Shown here in pieces: positions 1-64,000 of a stretch of DNA of 64,000 bases (positions within the stretch are counted from its first letter, which is position 1; each line of letters starts with the position of its first letter). Both the position numbers and the translations under genes were made by a program. The notes under the pieces were generated by a model. It was not told where the DNA came from. It did no database searches and saw only the letters and a program-made list of their open reading frames with translations. This DNA is from an uncultured Chlamydiae bacterium (GTDB taxonomy: Bacteria > Chlamydiota > Chlamydiia > Chlamydiales > JAJFMA01): NCBI GenBank assembly GCA_963713615.1, contig CAVQMM010000001.1, positions 2,752,001-2,816,000 of the forward strand, given 5' to 3'.

Positions 1-411
1 GACCGCATTCAATATCAGATTCAGCCCTTCGACATTGTCCTGGTCAACACGCGTGCCGGATCGGTCTTCGGAACACAGGAATATCTGTCCGCAGGTTGTG
101 GCATGGGGCGTGAGGCCACTCTTTTTTTAACTGAGCAAGGGGTGAAAGTCGCTGGAACCGATGCATGGAGCTGGGATGCGCCGTTTTCTCATACAGCCAA
201 GCGCTTTGCTGCTACTGGAGATGCCAGTATGATATGGGAAGGTCATAAGGCTGGCAGGGAAATCGGTTACTGTCACCTCGAGAAATTGCACAATCTCGAA
301 GTGTTGCCTTCGAAAGACTTTACCGTGGCATGCTTCCCTGTAAAGATAAGGGGCGCCTCAGCGGGGTGGACTCGGGCCGTTGCTATGCTGCCTGAATATA
401 CCGGCATTTAG
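1..411 (+). CDS. cyclase family (kynurenine formamidase-like) protein, 5'-truncated by window edge
   Basis: Frame open from base 1 (DRIQYQIQPFDIVLVNTRAG...); motifs GTDAWSWD, HLEKLHNL and FPVKIRGASAGWTRAVA are typical of the putative cyclase family. Confidence 0.85.
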   Translation, partial: DRIQYQIQPFDIVLVNTRAGSVFGTQEYLSAGCGMGREATLFLTEQGVKVAGTDAWSWDAPFSHTAKRFAATGDASMIWEGHKAGREIGYCHLEKLHNLEVLPSKDFTVACFPVKIRGASAGWTRAVAMLPEYTGI

Positions 412-597
412 TTGAATTTCGAATTCGAAAACACAACTCTTAGATTTTCAATGCTTCACAAAAAACGCTTTCACTCAATCACAAGACACTACTCCCCAAT
501 CACTAAACAAACAGCTAATTAACATTTACAATTAAACATACTTAATATATAGTGATGTTTTAAATTAACATTCCTAAATAAATATAGAAGGAAGATC

Positions 598-1914
598 ATG
601 CAAAATACTCCCTCACTTAATCCATCCATGTCAAAGTCATACACAAGTGACTATTTCTCTATCCTTCAAGTAAAAGACATTTATACTACTCAAACAAGTA
701 ATGCTCTACGTTTAGGACTGCAAGAAACTAAGGATTATAGCAATCTCTATCTAATCCACTCAACGTGCTACTTTCCTGAGAATGGTACGATCAAAACTAG
801 GCTAGGCTACGAACTTCCGGACGAAATTGCAGGATTGAAAGATGTTATAGAACCGATATTTAGCATCTTAAGACCCACAGTACACTTTACGGTCAACCAT
901 GTGGTAGAAGCTCATTCAGATTATCGAAAGAAGCATGATAATAGCTATATCATCATTGAACCGTTTAACCAAGTTGCTGACCAAGTAGTAGGTGGATATC
1001 TTGAAGATGTCTTCAGCATTGGCACCTATGAACTTACAGATCAGGCTACCATTTTAGTGCCCGAGGCGTTGCAACATGAGCCTAGAACAAAAGAAAACCT
1101 TGCGAATCTCTCCAATAATATTAAAGTTATTTTCTATTCCGGAAATGCAGCAAAAGCAACAAACCTGTGGCTTCAAGAAAACCATGCAAGCAAAATCACA
1201 TCTTTTATTGATGATCCTAATATGCCTCAATTCATTCAAAAGATCGATAGTGACAAATACATTTCAAGTAAATCGCTTATGGATTCCTTAGGGAAAAATT
1301 TTGTATCGCACGATTTGACACCTACCGCTCAAATCGAAAATTCTATTGCGGGTAGGATTTGCACTAATAAACCTCCATTTATTGAATTGATTAAACAATC
1401 TGGATACCGATCCGCATGCAATTTAATCAAAGAATACACTCAAGCTACTAGATCTGTTTATAAACTTACAAGCAGTCAGGTTGAGTTTATTAATTTATAT
1501 GAAGAATCAATTTTACGAGCTCTGACGATCTTTAATAATTCAGTGTCCTTTGATGACCTGAGCTTGAATTTTTCCTTTGATAGTGAATTGATTATGCAAT
1601 TTGATTCGAAAATCGCATTAGACAGACAAATTGATAATCATCAAACAGCTCACGAACTCTCTGAAATATCAAAGCTACCCTTCGTAGCCTATTATAGAGC
1701 TAATTGCAACACCGTCGTTGACGCGGCGTTTCGCCTTGAACCGCACCACGCAAACCATAGCCAGATCGCTCAGATACTAAGTTTGATGCTCAACCTTAAC
1801 TTCACAATAAGTAAACAAACAAAACACACGTATGTCGTTTTGAGGGAAGTAAATAACCCTGTAATAGCAAGATCGATTTATAATGTGGCTCATCAGCCCA
1901 TAAAACCAAATTGA
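598..1914 (+). CDS. hypothetical protein, AT-rich, possible secreted effector
   Basis: 438-aa ORF with AGAAGGAAG RBS and very AT-rich upstream region; S/T/P-rich N-terminus; no family recognised. Confidence 0.7.
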   Translation: MQNTPSLNPSMSKSYTSDYFSILQVKDIYTTQTSNALRLGLQETKDYSNLYLIHSTCYFPENGTIKTRLGYELPDEIAGLKDVIEPIFSILRPTVHFTVNHVVEAHSDYRKKHDNSYIIIEPFNQVADQVVGGYLEDVFSIGTYELTDQATILVPEALQHEPRTKENLANLSNNIKVIFYSGNAAKATNLWLQENHASKITSFIDDPNMPQFIQKIDSDKYISSKSLMDSLGKNFVSHDLTPTAQIENSIAGRICTNKPPFIELIKQSGYRSACNLIKEYTQATRSVYKLTSSQVEFINLYEESILRALTIFNNSVSFDDLSLNFSFDSELIMQFDSKIALDRQIDNHQTAHELSEISKLPFVAYYRANCNTVVDAAFRLEPHHANHSQIAQILSLMLNLNFTISKQTKHTYVVLREVNNPVIARSIYNVAHQPIKPN

Positions 1915-1946
1915 TGAAGCTCTTGTAACGGCGTGCGATTCAATAG

Positions 1947-2106
1947 GGCCTTGTTCACCTTTACGGTCAGAATTTCGGTCGGACGAAAAAGGTCGGATGT
2001 CGTGGTTTGTGACGAGGGCATAGCGCCAGCTATGTCCGAGGAGCAAAACGCGACAGACGATCCTTTTGCAGTCGACCGAAAACTGACCGCAAAGGTGAAT
2101 AAGGCC
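1947..2106. mobile_element. 160-bp MITE with terminal inverted repeats and 8-bp TSD, inserted in a REP-like repeat arm
   Basis: Left end ggccttgttcacctttacggtcag and right end ctgaccgcaaaggtgaataaggcc; TTCAATAG at 1939-1946 and 2107-2114; removing it restores gcgattcaataggctcgcccaaatcc as seen at about 42191. Confidence 0.85.
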
Positions 2107-2311
2107 TTCAATAGGCTCGCCCAAATCCAAAGCGGTCGCGAGCACGCACTTCCAAGTAGCAAGGCGTTAGTGGGGTTACAAATTCGTAACAAAGGAAGGA
2201 AGAGAGCAGAATAGGGAGGATTACATCGGGCAGGGGCAAGGGCACGCACACGGGCACGAAGAAGCCTCTTTAGCGTTACTTTTGGATATTGGCGACGCAG
2301 TCGGTTGGGGC

Positions 2312-3754
2312 CTATGCTGCTAATGGAAGAACGGCTTTTTCGTTTGGCACAACCGTCAGTTCTGACATGCTACGACCAAGAACCTTGGCAGCACCAAGCC
2401 AACTAGCAATGGCCAGGATAATGATTACAGCGAGAAGTGGTACTCCGCCACCAATGGTTGCGAAGATCATCACTAGACCTTGGTGTACCACTGAGGCCAT
2501 CGATCTGCCCAAACGAGACCCCAGACCATCCACAGCGGCTTTACCCTGAGCCTTGATGTGAGATTCAAGAGGAATAAAGGCCAAGTCTTTACTGACGTCT
2601 AACAGAGAGTGCTTGCTGGCCCTGCCAGCACTGAATTGTACCGCTCCAACCATCACCGCAACAGTCATCAGAGTCGTGGTTTCAAATGGCAAGTATTCTC
2701 GCATTAATAAAAGCCCAAAGAAAACAACGCTACATCCCAGTAGGAAGATGGGGCTTATCATGGCTGTCTTGGTCCATCCAAAACGATCTAATAACGTGGG
2801 GGCAACCATTGCTAACAGGACTGTTAGTATTCCACATACCGTCGAAGTATGGCCTAAAAAGGTATTGTATTGATTGAAATCCGCATAGACCTCTTTGACT
2901 TCCGCCTTCCACACGAGTTCAAATAAGTTCATTACCAAATTGTAAGCAATAACCATCACAGCGAGACATAGAAGATGGCGATTCTGAAGGAGTTGATGCA
3001 GCTGTTGTAGGGCTCCCACGTTCATCTGATGCTTCGACGGTGATTTTCCAGCTTTGCCTAGTCCTACAACATAGGAACTCAATAGCCAGCGAAAGAGAAA
3101 AATTGTAGTCAAACATCCCGCGATGATAATTGTAGAAAGCCCATACACAGAGAAGTTGGGCATGACATTACCAACGAGGACAGAGACTTGCCCACCCACA
3201 GCAGCCCCTAAAGCACCTCCAATACGTACCCATGAATAGGATTTCTGCGCTTCGTCTAGAGGTGTAATTTCGTTTGCCAAGCTCCAAAAGATGACTGAAG
3301 TGACCATGCATGCCCATAGCTCACCGACGACAAAAAACAGAGAAAGTGTCCAATTGCGCATCATTGCTACAAAGCCCTTTAAACCCGTTGGAAGCAAGGA
3401 ACTGGCTGCCTCAGCGTAGCTCCGCGGTTCAATGATGTCGCGATAAGGGTAAAGAACGCAGGCGAAGAGAATAAAGAAGGCTAAGAAGCCTATGAGCAGC
3501 TTATAAATAACAGTGACTAGTCCTTGACGCTTTAGGGATGTACTAAACCACAGCGTTACTACACAGGTCAAAGGAAGCAACAACCACAGTTGAATAAATG
3601 GGATGACTTCAGCACCAGATCCTTCTGCTGTTATCACCAAAGCGTCTTTCATGGCGTGCAGTATGTTGTGAACGACACAAATGATGAAGAATATGATACT
3701 CATTAGTACCACTCTCTGACCGGATTTTTCTGCTGCTCCTTCAAAATTGGGCAC
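2312..3754 (-). CDS. TLC family nucleotide transporter (NTT), divergent paralog
   Basis: MKDALVIT..GAEVIPFI, ELW, WSLANEIT, LVWK, AFIPL...GKAAVDG motifs; multi-pass membrane protein. Confidence 0.85.
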   Translation of the reverse strand: MPNFEGAAEKSGQRVVLMSIIFFIICVVHNILHAMKDALVITAEGSGAEVIPFIQLWLLLPLTCVVTLWFSTSLKRQGLVTVIYKLLIGFLAFFILFACVLYPYRDIIEPRSYAEAASSLLPTGLKGFVAMMRNWTLSLFFVVGELWACMVTSVIFWSLANEITPLDEAQKSYSWVRIGGALGAAVGGQVSVLVGNVMPNFSVYGLSTIIIAGCLTTIFLFRWLLSSYVVGLGKAGKSPSKHQMNVGALQQLHQLLQNRHLLCLAVMVIAYNLVMNLFELVWKAEVKEVYADFNQYNTFLGHTSTVCGILTVLLAMVAPTLLDRFGWTKTAMISPIFLLGCSVVFFGLLLMREYLPFETTTLMTVAVMVGAVQFSAGRASKHSLLDVSKDLAFIPLESHIKAQGKAAVDGLGSRLGRSMASVVHQGLVMIFATIGGGVPLLAVIIILAIASWLGAAKVLGRSMSELTVVPNEKAVLPLAA

Positions 3755-3782
3755 TTATTTGTCTTCCTCCCTCTACACTATA

Positions 3783-5255
3783 TTATGCGGCTGCTCTGAC
3801 AGCGTCAGAAATGTTCTTCTCATTATCTCCATCTGCCTGATCACTAAACTTTCCAAATTGAATCCCTAGGTACTTAACAGCACCAATCCACACCACCAGG
3901 GATGTCAGCAGAACTAGCCCAACCATCGGAATGCTATTTGAGATCGTGGTAAACATAATAATGAAGACCTGATGGAATCCTGCGGAAGCACACCGTCCAA
4001 GGCGAGAAAGACCACCATCTATCGCTGCTTTGCTTTTGAGCTTGATAGCTGGATCAACAGGAATAAAGGCCATGTCCTTAGTACCATCAAGGACCGAATG
4101 CTTGGTTACGCGTGCTACAATTTCCATTAGGCCCCCTAGGAGCACACCAATTGTCAGTAGAATACTGGCGTGCGTCGGGAAGAAGTCAGTAAGGTATAGA
4201 GCGGTAAGAAATGCAAATCCGGTAACAAGCAACGAAATTGGGCAGATCATGGCTGTCTTTGTCCATCCCAAACGTGCCAATATGCGGGGAAACATCGACG
4301 CTACAACAATGGAGCCAATGCCAATCACAATGGTGATGTATCCCAAGTAGCGATTATAACTGCTGAAATCGGAGAAAACGTGTTTTAGTTGATCCTTCCA
4401 CACCAATTCTCCTACATTCAAAACAAGATTATATCCCAGAACAATGATACCAATGCTCAGGAGATAAGGAGATCTAAAAATGGATGCCAAAGCTTCGATG
4501 AGCCCGTCTTTCTTCGATCTATCGCGCGCATTAGCTTCATGACGAATAACATCGTACTCGGAGCCTACAAGGATCTGGGTTGTCATCCGGTGAAAAAGCA
4601 CCAACATGCCCAGTCCCATTGCTAAAACGACTGCCATCAATCCATAAACGGACATTTCCACCGAAAGATCACCCGCAGCCAAGGGCACAAGACCTGCTAG
4701 AGTAGCTCCTAGGTTACCCCCCATCATGTACACCCCATAGGAACGTCTGGCCGATGAGAGGCTGGAAATCGTGTTAGCAAAGCCCCAAAATAAAACCGCT
4801 GTAACCGTTGAGGCCCACAGTTCACCAACCGTATAAAAAGCACTAAAGGTCCAATTGCGAATCATACCCACCATGCCGTGCAAACCAGAGGGCATCCAGA
4901 TCAAGGTATCGTTCGCAAATGCCTGTGGATGTAAAACATCGCGTAGTGGGTAAAGAACCAAGGCAAAAAGAGCGAAAAAACCGAGAAAACTGCCAACGAC
5001 CACATAGAAAAGTGTAATTTGATTGTAACGACTCGCTAGACGAGTAAAGGCCCATGTAACAAACAATGTTGCTGGAAGCATCATCCAAATTTGAATGAAG
5101 GGTATCACCTCGGTAGCCGATCCCTCAGCCGTGATCACTAAGGCATCTTTCATGTTGCGGATGATGGAATGGATAAAGCAGATGAGGAAAAATATGAGAG
5201 TCATGAACAAAGTAATCCTACAACCAAGGCCTAACCTGTTGCGGATCCGAATCAT
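3783..5255 (-). CDS. TLC family nucleotide transporter (NTT), divergent paralog
   Basis: RNMKDALVIT..EVIPFI, ELW, FWGFAN, KDMAFIP..KSKAAIDG motifs. Confidence 0.85.
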   Translation of the reverse strand: MIRIRNRLGLGCRITLFMTLIFFLICFIHSIIRNMKDALVITAEGSATEVIPFIQIWMMLPATLFVTWAFTRLASRYNQITLFYVVVGSFLGFFALFALVLYPLRDVLHPQAFANDTLIWMPSGLHGMVGMIRNWTFSAFYTVGELWASTVTAVLFWGFANTISSLSSARRSYGVYMMGGNLGATLAGLVPLAAGDLSVEMSVYGLMAVVLAMGLGMLVLFHRMTTQILVGSEYDVIRHEANARDRSKKDGLIEALASIFRSPYLLSIGIIVLGYNLVLNVGELVWKDQLKHVFSDFSSYNRYLGYITIVIGIGSIVVASMFPRILARLGWTKTAMICPISLLVTGFAFLTALYLTDFFPTHASILLTIGVLLGGLMEIVARVTKHSVLDGTKDMAFIPVDPAIKLKSKAAIDGGLSRLGRCASAGFHQVFIIMFTTISNSIPMVGLVLLTSLVVWIGAVKYLGIQFGKFSDQADGDNEKNISDAVRAAA

Positions 5256-5404
5256 ACACCCTCGTACGTTCTATTTAATTAACAAGCCTAACAATTCTCC
5301 ACCAATTTTAATACAATATACAATTAAAGTAAAGACAAACGAATTAAATCAAGAAGCGCATTGTAAATAACCAAACAACGTATAGACTACTAGTGACTAT
5401 TGCA

Positions 5405-6916
5405 TTAAGCTGCTTGTGCAAGGTTTTTGCAGGCTGAACTATTCTTAACAGACTGTTGGGTAAGATCCGCAAACTGATATCCCAGAGAACACGCAGAGAC
5501 AACCCACACAAAAATACAACCCGTTATAATGACGAAGATCATAGGCATACTTTGACCAAGGCTGCTAAAGACTATAATACATAGTTGTTGAACGATGGCA
5601 GAGCCCGAAATAGCTATACGAGATAACGCCCCATCAATGACAGCCTTGCTTTTGAGTTTCAACTCGGTCTCCAGGGGAATAAAAGCCAAATCCTTGGTTC
5701 CATCAAATACCGAATACTTCGTCATGCGCCCCAGAACTTCCATTAAACCACCGGTAAGAACAACAATACCTAGTATGGTGACCGACTCAAAAGGCAAGTA
5801 GCTGCCAAAGCAGAGTATACCGAAGAAACAGACACTTGCCACACCTGTCGACGCTGGACATAACATAGCGGTTGCAGTCCATCCCAAAGTATTTAGGATG
5901 CGGGGTAGAAAACCAGCCAAAATCATGGCTCCTACCCCAATGGCTGTGGTGGTATAGCCCAAATAGTTGTTGTAAGCATTAAAGTCCCCACATACTCGTT
6001 TGAGCTGATCTTTCCAAACTACCCCGCCAATACTATTCACAAAGTTAAAGGCAAAAACAATGACCGCTAGGCACAGAAGGTAACGATTGCAGATGAGCAT
6101 ACGAAGAGATACTAAAAGAGAAATTTTCTCAGGTTTTTCACTTGGATCTATCACCTGGTGAATACAATCATACTCCGATCCTATGAGAACATAACGGGTC
6201 AGCCATTGAAACACCGCTAACGAGACTAATCCGGAGACTATAATCACGACTAACAGGATATAGATCGATAGTTCGGGGGAAATTCCACCTACAAGAGGAG
6301 GGATCAGGCCCGCCATCGTAGCCCCCAGATTGCCACCCATCGCATAAAGACCATAGGATCGTTTAGCTTGTTGCAAGTTACTAATTGCATTGGCAAAGCT
6401 CCAAAAGAGAACGGATGTTACCATACTTCCCCACAACTCACTCATTGTAAAAAAAGCACTGAATGACCAATTACGTAACATGCCTACCAGGCCGCGCAAC
6501 CCATTCGGCAATTGAGCTGATGCACCCAAAGCAAACTCATGCAGATGTATGAAATCGCGTAGAGGATATAAAACGCACGTGAATACGACAAAGAAAGCTA
6601 AGAATCCACCCAACACCAACTGAAACAACGTCCTTTGACTATAGCGAGATGCCAAGTAGGTAAAGACCCAAGTAGCCAATAATGTTGCCGGTAGCAGCAT
6701 CCAAAGTTGAATAAAAGGAATGACCTCAACATCAGCCCCCTCAGCTGTTATAACTAGGGAGTCCTTCATAATTCGCAAAAGTGAACGAACAATGCAAAGC
6801 AAGAAGCAGATTAGAGTCATCGCAAGGGTGATTTGACATTCGAGACCTAACCTCTGACGAATCCAGTTCAATAGGTTCCCGAAATTGGTTCCAATAAATC
6901 TAGCCACAACCACCAA
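5405..6916 (-). CDS. TLC family nucleotide transporter (NTT), divergent paralog
   Basis: MKDSLVIT..EVIPFI, SELWGS, FWSFAN, KYSVFDGTKDLAFIPL motifs. Confidence 0.85.
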   Translation of the reverse strand: MVVVARFIGTNFGNLLNWIRQRLGLECQITLAMTLICFLLCIVRSLLRIMKDSLVITAEGADVEVIPFIQLWMLLPATLLATWVFTYLASRYSQRTLFQLVLGGFLAFFVVFTCVLYPLRDFIHLHEFALGASAQLPNGLRGLVGMLRNWSFSAFFTMSELWGSMVTSVLFWSFANAISNLQQAKRSYGLYAMGGNLGATMAGLIPPLVGGISPELSIYILLVVIIVSGLVSLAVFQWLTRYVLIGSEYDCIHQVIDPSEKPEKISLLVSLRMLICNRYLLCLAVIVFAFNFVNSIGGVVWKDQLKRVCGDFNAYNNYLGYTTTAIGVGAMILAGFLPRILNTLGWTATAMLCPASTGVASVCFFGILCFGSYLPFESVTILGIVVLTGGLMEVLGRMTKYSVFDGTKDLAFIPLETELKLKSKAVIDGALSRIAISGSAIVQQLCIIVFSSLGQSMPMIFVIITGCIFVWVVSACSLGYQFADLTQQSVKNSSACKNLAQAA

Positions 6917-7018
6917 AGGCTAATTAATTTAGTTTTATAAGTTACAATTTTATATAATTAAAATCAATGCATTTTAACACTCATAAGTTAAATTAAATAA
7001 TAAATACTTTCAAAACTA

Positions 7019-7248
7019 GGCTCTTGGAAGGAATTGGGGTGCTTTGGAATCACAATCGTCAATCGTGGCGAAGCGCTTTGGAGCCCCAACCGACTGCGTC
7101 GCCAATATCCGAAAGTAACGCTAAAAAAGCCCCACGAGCTTCTATGCGCTCGCGCTGCGCGCCGAGTGACGATTGTGACTCCAAAGCGTAGCACATCTAT
7201 TCGATGGTTTGTGGCAGCAAAAAGCTCCCCCAATTCTTCCCAAGAACC
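7019..7248. mobile_element. composite MITE-like repeat (about 230 bp) with TIRs and an inner inverted repeat
   Basis: ggctcttggaaggaattgggg / ccccaattcttcccaagaacc ends; inner ctttggaatcacaatcgtca / tgacgattgtgactccaaag; core shared with 2265-2311; lone TIR copy at 24727. Confidence 0.7.
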
Positions 7249-7275
7249 TTATAAAATCCTGTTTTTCATCCGCTG

Positions 7276-8862
7276 CTAGGTAACAGCGGGAGCTTGAGTT
7301 TGCGACTCGGGTTGCACTGGATGTTCTAGGGCAAGAGCAGCAGCCACAGCCTCTGCTTCATGTTCCTCTCCGATCTGTTCACCCTTCTTCGCTACGAGAG
7401 CATGAAGCTGACGTCCCAAGGACTTGGTAGCAATGATCCAGGCCACAATAACAATTAATAGAATCGCGGCAACATAGGGGGCGCTGGCGCTGAGCGTGGT
7501 GAAGATCAATAATAGCCCTTGATGCAGGAGAGACCCTCCAGACTTGCCAAAACGTGAACCAACACCATCAATAGCCGCTTTACCTTTCAACTTATATTCG
7601 TGAGGCAAGGGAATAAAGGCCATCTCTTTGGTACCATCAAAAACGGAATACTTACAGCCTTTGCTTAAGGAATTCTGAGCTCCCCCAATAAAAACGATAA
7701 GGGCCAAGGGAGTAGCACCAAAAATCCAGGCGCCTTCGATCGAGATAAGATCTTTAAAAAACAGGAGGGTAAAAAAGCCGATACCTGTAATCAAAATAGT
7801 CATCGGAGTGATCAGAGCAGTAAAGGTCCAACCCATCTTTTTGATCAAGAAAGGCAGGAAAAAGCAAAGAAACAAAGAAATCAAGCCTACACCCGTGGTA
7901 ACATTACCCAGGTAATTATTATAATCAGCGAAGTTTGGATAGAGTTGCTTAAGCTGATCCTTCCAAACAACCTCAACGAGATTAATCACCAGGTTATATC
8001 CCACCACCAAAGCGGCAATACAGAGTAGGTATTTGCTTTGGCTGAGCTGTGACATGCTCTCACGCATCGATAGTTTCTGCCGCTGCTCACCTTCGAGAAG
8101 ACGACGACGACCATGAAGCGCATCATAGTTGCGATTATTGAGAACATAGATGTTCATCCAACGAAAAATAACCATCGTAGCAAAGCCACTGACCAGAATA
8201 AGAGTCATCAGAATGACTACAGAATCTCCAATTCCAGCATCTGCAACCATTGAAGGAACCTGACCAGCCAGAACAGCTGCAAGATTACCGCCAGCACTAA
8301 GAACTGCGTAAAAGCGTCTTGCATCACCGATGCGGGTCACCTCATTAGCAAACCCCCAGAATAGCACCGTTAGGACGATACATCCCCAAAGTTCCGATAC
8401 CACATATAAGCTGGTAAAAGTCCAATTTCGCAGCATGGAAACGACCCATCGAAAGCCACTCGGAAGGATGTTCTCTAAAGCTTCGGCCGTTTCATGGGGA
8501 TGAAGGGCATCCTGATTGGGATATAGCACGAAGACAAAGAGAGCAAAGAAGACCAAAAAGCCACTGATAATCATGTAAAAAACGTTTTCTTGACTATAAC
8601 GGCTGGCAAGCTTGGTATAGAGCAAGGTGAGTAGTACGGCCATAGGAAGCATTGCCCAGACCTTAATGAAGGGAATAACCTCTGCGCCTGAAGACTTTGC
8701 AGTGACTACCAGAGCATCCTTCATGTTGCGTAGGACGCTATAGTTAAAACAAATGCAGAGCAGCATCAGGAACATCGGCAATACCATGCGATTTTCCTCC
8801 CTGCGAATGGGCCAGAAAATTCCTCTTAAAGTTCCGAACTGAGGCTGCTGAGTTTGTTCCAT
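7276..8862 (-). CDS. TLC family nucleotide transporter, chlamydial NTT2-like
   Basis: FWPI, FNYSVLRNMKD, GAEVIPFIKVW, ELWG, LVEVVWK and GKSGG all canonical; resembles Protochlamydia NTT2 from memory. Confidence 0.9.
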   Translation of the reverse strand: MEQTQQPQFGTLRGIFWPIRREENRMVLPMFLMLLCICFNYSVLRNMKDALVVTAKSSGAEVIPFIKVWAMLPMAVLLTLLYTKLASRYSQENVFYMIISGFLVFFALFVFVLYPNQDALHPHETAEALENILPSGFRWVVSMLRNWTFTSLYVVSELWGCIVLTVLFWGFANEVTRIGDARRFYAVLSAGGNLAAVLAGQVPSMVADAGIGDSVVILMTLILVSGFATMVIFRWMNIYVLNNRNYDALHGRRRLLEGEQRQKLSMRESMSQLSQSKYLLCIAALVVGYNLVINLVEVVWKDQLKQLYPNFADYNNYLGNVTTGVGLISLFLCFFLPFLIKKMGWTFTALITPMTILITGIGFFTLLFFKDLISIEGAWIFGATPLALIVFIGGAQNSLSKGCKYSVFDGTKEMAFIPLPHEYKLKGKAAIDGVGSRFGKSGGSLLHQGLLLIFTTLSASAPYVAAILLIVIVAWIIATKSLGRQLHALVAKKGEQIGEEHEAEAVAAALALEHPVQPESQTQAPAVT

Positions 8863-9006
8863 AAATCCTCGAGAAAAACATTCTACACCAAGTATACCGC
8901 GTCAAACACATTTGACGAAGAAACAAGAAAAAAGCCCTTGTCGAATCGCCAGCCTATATAACCGCGCGTGGTATAGCTGGGGCCAACAACAGTAAATATT
9001 GTGTCA

Positions 9007-10593
9007 TCACACTACAGCCTCTTGCCCCTCTATTGCATCTTTACTGCTAGGGGCCAGAGCCGGTCTAGCTGGCGCTGCAGCAGCAACGCCTTTTTCAGTA
9101 AGTTCATTAAAACGTTTGCCCAGGGCATACACAGCAATAATCCACAAAACAATAACACCCAAAAGCCAAGCAGCAACATAAGGGGCACTGGCAACAATCG
9201 TAGAGCAGCAAAGCAGAAGCCCTTGATGAATCACCGAACCACCCGATTTACCCAAGCGAGAACATACACCATCAATAGCTGCCTTTCCCTTGAGCTTGCA
9301 TTCACTGCTGAGAGGAATAAAAGCGAGCTCCTTGGTTGCATCGAATACCGTGTATTTTGCACCTCGGCTAACACAATTCTGCATCGACCCTAAAAACACC
9401 ACCAATGCCGGTGTGCTAATTCCAGTCAACATGGGTAGCACAGCACACATTCCCTCTTTACAAAAGAAGAAATAGAAGAAAAGGATGCTTGTGAATAGCA
9501 ATGCTACAGGAGTGATCAAGGCCGTGAAGGTCCAGCCAAAACGTCGAATAAAATTCCCGGTCCCTACCAACGCAGTTAAAGTTGCTAGGACACCGATGAT
9601 CGCCATGACCCCGTTCATGTAGAAAGTGTAATCGTGGGCACTGGGATAGAGATCGCGCACCTGATGCTTCCAGACGACCTCGACAAGATTGATCACGATA
9701 TTGTAGCCCACGACAATGATAGCAAGGCACAAGAGATAAGGCGAACGCACCAAATAGGCAAAACTGTCACGCATGGACAGCTTACCGCGAATCCCTTGAT
9801 CCTCAATAGCCTTGTCAGCGTCGTAATACAAAGGATCGGTCAAGACACTGCAATGCATCCAACGAAATAGGCCCGCCACAACGATACCACTCATCAAGAT
9901 AAGACCAATCTGCAAAAACAACCAGCGATCCCCTTCAGGGATGAACGGCAATGGAATCTGCGAACCGTAACTAATGAGTGCCATAGAAGTCAGACCGGCC
10001 ACGGTACCAGATAGGTTAGCTCCGAGGCCAAAGAGACCATAAAAGCGTTTAGCTTCCTCAATACGTGTAATCTGGTTAGCAAAGCCCCAAAAGAGCGTAA
10101 ATACAATGATAGCGCTCCACAACTCCGCCATGACATAGAAGCTGGTAAAGGTCCAATAGCGACACATGGAGATGAACCCACCCAATCCCAAAGGCAGCCG
10201 CTCCTGCAACCAGTCGGCGAGAACATGAGCATGAAAGTGCTCACGGAAGGGATATAGAATGGTGACAAACAACAAGAAAAAGCCTAGGAAGAGTGCCATC
10301 ATGATGTAAAAGACGATCTCGCGTGACCAACGATTGGCTAAGCGAGTGTAGACGAAGGTCAAGACGACAGCCATGGGAAACATGACCCATACCTTGATGA
10401 AGGGAATCACTTCCGCTCCCGACGACTTCGCCGTAACGATGAGGGAATCCTTCATGGTACGTAGAACATTATAATTGAAAGATATGAAGAAAAAGATAAG
10501 AAGCATTGGTACTAGCTTCTTAAGCTCAAAGCGATGGATTGGCCATAAGAACCCTCTCCATCTTCCAAATTCTGGGTGAACAGGCTGTGACAT
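9007..10593 (-). CDS. TLC family nucleotide transporter, chlamydial NTT3-like
   Basis: LWPIHRFELKKLVPM, FIKVW, ELW, LVEVVWK and GKSGG; resembles Protochlamydia NTT3 from memory; lies downstream of pgk. Confidence 0.9.
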   Translation of the reverse strand: MSQPVHPEFGRWRGFLWPIHRFELKKLVPMLLIFFFISFNYNVLRTMKDSLIVTAKSSGAEVIPFIKVWVMFPMAVVLTFVYTRLANRWSREIVFYIMMALFLGFFLLFVTILYPFREHFHAHVLADWLQERLPLGLGGFISMCRYWTFTSFYVMAELWSAIIVFTLFWGFANQITRIEEAKRFYGLFGLGANLSGTVAGLTSMALISYGSQIPLPFIPEGDRWLFLQIGLILMSGIVVAGLFRWMHCSVLTDPLYYDADKAIEDQGIRGKLSMRDSFAYLVRSPYLLCLAIIVVGYNIVINLVEVVWKHQVRDLYPSAHDYTFYMNGVMAIIGVLATLTALVGTGNFIRRFGWTFTALITPVALLFTSILFFYFFFCKEGMCAVLPMLTGISTPALVVFLGSMQNCVSRGAKYTVFDATKELAFIPLSSECKLKGKAAIDGVCSRLGKSGGSVIHQGLLLCCSTIVASAPYVAAWLLGVIVLWIIAVYALGKRFNELTEKGVAAAAPARPALAPSSKDAIEGQEAVV

Positions 10594-10744
10594 CTATCTC
10601 CTAGCCTTTCAGCATAGCCATCCTGGCCTGCCATGTGGCTTGTTTAGAGACAATTACCCATGCTCGTTAACTAACTCGCGTGTTGCCCGCGAGTTGTACC
10701 CATGAAATTCAACTAAGTGCAACACAAAGCGCGTTGAGGCACGT

Positions 10745-10773
10745 ATTGTACCACGAAGTTTAGATGAAGTCAA
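10745..10773 (-). promoter_or_regulatory. sigma70/sigma66-type promoter for the ntt cluster
   Basis: Minus strand TTGACT-17 nt-TACAAT with TG extended -10, about 150 nt upstream of the ATG at 10593. Confidence 0.6.
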
Positions 10774-10832
10774 GCAACGGAAGATCAATGCCTCCTTGTG
10801 TTATGACGATTTTTTGACGCTAGGCTTGGAGC

Positions 10833-12062
10833 CTATCTACCGAGAGAAACCTTCTTAGGGGCATCTGAAAGGGCATCAATACCTGGTAATGTTCCATACT
10901 CTATGTATTCCAGTGTAGCTCCCCCACCGGTCGACAGATGTGAGAACTTGCTGCCTAATCCTAACCCTTGCACTGCAGCTATCGAATCCCCACCACCCAC
11001 TATTGTAGTGGCCTTTAACTCAGCTAACACTTGCGCTATGGCCTCGGTGCCACGCGCAAACTGAGGCAGTTCAAAGACTCCCATAGGCCCATTCCACAAT
11101 ACACTGTGCGCAGCCTTAAGCTCGCGCGCATAGAGGTCGATGGTCTGTGGTCCAATATCTACCCCCATCAAGCCTTCTGGAATCCCCTCTTGCAGGCTTA
11201 CCACACGATTAGCAGAGGCTCCTTCATCCAGTGTGGCTACCACTACAACATCTAAAGGCAGCCAGATCTTAACCCCGGCTTTTTGAGCTTCGGCTAAAAC
11301 TACCTTAGCTTTGGGTATGAGATCTTCTTCGAAGAGCGAGCTTCCGATAGATTTGCCTTGCGCCTTAAAAAACGTAAAAGCCATGGCTCCGCCCAAGAAA
11401 ATGGCGTCAGCCTTTTTAATAAGACTTTTTAGAACCCCAAGCTTCGTGGAAATCTTCTTGCCCCCCACGATAGCAAAGAAAGGGCGCTGGGGAGTTTCCA
11501 TATGCTCGCCGAGGTATTGCATCTCTTTCTGCAACAAAAAGCCCGCAGCGGCGCGACCAGGAAAATACCGCGTCACCCCGACGATGGAGCTATGAGCTCG
11601 ATGAGCTGTTCCAAAGGCATCGTCGACGTAAAAATCACCTAACCGCGCCAGCTTTTCAGCAAAGGAAGGATCCTTTTCCGGTTCCTCCTCGGCAGCGTGA
11701 AAGCGTAGATTTTCTAATAAAAGCACCTCACCAGGCTTCAGGCCTTTGGCCAGATTCTCCACCTCTGGACCTATACAGTCTGATGCTAGTAAAACAGGTT
11801 TTTTAAGAAGGTCAGAGAGTCTTTTTCCACAAGGAACCAGCGAAAACTCCTTCTGACGCTTCCCTTTAGGACGTCCCAGATGACTCATAAGAATGACCGA
11901 GCCTCCTTGATCCAATACATAACGTATTGATGGCAAGGAAGCCTCAATGCGAGTGTCATCGGTGATATTTGCGTTATTATCCAGTGGAACGTTAAAGTCG
12001 ACTCGCATGAGAACCTTCTTCCCCGTGAGAGGAAGATCTTGCAGGGAGAGCTTGTTCACCAT
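10833..12062 (-). CDS. pgk: phosphoglycerate kinase
   Basis: RVDFNVP, SHLGRPKG, LENLRFH, DAFGTAHRAH, WNGPMGVFE, GGGDS, STGGGA; start moved to MVNKLSL (12062). Confidence 0.97.
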   Translation of the reverse strand: MVNKLSLQDLPLTGKKVLMRVDFNVPLDNNANITDDTRIEASLPSIRYVLDQGGSVILMSHLGRPKGKRQKEFSLVPCGKRLSDLLKKPVLLASDCIGPEVENLAKGLKPGEVLLLENLRFHAAEEEPEKDPSFAEKLARLGDFYVDDAFGTAHRAHSSIVGVTRYFPGRAAAGFLLQKEMQYLGEHMETPQRPFFAIVGGKKISTKLGVLKSLIKKADAIFLGGAMAFTFFKAQGKSIGSSLFEEDLIPKAKVVLAEAQKAGVKIWLPLDVVVVATLDEGASANRVVSLQEGIPEGLMGVDIGPQTIDLYARELKAAHSVLWNGPMGVFELPQFARGTEAIAQVLAELKATTIVGGGDSIAAVQGLGLGSKFSHLSTGGGATLEYIEYGTLPGIDALSDAPKKVSLGR

Positions 12063-12111
12063 AAAAACCTCATCAAAAAGGCCTTGGAGACGATGCCTCG
12101 AAGAATATCGA

Positions 12112-12140
12112 ATCATAGGATTGACTGTTTGCAAAGTCAA
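12112..12140 (-). promoter_or_regulatory. sigma70-type promoter for pgk
   Basis: Minus strand TTGACT-17 nt-TATGAT, about 50 nt upstream of the pgk ATG. Confidence 0.5.
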
Positions 12141-12151
12141 GGAAAAGCGCA

Positions 12152-12763
12152 ATGAATAAATCAGCTTCGACCTTACGCAGAGACGAACTATCCTCAAATC
12201 CGTTCGACCAGCTGTCTATTTGGCTGCAGGAGGCCCTGGATGCATATAGTGCCGAGCCCACGGCGATGGTGTTAGCGACCGCCACGAAAACCGGTATGCC
12301 TTCAACGCGTACGGTGTTGCTGAAGCGATTGGATACGGGCTTGGTTTTTTTCACCCATTACACCAGTCGCAAAAGCCGTGAATTGGAGGCAAATCCGCAC
12401 GCCTCCGTCGTATTTTTATGGAAGGAACTAGACCGGCAGGTCATCGTCGAAGGCGTAGCCACAAAAGTATCGGAAGAAGAGTCCGATACCTATTTTGCTT
12501 TACGAGCGCGTGGCAGTCAGATTGGATGCTGGACATCAAAACAAGGCAGCGTAGTGGAGTCACGACAGGCTCTCGATGACGCCTATGATAAGACAGAAAA
12601 GCGCTTTGAAGGACAAGACATACCCCGACCTCCTCACTGGGGAGGATGGCGTCTGACGCCTACGCGTTTTGAGTTTTGGCAGGGACGTCAGTACCGCTTA
12701 CATGATCGCTTTCAATATTTGCCTGAAGGTGAAGGCTGGTTGATCGAGCGACTATCGCCATAA
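12152..12763 (+). CDS. pdxH: pyridoxamine 5'-phosphate oxidase
   Basis: RTVLLK, FFTHYTSRKS, RQVIVEG, PRPPHWGG, EFWQGRQYRLHDR. Confidence 0.95.
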   Translation: MNKSASTLRRDELSSNPFDQLSIWLQEALDAYSAEPTAMVLATATKTGMPSTRTVLLKRLDTGLVFFTHYTSRKSRELEANPHASVVFLWKELDRQVIVEGVATKVSEEESDTYFALRARGSQIGCWTSKQGSVVESRQALDDAYDKTEKRFEGQDIPRPPHWGGWRLTPTRFEFWQGRQYRLHDRFQYLPEGEGWLIERLSP

Positions 12764-12773
12764 AAAAAATCAC

Positions 12774-13609
12774 TTGAGGTTAGATAATATCTCACCTGCC
12801 CGAGCAAAATTTACGAGTTATTTGAAAGAGATTCTCTCCAGCACACCTCATCGCAAAAAATTGGCCCAGGATCGCACTCTGGAAAATATTGTAGAAGGTG
12901 TAAATCCTGCGGCGTTTTTACTACCTGACGTAGACACTAGCGTAGAAGAGGTGATCGACAGCTGCGGAAAGATCTATTACCTTGGAGTTTCTAAGATAAA
13001 CTCTTATCTCACCGATAGGCTAGCGGCCTATGTTAAGACTCCCACAGAATGGCTACAGCTAAAATCACAAATTTTAGATCAGCCTGAAGGGATATTATTT
13101 CAAGGACAAAACGTTCTTACATTTGACCTGCTGACTATTTTTGATTTCATTCGTCGTAAAATTCAGTTCAAAAAGGAATTTTATCCTAAAACTGATGCTC
13201 AACAAGCATATCTGTAGAAGGATTGGCGTGGCTGCTTAGACGAATCAACCCTCAAAGTACGATTCTCAATTTATCAGGTAGTGCCCTCTCCGATATCAAT
13301 CTTTTAGGGCCTTTTCAGGATTTAGAGGTTCTTATCTTGAATCGATGCGACCGCCTCTCTCACTTAAACAACCTTCTAGACATGTTCCCAAGGCTACGCG
13401 TAATAGACCTGTCTGACAGTCGAAGTGTTTCATGGAATTGTTGGGAAGTCGGGATTAGCAAACATCTAACGCATCTTAACCTCAAAAATACAGCCTGGCA
13501 GTCTCAAATGAATCTATTGCAACAATTTACTCGCCTCGTATGGCTTAATGTTGAGGGCTGCCCTCTTTGTCAAACTTTGAAGCTGGAAGGGGTAACAATC
13601 GTTAAATAG
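12774..13609 (+). pseudogene. leucine-rich-repeat protein, apparently split into two ORFs (12774-13217, 13223-13609)
   Basis: Second ORF has LxxLxLxxC LRR units (LEVLILNRCDRL, LRVIDLSDS, LTHLNLKNT, LVWLNVEGC); its frame is open from 13196, overlapping the end of ORF1. Confidence 0.5.
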
Positions 13610-13637
13610 ACGCTCCTACACCATTCCAAACAACTCT

Positions 13638-14387
13638 TCATAGATCAGCAAAAGGGTTCGCTGCTTGCGTGAAGGTATTGCCTTTTCTGCGACGTTTGAT
13701 CTCTGAACGTATTGAGAAGAGCAAATCTTGATCAAAATTCTTATTGGCCATCCACAGGAGATACTCCAACGGAATTTCCTTCATGAAGCGTCCCTTATGC
13801 TTGCCAAGAGGCATGGTCTTCATAAGAATTGGCTTCGAGAGCACTTCCAAGAGGTGCTTGGTGCTATGATAGTTACGGGCCAGGTATTGAAAAACTTCGA
13901 TGTTGACTAAAGCATCACTCATAGCCCGATGTGTCCCCTGCTCGGGAATATGAAAGTGCTGCCTAAGCTGATCTAGGGAATTAATCGGGCTTTCTCCATA
14001 GAGACGAGCCATCCTCAATGTATCAATGGCTATATTATTCTCTAACGTACAGGGAATGCCTGCCCGCTTAGCGTCTCGAACTACTAAAGCAATGTCAAAA
14101 GGCACGCCATGACCGATGATGATATGTTTTCCGATGCGCTTAAGAAGCTCTGGAAGCACAGCTGCAATTTTGGGTTTCCCTTGAACCATATCCTGAGTGA
14201 TCTTATGAAAAGCTATACTCGATTCCGGGATCTCACACTCTGGGTCGATTAATGTTTCAAAAGTCTCTAGGATTTCTTTGCCCCTAAAACGAACGAAGGA
14301 AATCTCTATAATCTGATCTTTCTCAAACTCTAGACCAGTCATCTCACAGTCGATGCACACAAACTCGTCTTGATCAATTCGTCCCAT
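13638..14387 (-). CDS. dnaQ: DEDDh 3'-5' exonuclease (DNA Pol III epsilon-like) with C-terminal DUF3820-like tail
   Basis: CIDCEMTG, GHGVPFD, HRAMSDA; tail MPLGKHKG..IPLEYLLW; start moved to MGRIDQD. Confidence 0.85.
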   Translation of the reverse strand: MGRIDQDEFVCIDCEMTGLEFEKDQIIEISFVRFRGKEILETFETLIDPECEIPESSIAFHKITQDMVQGKPKIAAVLPELLKRIGKHIIIGHGVPFDIALVVRDAKRAGIPCTLENNIAIDTLRMARLYGESPINSLDQLRQHFHIPEQGTHRAMSDALVNIEVFQYLARNYHSTKHLLEVLSKPILMKTMPLGKHKGRFMKEIPLEYLLWMANKNFDQDLLFSIRSEIKRRRKGNTFTQAANPFADL

Positions 14388-14392
14388 TGTGA

Positions 14393-15037
14393 TCACTGCT
14401 CCTGTGAGAGTTCTAGGTTTAATGAACGCGCGTGCTGAATGGCTCCGATGAGCTCGCGGCGTCCTACATTTTTTGTGACCGAATAGGCCACGGTACCATG
14501 GATGGCATCCGGTGGAAACTGCGTGATGATTTTGCGAATACTCGCTTGACATTCGTTATTGGTTACTTTGTCGACTTTAGTGAGTACCAGAACAAGCCTT
14601 TTCTGTGCGGCATACACCCAGTCTACAAACTGCTTATCCTCGTCATTAGGCTCTCGCCGAATATCGATAAGAAATAAAATAAGCTCTAGTGAGGGTCGCG
14701 ATTCAAGATACCCCTGAACCATTGGCCCCCATTCTGCACGTGTTTTTGGGGGTACCTTAGCATAGCCATAGCCTGGAAGGTCGGCAAAAACAAGTTGTTC
14801 ATCAACGGAAAAGAAATTCAAAAGCTGAGTTTTGCCAGGTGTGGAGGAGGTTTTTGCTAGTCCCTTAGTACCGAACAAATGATTGATTAAGCTCGATTTA
14901 CCAACATTAGAACGTCCCGCCACAGCAATTTCTGGCAGCAGCTTCCCTCGAGGATCTTTTAGGATAGGATATTGTTCGGGTCGCACGGCGCTTTTGATGA
15001 AGCGGCAATGGGCAAATACAAGTTTTGACTTAGACAT
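14393..15037 (-). CDS. engB: ribosome biogenesis GTPase YihA/EngB
   Basis: GRSNVGKSS, TPGKT, DLPGYGYA, TKVDK. Confidence 0.95.
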   Translation of the reverse strand: MSKSKLVFAHCRFIKSAVRPEQYPILKDPRGKLLPEIAVAGRSNVGKSSLINHLFGTKGLAKTSSTPGKTQLLNFFSVDEQLVFADLPGYGYAKVPPKTRAEWGPMVQGYLESRPSLELILFLIDIRREPNDEDKQFVDWVYAAQKRLVLVLTKVDKVTNNECQASIRKIITQFPPDAIHGTVAYSVTKNVGRRELIGAIQHARSLNLELSQEQ

Positions 15038-15479
15038 CTGTTACTCCCGGCAAGACAAGCCCTCGGCTATCGATAGTGATTAGGCGCTGGGTTTCACCAC
15101 AGGCCTCCAGCGAGATACGAATTGCCTCTTCTGGGATCAGGGCACCTATACGTTCAGGCCATTCCATACAGCAGATGCCTCCAGCGGTAAAATATTCGTC
15201 AAAACCCATACTTAGAAATTCGTCGATATCGCGCAGACGATAGAGATCGAAATGATAAATGACTTTGGGGCCCTGGTAAATATTTAGATAAACAAATGTT
15301 GGGCTGCTTACCTCATGGTGTGCAAGGCCTGTGGCCCCTGCGACAATACCTTTTACAAGCTGTGTTTTTCCCGCGCCCAAGTGCCCGGCAAGGCTTACAA
15401 TGCTGTTGGTCGGGAGGGCAATGCCCAAACGCTTGCCAAGGGCTAGCGTTTGATCCAGGCTGTATGCTGTATATCTCAT
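15030..15479 (-). CDS. tsaE: tRNA threonylcarbamoyladenosine biosynthesis ATPase
   Basis: GHLGAGKT, SSPTF, HFDLYRL, EW. Confidence 0.95.
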   Translation of the reverse strand: MRYTAYSLDQTLALGKRLGIALPTNSIVSLAGHLGAGKTQLVKGIVAGATGLAHHEVSSPTFVYLNIYQGPKVIYHFDLYRLRDIDEFLSMGFDEYFTAGGICCMEWPERIGALIPEEAIRISLEACGETQRLITIDSRGLVLPGVTDV

Positions 15480-15497
15480 GGTGAAGGGAGGCCGGCG

Positions 15498-16226
15498 TTA
15501 ATCGGCCTCTACCCACTGCTCGACGTAGGGCAAGAATTCTTCATATTCAGCCATAGCTTCCACAAAAGCAGTGATCTTATCTTCGTTCAACTGCTGCTTG
15601 AGGAAAGCCAAGAAGTGCTCTTCAATGCCATAACGGTTTTGGTTCTGCACCTCGTCAAGTGTCATCTTTTTGAGGTAATTCTTTTTAAAATCCTGAACAA
15701 CGCTCTCTTTGCTGTTGAAAAGCTTGCCACTCATAACCGATGAATAAACAACCTTACTGACAGGTGTCTTAGGAGGCTTTTTCATCATGTAGTTTCTAAT
15801 GACCTCGGGATCTTCCGACACAAAAAAGCGCTTCACGCGAAGACCTCCGACCCGCTCGGTATTCTCAGGGCAGGTCGATACCCAGTCGTAGATGGCATCT
15901 TGTGGATTGGGATGGGTATTATCGCCAAAGACTTTCCCAGTCCAAGGACAAATGTAGATCTTTTTGGTCTGCTCGTTGACGCTACGGGTATCGGTACCAA
16001 TCTTGATTTCGGTCTCGTGCCATAGCTTGCCTTCTTTTTCTAATAGACGAGCTGCATCTTCAACGCTTTGATAGATGGTTTTCCCCTTAGAATAGAGCAC
16101 AGGCTCCATGCCAAAGCGGTGTTGGACAAAGAAAAGGTAAGTACTGGCCAGTTCCGCCGGACGATTGTCGTCCAGAAACTCTAAGATGGCCTTTCTTTCA
16201 TCCTCAGAAAAGACAAACTTTGACAT
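15498..16226 (-). CDS. conserved chlamydial protein (DUF2709/CT538-like)
   Basis: KIYICPWTGKVFGDNTHPNPQDAIYDWVS..CPEN motif; syntenic with tsaE and dnaQ as in Chlamydia; start placed at MSKFVF. Confidence 0.75.
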   Translation of the reverse strand: MSKFVFSEDERKAILEFLDDNRPAELASTYLFFVQHRFGMEPVLYSKGKTIYQSVEDAARLLEKEGKLWHETEIKIGTDTRSVNEQTKKIYICPWTGKVFGDNTHPNPQDAIYDWVSTCPENTERVGGLRVKRFFVSEDPEVIRNYMMKKPPKTPVSKVVYSSVMSGKLFNSKESVVQDFKKNYLKKMTLDEVQNQNRYGIEEHFLAFLKQQLNEDKITAFVEAMAEYEEFLPYVEQWVEAD

Positions 16227-16399
16227 TGTTACCTCACTGGTAGGCCAAGAAGCGGTTAACATTGCTTTTTCAACCTTACCGACCATCGTTCAACAGATTA
16301 TAATTTAAACAGATACGCGATTTTACCTTAAAATCAACTTTGGAATCAAGTCTTTTTTCAGGCAGATGAGAGAGGGAGGGGAGGGGGCGATTGAGAGAA

Positions 16400-16635
16400 A
16401 GAGGATTAGGATTAGGATTGGGATTTTACCACAGAGGACACAGAGACGCCGAGATAGGAGAGAGAGGATTAGGAAAGAATGTTCAGTTACTGTTGGCTCT
16501 GGACAAAATCTGTCTAAGGACTTTACCAAAACGACAACCTCTCAAGAAGCCCTTAGGCAGATTTTGTCTAAGGCCCCACAGACGACACATTCTCTCCTAA
16601 ATCCTCTCTCTCCTATCTCGGCGTCTCTGTGTCCT
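16400..16635. repeat. REP-like long hairpin (accacagag-type) whose right arm is interrupted by IS110
   Basis: Left arm ttttaccacagaggacacagagacgccgagataggagagagagga; right arm tcctctctctcctatctcggcgtctctgtgtcct, completed by ctgtggtaaaatcctaatcct at 18569; intact relative at 35620-35770. Confidence 0.85.
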
Positions 16636-16844
16636 CCTAAATAACATTTTTGAGGGGCCAGCGTCAGAAAGGAGACATGAGGGAACATCACGCAAAGTTG
16701 GCAAAGTTTTTTCTGCTGTTTGCGTCTATAGAGCAGTCAGAAGTTTTTTTTAATTCATGATCGGGATCCCTAAATTTATATGAGCATCTTCTAACCGTAA
16801 TCAAATATGCAAGTGTCATATTTTGCCCTTCCAACTTAAAGGAA

Positions 16845-16960
16845 TGGGACCACTCTCCTAAACGGGATAGCTAAAGCTTCACCAATGATAATGTCGACGA
16901 CTTGCTGGACCAAACTCTGTGACGGGCAATAATGCACCAACGTTTTAACGGCCTCTAGGA
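16845..16960 (-). ncRNA. putative bridge/seek RNA (target-binding loop followed by donor-binding loop)
   Basis: Minus strand gaggCCGTtaaaacgtTGG-hairpin-CCCGT-CACAGAG-ttTGG then ...TGG-hairpin-CCCG-TTTAGGAG-agTGG; CACAGAG is the reverse complement of target CT-CTGTG, TTTAGGAG of donor CT-CCTAAA. Confidence 0.7.
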
Positions 16961-17023
16961 TTGATTCGGTTGATTGCTCGCTTCTTGTATTCATCACTAT
17001 GCTAGATATCTAAAAGTTCAACA

Positions 17024-18402
17024 TTATCCATTGGCGACAAGCTTATAACCCATCTCCCTTGCTTGTTTTTGTATACGGTTGAGGTTTTTTTGCCGCTGCT
17101 CTTTTTCGAACTGCTCTGCTCCAAGTTCGTGATACTCTTTTTGATATTTCAGCATATGATAAATGATTCTGGCTAGTTTGTGAGCCGTTGCTGTAATGGC
17201 TTTTGGTGCTCCAAGTTTAGCCCTCATACGACGGTAATAGGCTCCTAGATAACTATCCGAAAAGGTAAGCGAATAAGCTGCCATACGTAATGCTTCCTTA
17301 ACCCGATTTTTACTTGCCTTTGTCCTTCCACTGAGTACCTTTCCGCCAGATACCTTATTACCAGGACAAATCGCCATCCACGAGCTAAAGTGTTTTTTGG
17401 TTTGCCATTTACTCATGTCAGTACCTATCTCTGACAATACCTTGGCAACAGTGTTTTCATTGAGACCTGGGACTTGACAAAGATCAACTCCCGCCCAAGA
17501 ATGCAGCTGTTTTTGCATATCAAAGGAAAAAGGGCTTCGATTGTATGATCTTTTTATGCTCTTTTTTAATTTTGGCTTTTTTTCATCAGGCTTTATTCTA
17601 TCCACCTTTTCAAAACTATTAATTACTTGCTTAATCTTTTCCTCACATCTGATTGCTTGCTCATGAAAGAACTTATAAGCTTCCCAGGCCTGTCCTAAAG
17701 CAAATAAATGTTCCTCGCGCCAGTTTCCTTCCAGAGCTTTAGCAATCTTTTCTTCACTTGATTTGCACCTTTCATCCCTTAGACGTGCCAACTGTGCAGG
17801 GTTGCGTTCTCCACCAAGAATTGCTTCGATTATAAGAGACCCTGTAAGACCAGAAATATCGCTCACAACCTGAGCGAGTTTAATATTGAGTTGTTGCAGC
17901 GCCTTGTGGGCATAGTTGAGTTGGTCCGCCGCTCGTTCAAAAAGAGCCTTTCGGTGACGCATATATGCCCTCAGCCTGACAACGTGATCCGCTGGCCTGA
18001 AAGATCCATTCAAAAGTCCGAAGGCATGCAAACGTTGAATCCACTTGGAGTCACAGACATCTGTTTTTCGGCCTGTTACATTTTTCATGTGATGCGCATT
18101 GACAAGATGAACACTAAAGCCTTCTTGTTCGAGCACCTCGAAGACGGGAATCCAATAGACGCCTGTAGACTCCATGGCAACAGTGTCTACACCGCATTTT
18201 TTTAACCAATGCGCCATCTGATGTAAGTCAGCGGTGAAGGCGACAAATTCGCGAACCTGCTCTGGGTCTCGACCGGCAGGAACACAGACAAACACACCTT
18301 CTGCTCCTACATCAATACCGCAAGCATTTGGATTGATGATTCTTAATCCTTCAGTATCGTTTTCTTTTGCTTTGGGGGCTTTTTTTGTGTAGACTTAGGC
18401 AT
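17024..18402 (-). CDS. IS110-family recombinase/transposase; N-terminus needs a -1 frameshift
   Basis: CGIDV, MESTGVYW, KTDVCDS (DEDD RuvC-like domain), C-terminal CPGNKVSGG; ATG at 18402 is out of frame with the main ORF across CAA AAA AAG. Confidence 0.9.
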
Positions 18403-18616
18403 GACGAAACCTTAATTTAAGACGTTTGGGTATTCCCCTGGCAGCTCTCAAAGGTCTGCCAGGGGACGTCATTTTGCCAAATCAGTCCCTTCGATGTAAG
18501 TTATTTGTAGATATAGCTCGCCATCCTACACCACTCCGATCCCCAACGGGCGCAGCGAGTGGGGTACTCTGTGGTAAAATCCTAATCCTTACTCCTCTCC
18601 TACCCCTCTTCCTCTC

Positions 18617-19573
18617 CTAACTCTCCGCTCTGAATTCGGTGATCCACTCTTTGGATCGAGCGTGCGTACCAGCGACAATCTGGGCAAACTTCTCACGCAG
18701 CAGACAACAGACAGGACCTGGACCTAGCAGCTTATCGCCGCATACATCTTGAATCTTGCCGATGCGTCGTCCATCAACAGAGGCCACAAAAGAAACTTGC
18801 ACTGCGGTACCGACCATCATGAGTTCCTGGCAGGTATAGAGGGTTGAGCGATCGATGGGTTCATGGGCGATCTCGTAACCGTCATCCTTAAGCAATTGTA
18901 AGACTGAGCGCAGGGTTATCCCTTCGAGCAACGCCTCTCCTAGGGGTGGTGTAACAATTCTATCACGGTAGACCATGACGATATTGGAGACACTACCTTC
19001 CACAATATGGCCATTATGGTCTTGCATTAGGGCATCGTCATATCCGGCTCTTAAGGCATCCGTGGTAGCCATGGAAGAGTTGACATAACAACCGCCCGCT
19101 TTTGCTTTCGTGGACATGGCATTATCGGAAAATTTATGCCAGCTGGAAATGCCGAGATTAAGACCTTTAGCGGGGTCAAAATAGCTACCCATTTCAACCA
19201 TATAGATCGCCAATTCGAAGGAAAGTCCGGGCATCCGTGGAGCCAATCGTTCTGTAGACGAAAAAATAAAAGGACGAAAATAAACATCACCCTGACATTT
19301 ATTCATCGCAATCATTTTTGCAATAATTCCATGAAACTCTTCATAGGGAAGGTAGAAGCCCATGCCTAAAATCCGCGAGGCATTCATCAGGCGTTCATAG
19401 TGATCCGCTAGGCGAAACACGCGCATGACGCCATCGCGAAAATAGCCTCTGATACCGCCAAAACAGGTCATTCCATACTGGAGACTGTGTGAAGCGATAC
19501 TAATTTTAGCTTGGTCTGCAGGAACAACATTGCCCTGAAAATAGACGAATGGAAGTGTACCTTTCATAAACAT
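18617..19573 (-). CDS. ilvE: branched-chain amino acid aminotransferase (PLP class IV)
   Basis: HSLQYG..CFGGIRGY, KAKAGGCYVNS, EGSVSN, LEGIT, GTAVQV. Confidence 0.9.
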   Translation of the reverse strand: MFMKGTLPFVYFQGNVVPADQAKISIASHSLQYGMTCFGGIRGYFRDGVMRVFRLADHYERLMNASRILGMGFYLPYEEFHGIIAKMIAMNKCQGDVYFRPFIFSSTERLAPRMPGLSFELAIYMVEMGSYFDPAKGLNLGISSWHKFSDNAMSTKAKAGGCYVNSSMATTDALRAGYDDALMQDHNGHIVEGSVSNIVMVYRDRIVTPPLGEALLEGITLRSVLQLLKDDGYEIAHEPIDRSTLYTCQELMMVGTAVQVSFVASVDGRRIGKIQDVCGDKLLGPGPVCCLLREKFAQIVAGTHARSKEWITEFRAES

Positions 19574-19737
19574 AATCCTTGTAACGTGGAGAGGTTATTT
19601 TAGACAAATGATGATTAATTTTGAAGTTTTTACACACCTATATCAGTCAATTTGGTCCATACCCATGTGATTAAGGTATCTTTTATTGCAGAGATATGTT
19701 ATAAATGTGTTTTTAAATCGCAAAAAAGCACGGTAAG

Positions 19738-21363
19738 ATGTCTTTCAAACATTTAAATTTACATCCTGGCATTCTAAAAGCTCTCGAAGAAACCGGATAT
19801 GAGAAACCGACCCTTATTCAGGAACAGGCAATTCCCCAGATTCTGAGTGGGGTAGACCTGCGCGCATCGGCTCAAACTGGGACCGGAAAGACAGCAGCCT
19901 TTATCCTGCCAGCCTTGCACAAGTTGACAACACCATCGGAGCTTAAAGGACGGGGGCCACGAGTCCTGGTACTAGTCCCCACACGCGAATTAGCCCAGCA
20001 GGTCAGTGAAAAGGCCATAGCCTATAGTAAGCACCTTCCACGCATGAGGACAGTATGCATCTACGGCGGTGCACCCTATCCAGTACAAAATCGAGAACTT
20101 TCCCAGCATTACGAGATCCTCGTAGCGACGCCTGGTCGATTAATTGACCACATGGAGCGCGGTAGGATTGACTTTTCGCGACTTGAGCTGCTCATTTTGG
20201 ATGAGGCGGATCGCATGCTAGACATGGGTTTTATTGGTCCTGTAGAACAAATTGCTGAAGCGACTCCTTCAACACGACAGACCCTGCTATTCTCTGCTAC
20301 TCTTAAGGGTAGTGTGATGAGTTTATCACAGCGTCTGATGAATCATCCTATTGAGATTTGTGTGCATGCCGAACGGACCAAGCACGAAGATATCGAACAA
20401 CGTCTGCTGCATGTTGATAATCTCAACCACAAGATCCGACTGCTTGATCACTTGCTTAAGGACACTGAAATCGACCAAGCCATCGTATTCACTGCTACAA
20501 AACGACATGCTGATGAGCTGGTTAATATTCTACTCGAAAAAGGCCATCAAGCTGCTGCCCTGCATGGCGACATGAATCAACGCCAAAGAACCCGCACGAT
20601 GAGCCGCATGCGTGAAGGTAAGTTTTCTGTTTTGGTAGCTACTGACGTAGCTGCTCGAGGGATCGACGTCCAAACGATCAGCCATGTCATTAATTTTGAC
20701 TTACCAGGCAACGCCGAAGATTATGTTCACCGTATTGGCCGGACTGGACGCGCTGGCACAAAAGGAATCGCATGGTCATTTGCTTCAGGAAAAGACTTTG
20801 GTTTACTGCGCGATATTGAACAATTCACGGGGCAAAAGCTGATCGCCCAGGTCATTGAAGGGTTTGAACCCACGACTCGACGTCCTGATAGAGCCCCTCC
20901 TGGCGGAGGCGGAGGCTCGCGTTTTCGTCCTCGGTTCCAGGGTAACGACAGCGGAAGACCACCACAATCCGGACGATCAAATGGCTTTCAGGGAAGACCT
21001 AGATCGAGCCCTCAAGATGAGCCTAGACGGCCCAGTGGTGGCTACCAAGCAAGACCCATCCGATCAGCGGATTCCTATGAGGAACCTCGCCGCTCCACAG
21101 GTTTTCAGGCTAAACCAAGCCGGGCTGCGGCCTACGATGAGCCAAGACGTCCTTCTGGAGGCTACCAAGGAAGGCCTAGCCGTTCCACAGATTCGCAAGA
21201 TGAGCCAAAACGAGCTAGTGGCAACTTTACTAAGGCAAGGCCAAGCCGTACAGTAAGTTCTGGTGAGGAACCAAGGCGCACACCTGGTTTTCAAATAAAG
21301 CCAAAACGCAGAGCTCCTAGCGGCGGCGCTCCAGTAAGAGCCAAGCCCAGATCGCGGGTGTAA
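19738..21363 (+). CDS. DEAD-box RNA helicase (RhlE-like) with repetitive R/G/S/P-rich tail
   Basis: AQTGTGKT, PTRELA, TPGR, DEADRMLD, SAT, ARGID, HRIGRTGR. Confidence 0.95.
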   Translation: MSFKHLNLHPGILKALEETGYEKPTLIQEQAIPQILSGVDLRASAQTGTGKTAAFILPALHKLTTPSELKGRGPRVLVLVPTRELAQQVSEKAIAYSKHLPRMRTVCIYGGAPYPVQNRELSQHYEILVATPGRLIDHMERGRIDFSRLELLILDEADRMLDMGFIGPVEQIAEATPSTRQTLLFSATLKGSVMSLSQRLMNHPIEICVHAERTKHEDIEQRLLHVDNLNHKIRLLDHLLKDTEIDQAIVFTATKRHADELVNILLEKGHQAAALHGDMNQRQRTRTMSRMREGKFSVLVATDVAARGIDVQTISHVINFDLPGNAEDYVHRIGRTGRAGTKGIAWSFASGKDFGLLRDIEQFTGQKLIAQVIEGFEPTTRRPDRAPPGGGGGSRFRPRFQGNDSGRPPQSGRSNGFQGRPRSSPQDEPRRPSGGYQARPIRSADSYEEPRRSTGFQAKPSRAAAYDEPRRPSGGYQGRPSRSTDSQDEPKRASGNFTKARPSRTVSSGEEPRRTPGFQIKPKRRAPSGGAPVRAKPRSRV

Positions 21364-21705
21364 GTCCGGCGGAGTCGCTCGCGACCGCACCGAATTTCCT
21401 ATGTGGCGCAGTCATTCCATGCATAGTGTTGCACACATCTTTTTCTTGACTCACAATGGTATCTCGGCGCGCTGCGCTTTGGGTTCCTTGCGACGGTAAT
21501 GCTAAACGGCGTTGTACGGATTCGGCACCAAACACACTGTAACGCCAAGAAGAGTCAATGCCTCATTAGTTAATTCCTAGCTTTAAATAGCTCTACAATA
21601 CTCATTAGCCACGTGCTCACGGCGTCGTGGCTATTTTTTTTCTCTGATGTTAAGCTGTGTCTATCATAATCGGTCATAAATTGACAAAGATCTCTTTAGG
21701 AACTC

Positions 21706-23451
21706 ATGAAAAGCCTTATTAGCCTATTATTTGACAAATTTTCGCAAGCCATTCAGGCGGCGTATCCCGAACTTGAGCAAATTTGTGTTGAAGTAACGCC
21801 AAGTACGCAGGAAGATTTTGGGCATTATCAATGCAATACAGCCATGAAGCTTGCTAAATCGCTACGTCAGAACCCGCGGCAAGTAGCCGAAAGGATCGTT
21901 GCAAATCTTAATGCCACTAACTTACCCGTTCTGTCTAAAGTTGATGTGGCAGGACCTGGCTTCATTAACGTCACTATTGACACAGCCTACCTAAACCAGG
22001 GGGTTAATATACTAAGCAATGATCCACGCCTAGGGATTGAAAAGCCCAGCCATCCTCAGAAAATTATCGTTGAATTTTCATCTCCCAATACAGCTAAAGA
22101 ACTTCATGTGGGGCATCTGCGCTCCACAATCATTGGAGACTGCCTTGCAAGGCTATTCGAATTCCTGGGTCATGATGTTCTTCGTCTCAATCATATTGGA
22201 GACTGGGGAACAGCCTTCGGGATGCTCATTGCTTACATGAAAGAGGAAGTCCCTGCAGTCTTGACAGGGCAACAGCGCACAGACCTCACACATCTTGTGG
22301 AATGGTACAAGGCATCCAAGCACCGTTTTGACAGCGATGAAGCCTTTAAACAACGTGCACGCCAGGAAGTTGTCAAATTGCAAGGGGGTGACTCAGGCAG
22401 CCTTCACGCTTGGCAGATTATCTGTGGCATCTCCCGTCAGGCCTATCAGGAAATTTATGACCTTCTAGATGTTGCTCTGCAGGAAAGGGGAGAATCTTTC
22501 TATAATCCCATGTTAGCAAGTGTTGTGACAGACTTAGAAGCTAAGGGACTTATCGAAGTCTCTGACGGAGCCAAATGCATCTTTTTAGAAGGCTTTCAAA
22601 ATCGCGAAGGGGAACGTCTGCCCCTCATGGTCCAGAAGAGCGATGGTGGTTACAATTATGACACCACTGATATGGCAGCTATACGCCAGCGCTGCGAGGT
22701 CGAGAAGGCTGACAGAATCATTTATGTCACCGATGCGGGTCAGGCACAACACTTCGCTATGATTTTCAAGGCTGCAGAAAAGGCGGGATATTATAATCCA
22801 GCCAAGCAACATATCGATCATGTAACCTTTGGCCTAGTCTTAGGATCTGATGGCAAAAAGTTCAAAACGCGTTCGGGTGACACCGAAAGACTCATTGATC
22901 TTCTCACCGCTGCGGTCGATAAAGCCGAGGAAATTCTCAAAGAGCGCAACCCTGAGATGGATCCTTCGGAACGCCATGCTCTCGCCAAGGCGCTGGGGAT
23001 TGGTGCTGTTAAATATGCGGATCTATCAACACATCGTCAAGGTGACTACACCTTTAGCTACGACCGCATGCTCCGTTTTGAAGGCAACACCGCGGCATTC
23101 TTGATGTATGCTTATGTACGTGTCAATGGCATCAAACGCAAAGTTGGCATCGATATTGATGATCTCTACGGCAAAGCTCAAATCGAATTAAAACATCCTT
23201 CTGAAATCAGCCTCGGCCTGCACCTCATGCGCTTCCAAGAAATCCTCGATTGGATGGGTAAAGAGCTTCTGCCTAACCGTTTGACGGAGTACCTGTTTGT
23301 GCTTGCTGAAAAGTTTAATGCATTTTTCCGAGACTGCCGTGTCGAAGGTAGCCCGGAAGTGCATTCGCGCCTTCTTCTCTGCGAACTAGTCGCCCACACC
23401 ATCAAGCAAGGCCTTAGCATTCTCGGCATTCAAACAGTCGAACGCATGTAA
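21706..23451 (+). CDS. argS: arginyl-tRNA synthetase
   Basis: VEFSSPN..HVGH, GDWG, KSDG, KFKTRSG, KYADL, FEGNT. Confidence 0.97.
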   Translation: MKSLISLLFDKFSQAIQAAYPELEQICVEVTPSTQEDFGHYQCNTAMKLAKSLRQNPRQVAERIVANLNATNLPVLSKVDVAGPGFINVTIDTAYLNQGVNILSNDPRLGIEKPSHPQKIIVEFSSPNTAKELHVGHLRSTIIGDCLARLFEFLGHDVLRLNHIGDWGTAFGMLIAYMKEEVPAVLTGQQRTDLTHLVEWYKASKHRFDSDEAFKQRARQEVVKLQGGDSGSLHAWQIICGISRQAYQEIYDLLDVALQERGESFYNPMLASVVTDLEAKGLIEVSDGAKCIFLEGFQNREGERLPLMVQKSDGGYNYDTTDMAAIRQRCEVEKADRIIYVTDAGQAQHFAMIFKAAEKAGYYNPAKQHIDHVTFGLVLGSDGKKFKTRSGDTERLIDLLTAAVDKAEEILKERNPEMDPSERHALAKALGIGAVKYADLSTHRQGDYTFSYDRMLRFEGNTAAFLMYAYVRVNGIKRKVGIDIDDLYGKAQIELKHPSEISLGLHLMRFQEILDWMGKELLPNRLTEYLFVLAEKFNAFFRDCRVEGSPEVHSRLLLCELVAHTIKQGLSILGIQTVERM

Positions 23452-23520
23452 AGGATGCCTTTCGTCGTTCAAAGGAATTTGGGAACATTTCTCCAGAAAT
23501 TGTGAAAAATGCTATCGCAA

Positions 23521-23547
23521 ATTGCATTTTACATTGTAAAATGCAAT
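23521..23547. promoter_or_regulatory. perfect palindrome, putative operator upstream of the AAA ATPase gene
   Basis: attgcattttaca-t-tgtaaaatgcaat (13-bp arms), 14 nt before the ATG at 23562. Confidence 0.55.
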
Positions 23548-23561
23548 CGAGGTTGGCAAAT

Positions 23562-24722
23562 ATGCATTATGTTACCCGAAAAATTTCAGCTCCAAGAAGC
23601 AGCTATTTCCTGCTTGGCCCACGTGGGACGGGGAAGTCTACTTGGCTGATTCATAATTACCCTGAAGCAACGCGCATCGATCTTCTATTAGGCGATGAAG
23701 AGCGACGATTAAGTGCCTTTCCTGAGCGCATTCGGGATATTGTGCACAATATGCCCGAGGGATCGACTCTGATTTTGGATAAAATCCAGCGCGTCCCGCA
23801 TCTATTACCGGAAATTCACGCCTTGATTGAAGACCAACGTGACATCCAGTATATTATGACTGGCAGCAGCACCCGAAAACTGCGTCGGTCGGTCAGTGAT
23901 CTTCTGGGTGGTAGAGCGCTAATGCGTCAAATGGGTCCTTTTCTGGCTTCTGAGCTGGGAAATGAGTTTTCTCTTGATAAAGCGCTAAAGATTGGACTGA
24001 TCCCTTTGATTTGGCAATCGACAAATCCTGAGGAACGCCTGAATCATTATCTCAGTCTCTATTTGAAAGAGGAAATTCGGGCAGAGGGACTCGTTCGCCA
24101 GATAGGCGATTTTGCACGGTTCTTGGAGGTCGCGAGCTTTTCCTATGCATCGGTATGGACGACTACAGATATCAGTCGAGAAGCTAGTGTGAAGCGGGCA
24201 ACAGTCGATAACTACTTTCAAATCCTTGAGGACCTCTTCTTAGCCTTTTCCATCCCAGTGTTTACACGCAGAGCCAAGCGACGTCTCGTTGCGCATCCCA
24301 AATTCTACTTCTTCGATGTGGGAGTATTCCGAGCGTTGCGCCCCAGAGGAATTCTGGATAGCGATCGCGAAATAGAGGGAGTTGCTTTAGAGGGTTTAGT
24401 CGCACAACATTTACGCGCTTGGGTATTGGGGCAGCCTGAGCCCCATTCACTCTCTTTTTGGCGCACCCAGACTAAATTGGAAGTCGACTTTGTTATTTAC
24501 GGCCCCCGTGGTTTTTGGGCTATCGAAGTCAAACGTTCGCCTAATTTGGGCCCTGATGATGTAAGAGGTCTTTCGGCCTTTAAAGAAGAATACCCGGAAG
24601 CTCAATGCTTCTTTGTCACAAGAGGAAAAAGAGCAGAAAGTTATCGCGGATTCCCTATCGTTCCTATTGAAGATTTTCTGTTGAGTATCACTCCTGAGGC
24701 GCCACTTCAGCTGCCAGAATAA
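23562..24722 (+). CDS. AAA_14 ATPase with wHTH and C-terminal DUF4143/PD-(D/E)XK-like domain
   Basis: GPRGTGKST, MTGSS, HPKFYFFDVG, FWRT..EVDFV..IEVK; Walker B reads ILDKIQ. Confidence 0.85.
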   Translation: MHYVTRKISAPRSSYFLLGPRGTGKSTWLIHNYPEATRIDLLLGDEERRLSAFPERIRDIVHNMPEGSTLILDKIQRVPHLLPEIHALIEDQRDIQYIMTGSSTRKLRRSVSDLLGGRALMRQMGPFLASELGNEFSLDKALKIGLIPLIWQSTNPEERLNHYLSLYLKEEIRAEGLVRQIGDFARFLEVASFSYASVWTTTDISREASVKRATVDNYFQILEDLFLAFSIPVFTRRAKRRLVAHPKFYFFDVGVFRALRPRGILDSDREIEGVALEGLVAQHLRAWVLGQPEPHSLSFWRTQTKLEVDFVIYGPRGFWAIEVKRSPNLGPDDVRGLSAFKEEYPEAQCFFVTRGKRAESYRGFPIVPIEDFLLSITPEAPLQLPE

Positions 24723-24851
24723 ATATGGTTCTTGGGAAGAATTGGGGGCGGAACGCATCACTTTAGAAGTTAATGGATTAAAAAGTTTAACGCAGAGGCG
24801 CTGAGACGCGGTGACGCATAGACAGTAGCTTCGGTTAAACGCAACGATCTA

Positions 24852-25361
24852 TTATGGAGCATAGAATTTGCGAACTAGAGTTGGCAGATCGGTTTTTGAA
24901 GATTCACCTGCCTCTATTTTCGTAATCAACTCTATAGGTGCAAGCCACAAACCTTCAGTAAAATCATCACGATTAAATTGAGGAGTTGTATTGGCGGATA
25001 TCTCATAAACCTTCATAAAGGCTGACACACCATCTTGCGGTGTCAAATACCCAAGCAATTTCCAGAGAATCTCATCAGCCTTAAGATTCAACTCTTCCGC
25101 TAGTTCTCTTTTGAATGCTTGTTCATAGGTTTCACCGCTCTCAACATGGCCGCCCATGCTCATGTCCAAGCATCCTGGAAATAGCCGTTTATTGAATGAC
25201 CGTCTGGGAATCCAGAGTTGCGCCTGCGAATTTACTAGGAAGGCATTAACGACACGAAAATTAGTAAGTCTTTCGGCATACACCATCGAACGCAGTTTTT
25301 TGCCGATGATTTCATCCCGATTATTGACCAAGTCGAGATACTCATCCATGATCATAGACAA
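24852..25361 (-). CDS. NUDIX hydrolase (YfcD/IDI-like)
   Basis: GGHVESGETYEQAFKRELAEELN Nudix box. Confidence 0.9.
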   Translation of the reverse strand: MSMIMDEYLDLVNNRDEIIGKKLRSMVYAERLTNFRVVNAFLVNSQAQLWIPRRSFNKRLFPGCLDMSMGGHVESGETYEQAFKRELAEELNLKADEILWKLLGYLTPQDGVSAFMKVYEISANTTPQFNRDDFTEGLWLAPIELITKIEAGESSKTDLPTLVRKFYAP

Positions 25362-25786
25362 GACTCTCTCAATTCTTTAGCAAAAGAAACCAATTCTCCA
25401 TGTGGCGAATCAGCCCTACTTCCTGGCCGATAGAGAAAAACACGTGGTTCATATTCGACTATGCCGGCATCACCTGTTTTTCTTGGAACGATGTGTAAAT
25501 GAAAATGTGCGACCGTTTGCCCTGCAGCACTACCTTCATTCCAGGCAAAATTAAACCCTTCAACTTTCAGCGATTGTTGTAGACCTTTGCACACCGTTAT
25601 TTTCAATGAGAAAATGTCTCTCCACTCTTCATCTAAAAGTTCATGACTAAAAGGAATTGAACGTTTTGGGCAGACGAGGGTATGTCCTGGAACAATTGGC
25701 ATCTTATTAAGAAACGCAAACGCATATTTATTTTCAGCAATCATCCTATCGCCAATATCGAAACTATTAAAATCAAAACCAATCAT
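25352..25786 (-). CDS. HIT family hydrolase
   Basis: PGHTLVCPK and AGQTVAHFHLHIVPR histidine triad. Confidence 0.92.
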   Translation of the reverse strand: MIGFDFNSFDIGDRMIAENKYAFAFLNKMPIVPGHTLVCPKRSIPFSHELLDEEWRDIFSLKITVCKGLQQSLKVEGFNFAWNEGSAAGQTVAHFHLHIVPRKTGDAGIVEYEPRVFLYRPGSRADSPHGELVSFAKELRESCL

Positions 25787-26175
25787 GGATTATCCTTTAC
25801 TCATACTCAGCAAATACTTAGTGGTATCATACAGTTTTCATGAATTCCTATTCACGACTTTTCAGCCCTTCACATGGTAGCCACCACCAACTTCCCTCAC
25901 CCTATTCTGACGTGATTTTTGAGTTGCTCTTGGCAGCGGAATAGAGTACGCTCTAACTTGACAATAAAAAATTTTATGCTCTGTCGCATTAGATGACATC
26001 TTCATGGAACTCCCCCTAAAACCTATGAGCTTAACGAAAGGGTGGTATTTGTCTTCCTCGATGTTAATGAGGATGATGCTCTTGATAGGATTTGGATTGG
26101 GTTAGCCCTTCCATCCACTTTCATTTCTGTAACAAGAACTTTTCCACCAACCTTAAAACAAGGATATCAAGTAAA

Positions 26176-27807
26176 ATGTCCAGATTAACGTTATTGTTCG
26201 CTTTCATGTTTACCGCGATGGCGAATGTTGCATTTGGGTTTATGGGTTATGTATCGAATATCAATGATGTAACAGTTAGCGTTATTGATTCAACCAACGA
26301 AACAGTTGTTTCAACAATAACAGTGGGTGGAGCTGGAGGCGCTTATGGAGGCCCAGGAATCGTAGCAATCACTCCAGATGGAACGACCGCTTATGTTCCG
26401 ACCAGTACAAATTTAGTTGTAGTTGTCGATACATTTACCAATAGTGTCACCACAACATTAACAGTTGACAGCACTCCCACCCAAGTCGCAGTAACACCCG
26501 ATGGGACAAAAGTCTACACCTGTAACTTCAGCACTAATGATGTCAGTGTCATAGACACTGCATCTAACTCCGTCATTGCAACAATTCCAGTAGACGCAAG
26601 CCCGAATCTTCTTGCTATTACTCCAGATAGTACGCAAGTCTATATCGCAAACTTCGGCAGCGGGACTGTAAGTGCCATTGATACAGCAACAGATACAGTC
26701 ATTGCGACCATTACTGTTTTCGTTGGGAATTCTGGACCTAATTTTATCGTAATTACCCCTGATGGTTCAAAGGCTTATGTCACAGATTTTGCTGTTCCCC
26801 AAGTGAGTGTTATTGATACAGCGTCTAATACAATCATTTCTACAGTCTCAACAGGGTCGACTCCAGCTTGGGCCGCGGTCACCCCGGACGGTACAACAGT
26901 TTATGTTGTCAATCAAGGGGATAACACTGTCAGTGTGATTGATACGTCATCTAACACTGTTATCGCAACCATTCCTGTCGGGGCTTCTCCAAACTTTGTT
27001 GAAGTAACTCCAGATGGTACAAAAGCCTATGTGGCAAACAATGGAGAAACAAGTGTCAGCGTCATTGATACAGCAAGCAATACGGTGATTGCGACGGTCC
27101 CTGTAGGGAGCCAACCTTCCTGGATTGAGATCACTCCTGATAGCGCACAAGCTTTTGTAGCAAACTATGGCACCAATAATGTGACAGTCATTGATATTGC
27201 TTCAAATACTGTCATCACAACAATTCCTGTTGGTGCTGGGCCTTTTTCTATAGTTTTTGATTCCATACCTCAAGTAACAAATGCGAACCCAACTTCCGGC
27301 TCAGTAACAGGAGGAAATTCGGTCGCGATCACTGGTATTAATTTTACTGGGACCACATCTGTGTTATTCGGCTCTACACCTGCAACAAGTTTTGTTATTA
27401 ACTCAGACAGTTCTATTACAGCTATTGCTCCACCTGGGACCGGAACAGTCGATATCACAATAATAACAACCTATGGAACATCGACTATAACAGTTGCAGA
27501 CAGTTATACTTATACTACACCAGCAGATCCACTTCCGCCTTCAAATTTTATAGGAGTTCTAAAAAAGAACATCTATTTAAATGTGACCGAGTGTTTGCTT
27601 GGGGCAAAATGGGATGCGAGTCTTTCAGCCAATGTAGTCCTGTATCGAATTTATAAAAACGGAGTAGTGGTTGAGGAAATTTCAGCAACATCCCCATTGG
27701 TTTTTGTCACATGTCTTTGGCATTGCTCAGCTACAGGATACGAAATTACCGCTGTCAATTCAAATAACTTTGAGAGTAACCCGGTCGACCTAAGAATAGT
27801 GCATTAA
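26176..27807 (+). CDS. exported YVTN/YncE beta-propeller protein with IPT/TIG domain
   Basis: Signal-peptide-like MSRLTLLFAFMFTAMANVAFG; about 8 repeats of TPDG..YV.N....VSVIDTASN.VIATIPVG; IPT-like P.SGSVTGGNSV.ITG.NF. Confidence 0.85.
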   Translation: MSRLTLLFAFMFTAMANVAFGFMGYVSNINDVTVSVIDSTNETVVSTITVGGAGGAYGGPGIVAITPDGTTAYVPTSTNLVVVVDTFTNSVTTTLTVDSTPTQVAVTPDGTKVYTCNFSTNDVSVIDTASNSVIATIPVDASPNLLAITPDSTQVYIANFGSGTVSAIDTATDTVIATITVFVGNSGPNFIVITPDGSKAYVTDFAVPQVSVIDTASNTIISTVSTGSTPAWAAVTPDGTTVYVVNQGDNTVSVIDTSSNTVIATIPVGASPNFVEVTPDGTKAYVANNGETSVSVIDTASNTVIATVPVGSQPSWIEITPDSAQAFVANYGTNNVTVIDIASNTVITTIPVGAGPFSIVFDSIPQVTNANPTSGSVTGGNSVAITGINFTGTTSVLFGSTPATSFVINSDSSITAIAPPGTGTVDITIITTYGTSTITVADSYTYTTPADPLPPSNFIGVLKKNIYLNVTECLLGAKWDASLSANVVLYRIYKNGVVVEEISATSPLVFVTCLWHCSATGYEITAVNSNNFESNPVDLRIVH

Positions 27808-27830
27808 TAAAGCTCTATTTAGGATATGTC

Positions 27831-27873
27831 GTAACCGTTTACGGGGTAGGAATCCGAGCCCGTGAACGGTTAC
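27831..27873. terminator. stem-loop between convergent genes (terminator or mini-repeat)
   Basis: gtaaccgtttacggg ... cccgtgaacggttac. Confidence 0.45.
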
Positions 27874-27902
27874 AAAATAGAAGGTTTAAAGTCGTTTTTG
27901 AG

Positions 27903-28871
27903 TTAAAGAAGGATTTTGTTGGCTTCACCGGCGACTTCACGCACATACTTGGGAACAGCAAAACCAGGCAAACGAGCTGCTAGAGCCTTGATGAGCTGCT
28001 TACCCTTCTCCTCACTCACCTTAAAGTGGGTGGTCCCTCGAGCTTGATCCAACTGATGCAAGTAATAGGGAACTACACCATTGTTCACCAAGCGTTCACA
28101 AAGAGCCGCAAGGACTTCCACATCATCGTTTACGCCGCGCAACAAAACCGATTGATTGAGCAGTCCAATACCTTGTTTATGCAAACGTCTTAGCGCTTCG
28201 ACAACATCATCGTCCAGTTCGGCAGGGTGGTTCGCGTGGATGACAATCCAGATCATCAGCCGGGAGTGGTCAAACACCTTCAAAAAATGATCGTCGATGC
28301 GCTCTGGAATGCCAATCGGAAAACGCGTATGAAAGCGCACGCGTTGAACATGCGGAATGGCGGCAATCTCACGCATCAAAGAGGTGAGATGTGTATCTGA
28401 CAGTGACAGAGGGTCACCCCCACTCAAAATGACCTCATGAATGGTCGGATCGGATTGAATAACCTCCAGTTCTTCATGAAAGAGCTTATCCTTTACCGCA
28501 TAATCGAAGTGTTGCCTAAAGCAATAGCGGCAATGCATCGCACAGGCGCTCGTGCATAGCAGTAAGGCTCGACCTCGATACTTATGTAGTAGCTTGGGAG
28601 CTTTGCGGCTGGCTACATCTCCAACTGGATCACAGCCAAAGCCCGGCTGCGTGACCGCTTCAGCGGCCGTGGGAACAAATTGGAGCAGGATCGGATCGTC
28701 GAGAGTTCCCTTAGCGATCTTTTCCGCCAACCGACGTGGCAGGTTTAGCGGAAAATGCTTCGAGGGAATAATCTCAAGCCGTTGCTTTGAGTCGAGTTCC
28801 AAAAAATCGGCAAGCTTAATCCAATCGGTAAAATTGAGGCGGAGGATATCCCTCCATGGAGCACGGTACAT
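27903..28871 (-). CDS. epmB: KamA-family radical SAM protein (EF-P beta-lysylation EpmB-like)
   Basis: HKYRGRALL, CAMHCRYCFR, ILSGGDPL, NQSVLLRGVND, PYYLHQLD. Confidence 0.85.
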   Translation of the reverse strand: MYRAPWRDILRLNFTDWIKLADFLELDSKQRLEIIPSKHFPLNLPRRLAEKIAKGTLDDPILLQFVPTAAEAVTQPGFGCDPVGDVASRKAPKLLHKYRGRALLLCTSACAMHCRYCFRQHFDYAVKDKLFHEELEVIQSDPTIHEVILSGGDPLSLSDTHLTSLMREIAAIPHVQRVRFHTRFPIGIPERIDDHFLKVFDHSRLMIWIVIHANHPAELDDDVVEALRRLHKQGIGLLNQSVLLRGVNDDVEVLAALCERLVNNGVVPYYLHQLDQARGTTHFKVSEEKGKQLIKALAARLPGFAVPKYVREVAGEANKILL

Positions 28872-28875
28872 GTGT

Positions 28876-30342
28876 CTAGCCGTTATTCCCACGAGAGGAA
28901 TTGCAGAAACCAGATAGACCAAAAGGCCCTTCCGATTCTTCTTCGCCTAGACCCAAAGGGGCTTGAACCCGCTCAATATCAGCGCCGAGAGCCTGCAGTT
29001 TAGGAACCAGCTTTTCGTAACCACGATCGAGGTATTGAACCCCAGAGATCATGCTCTCACCAGTCGCTAGCATGGCAGCCATCACATAGGCAAAGCCTGC
29101 GCGCAAGTCTGGTATCGTAATATTGCGGCTGGCCAGGGGCGTAGGACCCTTGACGACGATGCTATGTAAGTGCCCTTGCGACGCAAAACGACAGGCTTTA
29201 CCGCCCAGGCACTGCCGAAACAGCGAAATATCTGCCCCCATCTCCACCAATGTCTGGCAATAACCAAAACGATTTTCGTACACTGTCTCATGAACGACAG
29301 AGGCTCCAGAAGCTTGAGTCAATAAGACAACAAAGGGTTGCTGCCAATCGGTCATAAACCCTGGATGCACGTCTGTCTCTATGTGCGATCCACCCTGCGT
29401 AGGACCATCGTAGAAAAATTCGATGCCATTGCCCTTTACATTGTAGCCACCGCCAACTTCTCTGACCCTATTCAAAAAGGTGATCATGTTGGGATGCTGA
29501 GCACCTTCGACAAAAACGCGTCCTTTAGAAGCTATAGCCGCCATACCGAAAGAAGCTGCAACTAGCCTGTCAGGGACTACAGTATGCTCGACCTCATAAA
29601 AACGCCTTGTGCCCTGAATGTGGATGGTCCGATCAACATCCAAAGTAATGACAGCACCTAGCTTTTGTAGGAAGAGGATCAAATCCACAATCTCAGGCTC
29701 GATAGCAGCATTCTTGATGACCGTTGTTCCACGCGCTGTGATGCTGGCTAAGATCGTGTTTTCAGTAGCGCCTACAGAAGGATACGGCAGTTCAATGACA
29801 GCGCCTCTCAGACCATGGTGCGCGCTAGCAAAATAGGCACCTTCCCGACGCATATCGCGATATTCTATCTTGGCCCCTAATAGCTCCAATGCATGAATAT
29901 GGAAATCTACAGCACGCCGCCCGATGCGGCATCCTCCGACGGTGGGAACGATAATATCGTCTCCAGTGCGTCCTAAGAGAGCTCCGATCATTAGGATCGG
30001 GATGCGATTAGAACCTGAAAAGCTCTGTGGGATATAGGAGGTCTTGATTTCGCGAGTAATGATCTCTATGACACCAGCTTCACGGTCCCACTGCACTTCT
30101 GCGCCGATCTCTTTGCAAAGCGCGACAGTGATCTCTACATCACGAATATCAGGAACGTTATCGAACACACAACGCTTGTCAGATAGCAAGGATGCTACGA
30201 GGAGTTTGGTGACCGCGTTCTTGGCACCTGGCGTGCAGACAGACCCCTTCAGCTGTGCCCCACCGCATACTTTAAGAACCTCACGAGTCGTCTTGCGTGG
30301 TGTAGATAGATTGTCGATACGATTTTTGTCTTGTGTGAGCAC
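28876..30342 (-). CDS. murA: UDP-N-acetylglucosamine 1-carboxyvinyltransferase
   Basis: GAKNA, GGCRIGRR, SVGATEN, HPGFMTD, YENRF, DLRAG, DRGYE. Confidence 0.95.
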   Translation of the reverse strand: MLTQDKNRIDNLSTPRKTTREVLKVCGGAQLKGSVCTPGAKNAVTKLLVASLLSDKRCVFDNVPDIRDVEITVALCKEIGAEVQWDREAGVIEIITREIKTSYIPQSFSGSNRIPILMIGALLGRTGDDIIVPTVGGCRIGRRAVDFHIHALELLGAKIEYRDMRREGAYFASAHHGLRGAVIELPYPSVGATENTILASITARGTTVIKNAAIEPEIVDLILFLQKLGAVITLDVDRTIHIQGTRRFYEVEHTVVPDRLVAASFGMAAIASKGRVFVEGAQHPNMITFLNRVREVGGGYNVKGNGIEFFYDGPTQGGSHIETDVHPGFMTDWQQPFVVLLTQASGASVVHETVYENRFGYCQTLVEMGADISLFRQCLGGKACRFASQGHLHSIVVKGPTPLASRNITIPDLRAGFAYVMAAMLATGESMISGVQYLDRGYEKLVPKLQALGADIERVQAPLGLGEEESEGPFGLSGFCNSSRGNNG

Positions 30343-30720
30343 TTAATTTCCTCCACTCGGCTAAGCACGCATACTAGCATAGGGTCTGTGAAAAAAACAG
30401 AAAAATTCTAAGGAAGAGCGAGCTGAGAAAGAAGAGAAGGAGCTGGAGGGGAAAGGAGAGGAGAGGACTAAGAATTTTACCAACGAGATCCCGAGACACA
30501 GAGGTAGGAAAGAGAAAGCAACGTTTGGCTTTTATCTCACATGTACAACCTGCGAAGTCGGGCAATCGTCGTTCCTAGACCGTGACACTCCCTGAACTAT
30601 TCAGTAGGTTGAAATAATTGTACCCGTAGGGATAACGATAATATTTTATGACCTCATTTATATTGTTATAATTTAAACTAATATTTATACTTAAAATATA
30701 TAACAAACGGAGTCACTATT

Positions 30721-32169
30721 TTGAGTAAAATAATAAGTTTTATAGCTCTATCGCTTCTCCTCGTTTTTAGCAATAATCTCTGTGCATTTTCCTTCCCTTC
30801 ATTTATCCCTCATGAATGGAGACATCAGGAAAGAATGAAAAAAATTGACCAGTGCAACGGATCTCATCAATGTCTCGTCGACATGTATAAGGTTGTTGCT
30901 CTAAGCGGAGATGTCGTAGCCTTGCGTGAATTAGTCGCTAAGGGTTTGGATCTCAACCAACGTTTTTTTGCAGGCTACAGTGAATGGAGCGAGACCCCAA
31001 GCGTAGCATATCCGCCTCTTTATTACTATCTCGATGGATATGGGTACTTTGGTAAAGATCACGCTCAAGAAGCAGCTAAGGCATTTTCTCCAAAGTTTCT
31101 TGAAGAGCTAATTATTCTTGGAGCTGATGTTCAGGAACGTCCGACATTGTCTCATATATCTTATATGACCAAGGACATTCCAAATGATTCGCCTCTTATG
31201 ATAGCAATTAAATCTGGCAATATTGAGGCAATTAATATACTTCTCGCGCATGGTGGTCTTTTTGAAAAAAACGGTTCTGAAGCAGATAATGACGGTCGTA
31301 CTGCCCTTATGAAGACTCTTGAGGATTTACGCATCAACGAAAACAAATTCTGGAATAAAGGCAAATTTAATGAAAAACTTGTTGAACAAATAGTTGAACT
31401 TCTTGTTAATGCAGGGGCCAATGTGAATCATGTGAGTATATCTGGAGAGACTCCCCTGATGATGGCAGCAAGACAGCACTTAATTGGGGTGATAAACTTC
31501 TTATTTGAAAATGGTGCCATACAAAGCATCAACCAAAACTCCTTGCAGGGAACAGCTCTTATTCAGGCAATTCAAACCGTGAACCGACCGATCAGCGCTA
31601 TTAGAACTTTACCTGTAGTCCAATTGTTAATTGAGAAAGGAGCTGATATTAATATTCCCAATCCATATTCAAATCAAACACCCCTAGATTATGCGAGGCA
31701 TTTCCATGATTACCCAGAGGATCAGCGCTTGATCAACTTTTTAACGGAACTTGGAGCAAAGAGTTCAAAAGACAAAGACTTTCACTACGAACACGAAAAA
31801 GGTTACTGGGAATATTTCAAAGACGACAACAAAGACAATTATTCTGACGACAACAGCTATTCTGACAATAATAGACAGTCAAGCAACAATAACCCATCAA
31901 ACAATGAAAAACCAGACATGACACAGTGTCCAGTTTTCGAAACGGCAGGATTGACTTCGGCACAAAAACTGTGGTTTATTGACTGCATCATAAATCACAA
32001 TAACCCTTCTGAACGTTTCCCAGGATCGTCGGAACCTGGGCAATGGATTACGACCAAAGAGTTCTATCGTCTCGCACGTCTTTTTCATCCCGATAAGGGA
32101 GGGAAGGGTTGTGAATCTCTTATGAAGTGTCTCAACGAAGCAAGGGATCTATCGAAAAAAGGATCCTAG
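30721..32169 (+). CDS. signal-peptide ankyrin-repeat protein with C-terminal J-domain-like module
   Basis: Ankyrin units (DSPLMIAI, GRTALM, GETPLMMAA, GTALIQAI, QTPLDYA); D/N-rich linker; YRLARLFHPDKGG...KCLNEARDL. Confidence 0.8.
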   Translation: MSKIISFIALSLLLVFSNNLCAFSFPSFIPHEWRHQERMKKIDQCNGSHQCLVDMYKVVALSGDVVALRELVAKGLDLNQRFFAGYSEWSETPSVAYPPLYYYLDGYGYFGKDHAQEAAKAFSPKFLEELIILGADVQERPTLSHISYMTKDIPNDSPLMIAIKSGNIEAINILLAHGGLFEKNGSEADNDGRTALMKTLEDLRINENKFWNKGKFNEKLVEQIVELLVNAGANVNHVSISGETPLMMAARQHLIGVINFLFENGAIQSINQNSLQGTALIQAIQTVNRPISAIRTLPVVQLLIEKGADINIPNPYSNQTPLDYARHFHDYPEDQRLINFLTELGAKSSKDKDFHYEHEKGYWEYFKDDNKDNYSDDNSYSDNNRQSSNNNPSNNEKPDMTQCPVFETAGLTSAQKLWFIDCIINHNNPSERFPGSSEPGQWITTKEFYRLARLFHPDKGGKGCESLMKCLNEARDLSKKGS

Positions 32170-32231
32170 GCACATGTATATACCCGGCAACAGAAAATCC
32201 GAGAGGAAGAGAGAGGACGGATAAAGATTGC

Positions 32232-33011
32232 TCACGAAATGAGACTCGCAATAGAATGTCGCAATTTGCTCCAAAATGTTGCGGGCTCATAACGCAGAAA
32301 GACGAGCTGATCCCTATTTGGTATGCGCTTAGAATACCTTAAACGTTGATATCGAAGCTCTACCAGCATATCCTTAGTGGGTTCCCAAGCCTTGACGTCA
32401 TCAGCAGCTTTCTCCAACAAACCACTTAAGAGGGCTTTTTCTTCAGCCTTAATGGGGCCATGAAAGAAAAATCTGAGTTGGATTTTGGTATTAGTCTGCA
32501 TAATGGCAACGGCGCGCAGAGCTGGCGGTACCCGCTCAACAAGCGCATCCTGAGTAATCAGCCTTACACCTAAGAGTATGTCTTCAGAGGTAAGCTCTTT
32601 TAATGATTTTAGAAGGTATTGGTGAGAAGCAACAATCTCCCTAGGAAACTGATCAGGATCGTCCAAAGAAGCCCAATATTTAGCTTCCTCTTCATCGCGA
32701 GGAACAGAGGATTCGTACCGCATGTACACACACGCTCCTAAATGAGGCGGTGAATACGGAACATCGACCCTAATAGCATCATAGATGACTTCAATATGCT
32801 CACCATCATCGTGTTTTATGTCATTCAAGAGAGATGCCATCGCTTCTTCATACAAACTGCGATCTAATCCTTCAAGAATTCCGTGATGATAAAAATATAC
32901 CAACGCAACACGCTCGAACACTTGAACAAACACGGCACGAAGATCAGGCCAAATACGCCCTATCAATGCGGTCTGAACGGAAAGCCTGAGCTTAGCTAGA
33001 GACAGCGTCAT
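32232..33011 (-). CDS. putative immunity protein, two tandem copies of one domain
   Basis: LSVQTALIGRIWPDLRAV...YMRYE and ITQDALVERVPPALRAV...FLRYE; start placed at MTLSLAKL; downstream of the toxin. Confidence 0.6.
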   Translation of the reverse strand: MTLSLAKLRLSVQTALIGRIWPDLRAVFVQVFERVALVYFYHHGILEGLDRSLYEEAMASLLNDIKHDDGEHIEVIYDAIRVDVPYSPPHLGACVYMRYESSVPRDEEEAKYWASLDDPDQFPREIVASHQYLLKSLKELTSEDILLGVRLITQDALVERVPPALRAVAIMQTNTKIQLRFFFHGPIKAEEKALLSGLLEKAADDVKAWEPTKDMLVELRYQRLRYSKRIPNRDQLVFLRYEPATFWSKLRHSIASLIS

Positions 33012-33715
33012 TCTGGCTACCCCCTGAAAGTGTTTCAGGATTGGGCTCATAGCGAAAATAGACCGCTCGGTAAGTTTTGGGCAACCACTCAGGATAGTCT
33101 AGCCTGATTAACGTCGGTACAATGGCTAGTCCCTTGGAAGGAGACCACGATGCCATCTCGATCGTCAATTCGGCGATTGTTTTATCTACAAGCGATTGTT
33201 CATTGCGCTGAATAAGGCCATCGAAATAAAAGTATACAGTAAGCGTACCATTTGCTACCTCAAAGGCTACCCTGCGAAGGTTTGGGGGTACATGGCCTTG
33301 CAACGCAAAACCGATGAGCATGTCAAGGTCTGCTTCCAAATATTTCCCTTTGGGATCTAGTTCTAAACACCTTTTAAGGTATTCACGGTCCAGAGTCTTG
33401 GAATAGGCTATGGGTTCATGCCTAAAGAAGACACAACACCCCAACTGCGGAGGCCTCTTGGGGAAAGTCTACGCGAACAGTGACAGAACTACAAATATTC
33501 CACCTTCCCCGGTCAAAACCGCAATCCGCGAGGATTTCAGTGAGGATGTCGGCTGCAAGTTCCTTACCAAGCTCATCGATAGGTCCGTGATAGTAATATC
33601 CCACGTCGAAGGAGTTTTCAATACAATCAACATAGACAGCACGTAATGCAGGCCAAACATGTCCTAAGAGCGCTGTTTGAGCGGATAGACTGAGGTATCG
33701 TACAGATAAGGCCAT
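32992..33715 (-). pseudogene. putative two-domain immunity protein split by a +1 frameshift (ORFs 33422-33715 and 32992-33444)
   Basis: Removing one C from TTT CCCC AAG (33460-33463) gives VRVDFPKRPPQLGCCVFFRHE, matching the paralog IRVDVPYSPPHLGACVYMRYE; start overlaps the toxin stop (TAATG). Confidence 0.65.
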
Positions 33716-35244
33716 TATTTTCTGAACTCAAAAAGAATAGGCACGATGTGTACTCCCTTTTTTGAATAGTGTATCTCGCCGATAGTTGTTGCGGTTTTTG
33801 CTTTTGTCTCGCGGTCCACAGCATAGCCAATCATCTCTCCAAAGTCTACAGCCTCTCGATAACCTGGCTCACCAAATTTATTTTTGTTTCTTGTTGGCAC
33901 TCCTTTGCCCCCATACTTGTCTACTAGCCCTTGTGCATCTGGATGTGTTAAGATGCTCCGCTTAGCGTCATAGTTATGAGCGCTTGGGACATGCTTATTT
34001 TGTTTGTCCCACTCAATTTTGAAGCGGCTAATTGTCTGCTCTCGAGATGCAAGATGCTTGGCTGATTCGGCGATGATTTTTTCGGCATTAGCTTCAGAGA
34101 CCCTCATGGTGTCAAGGAGAACTTCACGGTTAGCATTGCGCAGCTTGCTTAGATAGGTTCCCCCCTTGATGCTAACCTCTGCCGCTAGTAAATCAATGCC
34201 ATATTTGCCCAGGGCATATCCAAAAAGCTCAGCACGCTCGCTATCTGAAAGAGTTTCGTAGTGGTCAGCCAGCATGCGTAGTTCTACGATACAATCATCC
34301 AGCATGGCTTCGTCTACAGACTGCATGAACAGAACGGTTTGCACCATAGCATCGTGGCTACAGTTGATAAAATTATTCAGTGAGGCGCCAGGATCTTGGG
34401 CACAAGTCCACAATGCAGTGCCAATACCTCTTAGGGTATTCCACAGGCAAGGAATGATCTCCTTAACTGAATCAACGGCACCTGAAGTCAAACTACTAAG
34501 AAATGTATCGGCAAATTCGGTCGAGGTTTTGAGCTTTACTGTAGCTAGTTGTTTTCGAATCCCTGAGCTGTCATAGTCGCTCAAAGCCGCTTCATAATCT
34601 CCTGATTCAAAATGGGCTACTGCCCTTTGGAAATAGGCCTGCTTATTTTGGGGATTTTTTTGAATGAGATCGGAAAGAACGTCAATAGCCACGTCATACT
34701 TCAAAACCTGAATGAGAGCCTCTCCTTGTGCACATTGCATGTCCGGTGTGAAAGCCTTAGGTGATCCACCATGACCTATAAAGGACTCAAGGTTAGCGAC
34801 GCATCCTTCATAGTTTCCCTTATCAAAGCAGATGCGTCCTCTTTCATAGTAAGCGCTGAGATGACCATGTTTAGCCGCACAATCGGTGTAAATTTCAGAA
34901 AAAATTTGGGAGGTCTCCTGCCATCCACTGAGGAGGATATTGACACCTGGGGGATCGCATCTGTCCAAGCATTCTCTAAAGACATTGGATAGATCGGTAT
35001 AGGTGTTTTTATAGAGCACCTGCTTTTCTGCTAACTCCCAGACTGAGCTGACATAAGTGGTTCTAAAGAGACGTCCACCAGCGCAGTGTGCATCATAAAT
35101 ACTACAGGCTGCACAACTCTGAGCTTTGCGGATGTCGTTGCCATGCTGGGTACAAAAACGAGTCGTAGCAGCATAACCCAGTCCAAAACAACACGTTGCA
35201 AAAAAGAATGCTAATAGAACAATCCGTTTCATCTTGCTTCTCAT
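33715..35244 (-). CDS. polymorphic toxin: signal peptide + Cys-rich region + TPR + helical linker + Ntox50-like RNase toxin
   Basis: GAGG RBS before MRSKMKRIVLLAFFFATCC; TPRs (AYYERG, AYFQRAVAHFESGDYEAALSDY); C-terminal KQNKH...E.VDFG..IG...T..GEIHYSKKGVHIVP. Confidence 0.8.
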   Translation of the reverse strand: MRSKMKRIVLLAFFFATCCFGLGYAATTRFCTQHGNDIRKAQSCAACSIYDAHCAGGRLFRTTYVSSVWELAEKQVLYKNTYTDLSNVFRECLDRCDPPGVNILLSGWQETSQIFSEIYTDCAAKHGHLSAYYERGRICFDKGNYEGCVANLESFIGHGGSPKAFTPDMQCAQGEALIQVLKYDVAIDVLSDLIQKNPQNKQAYFQRAVAHFESGDYEAALSDYDSSGIRKQLATVKLKTSTEFADTFLSSLTSGAVDSVKEIIPCLWNTLRGIGTALWTCAQDPGASLNNFINCSHDAMVQTVLFMQSVDEAMLDDCIVELRMLADHYETLSDSERAELFGYALGKYGIDLLAAEVSIKGGTYLSKLRNANREVLLDTMRVSEANAEKIIAESAKHLASREQTISRFKIEWDKQNKHVPSAHNYDAKRSILTHPDAQGLVDKYGGKGVPTRNKNKFGEPGYREAVDFGEMIGYAVDRETKAKTATTIGEIHYSKKGVHIVPILFEFRK

Positions 35245-35470
35245 GTTATTCCTCTCAGATCGCAATCTGGTTCTAACATTTGCCATAGACTGTAAACTCT
35301 TTTCTGAGATTCGTGCAAAGATAAAATTGGATTTTATTCGTAAGAGACTTCCCCTTCCCCGTTTATGAGCTTCTTTCTCACACGATCCCACATAATCTCA
35401 CATAGGCCTGATGTGAGAAAAAGGTTTTGTACGGCAAGCACTACATTCTCTCCCCTCTCCTCCTTCTCAT

Positions 35471-35908
35471 CAGGGCGATCGCATCTAAATTTTTGACTAG
35501 GTATTATATCTCCTCGCCATCCATACTATAGAGGAGATAACAATGTCAGCAGCAGAGCGTCTTAAGATTGTTTTTCAGGTTCATCCGGTTTTGTAGGCCT
35601 TAGGTGAGAGGAAAGAAATAGGATTTACCACAGAGAGCACCGAGACGCAGAGATCGGAGAGAGAGGAAGGGAAGAACATGACCTATTAAGATCAAAAAAA
35701 CGATCTCTTCTTTCCTCTCTCTCCGATCTCTGCGTCTCGGCGCTCTCTGTGGTAAAATCCTAAATCCTCTCCCTGCTAACTTCTGCCTTTGTAGTCAAGT
35801 CCTACAAAACCAAATGATCCGTTTTTCAGCAAGCAGAACAAGATGAAAATGTCGGCTGAGTTCCTGTTTCGACTCGTTAGTCAAGGAAATTAAGATGCGA
35901 TCGCCCTG
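35471..35908 (+). mobile_element. internally deleted ISAs1-like element with 10-bp TSD
   Basis: TIRs cagggcgatcgcatct / agatgcgatcgccctg; tccttctcat at 35461-35470 and 35909-35918; residual RBS+ATG and a transposase-like 3' end. Confidence 0.8.
35578..35820. mobile_element. MITE with 20-bp TIRs and 8-bp TSD, nested in the ISAs1 remnant and containing a REP-like hairpin
   Basis: ggttcatccggttttgtagg / cctacaaaaccaaatgatcc; gtttttca at 35570-35577 and 35821-35828; accacagag...ctctgtggt hairpin at 35620-35770. Confidence 0.8.
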
Positions 35909-35990
35909 TCCTTCTCATCCCCCTCTGTGGTAAAAATTCCGCGCTTATGACACAATCATCAAGCAAAAATGAATTCGCGAGGAACAGGTC

Positions 35991-36476
35991 ATGTCAAAAG
36001 TCCGAACTGGAATGGGTCAGGATAGTCATCGTTTTCTACCACCTGAAAGCTCAAAGCCTTGCGTGATCGCGGGTTTGATTTTCGAAGATGTGCCTGGCTT
36101 CAACGCAAATTCCGATGGCGATGTGGTCTTTCACGCTATCTGCAATGCGATTACGTCCTTGACGCATGTTCTTATCCTAGGCGGCATCGCGGACGATCTG
36201 TGCCTTAAGGATGGCATCACCGATAGTGAAGTCTATCTCCGTAAGGCCGCAGAGACCCTCGGCAGACAACAAATTACTCATATAGCGGTTTCAATAGAAG
36301 CCAAGAAGCCAGCGTTCAAGAAACGTCTGACGCAGATGCGTGAAAACATCGCGCGTGTTCTTAATCTGCAAGTTGAGCAGGTGGGTATCACCGCAACGAC
36401 AGGCGAAGGCCTGACAGACTTTGGGTGCGGCGATGGGGTGCAGTGCTTTGCTATCGTGACAACGGTAGAGAACTAA
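35991..36476 (+). CDS. ispF: 2-C-methyl-D-erythritol 2,4-cyclodiphosphate synthase
   Basis: RTGMGQDSHRF, NSDGDVVFHAICNA, GITATTGEGL. Confidence 0.92.
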   Translation: MSKVRTGMGQDSHRFLPPESSKPCVIAGLIFEDVPGFNANSDGDVVFHAICNAITSLTHVLILGGIADDLCLKDGITDSEVYLRKAAETLGRQQITHIAVSIEAKKPAFKKRLTQMRENIARVLNLQVEQVGITATTGEGLTDFGCGDGVQCFAIVTTVEN

Positions 36477-37627
36477 TAAACATCACGCAGATAACGACCG
36501 GCCTCACGCAGGGCTTTAACGTAGGCTTTAGCCCCTTCAGCATCTCTAGCGCCTTGTTCAGCTACGATTTGATGAAGAGCTTGATCGACATCCTTGGCCA
36601 TATTCTCAGCATCACCGCAGACGTAAAAATAGGCCCCTTCTTCAAGCCATGTGTACACCTCTTTAGCATGCTCTAGAAGGCGATGTTGTACGTATTCTTT
36701 CTGCGCCTGATCGCGAGAAAAGGCAGTATCAAGCCGCAGATGCCCTGACATGACCAGATGGTGCCAGTAGTCCTCGTATAAAAAGTCATGGGCACGATTC
36801 CATTCACCAAAGAAAAGCCAATTTTTACCCAAAGCTCCCTGAGCCATGCGTTGCTGCATAAAACCGCGATAGGGCGCCACTCCAGTGCCAGGTCCTACCA
36901 TGATCAGTGGGGCGTTCGAGTCGGCTGGAAGAGTAAATTCCTTGGACGGCTGCAGATAGGTGGGGATAACAGGCTTTAACAGGGGTGCTAAGTCACAGAG
37001 ATAGTGAGAACAAATTCCCCTCCGCAAGTGGTTGTTGGAGGTGTATTGCGTCATGGCGACGGTTAAATGCACCTCTTGCCCCACCGCAACCATCGCCGAT
37101 GCAATCGAATAGAAACGCGGGAGCATGGGACCTTGTAAATCTGCAATATCTTGAGGAGTCACCAAAGCCTCAGAATGTTCCTCGAGAAAATCCCAAAGTT
37201 CTCGACATTCCAGGTATTCTTTTAATTCGGCTTGCTGTTCAGGAGCCAAAAGGCCGAGAAGTCTGGCTTTCTTGTCAGCATTATCCTGTCTTTCTGCCAG
37301 TAGGGTAAGCAACTTCTTGCTACAGCGGCTGATATTAGCTCGAGATGAGAGATACTCACTGAATGGCAGGGTCTCACCTTTCTTAGTGATGATAGGTTCC
37401 TCACCATCGGATCCTATGCGCTTCAAAATGCGCTGAACAGTAGTAGGATCGTTTAGAGGATAAATCCCTACACTATCGCCAACTTTGTAACTCAAATCTG
37501 AGCCTCGAAGATCCAATACCATGTGATAGGTACTTTTTTTGGATTCGGGCTTAGTCAATGGATAACGCTCTAGAAGCGCTGCCATAAAAGGATTAGCACG
37601 TGTGAATTCTGGTGTTCCATCTGCCAT
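36473..37627 (-). CDS. cysJ: sulfite reductase flavoprotein-like FAD/NADPH oxidoreductase (no flavodoxin domain)
   Basis: RFYSIAS, GICS, GPGTGVAPYRG, TAFSRD, YVCGDA, YLRDVY; convergent with ispF. Confidence 0.85.
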   Translation of the reverse strand: MADGTPEFTRANPFMAALLERYPLTKPESKKSTYHMVLDLRGSDLSYKVGDSVGIYPLNDPTTVQRILKRIGSDGEEPIITKKGETLPFSEYLSSRANISRCSKKLLTLLAERQDNADKKARLLGLLAPEQQAELKEYLECRELWDFLEEHSEALVTPQDIADLQGPMLPRFYSIASAMVAVGQEVHLTVAMTQYTSNNHLRRGICSHYLCDLAPLLKPVIPTYLQPSKEFTLPADSNAPLIMVGPGTGVAPYRGFMQQRMAQGALGKNWLFFGEWNRAHDFLYEDYWHHLVMSGHLRLDTAFSRDQAQKEYVQHRLLEHAKEVYTWLEEGAYFYVCGDAENMAKDVDQALHQIVAEQGARDAEGAKAYVKALREAGRYLRDVY

Positions 37628-37723
37628 AGGCTCACCAGCATACCTTACTTATCCCATACGCAGCAACCCATTCTATGGACTAAATGCTTTTGGCACTCCT
37701 CTTTCAAAAGTCATTGCGCTTGA

Positions 37724-38135
37724 CCCTAAGGCGCACCGCTTTCGCGGTGCAGGAACATGTTGTGCGATACCAGGGGTTGCTAGCGCTTCGCGCTTAAGCA
37801 CCCCTGGCTACCTATCGGTAACCACTTCGTGGTTTAGGATGATCATGCGGCTAGGCACAATACACCAGAGGTTATCAGCGCTTCGTGGTTTAGGATAATC
37901 ACACTGTGACATTGTTACCACGAAAGTGGTTACAAATTCGTGGTTTAGGATGATCACACTGTGACATTGTTATCACGAAAGTGGTTACAACTTCGTAATT
38001 TAGGATAATCACACTGTGACATTGTTACCACGAAGTGGTTGCCAGTAGGTAGCCAGGGGTGCTCAAGCGCGAAGCGCTAGCAACCCCTGGTATTGCACGA
38101 AATGTCCCTGCACCGCGAAGCGGTGCGCTTTAGGG
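37724..38135. repeat. about 110-bp inverted REP-like arms enclosing three 55-bp tandem repeats
   Basis: ccctaaggcgcaccgct...ccaggggttgctagcgcttcgcgc...cccctggctacc with its inverse at 38028-38135; units start at 37881, 37936 and 37991. Confidence 0.85.
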
Positions 38136-38260
38136 AATTTGCGTATCCAAAAAATGTGCAAAGTCCTGCTAAATTTCAAGATCCTTGCCTAAATTTTGCT
38201 TTATCTTAGGTGCGATGCCGACTATGGTGAGGGAATACCCTCATAGCCAGGAGGCTAGCA

Positions 38261-41041
38261 ATGGCCGCCATTGATATCAACCCGCAGCAAAGCGCCTCGA
38301 TAGTCTATGTGTTCCCTTTTGGCAAAGGCATCAGTCTGCCATCACCAGATCGCAACCTATTGGGAGGTAAAGGGCAGAATCTTATCAAAATGGCTTCCAT
38401 AGGCCTTCCCGTCCCGCCGGGTTTCATCATCACCACAGAGACATGTCTTCATTTCCTCCGCAAGGGAAAGCATCTACCCGAAAAGCTTGAAGAACAGATT
38501 CAAGCGGCTATCAAGATCCTTGAGAACTTGATTGGCGCACAATTTGGAGGAGACACGAATCCTCTAATGGTGTCCGTACGGTCGGGGGCTCCGGTTTCAA
38601 TGCCTGGGATGATGGATACCATTTTGGACTTAGGCCTAAACGACCGCACCGTCGTGGCGTTTGCAAAGACGACAAATAACGAACGTCTAGCCTATGATTG
38701 CTACCGTCGTTTTATCAGCATGTATAGTTGTATTGTCCATGGCATGTCTCGGGATCTCTTTGCCAGCGAACTGGAAGCGCTTAAGAAAAGCAAAGGTGTC
38801 GAGCGTGATACAGAATTGGATGTAACTGCCTTAAAGCAGCTTTGCCAAAGATACCAAGAACTGTTTAATCATAAAATGGGTCATCAATTTCCACAGGACA
38901 CCTATCAACAGCTGATAGAGGCCATCCGAGCGGTTTTCTCAAGCTGGGAAAGCGAACGCGCCACTCTCTATCGACACGTCAACCATATTCCAGATAACCT
39001 AGGAACTGGGGTTACCGTCGAAGCAATGGTCTTCGGCAACCGCAACGACCGATCAGCTACTGGCGTCGCGTTCACACGTAATCCATCCACTGGCGAGAAC
39101 ATCTTCTATGGAGAATTCTTACCGAATGCCCAAGGTGAAGATGTCGTCGCAGGCACCCGTACTCCACATCCTATCAACGAGCATCAAAAATCTATTACTG
39201 GATCGACTAAGGCTAGCCTTGAAGAGATGATGCCAGACGTCTACGAAGAGCTGAGAGGTGTCGTAGGTGTTCTGGAAAAACACTACCGCGACATGCAGGA
39301 TATCGAGTTTACAATCGATGATGGGCATCTCTATATGTTGCAGACACGTACTGGCAAGCGGACAGGGTTTGCATCGGCGCGCATGGCCATAGAGATGCTT
39401 GATGAAGGTCTGATTGATGAGGTCACCGCCCTCAAAAGAATCGAACCCGAGCAACTGGAGCAGCTTCTAGCGCCCGTTTTTCATCCCAAGGACAAAGAAA
39501 TGGCTCGTCGCGTCATGGTAGCTAAGGGGATCAATGCTGGTCCAGGGGCCGCCTCGGGAGTGTGTGCCCTTACGTCCGCGAAGGCACAAGAATATCAGCT
39601 GATGAATAAGCCCTGTATCTTGGTACGTCATGAGACCAACCCTGATGACTTCGCGGGCATCGTCGCTGCCGAGGGTATCCTGACGGCCCGTGGAGGAAGC
39701 ACCAGCCATGCAGCTGTTGTCGCTCGTGGTATGGGAAAACCATGCATTTGCGGCTGTGGAGAACTACAGATCGATTTAGATCGAGGGACAGTAACAGCTA
39801 ACGGACAGACCATCAAGGAAGGTGATTCCATATCAATAGACGGAAGCTCCGGCGAGGTATTTTTCTGCAAATTATCAACCAGCCCATCAGAAATCTTACA
39901 AGTTCTGTTAACCAAAGAAATTTCTCCTGAAGCGAGTAAAGTCTTTCAGAATTATACTAGAATCATGGCTCTAGCTGACAAGTACCGCAAACTAAAGGTA
40001 CGAGCCAACGCAGATACATGCCACGACAGTGTGGTAGCCCGTTGCTTTGGATCAGAGGGCGTAGGTCTTTGCCGCACAGAGCACATGTTTTTGGAAGAGC
40101 AAAGGCTTTTTGATGTGCGACGCATGCTTTTTAGTACCAGCCGAGAAGAGCGCGAGGCAGCCACTCATCAGCTCCTACCCTCACAAAGAGAAGATTTTAA
40201 GCGCCTCTTCCGCAGTATGAATGGAATGCCGGTAACGATCCGCTTGCTAGATCCGCCGCTTCATGAATTCCTTATGGTCGCTCCTGAAGCCATCAAAGAC
40301 CTAGCGGAGCGTCTTCAGATCCCTTTAGACAAGTTAAAAGAAACCGCTAACGCGCTCCGTGAACATAATCCAATGCTCGGATTTCGCGGATGCCGTTTAG
40401 GTATTCTCAATCCAGCTCTTACGCGTATGCAAGCACGAGCTATTTTTGAAGCTGCTGTGGAAGTCACCTTAGAAGGGTGTGCGATCTATCTTGAAATCAT
40501 GATCCCTCTGGTCGCCTACGAGCAGGAATTCATACATCAGAAGATGATTGTCGACGCAGTAGCTGAGGAGGTCTTTAATGCCAGAGGTCTGTGTATTAAC
40601 TATAGCCTTGGAACCATGATCGAATTACCACGGGCAGCACTACTGGCCGACCGCATAGCAAAAGAAGCCTGTTTCTTTAGTTTTGGCACCAATGACCTAA
40701 CCCAAACAACGCTAGGCATGAGCCGAGACGATGCGAATCACTTCTTACCTCTGTACATTCAGGGGATACCAAATCCTTCTGCCCCCAACGATAAAATGTA
40801 CATGATTCCCAATGACCCCTTTCAAACCATTGATCAGGATGGCGTTGGGGAGCTCATGAAAATAGCTGTGGAGCGGGGACGCAAAACACGTCCAGGACTC
40901 AAATGCGGCATTTGCGGTGAGCATGGTGGAGACCCACAAACAGTGATGTTTTGCCACCGCATCGGCCTCGACTACGTTTCCTGTAGTCCCTATCGCGTGC
41001 CCATCGCTCGTTTAGCCGCCGCCAGAGCTACTCTTATCTGA
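38261..41041 (+). CDS. ppdK: pyruvate phosphate dikinase
   Basis: LGGKG, VSVRSGA..SMPGMMDT, NAQGEDVVAG, GGSTSHAAVVARG, GLCRTEHMF, FGTNDLTQ, GICGEHGG. Confidence 0.97.
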   Translation: MAAIDINPQQSASIVYVFPFGKGISLPSPDRNLLGGKGQNLIKMASIGLPVPPGFIITTETCLHFLRKGKHLPEKLEEQIQAAIKILENLIGAQFGGDTNPLMVSVRSGAPVSMPGMMDTILDLGLNDRTVVAFAKTTNNERLAYDCYRRFISMYSCIVHGMSRDLFASELEALKKSKGVERDTELDVTALKQLCQRYQELFNHKMGHQFPQDTYQQLIEAIRAVFSSWESERATLYRHVNHIPDNLGTGVTVEAMVFGNRNDRSATGVAFTRNPSTGENIFYGEFLPNAQGEDVVAGTRTPHPINEHQKSITGSTKASLEEMMPDVYEELRGVVGVLEKHYRDMQDIEFTIDDGHLYMLQTRTGKRTGFASARMAIEMLDEGLIDEVTALKRIEPEQLEQLLAPVFHPKDKEMARRVMVAKGINAGPGAASGVCALTSAKAQEYQLMNKPCILVRHETNPDDFAGIVAAEGILTARGGSTSHAAVVARGMGKPCICGCGELQIDLDRGTVTANGQTIKEGDSISIDGSSGEVFFCKLSTSPSEILQVLLTKEISPEASKVFQNYTRIMALADKYRKLKVRANADTCHDSVVARCFGSEGVGLCRTEHMFLEEQRLFDVRRMLFSTSREEREAATHQLLPSQREDFKRLFRSMNGMPVTIRLLDPPLHEFLMVAPEAIKDLAERLQIPLDKLKETANALREHNPMLGFRGCRLGILNPALTRMQARAIFEAAVEVTLEGCAIYLEIMIPLVAYEQEFIHQKMIVDAVAEEVFNARGLCINYSLGTMIELPRAALLADRIAKEACFFSFGTNDLTQTTLGMSRDDANHFLPLYIQGIPNPSAPNDKMYMIPNDPFQTIDQDGVGELMKIAVERGRKTRPGLKCGICGEHGGDPQTVMFCHRIGLDYVSCSPYRVPIARLAAARATLI

Positions 41042-41773
41042 TTGATCGTCAACCTGTATGGGGAGCTCCTTACCGAGCAATACCTGTGTCGTATATAGAC
41101 TGATGGCTCGTGCAAAAATGACTGCAATAAACATGATACCAATAAACACCTCTAGGAGGGCGAAGGAGCGAGCGTGCTGAGTAAAAGGAATAATGTCGCC
41201 ATAGCCCAAAGTCGTAATCGTACAAAAAGAAAGCCAAAAAAGCTCCGACCATCCTACGTGAGGATTCATCCCAGCAGCAACGATGCGGAAGGAGCCTGGA
41301 CGCACGATTTCCAATACATGAAATAGCGAGGCAAAGGCCAAAGACACCAGGAAGAACAGTGAAGCTACCTGATAGAGCTCGTTAGCTGTAATTTTAAAAG
41401 TATTTACATGGTCCCATGCGAGAAGCCAGACGGCATACAGATAGAGAAAAAAGGAAAACAGCGCCGTTAGGACCTGTACTATAACACTGCATTCTACCCC
41501 TTCACAACGCAACCAGGAGAAGATAATCATAGGGACGCCGAGGAGCATGGTGATGATCAACTGGCGTCGACGAAAACTAACTGCCCAAATAATGGTAGCT
41601 ACGGTGGTGAGATTTAAGAGCTTAAGAACCCAAGAGGGATCATGAGTCACGGGATCTTCTAGGAACGGATATAAGAGGAGAAGTGCCATCAGAGTAGCGA
41701 ACACATACATCCAACGGCGCCGACGCAGTAGTGGCCTGTTGTGTCGCAGCTTTTTAAAATGCCCTTTGAGCAT
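41012..41773 (-). CDS. potassium channel family protein (Ion_trans_2)
   Basis: Pore motif SFCTITTLGYGDIIP and several TM segments. Confidence 0.85.
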   Translation of the reverse strand: MLKGHFKKLRHNRPLLRRRRWMYVFATLMALLLLYPFLEDPVTHDPSWVLKLLNLTTVATIIWAVSFRRRQLIITMLLGVPMIIFSWLRCEGVECSVIVQVLTALFSFFLYLYAVWLLAWDHVNTFKITANELYQVASLFFLVSLAFASLFHVLEIVRPGSFRIVAAGMNPHVGWSELFWLSFCTITTLGYGDIIPFTQHARSFALLEVFIGIMFIAVIFARAISLYTTQVLLGKELPIQVDDQSDKSSSGGG

Positions 41774-41915
41774 ATTTCAAATCCATTTCAATATTTTCAC
41801 TCACCCTTTGTTTTTCACAGTACAACACAGCCCGAAAAGTTCATAAACCTTTTGAAGAAACTTTCATGAATACTTAGGATAGACCCCGATAGTAAGATGC
41901 CATAGGAGGCTATCC

Positions 41916-42041
41916 ATGGAAGCAATCGGGGTGGTCACCCATTTTGAATCCTTTGTTAATCAGCTTGTGATGGATAGGCGCCATGGCGGGAAGATTAGCG
42001 AGGATCTCATACAAGTGAGCCGAATACTACAAGAGATTTAG
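41916..42041 (+). CDS. 41-aa small ORF or gene stub ending at the repeat boundary
   Basis: AGGAGG RBS; MEAIGVVTHFESFVNQ...ILQEI; the TAG stop overlaps the start of the repeat. Confidence 0.35.
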   Translation: MEAIGVVTHFESFVNQLVMDRRHGGKISEDLIQVSRILQEI

Positions 42042-42277
42042 CCCTCACAATCGTATCTCGGCGCGAAGCGCTTTGGAGTGCGGTCGCTCGCGACCGCTTT
42101 GGATTTGGGCGAAGTTGGCATTGCAAGAAACGTAACCCTTCTCTCTAGGGGTAACTGTGGGGGGGGGGGGCAGCCTCCAAAGAACGGCGCGCGATTCAAT
42201 AGGCTCGCCCAAATCCAAAGCGGTCGCGAGCGACCGCACTCCAAAGCGCTTCGCGCCGAGATACGATTGTGAGGGCT
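42040..42277. repeat. REP/REPIN-like element with 73-bp perfect inverted arms
   Basis: agccctcacaatcgtatctcggcgcgaagcgctttggagtgcggtcgctcgcgaccgctttggatttgggcga and its inverse; second copy at 55081. Confidence 0.9.
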
Positions 42278-42285
42278 TCTTCCCA

Positions 42286-44070
42286 TCAGATGTGGCTGCC
42301 TTCTTCTTCGACCATCAGGTGAAGTTCGTTAAGCTGCGCTTCTGCTACAGGACAGGGGCTTTCCATCATCACATCAGCAGCCTTCTGCGTTTTGGGGAAC
42401 GCCACAACATCTCTAATGTTCTCAGTATTAGTCAAAATCATGTTAAGGCGATCTAGGCCCAAAGCGACTCCAAGATGTGGTGGTGTGCCATAACCTAACG
42501 CTCGCACAAAGAAGCCAAACTTGCTTTCAATCTGCGCTGGCGTCAGTTGCAAGATCTCGAAAATCTTCTGCTGCAATTCACTGTCATGAATCCTTTGCGA
42601 ACCTGACGCAATCTCATAACCGTTCAACACCAAGTCATAACTGAGCGATCGTACCTTCAGCGGCTCAGTACCTACTAGGTGGAAGTCATCGAAATTCGGC
42701 GAAGTGAACGGATGATGCTCCGAAACAACACGACCCTCTTCGACATCCCAAGCAAATAGCGGAAATTCCGTGGCCCACAAAAACTCAAAACGGCCAGGCT
42801 CGATAAGGTTTCTATCACGCGCTAGCTTACGTCTCAGATGATCGAGAGATTGATTCGTGCGCTCTTTGCTATCTGCCACGAAGAAGACTAAATCATTCGG
42901 CTCGATGCCCATACGAGTAATGAGCTCTTGCTGCAATTCTTCCGTAAAAAACTTCGCTATGCCACCACTGAGCTGCCCTTCAGAGTGTTTCATGTAGGCG
43001 AGGCCTTTCACACCTAGCTGTCCAACAAACGCCGTATACTCGTCGATGCCTTTACGAGATATGTCAGCACCGCCCTTAACACAGAGGCCTTTGACGCAAT
43101 TACCTACTTTAATCTGCTCTTGGAATACGCCAAAAGCGCATTTATCAGCAATATCGTCGACGCGAATGAGCTCCATGCCAAAACGTAGATCGGGCTTGTC
43201 AGTACCATAACGTTCCACACACTCATGGTAAGGCACTCGACGGAAAGGTGTAGGGAGATCTACACCGATGGTCTCTTTAAAAACATGCTTGCAAAGGCCT
43301 TCAACAATTTCAAAGAGCTCTTCTGTGGTACAAAAACTCAACTCGATATCGATCTGATGAAACTCGGGCTGGCGCTCCGCGCGCAAATCTTCGTCACGAA
43401 AACAGGGAGCGATCTGAAAATAGCGGTCCATGCCACCAACCATCAACAACTGCTTAAATAGCTGTGGGGACTGTGGCAAGGCATAAAAGCTCCCTGGATA
43501 GATCCTTGACGGCACTAGATAATCTCTGGCACCCTCGGGAGTGGACTTTCCTAAAATCGGCGTGGCGATCTCCAAGAAGCCATGTTTGTCGAGGTAGTTA
43601 CGCGTCGCCATCATGGCTTTATGACGAATAACAAGCTTTTGGGCCACATCACCACGACGTAGGTCTAGGTAACGATAGCGTAGGCGCAAATCTTCATTCA
43701 CCTCGACATTTTCATCACAGATAGAAAATGGTGGTGTCTTTGCCTTCGACAATACCGACAGCTGGTGGACAGTGACCTCTATCTCACCTGTGGGAAGGTT
43801 TGGGTTAGCCATTCCCGTGTGTCGAGCCAACACCTTACCTTCAACGCTGATCACCCATTCCGAACGCAATGTTTGTGCGATAGCATGAACTTCAGGGTTC
43901 TTCACCGGATCAAAAACTAACTGTGTGATGCCAAAGCGATCGCGAAGATCGATGAAGATCAGGCCTCCATGGTCGCGAAAGCGATTGACCCATCCCGACA
44001 GGCGAATTGTGCAATCGATATCTTTTTTGCGTAAAGCGCCACAATCATGAGTGCGACGAAATTCTACCAT
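42286..44070 (-). CDS. aspS: aspartyl-tRNA synthetase
   Basis: RDHGGLIFIDLRD, YRYLDLRR, TPEGARDY, LPQSPQLFKQ, FRDEDLRAERQPEF, PPHLG. Confidence 0.97.
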   Translation of the reverse strand: MVEFRRTHDCGALRKKDIDCTIRLSGWVNRFRDHGGLIFIDLRDRFGITQLVFDPVKNPEVHAIAQTLRSEWVISVEGKVLARHTGMANPNLPTGEIEVTVHQLSVLSKAKTPPFSICDENVEVNEDLRLRYRYLDLRRGDVAQKLVIRHKAMMATRNYLDKHGFLEIATPILGKSTPEGARDYLVPSRIYPGSFYALPQSPQLFKQLLMVGGMDRYFQIAPCFRDEDLRAERQPEFHQIDIELSFCTTEELFEIVEGLCKHVFKETIGVDLPTPFRRVPYHECVERYGTDKPDLRFGMELIRVDDIADKCAFGVFQEQIKVGNCVKGLCVKGGADISRKGIDEYTAFVGQLGVKGLAYMKHSEGQLSGGIAKFFTEELQQELITRMGIEPNDLVFFVADSKERTNQSLDHLRRKLARDRNLIEPGRFEFLWATEFPLFAWDVEEGRVVSEHHPFTSPNFDDFHLVGTEPLKVRSLSYDLVLNGYEIASGSQRIHDSELQQKIFEILQLTPAQIESKFGFFVRALGYGTPPHLGVALGLDRLNMILTNTENIRDVVAFPKTQKAADVMMESPCPVAEAQLNELHLMVEEEGSHI

Positions 44071-44086
44071 GATTTCCAAGCCTGGG

Positions 44087-45370
44087 TTAATTAGCGTTAG
44101 CGGACAGGTAATTTGACAGCTCTTCTAGGATAATGGATACTTTATTACCAGTAGCCATTTCTTTTAATTCAGCTTGTCCAGAGGTGAGTTCGTTCTCTCC
44201 AATGACAGCAACGAACTGTGTTTTGAGCGAATCGGCATAAGACATCACCTTACCGAGTTTCTTGCCTGTGAAGTCCATCTGAGCATTAATTCCATTTCGA
44301 TGAAGTCTTCCCAAGAGGGCAAAACATGCCTTGCGAGCGGCATCGCCCAAAGGAATAATAAAAATCTGTGGCCGTGGCTGCTCTGGAATGGCAATGTTCT
44401 GCCGCAGCATAGTTTGGATAATTCGCTCAATGCCAGTACCAAATCCAAAGCTGGGAAGGTCAGGACCTCCTAAAGCCTTCAACAGGCCATCGTAGCGTCC
44501 ACCACCGCCTATACTATTCTGTGCCCCAAGGTCCTGCGAGACTATCTCAAATACGGTCTGATTGTAGTAGTCGAGGCCGCGTACAAGGGAACTATTGACC
44601 TCGTAGGGAATTCCAATGATGTCTAAACAGTCTTTGACCTCTGTGAAATACTGCTGACTGGCTGGGCTTAAGAAGTCTAAGATGGATGGTGCCTGACGGC
44701 AGAGCTCTTGATCGGCAGGATCTTTTGAATCGAGGATTCGCAACGGATTTGTCTCAAAACGTACTTTGCTGTCGTCTGACAGACGTTCAAGATGGGGGCG
44801 CAGATAATCCCGCAAAGCGTTGCGAAAGTTATCGCGCGAGGTATCATCACCAATTGAATTTAAATAAACCTTAAGATTGCGAAGACCTAGGCGCGTGTAC
44901 ACGGCGTAAAGAAGGTCGATCATTTCTACGTCTTGCTCCGGGACGGAACACCCGATGGCTTCAGCACCAAACTGGTGATGCTGCCGGTAACGACCTGCCT
45001 GAGGCCGGTCATAACGGAACATGGGGCCAATATAAAAGAGCTTGTGAATCGGTGCAGTCGTCTGTAGTTGTGCATTGAGAAAGGCACGCATGACAGGAGC
45101 GGTTCCTTCTGGCCGAAGCGAGAGGGATCTGCCACCTCGATCTTCGAAGGTATACATTTCTTTAGAAACGATATCCGAAGATTCCCCTACACTGCGTTGA
45201 AACAGTTCGGTACGCTCGATAATTGGTGTGCGTATTTCCTGATAGCCATATTGCTGGGCGAGCGAACGCATTACCCCTTCTACATATTGCCATAAGAAGG
45301 AATTGCGCCACGGCTCGCGCTCTTCGCCGGGGATGATATCGAAAACACCTGGGGGCAATTGATATTTCAT
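44087..45370 (-). CDS. hisS: histidyl-tRNA synthetase
   Basis: KEMYTF, LRPEGTA, FRYDRPQAGRYRQ, LVRGLDYY, GGGRYD. Confidence 0.97.
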   Translation of the reverse strand: MKYQLPPGVFDIIPGEEREPWRNSFLWQYVEGVMRSLAQQYGYQEIRTPIIERTELFQRSVGESSDIVSKEMYTFEDRGGRSLSLRPEGTAPVMRAFLNAQLQTTAPIHKLFYIGPMFRYDRPQAGRYRQHHQFGAEAIGCSVPEQDVEMIDLLYAVYTRLGLRNLKVYLNSIGDDTSRDNFRNALRDYLRPHLERLSDDSKVRFETNPLRILDSKDPADQELCRQAPSILDFLSPASQQYFTEVKDCLDIIGIPYEVNSSLVRGLDYYNQTVFEIVSQDLGAQNSIGGGGRYDGLLKALGGPDLPSFGFGTGIERIIQTMLRQNIAIPEQPRPQIFIIPLGDAARKACFALLGRLHRNGINAQMDFTGKKLGKVMSYADSLKTQFVAVIGENELTSGQAELKEMATGNKVSIILEELSNYLSANAN

Positions 45371-45447
45371 TTGATGGTAAACGCCTTATAATGAACTAAA
45401 ATTATTGTAATTCTGCGACGACTATCCGTAAAGCAAGAAGTGAGGTG

Positions 45448-45671
45448 ACGGTTCGTGCGAATTAGGAGTAACACGGATGCACTCGGATCTAGGAGGATTT
45501 AGGAGGATTAGGATGGCAAAACGGTCGTTCAGGTTTTTCTCATTTTTTTCAAATTCCATATTCCAACTCCTAAATCCTAATCCTCCTAGATCCGATTGCA
45601 TCCGTGTTGCTCCTAAAAAGCTGAACGAACCGTATTTTCGCGCCTTTGCGTTAAAATTTCGCACGAACCGT
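45448..45671. repeat. intergenic palindromic repeat (acacggatgcac-type) with acggttcgtgcgaa terminal IRs
   Basis: ttaggagtaacacggatgcactcggatctaggagga / tcctcctagatccgattgcatccgtgttgctcctaa; related copy at 48225-48445. Confidence 0.8.
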
Positions 45672-48142
45672 TATTCTTCTTCGGAAGGCGTTTTTTGCCT
45701 GATAAGCAAATCAAACTCATGAAGGTAGTAGTCTCGCTGTTCCGGGTCTTCGACTCCTGCGGTCAGCAAGATATTCTGCACACGTACACGATTGTGAGGG
45801 TTAAAAGCACTAGCCGTCAGGGGAGTGGTTGCGCCCAGGATGAGTTGCTCGAGCCTATGAAGAACATTGACCTGAAGTTTGTTATGCAATGTGCGGAGCC
45901 GTTCACTACCGGTAAGCGCAGGCTCCTCAGCCAAAGCTTTGTTAGCGCCAGCAACGGCCGCTTCTAGGGCCGCGAGATCAGGGGCTTGCTGAATTTCCTG
46001 TAGATGTGCAGCAAAGGCATTAGGGCGATCTCCAGGGGGGTCTTCTTGAGCTACAGGCGGAGGCGGCTCAGTCTGTAAGAACTCAACAGGCAGAAAGGCG
46101 CCCAATCCAGCCTTTTGAACTTGTATGATAAACTCATCATGGGACAATAACTTGTCTTCCATGACATTAACTCGATAGGCATCGACAATAGCATGACGGA
46201 TGTCAACCTGCTGCCCTAGATCTACGTCTTCGAGTTCCTGTAAAATGCGATTTGCTACCACAACGAGGTCTGGATTTGGAGTGTTGATATGTTCATCCAC
46301 AAGCTGTAGCAACTGTTGTTTAAAGGGTAGCAGAACCTGTTGTCGATGTTCAGCAATAGCTTTCAAAGACACATTAAGAGACGCTACAAGCGAGGTGGGT
46401 TGTTCGATGGATTCAATGGGCACAGTCTCTTTCGCGGGCTCGACAGGAGTTTCATTGTTCTTGAACTCCGCTTCAACAACGGTAGGCAAGGTCACAGGTG
46501 GTGTATCTTTTGCCGCTTCTGGAACCTCCTTTTCAAGGGCTACAGCGCTCACGACACGTCCATCATGTTCCAGGGTTAACTGAGCGAACGTAATAGGCTC
46601 ATTAGGTATCCACGTTTGCATTAGCTTGATGACCTTATGCGTTGTGGATTGCTCCAGGGATGAATAGAACACAAAATGTGATAGCTTGGCCATATCCGTA
46701 ACGTTTTTCTGGAGCTCCTGAATTTTTTCTTCGCTAAGTGGTGTAGGGCCTGGATTGACAATCTGTGCCATCCCCTCTGTTAGGGGTGTGCTAAACTGAT
46801 AGTATCTGGGGGCGTTATAGACGCGAGTCTCAGCGCCAGGTCTAATTTTATTGAGCCCTTTAGGGGGCAAAAATTCGCGATGCTCAGTATCTGTAGCAAG
46901 TGTCGTCAAACGGATCAGTGAAGCCTGATTCACAAGGTGCGAAACCTCCAAAGCATTGGAGCCTTCCAGGGGCTTGGGATTTGCCAATAAACGGTTGAGT
47001 GAACGTAAATCCGTCGTTTTGTGCAGTTCCATCGTCCTTGAATCGAGCAAAATAGTCTCTCGAGAAAGAAGCCACTGCCATAGGCTTGGTGCAGGCTGTG
47101 CTAGTAGAAGAAACTGTGACAAGTCTCCGCTGGTATAGACACGAAGCATGTAAGGACAATTGGTGAAAGACCCTTGTTTATCTACTGAAATCAATGACGG
47201 ATAATGCGCTGGCAAAACATTGCCTAAGGCTTCTTGTAAAAAGTCGGGGTCCCCCCAATTCTGATTAGGCGGCTTTATTTGATGAATCTGCGCATATGTC
47301 AGAGCCATGGACATGTCGGCAAGACCTTGAGCAGCTATGAATTCTTGCTCATCACTCTTCTCATTAAAGGTAAAGTAGATACCCGATCCCGTAGCGGCGA
47401 GAATGGCGAATAGGACAATAAGAATAGCGAGAAAGGGGCGCCAAAAGGCCCTTCGGGAGACCTCTGCACTAGACATACCACTATCGAAGGTGTTTTCATT
47501 GAAAGCCGCGCGCCGAATGCGTCCTGACTGACGCTCATTCAAAGATCGTGGGGTCCAATGCCGCTGAGTCTTTGTTACTGGTTCGGAGGAGGTCTCATTT
47601 CTCGGCTGAATAGGCATAGAAACGAGGGGTCGTTTGAATGAATTGCCTTTGACAGGGTTTGTTTGTTTGGCCTTCGGCTCTTTATCAAAACCTTCAACCT
47701 CACGAATTAAGGCTTCGACATCGACATCATCACCACTAGACAATTGACTTGTGGAAAGTGATGTTTTCTTCTTGATAGCGTTAGACAAAGCATCCTGAAC
47801 ACTCTCCAAGGGCTGCCCACTAGAAGTGGTTTCGGAATTCCCTTCGAACGTGATCTCTGCCTCAGCAACAGCTAACCTATCACCACTGGCGATTTTCTTC
47901 TTTCCAAAGGGACGACCATTTAATGTGACAAAAGGGTCATTTGCAATATTTTGAACAAAAAAAACCCCTTCCTTTTCGAAGATACGAATGTGCTCCGTTC
48001 GCAGGGAACTCGTATCAAACGGCAAACCAATCAGGTCCGCAGAGCCCGCTCCAAGCAAAACGGAATCTTTATTGAAGACCTTCTCGGACTGCTGCGCACC
48101 AATCTGAAGGGTCAATTTTATCATCGATTGTGCCACAAACAA
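45671..48142 (-). CDS. FHA-domain single-TM membrane protein, chlamydial hypothetical
   Basis: N-terminal FHA-like pattern (VLLG...H.RIFEKEGVFFVQNIANDPFVTLNG..FGKKKI..GD.L); one TM helix (FLAILIVLFAILAATG). Confidence 0.7.
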   Translation of the reverse strand: MFVAQSMIKLTLQIGAQQSEKVFNKDSVLLGAGSADLIGLPFDTSSLRTEHIRIFEKEGVFFVQNIANDPFVTLNGRPFGKKKIASGDRLAVAEAEITFEGNSETTSSGQPLESVQDALSNAIKKKTSLSTSQLSSGDDVDVEALIREVEGFDKEPKAKQTNPVKGNSFKRPLVSMPIQPRNETSSEPVTKTQRHWTPRSLNERQSGRIRRAAFNENTFDSGMSSAEVSRRAFWRPFLAILIVLFAILAATGSGIYFTFNEKSDEQEFIAAQGLADMSMALTYAQIHQIKPPNQNWGDPDFLQEALGNVLPAHYPSLISVDKQGSFTNCPYMLRVYTSGDLSQFLLLAQPAPSLWQWLLSRETILLDSRTMELHKTTDLRSLNRLLANPKPLEGSNALEVSHLVNQASLIRLTTLATDTEHREFLPPKGLNKIRPGAETRVYNAPRYYQFSTPLTEGMAQIVNPGPTPLSEEKIQELQKNVTDMAKLSHFVFYSSLEQSTTHKVIKLMQTWIPNEPITFAQLTLEHDGRVVSAVALEKEVPEAAKDTPPVTLPTVVEAEFKNNETPVEPAKETVPIESIEQPTSLVASLNVSLKAIAEHRQQVLLPFKQQLLQLVDEHINTPNPDLVVVANRILQELEDVDLGQQVDIRHAIVDAYRVNVMEDKLLSHDEFIIQVQKAGLGAFLPVEFLQTEPPPPVAQEDPPGDRPNAFAAHLQEIQQAPDLAALEAAVAGANKALAEEPALTGSERLRTLHNKLQVNVLHRLEQLILGATTPLTASAFNPHNRVRVQNILLTAGVEDPEQRDYYLHEFDLLIRQKTPSEEE

Positions 48143-48224
48143 GCTCTAGACTTTAGATTACTAATACGTAATTATATCAGGACTCAGAATATCCTACCAC
48201 TCCTTAGAAGTAGCATGGATACGA

Positions 48225-48445
48225 ACGGTTCGTGTCCCTTTTAGGAGTGACACGGATGCACACGGATCGAGGAGGATAGGATTTAAATTAGGATTTAGGA
48301 GTAAACCAATTCTAATTCTTCTTCCTAAACCCATGCTTATTGTTTTAGTTTTGAGGAAGTGTTCTTCTATCCTAAATCCTATCCTTCTAAATCCTCCTAG
48401 ATCCGTGTGCATCCGTGTTACTCCTAAATCCTATCCTAAATCCGT
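48225..48445. repeat. intergenic palindromic repeat (acacggatgcac-type)
   Basis: ttaggagtgacacggatgcacacggatc / gatccgtgtgcatccgtgttactcctaa. Confidence 0.8.
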
Positions 48446-48447
48446 GG

Positions 48448-50244
48448 CTACTTGAATTGCAGGCGATAGAGCTTCTCATAGATGCCGCGCTGTCGCAACA
48501 GCTGCTCATGCGTGCCTTCTTCAGCCACTTTCCCTTGAGACATGACCATGATGCGGTGAGCGTGCTGAATGGTAGACAAGCGGTGCGCGATAACGACGGC
48601 AGTCTTTTCCTCTAAGATTTTATTCATCGCCGTCTGAATCTTGCGTTCGCTAGCAGTGTCGATGTTGGCCGTTGCTTCATCGAGGATGTAAACACTTCCA
48701 TTGTGAGCGACGGCCCGCGCCAAGGTGATCAGCTGGCCTTCGCCAGCCGAAAGACCACTTCCTCCACCCGAAATGATTTGTTGCATGCGCATGGGACTTT
48801 TTTCAACGACTGGCTGAAGGTTGACGTACGTCGCGGCACGATCGATCATTTCCTGGGTTACTGAGGGACTATCCATGGCGATATTCTCAGCCAGTGTGCC
48901 GCTGAATAGAATGGGGTCTTGTGGAACAACACTGAACTGACGCCGTAAGGACTGAAGGGAATAGTCTTTGATGTCTCGGCCATTGATTTTTATAGAACCT
49001 TTTTTGATATCGTATAGCCGAAGCAGAAGACCGATTACCGTCGTCTTGCCTGCTCCTGTGGTTCCTACAATCGCTAAGGATTCGCCTTTTTGTACTGTGA
49101 ACGACAATCCATGCAAAATCCAGTTGTCAGCTTGATAGGCAAACCAGACATCTTCAAAAGAAATCGTATGGATATCACCAAGCTCTTCACCGACTCCATA
49201 GGGCTCTCGTTCTCGATCTAAGATATCAAAAATCCGCTCTCCGGCAGCGACAGCGGATTGCAGAACATTGTAACGTTCGGCAAGGTCTGAGATCGGCCTG
49301 AAGACCATCAGCGCATAGAGACTGAAGGTAAAGAACAGCCCGGCATCGAAAATTCCCGGATTTATCGCTAAGGCCATCAAAGTAGCGAAAATCATGACCA
49401 GAACGAGGTTATGCAAAAATTCGATCCCGGCGATAAACACAGCAAGGTTTTCGATACTCTCCAAGTTGGCTGTGCAGTAGTCGCTATTAATTTCTTCAAA
49501 TTCCACCCTCTCACGTTTATGAGAACCAAAGACCCATATGGTGGATACGCCCATAAGACGCTCTTGAACAAAACCGTTTAGAGCCGAGACAATAGCACGA
49601 AGTAATTCAAAGCAACGCCGCTGATTACGCCGAAACTGATGCGTCAGCCACCAAAGAAGGGGGACAACGGTCAAAGTGATGAGAGATACCTGCCAGCTGA
49701 GATAGGTCACGGCTCCCATAATACCCGCCAACAAAAGCACGTTTCCCATGATCGGTACGATACTCTCGGAATAGAGTTGATTGATTTGTTCTACATCATG
49801 GATTGTCCTGCTCATCAATCGTCCCACCGACTGTCCATCGAAAAATGAGATGGGCATTCTTTGAATAGCATCATAGATCTCTGATCGCAAAGAAAGCAGA
49901 GCTCGCTGACCCACCCAGTTTTTCACTAAGACATTTACAGCATCGAAGACATATCCTAGAGCCAAAAGGGCCGCTAAACCTATACCCCAATGAACTAATT
50001 CCATCGGAAATACTTTCTCAGACATCAGCTGCACAGGTCCAAGGATTTCCTGAGCAAGCTTACCGATAAGTATTGGCACGACAGCTTCAACTGTCTTCGC
50101 CAGCACCAGCAACACCACGGACAAACCAATCAGGATGCGATAGTCCGATAGATAGCCTAGCAGGCGTCGGAAGATGGTGAAGTCTACTCCTTTAAAACTC
50201 ACCTTCTCACGGTCATAGGAGCGTCGATAGGGAGGCAGTTTCAT
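48448..50244 (-). CDS. ABC exporter subunit (TMD+NBD), MdlB-like
   Basis: GTTGAGKT, LSAGE, ILDEATA, IAHRLST. Confidence 0.9.
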   Translation of the reverse strand: MKLPPYRRSYDREKVSFKGVDFTIFRRLLGYLSDYRILIGLSVVLLVLAKTVEAVVPILIGKLAQEILGPVQLMSEKVFPMELVHWGIGLAALLALGYVFDAVNVLVKNWVGQRALLSLRSEIYDAIQRMPISFFDGQSVGRLMSRTIHDVEQINQLYSESIVPIMGNVLLLAGIMGAVTYLSWQVSLITLTVVPLLWWLTHQFRRNQRRCFELLRAIVSALNGFVQERLMGVSTIWVFGSHKRERVEFEEINSDYCTANLESIENLAVFIAGIEFLHNLVLVMIFATLMALAINPGIFDAGLFFTFSLYALMVFRPISDLAERYNVLQSAVAAGERIFDILDREREPYGVGEELGDIHTISFEDVWFAYQADNWILHGLSFTVQKGESLAIVGTTGAGKTTVIGLLLRLYDIKKGSIKINGRDIKDYSLQSLRRQFSVVPQDPILFSGTLAENIAMDSPSVTQEMIDRAATYVNLQPVVEKSPMRMQQIISGGGSGLSAGEGQLITLARAVAHNGSVYILDEATANIDTASERKIQTAMNKILEEKTAVVIAHRLSTIQHAHRIMVMSQGKVAEEGTHEQLLRQRGIYEKLYRLQFK

Positions 50245-52046
50245 GAAACTTCATCTCCCGTTTCTAGAGACTGTAGTTCAACTAAGGCTGCGTAGCGCCC
50301 ACCTAAAGCCATGAGCTCACTGTGTGACCCATCCTCGGCAATCAAACCATCGTTCATATACAAAATGCGGTCCATTTGTTGCAGCAAAGGCGCGCGATGG
50401 GTTACTAAAATGACGGTCCTGCCCGCGAAGCTTTCACGCATATGTCCGAAAATTCTCTGCTCTGTGGCAGCATCAACGGCGGAGAAGATATCATCCAATA
50501 ACAAAATAGCTCGCCCTGCTAAAAAGGCCCTGGCAATGGCGACACGCTGCTTTTGGCCCCCAGAGAGACGCACACCGCGCTCACCTACCACGGTGTTATA
50601 TTGCATGGGGAAGCCCAGCACACTCTCATGTAGGTCAGCCAAGCGGGCAACCTGTTCAATTTCCGCTAGATTGGGAGCTTCAAGAGCCATCCCAACATTG
50701 TCAGCAACAGATTTGGAAAAGAGGAAGGGGGCCTGCTCAACAACAGCCATCGAACGATGAAGAGCTTCTCGGTGATATTCGTGAATGTCCCGACCGCCGA
50801 TAGATATCATCTCGTCAGGAATTTCGTATTCGCGATTGAGCAGACGTAGGAGGGTCGTTTTACCTGAAGCTACGGGTCCCGTAATACCGATAAAGGAACC
50901 TGAGCGAATAGTCAAAGAAACATTTTGTAAAGCGGGACGGTTTGCCGTGGGATAGGTAAAGGAGAGGTTATGAAAGCTAATATCGGCATTCGGGGGAACT
51001 TCAGGACCATTGGGGGGCCCTTCGGATACTTCAATAGGCTCTTCATAGATGTGTACCATACGAGCGTAGGCAGCACTACCACGTTGATACATAGGTAGTA
51101 CCCACCCGAGCATAAGAACTGGGCCAAAAATCGTCGATTGAATCCACATAAATGAAACAAAGTCTGCACTTCCGAGTTCAGTCCATCCGTAGAATAGGCT
51201 ATAGCCTGCGAAGAGAACCAATGCAACCGTGATGGCTTTGGTGAACAAGGTAAGAAAGGGAAAGAATAGCCCTCGCAAGCCAGCTAACCAGATGTTAAGC
51301 CTAAAGTAGCGCATTCCCAAGGCCTCGAAATGTGCTTTTGAAACCTCTTCCTGAGCCATGCTCTTTACCACGCGTGCTGCTGAAAAATGTTCCTGCGCAA
51401 AGGTGCTCATCTCACCCAGCACATCTTGGACCTCTTTTGAGCTTTGATACACCTTCCTCTGCGTGGTGAGAACAAAGAATGGCAAAACGAGTATGGGCAA
51501 AAGAGATAGCAAAGTCATCGGAGGTGAAATGCTCGCCAAGGCCGCTAAGGCAGGAATCACTAAAGTGGCAAAATAGAGGGGATACATAATACCCGGACCT
51601 AATACATCGCGATAGGCCGCAATGTCATTGGTCAGAACGCTCATCAGATCACCCACATGATGCCGATCATAGAAAGCCCGAGACTGCACCTGCAAGCGAT
51701 CGAATAACTGCGAACGCACCTCTCGCTCCACGTCGCGACTGACTGCTACAAACTCTACGCGCATGCGGTATTGAAAATAGGCCGCAATGAGAGAGATAAC
51801 GATCAGGATGATTACCCACACAGGCATGTGTTGGGCATAGGCTCCTAATCCAGAAGCTAACAATGCTGGCAAGCCTTTCCCCTGCTCTCCGTTTTGCGGG
51901 CTGATAGATAGGATAGCTTGGCGAAAGACCAAAGGATTGAAAACGAGCAATCCATTGGAAATCATGACCATCGCCAACGCAACACCTAAGCGTCGCCAGT
52001 AGCGTCTAGTGATGGCTAATAGATTGTTTAAGAGGCTTTTTTCCAT
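50241..52046 (-). CDS. ABC exporter subunit (TMD+NBD), MdlA-like with degenerate site
   Basis: GPVASGKT, LSGGQKQR, LLDDIFSAVD. Confidence 0.9.
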   Translation of the reverse strand: MEKSLLNNLLAITRRYWRRLGVALAMVMISNGLLVFNPLVFRQAILSISPQNGEQGKGLPALLASGLGAYAQHMPVWVIILIVISLIAAYFQYRMRVEFVAVSRDVEREVRSQLFDRLQVQSRAFYDRHHVGDLMSVLTNDIAAYRDVLGPGIMYPLYFATLVIPALAALASISPPMTLLSLLPILVLPFFVLTTQRKVYQSSKEVQDVLGEMSTFAQEHFSAARVVKSMAQEEVSKAHFEALGMRYFRLNIWLAGLRGLFFPFLTLFTKAITVALVLFAGYSLFYGWTELGSADFVSFMWIQSTIFGPVLMLGWVLPMYQRGSAAYARMVHIYEEPIEVSEGPPNGPEVPPNADISFHNLSFTYPTANRPALQNVSLTIRSGSFIGITGPVASGKTTLLRLLNREYEIPDEMISIGGRDIHEYHREALHRSMAVVEQAPFLFSKSVADNVGMALEAPNLAEIEQVARLADLHESVLGFPMQYNTVVGERGVRLSGGQKQRVAIARAFLAGRAILLLDDIFSAVDAATEQRIFGHMRESFAGRTVILVTHRAPLLQQMDRILYMNDGLIAEDGSHSELMALGGRYAALVELQSLETGDEVS

Positions 52047-53722
52047 GCACCTTGGCTAACAAGCTCTTTAGCAATACGATCGGGAATGACGCGGTCGAAG
52101 AGAACTTGTTGAAGTTTGGCGACATCACGATCAAGGGATGTCTCACTAGCCTCAACTGCTCGGTACCAAACCCCCACATAGGGCTTGTTTAAGGCCTTCG
52201 CCGCCTTAATCATTCCCTCAACATTTTTCTTTTTATCATCGATGAATAAGATCTTGTCGTAGTTAACGCTATTTTGCTGCAAGAATTGGAATAACACAAT
52301 AGCCTTATCGTTCTGCAACCCTGCAAAAACGACCCCGTTGAGATACTTGGCTGGATAAGGCGTAAGGAGTGTGAAGTCAGCTTTAGCAATAGAATTCTTG
52401 CCAAAATCAATCCAAAGAGATTGCAGCGCATCAAGAGTAGGGTAAGCCATTTCGATATAGCGCGCTGTCAACCCCATCATCTTGCATCCACGCAGCTGTA
52501 GCGCATGCACTACCTTAGCGGTATCCAGTTCCACGGGCCGCACAGAAGTACGCATGAGCACCTGATGCCAAAAAGGCACAAGGCGATCCAGCGCTTCTTC
52601 CTTGCTCATTCCTGCCTCCATAGCTTGCTTGCACACATGGTCCGCCCAAACGTCACCACCAAGCGATGAATCCGTGCGTATAAGAGTATCATTAAGATCG
52701 AAAACCACCAACGTGTTCTCGTCGGCCAAGTCCAATAAGTCAGCGATACGCTTGCTTTCACGTATCTCTACCGAAACATCATGGCTAGGCAATGATGGAA
52801 CAGAATGACTATTTTGTGTCTTAGTAAACACTAGTGTCTGATCTGCACGAGCACAACCTGTAATGGGGTCCTTGTACAAGGCAAGCAGCTTTTGTGCCTC
52901 TGGCATCGCCAAAATACGCTTGGCTAGATCGTCAGGAATAACAGTGCCCGCATAATGTTGCTGGAAATCGGCTACCTCAGGATCGAATGCAGCAGCTTTG
53001 TCATCCTGTCCACTGTAACGCAGACCAACGAATTCGATGTTTTTCTGCTGGCAAGCTGTCTGCATCGACGAAATATTGCCCTGACGATCATCTACAAAGA
53101 CGACTCGGCGAATGGAAGAATCGGCGATTTGCTCCAAAAATTGTTTAAAGATTTCACCTTTGGGATTGCAGTCGTGAGCAAAGATAACGCCTTCATGGAA
53201 GCTTGCGGGATAAGTAGCATCAAACCTAATGTCATTGTTTACCCAAGGATGAACAGAAAAATCTACGTCGATGCTATGTAAATGCTCGATGGTAGGTGGA
53301 AGTATCTTCGGTTGACGTGCTGTCAAGGCTATGACGGAATGAGCAGTCTGCTGCCAGTTTTTGATGCGATGCGCTAGACCTGCCTCACACGGCTCCACAG
53401 TGACATAACGCTGCATAGGCGAGAAGTGCACATAGGAAAGAGTCATTGCCGCTGGCTTGTCAAGGCCATTGGCCAAACCGCGATGAACAAGATGATGAAA
53501 CCATTCGGCTCCGCCAATTAACGTTGAAGAGCAAAAAACCGTGTTGTCTAGGTCTAGAACAACAAGCGTATCGGCTGTGATATATCTGTCTAGCACTGCA
53601 AAATCAGGCCCATCCAATACAAGTGAGTTTGGTGTTTCGCTTGCTAGGGTACGTGTCTGAAATGATAGTCCAATAGTCAGTGCTAAAAGGGCACACAGAA
53701 GAAATGCAGAGACTTTTCGCAT
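52028..53722 (-). CDS. exported protein with two HAD-like (DUF2608-like) domains
   Basis: Signal peptide; LDLDNT...ALTAR...FVDD and FDLNDT...GLTAR...FIDD. Confidence 0.75.
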   Translation of the reverse strand: MRKVSAFLLCALLALTIGLSFQTRTLASETPNSLVLDGPDFAVLDRYITADTLVVLDLDNTVFCSSTLIGGAEWFHHLVHRGLANGLDKPAAMTLSYVHFSPMQRYVTVEPCEAGLAHRIKNWQQTAHSVIALTARQPKILPPTIEHLHSIDVDFSVHPWVNNDIRFDATYPASFHEGVIFAHDCNPKGEIFKQFLEQIADSSIRRVVFVDDRQGNISSMQTACQQKNIEFVGLRYSGQDDKAAAFDPEVADFQQHYAGTVIPDDLAKRILAMPEAQKLLALYKDPITGCARADQTLVFTKTQNSHSVPSLPSHDVSVEIRESKRIADLLDLADENTLVVFDLNDTLIRTDSSLGGDVWADHVCKQAMEAGMSKEEALDRLVPFWHQVLMRTSVRPVELDTAKVVHALQLRGCKMMGLTARYIEMAYPTLDALQSLWIDFGKNSIAKADFTLLTPYPAKYLNGVVFAGLQNDKAIVLFQFLQQNSVNYDKILFIDDKKKNVEGMIKAAKALNKPYVGVWYRAVEASETSLDRDVAKLQQVLFDRVIPDRIAKELVSQGAWKKAS

Positions 53723-53830
53723 GGCTAGCTCCTACAGACTCTTGAACGAATTTTCAGGAGATTATGACGCAGGTAAGACCTTTTTGCAAGACACAAACAC
53801 AGTGAACAACTCTTTAGGAGTCCTTTTGCA

Positions 53831-54913
53831 TTATTGACTTAGAAGCGTTACAAAGACGTCATTGATGTAATATTTTTCGCGACCGACCTTAACGCCTCTT
53901 AATACTCCAATTTGTTCTAGCTTTTGAAGATAGCGTGATGCCGTTTGTCTTTGAGCGATACCTGCGTTTTCCAAAAAAATAATTTTGCAATAGGGATGCT
54001 GGAAAATAACCTCCAAGAGATCCTTAGAGTAAATCTCTGGGGCGGTGTCCTTTACCTTCTTTATGGTATCACGAAACAGATCATGAATTTTTAATAGCCG
54101 AACTCTAGTCTGATTAGCGGTATCATGAATAGCATCCAAAAAATAGACTATCCAGTCTTCCCATTTAGCCTGTTCCGTAATACTTCTGAGCCCGGAATAG
54201 TATTTTGATCGTTGCTCCATAAAGTAACGAGAGAGGTAGAGAACCGGGGTGTCTAGGAGTTCCTTTTCAACCAAGTATAGAATGTTAAGGATACGTCCAG
54301 TTCGGCCATTCCCGTCGTGAAAAGGATGTATCGCCTCAAATTGATAATGAATGACTGCCAACTTGATCAAAGGGTCTACCGAATCTCGAGCATAAATATA
54401 GTGTTCCAGATTAGCTAACTTGTCACGAATGACGGCTTCTCCCTCAGGAGGTGTATAGATGATTTCACCTGAAGGCGTAGCCAGTTTGGTTCCCGAAGTC
54501 CTTCGAACAACCGTTTCACTACCTATAAGTATGGTGCAAAGTTCCTCAAATAGTGTCGTAGTCAGTAAACGTTTCTTACTCTTGAGCGCAAAATATCCGT
54601 GCCAGAGAGCATCGTGGTAGTGCAAGACTTCTTTCGTGTCCAAAGAAACCTGGTGGTCACGAGATGTGAAAGCTCTATACAGTTCATCGTTTGTGGTAAC
54701 GATATTTTCGATTTCCGATGATAGCTTAGCTTCCTGCAACCCAATTGTCTGGATCAGAACAGACTGATTTGGAATCAATGGACCGGTTCCTTTTAACTCG
54801 GCCAGTGCTCTATGGGCAGCAATAGCCTTCTTTAGAACAATCGCAGTTTCAAGCTCTTGATCTGGAGGCAGAAGAGGTAGATCATTGTAACTTTTTTCAC
54901 GATGATAAGACAC
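53831..54913 (-). CDS. class II Fic protein (Fic_N + Fic + C-terminal wHTH)
   Basis: HPFHDGNGRTGR active-site motif; SSEIEN inhibitory motif; C-terminal RQTASRYLQKL HTH. Confidence 0.92.
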   Translation of the reverse strand: MSYHREKSYNDLPLLPPDQELETAIVLKKAIAAHRALAELKGTGPLIPNQSVLIQTIGLQEAKLSSEIENIVTTNDELYRAFTSRDHQVSLDTKEVLHYHDALWHGYFALKSKKRLLTTTLFEELCTILIGSETVVRRTSGTKLATPSGEIIYTPPEGEAVIRDKLANLEHYIYARDSVDPLIKLAVIHYQFEAIHPFHDGNGRTGRILNILYLVEKELLDTPVLYLSRYFMEQRSKYYSGLRSITEQAKWEDWIVYFLDAIHDTANQTRVRLLKIHDLFRDTIKKVKDTAPEIYSKDLLEVIFQHPYCKIIFLENAGIAQRQTASRYLQKLEQIGVLRGVKVGREKYYINDVFVTLLSQ

Positions 54914-54924
54914 CCAAACTCCTG

Positions 54925-55060
54925 ATATGTCGATTTGATCAACATATTAGCATAATATGTCGATTTTTTAACGAAAAATCAACATATCAGGAAACTCATC
55001 CAGCAATTTAGCGGTAAAAAGGGGTGAATACGTCGATTTTTTTCCGAAAAATCGACATGT
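54925..55060. promoter_or_regulatory. three related palindromes upstream of fic, putative operators
   Basis: atatgtcgatttgatcaacatat; atatgtcgattttttaacgaaaaatcaacatat; acgtcgatttttttccgaaaaatcgacatgt. Confidence 0.55.
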
Positions 55061-55080
55061 CAAGAACCTTGAGGACGATC

Positions 55081-55307
55081 AATCGTATCTCGGCGCGCAG
55101 CGCTTTGGAGTGCGTGTCGCTCGCGACCGCTTTGGATTTGGGTGAGCCTATTGAATCACACACCGTTCTTTGGAGGCTGCCCCCCCTCACAGTTACCCCT
55201 AGAGAGAAGGGTTACGTTTCTTGCAATGCCAACTTCGCCCAAATCCAAAGCGGTCGCAAGCGACCGCACTCCAAAGCGCTGCGCGCCGAGATACGATTGT
55301 GAGGGCT
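55081..55307. repeat. REP/REPIN-like element, inverted copy of 42040-42277
   Basis: Same arms and same spacer in opposite orientation; left arm slightly truncated. Confidence 0.9.
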
Positions 55308-55373
55308 TAGATTAAGGCCCATGAGGCTTGTACATGGTCGTCACTTCGTGACTAGAAGACAGGCGCTCCCTAG

Positions 55374-57356
55374 TCACCACCCAAAAAGGTTGGTAAGGAT
55401 TCGGCTAACGTCGTTGTAGGTAAGAAAGACAAAAAAGACAATTAGCAGCAATGCAAAGGGCACAATCATCTTTTCCAATGTCTTGATCTTAATACGGCGT
55501 CGGCTGATCAACTCAAACAAAGAAAAGCATACAGTTCCGCCATCCAATACAGGTATAGGCAGGAGGTTTAGGATCCCTAAGTTGAGACTTACAGCACCCA
55601 ACCAAAAGAGCCCTTCCTTGGCACTCACAGCCCAATTTTGCTGAATGACCTGCACCAATCCTATGGGTCCAGCAATCCACTTGGGGCTCAAGGTCCCAGT
55701 CGCAAAGGCTTTTAATGTTCGCCAAATCTCGCTACAGACGCCCTCAAACAAGGCGATTGGTCCTGGATTATAGACGACTGTACGGTCGTGGAAGTAAGGA
55801 GGGCCCAGGTGTAGCTGCCGTTCATCCTTATCGATCACTTCTAAGGCATAGGCTCGACGCTCAGGATCATCGATGGCTTCAAACTGCCGACGTGTATCGC
55901 GAATCTTAGCGGCGTACAGCGACTGAGCCTCTGAGGTGGTGGCAAACTCTCGGTGCGTCTTTGGCGTAATCGCATTAAGCCGATAGAGGTTGCCTATCGA
56001 TGTTGCGGTATCAGGAATCCCGATTCCTGCGATAAGATGCTGAAGCTGATCCCAATTGATTTCTTTATCAAATTCTTTGTTTGCCTGCGTCCAAAGGACC
56101 TTCTCATTGTTTTCGCCTGGTGCGCTGCGCGAAACAATCATCACAACTTTAGGCTCTTGTATATGCAGAAGAAGATCATGCGCAAACTTGATAGGCTCGC
56201 CATTGACAGCGATGATCTTATCCCCAGCCTTCAGGGGCTCCTCAACAATGGAAAAAGGATGTGCAGGAAATGCTGCCTTTTGCGCTTCGGGGTCAATATA
56301 GGGAATCATCTCTTCAACAACGGCTTCATGCGTAAGAGCATAAGGGATCATATTGAGCTTAGAAACCCGCAGCTTTTGAAGTCCTGCCTCATATTGCCAA
56401 TCAGCAAGTTCGTCCCGGAATGAAGATGAAAGCTTTAGCTCTTGAATAGCACCTCTTGGTACTCTTTTAAGCAACTTTTTACCTTGTCGATCAATCGTCA
56501 ACAACGTCTTAGGCTCATTCAGAAGATAGGAGAGCTCTGGCTGAGAAAAAATTAATTCTCCATTGGCCCAAATAACACGATCGTTCGCTTGTATACCGCT
56601 CATATTAAGAGGAGACCCACTAGCCAACATTTGTGTTAACTCATCCATAGAACTCACGGATGGGTCATAGATGAGATAGCTAGCGGAATCGAGGATGCCG
56701 GCGGTCTTTAACGTTTTGTCGGGAGACCGAGGGTGCGGATAGACATTAACTTGCACGTCAAACGGCTCTTCAGTGCCTTTGAAATAGTTGAAATGCTCAC
56801 CATGAATATGTATGGGCCCGTCCGCTGTCAGAGCTTCGTAAAGGTGGTCTTTATTGCTGGTATAAGCACGATCACCATAGGCAACGATCTCATCGCCAGG
56901 TCGCACTCCATCTTGAAATAAATCGGATTTAGGATCGACCCAACCAATTTTGGAAGAGAATTCGGAAAAACTCTTGTCTCGTCCACCAACCATCCACAAC
57001 AGGCCAAAAGCGACAAAGGCGAGAACAATGTTTGCTAAAGGACCAGCTAAAGAAACTTTTATACGGTCAATGGGTGGCCGGCCAAAAAAGCCATCCGGAA
57101 TCTGGTAGGGATCGATGGTTTCATCCTCGGCATCCTGCCCTTTGATCTTTACGTATCCGCCAAAAGGAATCCAATTCAGTCTCCATTCGGTGCCATTACG
57201 CATCCAGCGGTAAATAGGCCTGCCAAAACCAATGCCGAAGGCTTCCACAGACATGCCCACTTTGCGGGCCATGAAGTAATGTCCCAACTCGTGAATGAAG
57301 ATAAGAAAACCCAACACAAGGAGGGCGATAAATAAATACATGAGACTTCCTAACAT
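55374..57356 (-). CDS. rseP: site-2 zinc metalloprotease RseP (chlamydial long form with PDZ region)
   Basis: HELGH, PFGGYV, AGPLAN, NLLPIPVLDGG; downstream of dxr. Confidence 0.92.
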   Translation of the reverse strand: MLGSLMYLFIALLVLGFLIFIHELGHYFMARKVGMSVEAFGIGFGRPIYRWMRNGTEWRLNWIPFGGYVKIKGQDAEDETIDPYQIPDGFFGRPPIDRIKVSLAGPLANIVLAFVAFGLLWMVGGRDKSFSEFSSKIGWVDPKSDLFQDGVRPGDEIVAYGDRAYTSNKDHLYEALTADGPIHIHGEHFNYFKGTEEPFDVQVNVYPHPRSPDKTLKTAGILDSASYLIYDPSVSSMDELTQMLASGSPLNMSGIQANDRVIWANGELIFSQPELSYLLNEPKTLLTIDRQGKKLLKRVPRGAIQELKLSSSFRDELADWQYEAGLQKLRVSKLNMIPYALTHEAVVEEMIPYIDPEAQKAAFPAHPFSIVEEPLKAGDKIIAVNGEPIKFAHDLLLHIQEPKVVMIVSRSAPGENNEKVLWTQANKEFDKEINWDQLQHLIAGIGIPDTATSIGNLYRLNAITPKTHREFATTSEAQSLYAAKIRDTRRQFEAIDDPERRAYALEVIDKDERQLHLGPPYFHDRTVVYNPGPIALFEGVCSEIWRTLKAFATGTLSPKWIAGPIGLVQVIQQNWAVSAKEGLFWLGAVSLNLGILNLLPIPVLDGGTVCFSLFELISRRRIKIKTLEKMIVPFALLLIVFFVFLTYNDVSRILTNLFGW

Positions 57357-57376
57357 AATACGATTACCCTGTTATC

Positions 57377-58513
57377 CTATACATAACTAGCCTCGTGTCG
57401 CGCTGTTCCATCGACTGCGAGAATAGAATCTAAAGTAGCGCCCGCCTGCACGATATGACAGGACATCAGGTCCGCCAGTTTAGTACCGATTCCCTTCCAG
57501 CTTATCTCGCCCTTGACAAATCTCTCTACTAGAACTTCGTTGGCGGCATTCATAAAGACTGGCAGGGTACCTCCGGTATGTCCAGCTTGATAGGCTAAAG
57601 ACAGACAACGAAAACGATCGGTGTCCGGCGCGGCAAATTCAAGCTTACTGCACTTGGAAAAATTAAATGGCTCCAAAATGCCTTTACATCGATGAGGATA
57701 AGTCAAAGCATATTGTATTGGAGTGATCATATCCGGAACACTCATCTGCGCCAGCATAGACCCATCGACGAACTCAACCATGCTGTGAATAATGCTCTGA
57801 GGATGAATGACCACCTCGATTTTATCCAAGGGGATGCCATATAGCCAATGAGCTTCTAAAACTTCCAAACCCTTATTCATCAGCGTGGAGCAATCAATCG
57901 TTATCTTGGGGCCCATATCCCAGTTGGGGTGACGCAGGGCCATCTCCACTGTGATGCTCTCGAGCTGTTCGGGATTCCAATGGCGGAAGGGCCCTCCAGA
58001 GGCTGTAAGAATGAGGCGACGCACAGTAGCAGAATCCTCACCCTCGAGACATTGAAATAGGGCGCTGTGTTCACTGTCGACTGGAATAATTTTGACATTG
58101 TTTTCTCGAGCCTTAGCCATGACCAAGGCTCCGGCAGACACGAGGACCTCTTTGTTAGCGAGGGCTATCTCTTTGTGGGCCTCGATAGCTGCCAAAGTAG
58201 GAAGAATGCCCGCAGTACCGACCATCGCAGCAACGACCATATCGACATGATCGCTTGCAACGATTTCGCAAAGACCAGCCATACCCGCCAAGACTTTTAT
58301 CTTGGGCAGCCGATGTTGTAACTCTTCAGCTCGCACCTCATCCCAAACAGCGATGACCTTAGGATGAAATTCCAGTGCCTGTTCGTACAAGGCATCAATA
58401 TTGGACTTGGCTGCCAGTGCTGTTACTTGAAATTGGTCTGAGAGATGCCGGACGACCTTTAAGGCACTTTTGCCTATCGAACCGGTACTTCCTAGAATGG
58501 CGAGACGTTTCAT
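57377..58513 (-). CDS. dxr: 1-deoxy-D-xylulose 5-phosphate reductoisomerase
   Basis: LGSTGSIG, LANKE, PVDSEH, TASGGPF, HPNWDMGPKITIDCST, NKGLE. Confidence 0.97.
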   Translation of the reverse strand: MKRLAILGSTGSIGKSALKVVRHLSDQFQVTALAAKSNIDALYEQALEFHPKVIAVWDEVRAEELQHRLPKIKVLAGMAGLCEIVASDHVDMVVAAMVGTAGILPTLAAIEAHKEIALANKEVLVSAGALVMAKARENNVKIIPVDSEHSALFQCLEGEDSATVRRLILTASGGPFRHWNPEQLESITVEMALRHPNWDMGPKITIDCSTLMNKGLEVLEAHWLYGIPLDKIEVVIHPQSIIHSMVEFVDGSMLAQMSVPDMITPIQYALTYPHRCKGILEPFNFSKCSKLEFAAPDTDRFRCLSLAYQAGHTGGTLPVFMNAANEVLVERFVKGEISWKGIGTKLADLMSCHIVQAGATLDSILAVDGTARHEASYV

Positions 58514-58563
58514 AGCTACAGCATTTGTTTACAGGGATATATGCCTTATAAATGATATAAAGC

Positions 58564-58591
58564 ATTATAGCAGCCTAGAAGTGAATGTCAA
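58564..58591 (-). promoter_or_regulatory. sigma70-type promoter for dxr-rseP
   Basis: Minus strand TTGACA-16 nt-TATAAT with TG extended -10. Confidence 0.65.
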
Positions 58592-58609
58592 TAAGTACCT
58601 TGTGAGGAT

Positions 58610-59812
58610 TTATGCCACTTGCTCAGGCGGGGGGGGCAAAGAAGGCTCACGAAGCCAGCCATCTAGCTGATTTCTACGCGCATCGTTTGTTGGCGAACTG
58701 CCATACCAAAGACTTTTCTGTCCGCTTATGAAACTAGGATCATGCTTGTGTCCGCCTGGAACTTCTGTAAGATTGGCGAATTTTTGTGGCTTTTCTTCGA
58801 CCCACCCTTCAATTTTTTTCCAGTAAGCTTGTGGCGTAATCGCATCTTCCTCTGCCCTGACAAAAAGCGCTCGTCCTTTAAGACTCTGGATGCGGGATTC
58901 TGTGTCAAAAGTTGTGACGTTATTGAAGACTTTTTTGGCTACGTTTCGTAATTTTTTGGGGAACCCACGCTCCTTCAAATCATTTTCCACCGGTGTGGTC
59001 ATCTTATCAAAAGTTCGTTCCAATACAACATCTACATCTCGGACGGTTCCAAGATACCCTACAGCAGCTCCTCCTAAGGAATAGCCGATCGCCTTAGCAG
59101 AATTATTGGGATCTATACCCTTTTCGGCAGCTATATCCTGCATTTTATCATATGCGGCGACGGAATCTTCATAGATATGCTTTTCTGTAGCCTTGCCTTC
59201 ACTTTTTCCAAATCCTGAATAATTAAAAACCATGACGTTGTGGCCAAGTTTGGTAAGAGATTGTACCATTGGAACGACATAGTTTTCATTAGACTCATGA
59301 CTTCCACTGCAAATCAAAATTGTCTGATTAGTGGCCTTCCATTGAGCTTGATCCACCCCGGGGGGCGCTGTCGCCGTACTCGTAAAAAACAACCCTTCTA
59401 ATCTGCGCTCTTTCCCCTCTGAACCAGAGACGATTTCAACCTTCTCTGTGGTATACTTCAACCAATGACCCGGTGGATCAACAGCTTGGGGTGATTCAAG
59501 CCACTCACGTAGGTGTTCGTTCGTCCTTTTTACGTCTTTACCAAAACCAGAAACTGAAGCACGGGCTGTTACTGGCTGTAGGATCTTGCCAACGATACTA
59601 CTGGGGTTTCCCGGAGCCTTTATAGGCATCACGGGACCCTTAATTGCTTGATGTTCAGCTGGATTTTGATGTGCTATGTTTTGTTTAGCCACTTGGTCGA
59701 TTTCATTCTGGTGTAATTCCGCAACAGGTTCAGCTTGATGAACCTCATTATCACCACCCACCCCAACCTGTGGATTCTCGTGATGTATATCCCCTTGCAC
59801 ATCCATAAACAC
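58610..59812 (-). CDS. alpha/beta hydrolase with low-complexity N-terminal extension
   Basis: FNYSGFGKSEG, GYSLGG nucleophile elbow, distal D and H; AT-rich upstream region. Confidence 0.8.
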   Translation of the reverse strand: MFMDVQGDIHHENPQVGVGGDNEVHQAEPVAELHQNEIDQVAKQNIAHQNPAEHQAIKGPVMPIKAPGNPSSIVGKILQPVTARASVSGFGKDVKRTNEHLREWLESPQAVDPPGHWLKYTTEKVEIVSGSEGKERRLEGLFFTSTATAPPGVDQAQWKATNQTILICSGSHESNENYVVPMVQSLTKLGHNVMVFNYSGFGKSEGKATEKHIYEDSVAAYDKMQDIAAEKGIDPNNSAKAIGYSLGGAAVGYLGTVRDVDVVLERTFDKMTTPVENDLKERGFPKKLRNVAKKVFNNVTTFDTESRIQSLKGRALFVRAEEDAITPQAYWKKIEGWVEEKPQKFANLTEVPGGHKHDPSFISGQKSLWYGSSPTNDARRNQLDGWLREPSLPPPPEQVA

Positions 59813-59994
59813 ACCTCGCTAATAAATTAAGCATCTCATACAATAATTATAGTTATAAACTTATTTATTGTTCAAATAATCATTTTGCAACTACTTAATA
59901 AATGCATCTACCCGTGTATGGTTACATCTCGGCGTTCTCTGCTATGGTAAAAAAACGTCACAATCCTATAGTCTTTATGCTCAAAACCTGAACC

Positions 59995-62127
59995 GTGGAG
60001 ATGACAATGAAATATGACTGGGAGATCGAGGAAATTCGGGAAATCCATGATAGCCCCTTAATGCCGCTCATTCTACGAGCCAGCGAGGTACATGGTAAGA
60101 ATCATCCAGCGGGAGAGGTTCAGTGTTGTCAAATTTTAAACATCAAATTTGGAGGGTGCACAGAAGATTGTTCTTACTGTGCTCAGGCAGCGCGCTATCA
60201 CACAGGAGTTCAGGCAGAGCCTCTATTAGAAGTTGAGGAGGTGCGTCGCCAAGCGGAAGAATGTAAACGTCAGGGTGTAACCCGCATGTGCTTGAGTGCA
60301 GCATGGCGCGAAGTGCGTAATGGCAAAGCCTTTGATCAGATCCTCGATATGGTTCGTGTTGTCAAAAGTATGGGTTTGGAGGTTTGCTGCACCCTGGGAA
60401 TGCTCAAGGAAGAGCACGTGGAACGCTTAAAGGATGCTGGAGTCTATGCAATCAACCACAATATCGATACTTCGGAAGATTACTACTCCAAAATCATTAC
60501 CACTCGTAAATATTCCGATCGGCTACAAACGATCGCTCGCGTTCAGGCGGCTGGTATCTCCGTATGCTGTGGCGGTATCATTGGCATGGGAGAGACTCTA
60601 GAGGATAGGCTTTCCATGCTTCAAACGCTCTCCTCAATGACTCCACACCCTGACTCGGTTCCTATCAACCTACTATCACCGGTTCCAGGAACACCCCTAG
60701 GGCAACGCGCAAAGACGACGGGTTGGGAACTTCTACGAATGGTGGCGACAGCACGCATTCTGATGCCCAAGTCAATGGTGCGTCTTTCTAGCGGTCGCCT
60801 GGATTTGTCACTGGCTCAGCAAGCTCTCTGCTTTGTCGCAGGAGCGAACTCCATCCATGTGGGGCCTCGTTTATTGCTCACACCTAATCCCAGACATGAT
60901 GTGGATTGGGAGATGTTCCGCACCCTTGGTTTAACTAAACGCAGCGCATACCAGGCGGAAAATATCGCCACGAAAAAGACGGAAGTGGTTGACGTTAACA
61001 CATTCATGAACGAGGAGTTAGAAAAGCGAAAGACGCAAGGGATTCATAGAACCTTAGCCGTTACAGGTGAACTAATCGACTTCACCTCCAACGACTATCT
61101 GGGTCTGGCACGTTCTGACGAGCTTCTCCGAAATATCAACACCGAATTTCATTCGCTTGTCCTCGAAGGAGGCATTCGTCCCTATGTGGGCGCCACCGGC
61201 TCGCGGCTACTGACCGGTAATAGCACCTATGTAGAAGCTTTAGAAAAACATCTAGCGGTTATCCATGGCGCAGAGGCCGGTTTGCTCTTTAACTCCGGAT
61301 ACACGGCTAATCTTGGTCTACTATCCGCAGTCATTGGTAAGGACGATACGATTATTCTCGATACTCAAGTGCATGCCTCAACCTGGGAAGGAGCCAAAGT
61401 CTCAGGGGCGCGTCTTTTACTCTTTAGACATAACAATATGACGCATCTGGAATCTCAACTCAAAAAGGCCCAGGGACGCATTTTCGTGTGCGTGGAGTCA
61501 CTCTATTCCATGGGAGGAGACGTAGCGCCGCTGGATGCATTGTGCGATCTATGTGATCGCTATGGAGCCAATGTGATTGTTGATGAAGCACATGCTATTG
61601 GGGTGTTTGGTCCTAAAGGTCGAGGAGTGGTCAATGCACATAGCCTTGAAAAACGCGTTTTTGCACGCATCCATGCCTTTGGTAAAGCTCTAGGGACACA
61701 TGGAGCCATCGTCTTAGGCAGCAAAACATTGCGCGATTACTTGATCAACTTTTCGCGTCCTCTGATCTATTCCACCGCCTTTCCCCTGCACACTCTGGTG
61801 TCTATCCGCTGCGCCTATGACATGATGCTGTCAGCAGACGACAAACGTCAGCATCTGCAGAAACTCATTGTAGCTCTCAAGACTAAGGGTGTGGCGACCA
61901 CAGACTCTCCCATACAGCCCATCACTATCCATGGAGCTGAGCACGCAAAAAAAATGGCTGCCAGGCTAGCAGAGGTGGGCTATGACGTACGTCCTATCCT
62001 CTCACCAACGGTGCGTAAAGGGTCTGAATGCCTACGTCTCTGCTTGCATGCGTTCAATACAATGGAGGATCTCCATGGTCTTTGCGCTGCCCTATCCCAT
62101 GAAGCTGAGCTTTCGGTGACAGCATGA
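59995..62127 (+). CDS. bioB-bioF: fused biotin synthase / 8-amino-7-oxononanoate synthase
   Basis: CTEDCSYC, NHNIDTS, GGIIGMGE, SVPIN, then DFTSNDYLGL, GSRLLTGN, SGYTAN, DEAH, FGKALG, all in one ORF. Confidence 0.9.
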   Translation: MEMTMKYDWEIEEIREIHDSPLMPLILRASEVHGKNHPAGEVQCCQILNIKFGGCTEDCSYCAQAARYHTGVQAEPLLEVEEVRRQAEECKRQGVTRMCLSAAWREVRNGKAFDQILDMVRVVKSMGLEVCCTLGMLKEEHVERLKDAGVYAINHNIDTSEDYYSKIITTRKYSDRLQTIARVQAAGISVCCGGIIGMGETLEDRLSMLQTLSSMTPHPDSVPINLLSPVPGTPLGQRAKTTGWELLRMVATARILMPKSMVRLSSGRLDLSLAQQALCFVAGANSIHVGPRLLLTPNPRHDVDWEMFRTLGLTKRSAYQAENIATKKTEVVDVNTFMNEELEKRKTQGIHRTLAVTGELIDFTSNDYLGLARSDELLRNINTEFHSLVLEGGIRPYVGATGSRLLTGNSTYVEALEKHLAVIHGAEAGLLFNSGYTANLGLLSAVIGKDDTIILDTQVHASTWEGAKVSGARLLLFRHNNMTHLESQLKKAQGRIFVCVESLYSMGGDVAPLDALCDLCDRYGANVIVDEAHAIGVFGPKGRGVVNAHSLEKRVFARIHAFGKALGTHGAIVLGSKTLRDYLINFSRPLIYSTAFPLHTLVSIRCAYDMMLSADDKRQHLQKLIVALKTKGVATTDSPIQPITIHGAEHAKKMAARLAEVGYDVRPILSPTVRKGSECLRLCLHAFNTMEDLHGLCAALSHEAELSVTA

Positions 62128-62753
62128 GTGCGATTATCGTCGCAGGAATTGGCACCGATGTCGGCAAAACGGTGGTCTCGGCAATATTAGTTCAAGCCCT
62201 GGGTTGCGACTACTGGAAGCCTATCCAAACCGGAGGTGCTGATACTGATGTGATTACGAACCTGGTGTCGCGGACCGATCTAACCATTCATCCTGCCTGC
62301 TATACCCTCGAGGCATCTGTCTCACCACACCAAGCGGCTCGCATGGCGGATTGCAAGATAGATGCAACGAAGATTCAACCACCAATAACCAATCGCCCCT
62401 TGCTTATTGAAATGGCTGGGGGAGTCCTCGTCCCCTTTAATGAAGAGAGGCTTCTATTGGACCTGATGACCTCATGGACAGCGCGTTGGATAATCGTCTC
62501 TAAAAACTACCTTGGAAGCATCAACCATACCCTGTTAACAATCGAAGCCCTGCAACGTCGACAGATAGCTCCTTGGGGGATCATCTTCAATGGAGTGGAG
62601 AATCCCGATAGCGAACGCTTTATTCTAAACTATACGGGTCTGCCATGTCTGGGGCGACTCGCTCCTGAGCCAAACATCAACCCTGAAACGATTCGGAGAT
62701 ACGCCACTTTATGGCAGGACAATCTACAGCAACACACCTCCATGACCTCGTAG
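62124..62753 (+). CDS. bioD: dethiobiotin synthetase
   Basis: GIGTDVGKT, WKPIQTG, EMAGG, LGSINHTLLT. Confidence 0.95.
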   Translation: MSAIIVAGIGTDVGKTVVSAILVQALGCDYWKPIQTGGADTDVITNLVSRTDLTIHPACYTLEASVSPHQAARMADCKIDATKIQPPITNRPLLIEMAGGVLVPFNEERLLLDLMTSWTARWIIVSKNYLGSINHTLLTIEALQRRQIAPWGIIFNGVENPDSERFILNYTGLPCLGRLAPEPNINPETIRRYATLWQDNLQQHTSMTS

Positions 62754-64000
62754 CCACAGATCTACGGCATATCTGGCACCCGTTTGTTCAAGCGCAGACG
62801 GATGGCAATCCCATCCCTATTGAACGCGGGGAGGGAACGCTTCTTTTCGACATCGAGGGAACGCCTTACATCGATGCGATGAGTTCGTGGTGGGTTAACC
62901 TGCACGGACACGCACATCCTCACATCGCAGGACGCATCGCTGAGCAGGCTCATCGCTTGGAACATGCCCAATTTGCTGATTTGACGCATCAGCCTGCATG
63001 TGAATTAGCTGTAAGACTTTTGAAACACCTCCCTAGCAACCTCACGCGCGTGTTTTATTCCGACAACGGGTCCACGGCCGTCGAAGCCGCTTTGAAGATC
63101 GCCATGCAATATTGGTACAACCTAAACCCTGATAGCCCCCGCACAAAAGTGGTCTCATTTAAGCACGGGTATCATGGCGACACCGTAGGCGCTATGTCCG
63201 TATCCGAGCGAAGCCTCTTTTCCAAGCCTTTTGCACCACTCATGTTCAATACTACCTTTGTCGATCCCCCTGAACCTGGAAACGAACAAACTTCTCTGCT
63301 ACAACTTGCCAAAGCCTTGGAAGCAGATGACGTCGCCTGTTTCATCTATGAGCCTCTGCTGCAAGGCACAGGAGGCTTCCGTAGACACACTGCTGAAGGC
63401 CTTAATGCCCTTCTATCCCTGTGCAAACAAAACAATGTGATCACCATAGCCGATGAGGTTCTCACGGGATTTGGTCGTTTAGGCCCACTCTTTGTAAGTT
63501 CTACGATGGAACAGCAACCAGATATCATTTGCCTTGCCAAGGGAATGGCCGGGGGCTTTCTACCCTTGGCAGCGACGATCTGCAGCGAAAAAATCTATGA
63601 AGCCTTTCTGGCGCCAGAAAGACATAAAGCACTGCTGCATGGGCATACCTACTGCGCCAATCCCTTAGGGTGTGTCGCTGCACTGGCAAGCATGGACCTC
63701 ATCGAAAATCCCCTATGCGAAAAACAACGCGAAGGTATTCATCAGCAACATCTCGCCTTTGTAGAGGTCGCAAAAAACCATCCTAAGCTCCAACGTTGCG
63801 AAGCAATAGGAACCCTGCTTGTGTTGGAATATGCAACAAACGCATCGTATTCTTATTATGGTGAACATCGCAACAAACTAGCGAAATACTTTTTGGATAA
63901 TCGTATTCTTACCAGACCCTTTGGGAATTTGGTCCACATTCTGCCCCCCTACTGCATCACCAAGCAGGAGTTGGCCACAGTTTATGAAGTATTGCTACGC
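62711..64000 (+). CDS. bioA: adenosylmethionine-8-amino-7-oxononanoate aminotransferase, runs off window edge
   Basis: IWHPF, DAMSSWWVNLHGH, SDNGSTAVE, YHGDT, ADEVLTGFGR, LAKG, HGHTY; no stop before 64000. Confidence 0.95.
   Translation, partial: MAGQSTATHLHDLVATDLRHIWHPFVQAQTDGNPIPIERGEGTLLFDIEGTPYIDAMSSWWVNLHGHAHPHIAGRIAEQAHRLEHAQFADLTHQPACELAVRLLKHLPSNLTRVFYSDNGSTAVEAALKIAMQYWYNLNPDSPRTKVVSFKHGYHGDTVGAMSVSERSLFSKPFAPLMFNTTFVDPPEPGNEQTSLLQLAKALEADDVACFIYEPLLQGTGGFRRHTAEGLNALLSLCKQNNVITIADEVLTGFGRLGPLFVSSTMEQQPDIICLAKGMAGGFLPLAATICSEKIYEAFLAPERHKALLHGHTYCANPLGCVAALASMDLIENPLCEKQREGIHQQHLAFVEVAKNHPKLQRCEAIGTLLVLEYATNASYSYYGEHRNKLAKYFLDNRILTRPFGNLVHILPPYCITKQELATVYEVLLR

Follow-up and report, generated by a model that had tools for sequence, protein, structure and literature searches.

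The NTT locus

The window, a stretch of 64,000 nucleotides, came from an uncultured Chlamydiae bacterium (GCA_963713615.1, contig CAVQMM010000001.1, positions 2,752,001-2,816,000 of the forward strand). All coordinates are window positions; G000 stands for the window genome and C1 for its contig. A sequence-only reading of this DNA had described five tandem NTT/TLC genes, two canonical paralogs followed by three intact divergent ones, and our analysis recovered this arrangement as five ORFs free of internal stops, all on the minus strand. Pfam TLC (PF03219) matched all five proteins with E values of 1e-115 or better, and in the three divergent proteins the match was full-length at 387-400 bits, against a gathering score of 21. 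The cut-off of 387.2 for the NTP/NDP exchange transporter model TIGR00769 was passed by the canonical pair (556 and 536 bits) but not reached by the divergent three (351, 374, and 365 bits).

Upstream of the array lies pgk (10833..12197, minus strand; Pfam PGK, E 3e-150), a conserved neighbour by synteny; these are the limits of the longest ORF, inside which the true start probably lies. The gene adjoined the canonical pair in 11/11 loci covering it, one of them inverted and one with a single inserted gene, in agreement with the pgk-ntt3-ntt2 order that the sequence-only reading had named for Protochlamydia. Residue numbers are those of AtNTT1, counted along the alignment to PDB 9j3j with an offset of 84, and map K155 to FIKVW, E245 to ELW, E385 to LVEV, and K527 to GKSGG. 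The first carrier, P0005 (9007-10593, minus strand, 528 aa), kept all four residues and was NTT3-like, and the second, P0004 (7276-8862, minus strand, 528 aa), was NTT2-like and belongs to the parent lineage of the divergent genes. Both assignments came from the tree, and by eye the motifs matched PamNTT3 and PamNTT2 respectively (Fig. S1, PMC4256464).

The divergent genes, each placed by the tree in its own subtype, were P0003 (5405-6916, minus strand, 503 aa, subtype A2), P0002 (3783-5255, minus strand, 490 aa, A1), and P0001 (2312-3754, minus strand, 480 aa, B). P0001 begins 28 nt after P0002 behind a GGAGG ribosome site, and the two are likely co-transcribed. The array is followed by genes for a cyclase, NamZ, and PutA, with no glycan genes among these neighbours. 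Elsewhere G000 encodes an NTT1-like carrier, three more distant TLC genes, a fourth member of the divergent clade (subtype B, at C1:1701k), and one fragmentary clade copy.

Leaders, repeats, and transcripts

Two of the divergent genes had been credited with AT-rich upstream regions, and both regions were found. The leader of P0003 (6917-7017, minus strand) has 15.8% GC, a value as low in only 0.012% of equally long stretches of C1, and is likely the promoter of the divergent unit. The corresponding leader is also AT-rich in G001 (19% GC) and G003 (24%), compared to 33-47% in six NTT2/NTT3 leaders. The leader of P0002 (5256-5404, minus strand) has 30.9% GC, with 1.2% of equal stretches of C1 as low, and holds a sigma70-like site (9/12, 5333-5305) of a kind no commoner here than in shuffled sequence. 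Promoter and terminator scans as a whole also remained at shuffle level (12 versus 12.3 and 10 versus 11.3).

Between P0004 and the P0003 leader lies a composite of repeats dispersed over the genome (7018..7275), with up to ~80 genome matches per position and the inverted repeats I1, I2, and I4; these repeats are not cassette-specific. A 48-nt dispersed repeat with ~50 copies genome-wide (2264..2311) is inverted relative to 7083-7130. A mobile cassette bounded by this inverted repeat was ruled out, because the repeat unit has ~50-80 copies in the genome.

Contigs from one RNA run (share 0.10) covered 10/30 bins on the window stretch, partly dispersed repeats, and 11/30 on a second 20-kb stretch, the island described below. 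A 198-nt piece fell on P0001. Cover was low and patchy throughout, P0002, P0003, and the C1:1701k copy received none, and DNA carry-over into the run is possible.

Origin and spread of the subfamily

The divergent genes belong to a clade of 17 full-length members (support 100/99), a count that may miss more distant ones, and three subtypes can be told apart in the clade, each represented by one of the window genes. Five genomes of a single chlamydial family carried it, and scoring of 400 genomes showed it nowhere outside that family. In a careful tree of 46 rows, the clade grouped with NTT2 (99/98), and a quick tree of 70 rows agreed. The 46-row tree thus derives it from NTT2, not from NTT3 or NTT1, while its placement within NTT2 is unsettled; clade proteins share 38-42% identity with P0004.

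The tree upheld one half of the earlier proposal of local duplication, namely duplication of an adjacent NTT2-like gene. The other half, that this took place within G000, was ruled out: the AU test rejected the three window genes as one local clade (p 5.7e-33), four other genomes of the family share both the subfamily and its A/B split, and G001 and G003 have the A-B pair in synteny. The linked pair stood behind its AT-rich leader in these two genomes as in G000; in G002 the array copies are gone from the NTT locus, and G005 shows none. Only the split between P0002 and P0003 may be younger than the rest, and the losses of P0003 are already found in its orthologue, P0008. A metagenome scan returned one locus from 86 pattern matches, L150, with K155Q but K527 kept and a weak tie to the clade (47/70).

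Residue changes in the divergent carriers

The motif changes reported earlier were all present. FIKVW reads FIQLW, FIQIW, and FIQLW in the three divergent genes, and GKSGG reads AISGS in P0003, GRCAS in P0002, and GRSMA in P0001. The Glu of LVEVVWK is missing from P0003 (IGGVVWK) and retained in P0002 (VGELVWK) and P0001 (LFELVWK). The N-terminal WPI motif was absent from all three by motif reading, and its WP survives in the fourth clade member of G000. At the four key sites, P0001 and P0002 therefore read Q/E/E/R and P0003 reads Q/E/G/I, compared to the canonical K/E/E/K; the change of K527 to Arg in two of the three is conservative. Each gene has further changes: the first helix gains an Arg and the Asn of the QN motif becomes Glu in P0003; P0002 shares the latter, has His for the first-helix Tyr, and retains both the Arg of the first helix and the Asn of GGN; P0001 has lost both of these and gained an Arg four residues before the GGN site.

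These changes are fixed across the clade. K155Q and TKE>TKD occurred in 17/17 members and Tyr>His in 14/17, and K527 was replaced by Arg in 14/17, with one Lys, one Ile, and one Cys in the others. Outside the clade, Gln at K155 occurred in 0/229 NTT rows, of which 222 read K/E/E/K. P0008, the orthologue of P0003, reads Q/G/C at K155, E385, and K527, so that both A2 members lack E385 and a positive residue at K527. Much of the core is kept: of 147 columns that canonical NTTs conserve, 73 are still conserved to 80% or more in the clade, and E245, the Lys and Asp of MKD, the Lys of the K-Y/H-S motif, and DxTK are retained. Over 27 polar columns, chosen after the alignments were seen, the net charge was 4-5 in 204/226 canonical rows versus 1-3 in 17/17 clade rows, a lower positive charge in line with the less anionic substrates proposed earlier. 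When columns were instead fixed on canonical NTT2, subtype B turned out to gain an Arg that lies beyond the 27-column set, and its charge loss is therefore nearer one than two.

The AlphaFold model of P0003 (pLDDT 93.9) has the MFS-type NTT fold, and the five NTT1 entries headed its PDB matches (E between 1e-19 and 1e-24). It shares this fold and E245 with the ATP/ADP+Pi translocators AtNTT1 and C. pneumoniae NTT1 (PDB 9j3j-9j3o), with TM scores of 0.82-0.86 to the ligand-bound entries and 0.86 to AtNTT1 9j3l. Unlike those proteins, which need both lysines for ADP and ATP/Pi binding, the clade has them changed and falls below the TIGR00769 cut-off. Its direct parent is the chlamydial NTT2 group (PamNTT2), in which it nests and whose gene it adjoins. 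Compared to that group, the clade has K155Q, K527R/I/C, TKE>TKD, FNY>xxH, and QN>xE/xD/QF, a shorter N-terminus, an AT-rich leader of its own, and ~three times faster evolution.

Selection on the divergent genes

Neutral evolution, which the sequence-only reading had named as an outcome that would speak against it, was contradicted by purifying selection. Omega was 0.064 in subtype A with the basal copy (5 rows) and 0.037 in subtype B (6 rows), with dS saturated, compared to 0.028 for NTT2, 0.042 for NTT3, and 0.043 for PGK. None of the 11 genome-derived clade copies contained a stop codon. For the same genome pair, dN was 0.37-0.38 in the clade versus 0.13-0.15 in NTT2/NTT3, an amino-acid change ~2.5-3x faster; synonymous sites of the clade were saturated, and second positions differed at 19-33%.

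Dispersed copies and metabolic context

Four B copies outside the array lie in glycan neighbourhoods, which represent about two independent moves. The B copy of G000 at C1:1701k has an FkbM methyltransferase on one side and a sulfotransferase on the other, on the same strand, and the G000 fragment at C1:2644k adjoins DUF1796 and methyltransferase remnants. The G003 C22 B copy adjoins a GT92, and the G002 C76 B copy adjoins an asparagine-synthase/GT9 cluster. Both PF00685 matches and all 6 PF05050 matches of G000 fell within 13 kb of the C1:1701k copy. A hydrophobic N-terminus occurred in 15/19 proteins of this island versus 692/2154 long ORFs; the island probably encodes exported glycan-modifying enzymes.

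No gap in the genomes points to one substrate. Auxotrophy for NAD, SAM, or FAD was ruled out by the presence of nadE and metK (5/5 genomes each) and ribF (4/5); G000 itself encodes NadE. The family genomes have coaE (5/5) and coaD (6/7 over cut-off) without coaBC, yet the same gap is common order-wide (coaD matched in 62/250 genomes, coaBC cut-off passed in only 3/250), so that it does not single out the clade, and import of CoA precursors was rejected as a specific role. As for UDP-glucose auxotrophy, no GalU occurred among the three classified of four PF00483 matches in G000 (GlgC-like, RfbF, one unclassified, and a fourth taken as GlgC by length), and PF01704 UDP-sugar pyrophosphorylases were present in 7/7 genomes. 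The clade occurs with pyrB (G000, G002, G004) and without it (G001, G003), and with purM (G004) and without it (G000 among them), and hence does not track bulk nucleotide need. In G000, purH sits in the his operon and is no evidence for purine synthesis.

Function of the divergent carriers

Lys and Glu residues equivalent to those of the changed motifs are needed for transport and ATP/phosphate handling in plastid NTT1, and chlamydial NTT2 carriers reportedly counter-exchange the four ribonucleoside triphosphates. From the residue patterns and gene neighbourhoods we tentatively propose, at a probability of about 0.45, that the divergent genes encode exchangers of the inner membrane whose substrates are nucleotide compounds devoid of a gamma-phosphate, with nucleotide sugars as the first candidate and ADP-containing cofactors as the second. 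Loss of K155 together with K527 replaced by Arg, Ile, or Cys would weaken the triphosphate site, the remaining Lys, Arg, Asp, and Glu would continue to bind a nucleoside mono- or diphosphate, and the new His, Gln, Asp, and Arg may contact the group that takes the place of the gamma-phosphate, with a different compound for each subtype. Counter-exchange would be inherited from NTT2, and the carriers would supply, or recycle products of, glycan-building and glycan-modifying enzymes. A bolder version seems unlikely to us: that group-transfer donors (nucleotide sugars, PAPS, or SAM) are the cargo of the A-B pair, which would be the first such carriers in the NTT family. The two would be donor/product antiporters in the style of the Golgi, rebuilt from an NTP exchanger by a chlamydial lineage, and would feed glycosyl-, methyl-, and sulfotransferases that are exported. 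The Golgi antiporters for nucleotide sugars, PAPS, and SAM have other folds and come from unrelated families; the likeness would be one of function only.

We counted for the gamma-phosphate-free reading the fixed residues, low omega, lower charge, glycan neighbours, and independence from nucleotide need, together with mutant data and PamNTT4. AtNTT1 K527R bound ATP above 1 mM but ADP at ~33 uM (PMC3306366), and PamNTT1 K446Q/E lost Pi transport and favoured ADP (PMC2606016). The NAD+ carrier PamNTT4, with a less anionic substrate, resembles the clade in lacking both K155 and K527, and was the exception in Fig. S1 of PMC4256464, where 25/26 readable rows have Lys at K527. Orthology to PamNTT4 was not found: the clade nests in NTT2, and PamNTT4, absent from our tree, is of a distant NTT lineage with motifs that by eye differ throughout, so that, judged by sequence, the resemblance is convergent. 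We counted against the reading that AtNTT1 K155E and K155R also lose ADP binding (PMC3306366), which disfavours a simple diphosphate site, that no genomic gap is substrate-specific, and that the glycan neighbourhoods reflect only ~two moves, with none at the window array.

Two further points against it argue for the main rival, which we consider the less likely of the two: the carriers would still move NTP/NDP but differ in base specificity, affinity, or mode (dNTP uptake or proton symport, for instance), and the AT-rich promoter might switch them on at a different stage of development. The microsporidian ThNTT1 and ThNTT3 transport ATP and GTP without K155 and E385, though with K527 kept (PMC4256464), and PamNTT1 K446R, with Arg as is common in the clade, retained ATP preference and Pi transport at a much lower Vmax (PMC2606016). 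Microsporidian duplication altered substrate range and mode (PMC5923384). The conservative K527R and the retained E245, MKD, K-Y/H-S, and DxTK residues also fit, as does the need of G000, without purM, to import purines. An Asn reportedly decides base specificity in NTTs. Against NTP/NDP transport, G000 is already equipped with carriers of the NTT1-, NTT2-, and NTT3-like kinds and with three distant TLC genes, the A2 members lack both E385 and a positive residue at K527, and joint change of both lysines occurred, among the characterised rows read, only in the NAD+ carrier.

TM6/Dependentiae and microsporidia are known to have duplicated NTT genes within their own lineages and to have altered K155, E245, or E385 in the copies (PMC4776705, PMC4256464, PMC10654386): EhNTT3/4 and TM6 paralogs have key residues substituted (PMC10654386, PMC4776705), and neofunctionalisation was proposed for the latter (PMC4776705). 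The microsporidian paralogs keep K527, whereas in the clade both lysines change, in a fixed pattern and three subtypes. Altered paralogs as such have thus been reported, and the clade is a new pattern with a candidate substrate. A literature search on the subfamily and on NTT transport of nucleotide sugars or PAPS, covering few subscription journals, returned no description of it. Sequence does not predict substrate in NTTs (PMC4256464), and PMC5615194 treats as an open question which carriers take large nucleotide-containing metabolites, such as UDP-glucose, FAD, and dephospho-CoA, into intracellular bacteria. The subfamily offers natural, selection-tested triple variants of the phosphate site beside their own canonical parent, and as NTTs express well in E. 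coli and now have solved structures, the roles of K155 and K527 and the substrate limits are testable. If NTPs are still carried, the clade would be a modest addition to known NTT diversification.

That subtype B exchanges PAPS against PAP, or SAM against SAH, for sulfotransferases and methyltransferases is improbable. It would fit the clustered PF00685 and PF05050 matches around the dispersed G000 copy, the hydrophobic N-termini of the island proteins, the loss of the first-helix Arg in B, and APS kinase found in 0/5 genomes, so that PAPS cannot be made by that route. Against it, sulfotransferases occurred in 2/5 genomes only, G001 and G002 lack one despite their B copies, and PF13469 was found in 0/7 genomes; FkbM was not found in G003 despite three clade copies, and no NTT accompanied the two sulfotransferases there across the 18-kb loci read. 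In addition, metK is present, and exported sulfotransferases could take host PAPS without an inner-membrane carrier.

Import of nucleosides or nucleoside monophosphates for salvage is more doubtful still. The lower positive charge, an Upp-like phosphoribosyltransferase recognised by our reading of its sequence, and the unplaced K155Q NTT of L150, 2 kb from what we read as a thymidine-kinase-like ORF, agree with it; the count of 0/5 genomes for thymidine kinase and likewise for PF00485 (uridine kinase family), and the several basic core residues retained, do not. Redundant copies drifting under relaxed selection or left unexpressed, to which the faster amino-acid change, the array loss in G002, the lack of copies in G005, and the G000 fragment might point, deserve almost no credence, this reading being largely refuted by omega far below 1 and saturated synonymous sites, along with the invariant new residues and the conserved pair and leader.

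Results

A tandem array of five NTT genes

Downstream of pgk, the window carries five tandem TLC/NTT-family genes on the minus strand, with pairwise identities of 34-51%. Two encode the canonical carriers P0005 (9007-10593) and P0004 (7276-8862), which matched PamNTT3 and PamNTT2 of Protochlamydia when motifs were compared by eye with Fig. S1 of PMC4256464. The other three encode the divergent P0003 (subtype A2; 5405-6916), P0002 (A1; 3783-5255) and P0001 (B; 2312-3754). All five ORFs were stop-free, and the motif changes that the sequence-only reading described for the divergent three were reproduced exactly when read off the proteins. Counted along an alignment to the AtNTT1 structure entry, the altered positions were K155, E385 and K527, with E245 retained. 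The canonical pair was adjoined by pgk in all 11 loci covering that spot, and the arrangement in which an AT-rich leader precedes an A gene, with a B gene no more than 50 nt downstream of it, was kept in this genome (G000) and in two relatives (G001 and G003). The downstream neighbours of the array (a hypothetical protein, a putative cyclase, NamZ and PutA) gave no clear functional hint.

The divergent genes form a conserved subfamily

The 12 TLC matches in the G000 genome (3.97 Mb, 99% complete) include three more distant TLC genes, one that is NTT1-like, a fourth FIQLW gene at C1:1701k and a C-terminal fragment at C1:2644k. The closest named relatives were Chlamydiales and Parachlamydiaceae proteins and loci. 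Among related genomes, G001 had two divergent NTTs, both within the same array; in G003 these two form a pair apart from the array, and a dispersed copy is also present; G004 had at least one, at a contig end; and G002 had a single dispersed copy. G005 yielded none, and no TLC match came from G006, which is 61% complete. Six further full-length members and a partial one (P0137) came from protein searches. When 46 rows were placed in a careful tree, all 17 full-length members grouped as a single clade (support 100/99) nested inside the NTT2 group (99/98). The clade consists of a basal copy from G004, 7 rows of branch A and 9 of branch B, with P0003 and its orthologue P0008 as sisters (100/98; A2). 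The proposed local duplication was not upheld, since forcing the three window genes together was 340 log-likelihood units worse and relatives carry the same gene type. The divergent NTTs are a subfamily rather than a local accident. When a profile of 14 members was used to score the best three candidates in each of 400 genomes from the order, members in G000-G004 reached 649-745 bits and everything else at most 585; such a scan is bound to recover the members themselves and may miss one that has diverged far.

Residue signature

With the partial P0137 excluded, K155Q and TKE>TKD were present in 17/17 members, and the first-helix Tyr to His change and K527R in 14/17 each; Gln at K155 occurred in 0 of 229 other NTT rows. 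Subtype A1 gained an acidic residue at the QN Asn. Subtype A2 also lost E385, had an uncharged residue at K527 and gained a first-helix Arg; the predicted model of P0003, the most altered protein, was a confident NTT fold. Subtype B lost both the GGN Asn and the Arg of the first helix, and has a new Arg nearby. Over 27 hand-picked polar columns, net charge was 4-5 in 204 of 226 canonical rows versus 1-3 in all 17 clade rows, a drop of about two charges; for B, including the additional Arg brings the drop closer to one.

A second divergent NTT clade, common to G000-G004 and represented in G000 at C1:2459888-2461240 and C1:3130624-3131916, has K155 replaced by Glu and K527 by Arg; in this family, the lysine pair has been rewired twice, independently. 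A metagenomic chlamydial-type NTT (L150:1339-2784), with a thymidine-kinase-like gene nearby, has K155Q with K527 retained; its branch is long, and its link to the 17-member clade is weak (47/70).

Dispersed B copies and a putative glycan-modifying island

The dispersed B copies have glycan genes next to them. The copy at C1:1701k has an FkbM methyltransferase on one side and a sulfotransferase on the other, within an island of about 26 kb (C1:1696117-1722769) holding some 20 enzymes in tandem families: 3 sulfotransferase-like, 6 FkbM, 5 of no known family, 3 GH130-like and 2 DUF1796. All three sulfotransferase-like genes of G000 (by phmmer) and all six FkbM genes sit there. The five without a known family are related proteins that might be glycosyltransferase-like. 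Hydrophobic N-termini were seen in 15 of 19 island proteins, which are probably exported, and the island is a candidate glycan- or host-modifying system. Elsewhere in G000, the island seems to have a decayed copy, in which a C-terminal fragment of a subtype B gene (C1:2643847-2644053) lies amid remnants of DUF1796 and methyltransferase genes.

Discussion

For this clade, whose NTT2 origin, conservation and residue pattern are established, the likeliest reading (probability roughly 0.45) is of predicted NTT2-derived exchangers whose specificity would have shifted to nucleotide compounds lacking the gamma-phosphate, with nucleotide sugars as the foremost cargo. In mutant studies, K527R and K527E retained ADP binding and lost most ATP binding, K155E and K155R lost ADP binding (PMC3306366), K446Q/E abolished Pi co-transport and favoured ADP, and K446R kept wild-type preferences at low Vmax (PMC2606016). 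Among the characterised NTTs read in the alignment of PMC4256464, the NAD+ carrier PamNTT4 alone lacked both lysines. The residue and charge changes are consistent with a substrate lacking the gamma-phosphate but do not name it. Ranked second, and tentative, is that the proteins are still NTP/NDP carriers of altered specificity or mode; the microsporidian ThNTT1 and ThNTT3, in which K155 is missing and K527 retained, transport ATP and GTP all the same (PMC4256464).

That subtype B carries PAPS or SAM is a rather unlikely alternative: the sulfotransferase and FkbM neighbours of the dispersed copy would suit it and APS kinase was found in none of five genomes, G000 included, but sulfotransferases occurred in only two of the five and FkbM was not found in G003, which argues against a single donor. 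The genomes examined had metK, nadE, coaE and a PF01704 enzyme, and CoaBC was not found in them. Nucleoside or NMP uptake is less probable still; thymidine and uridine kinases were found in none of the five genomes. G000 has a pyrimidine operon from pyrB to pyrF (C1:797000-802200) and purH heading the his operon (C1:2500878-2509300), and purM was not found in the genome, a combination unusual among chlamydiae. Drift is very improbable: the clade's rate of evolution was about three times that of its parents, but omega, rough because synonymous sites were saturated (pS 0.72-0.88), was 0.064 when A was taken together with the basal copy and 0.037 for B, against 0.028-0.043 for NTT2, NTT3 and PGK.

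NTT paralogs with substituted key residues have been published for TM6 (PMC4776705) and microsporidia (PMC4256464; PMC10654386), and uncharacterised NTT diversity is described as large (PMC5381601). Our literature search found no published description of a chlamydial K155Q NTT subfamily. The clade is a real, conserved variant within a known family, and is open to a sharp, cheap experimental test.

Other features of the window

A palindromic dispersed repeat of 165 nt (1942-2112), MITE-like or REP-like, has about 260 near-identical copies genome-wide and accounts for spurious ORFs at 1777-2249. Short dispersed repeats of another, nested family, with about 20-80 copies per position, are inserted between ntt2 and the AT-rich leader (7018-7275) and directly past the P0001 stop (2264-2311). 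A low-GC ORF of 438 aa (598-1914) had no Pfam or NCBIfam match and no counterpart at the same place in G001; in G003, an unrelated ORF lies on the opposite side of the cyclase gene. Small ORFs without a Pfam match follow a 558-aa TPR-repeat protein with a C-terminal Ntox50 domain (33715-35391). The window also encodes an IS110 transposase (17024-18295), an ankyrin-repeat protein (30721-32169) and a SoFic-like Fic protein (53831-54913).
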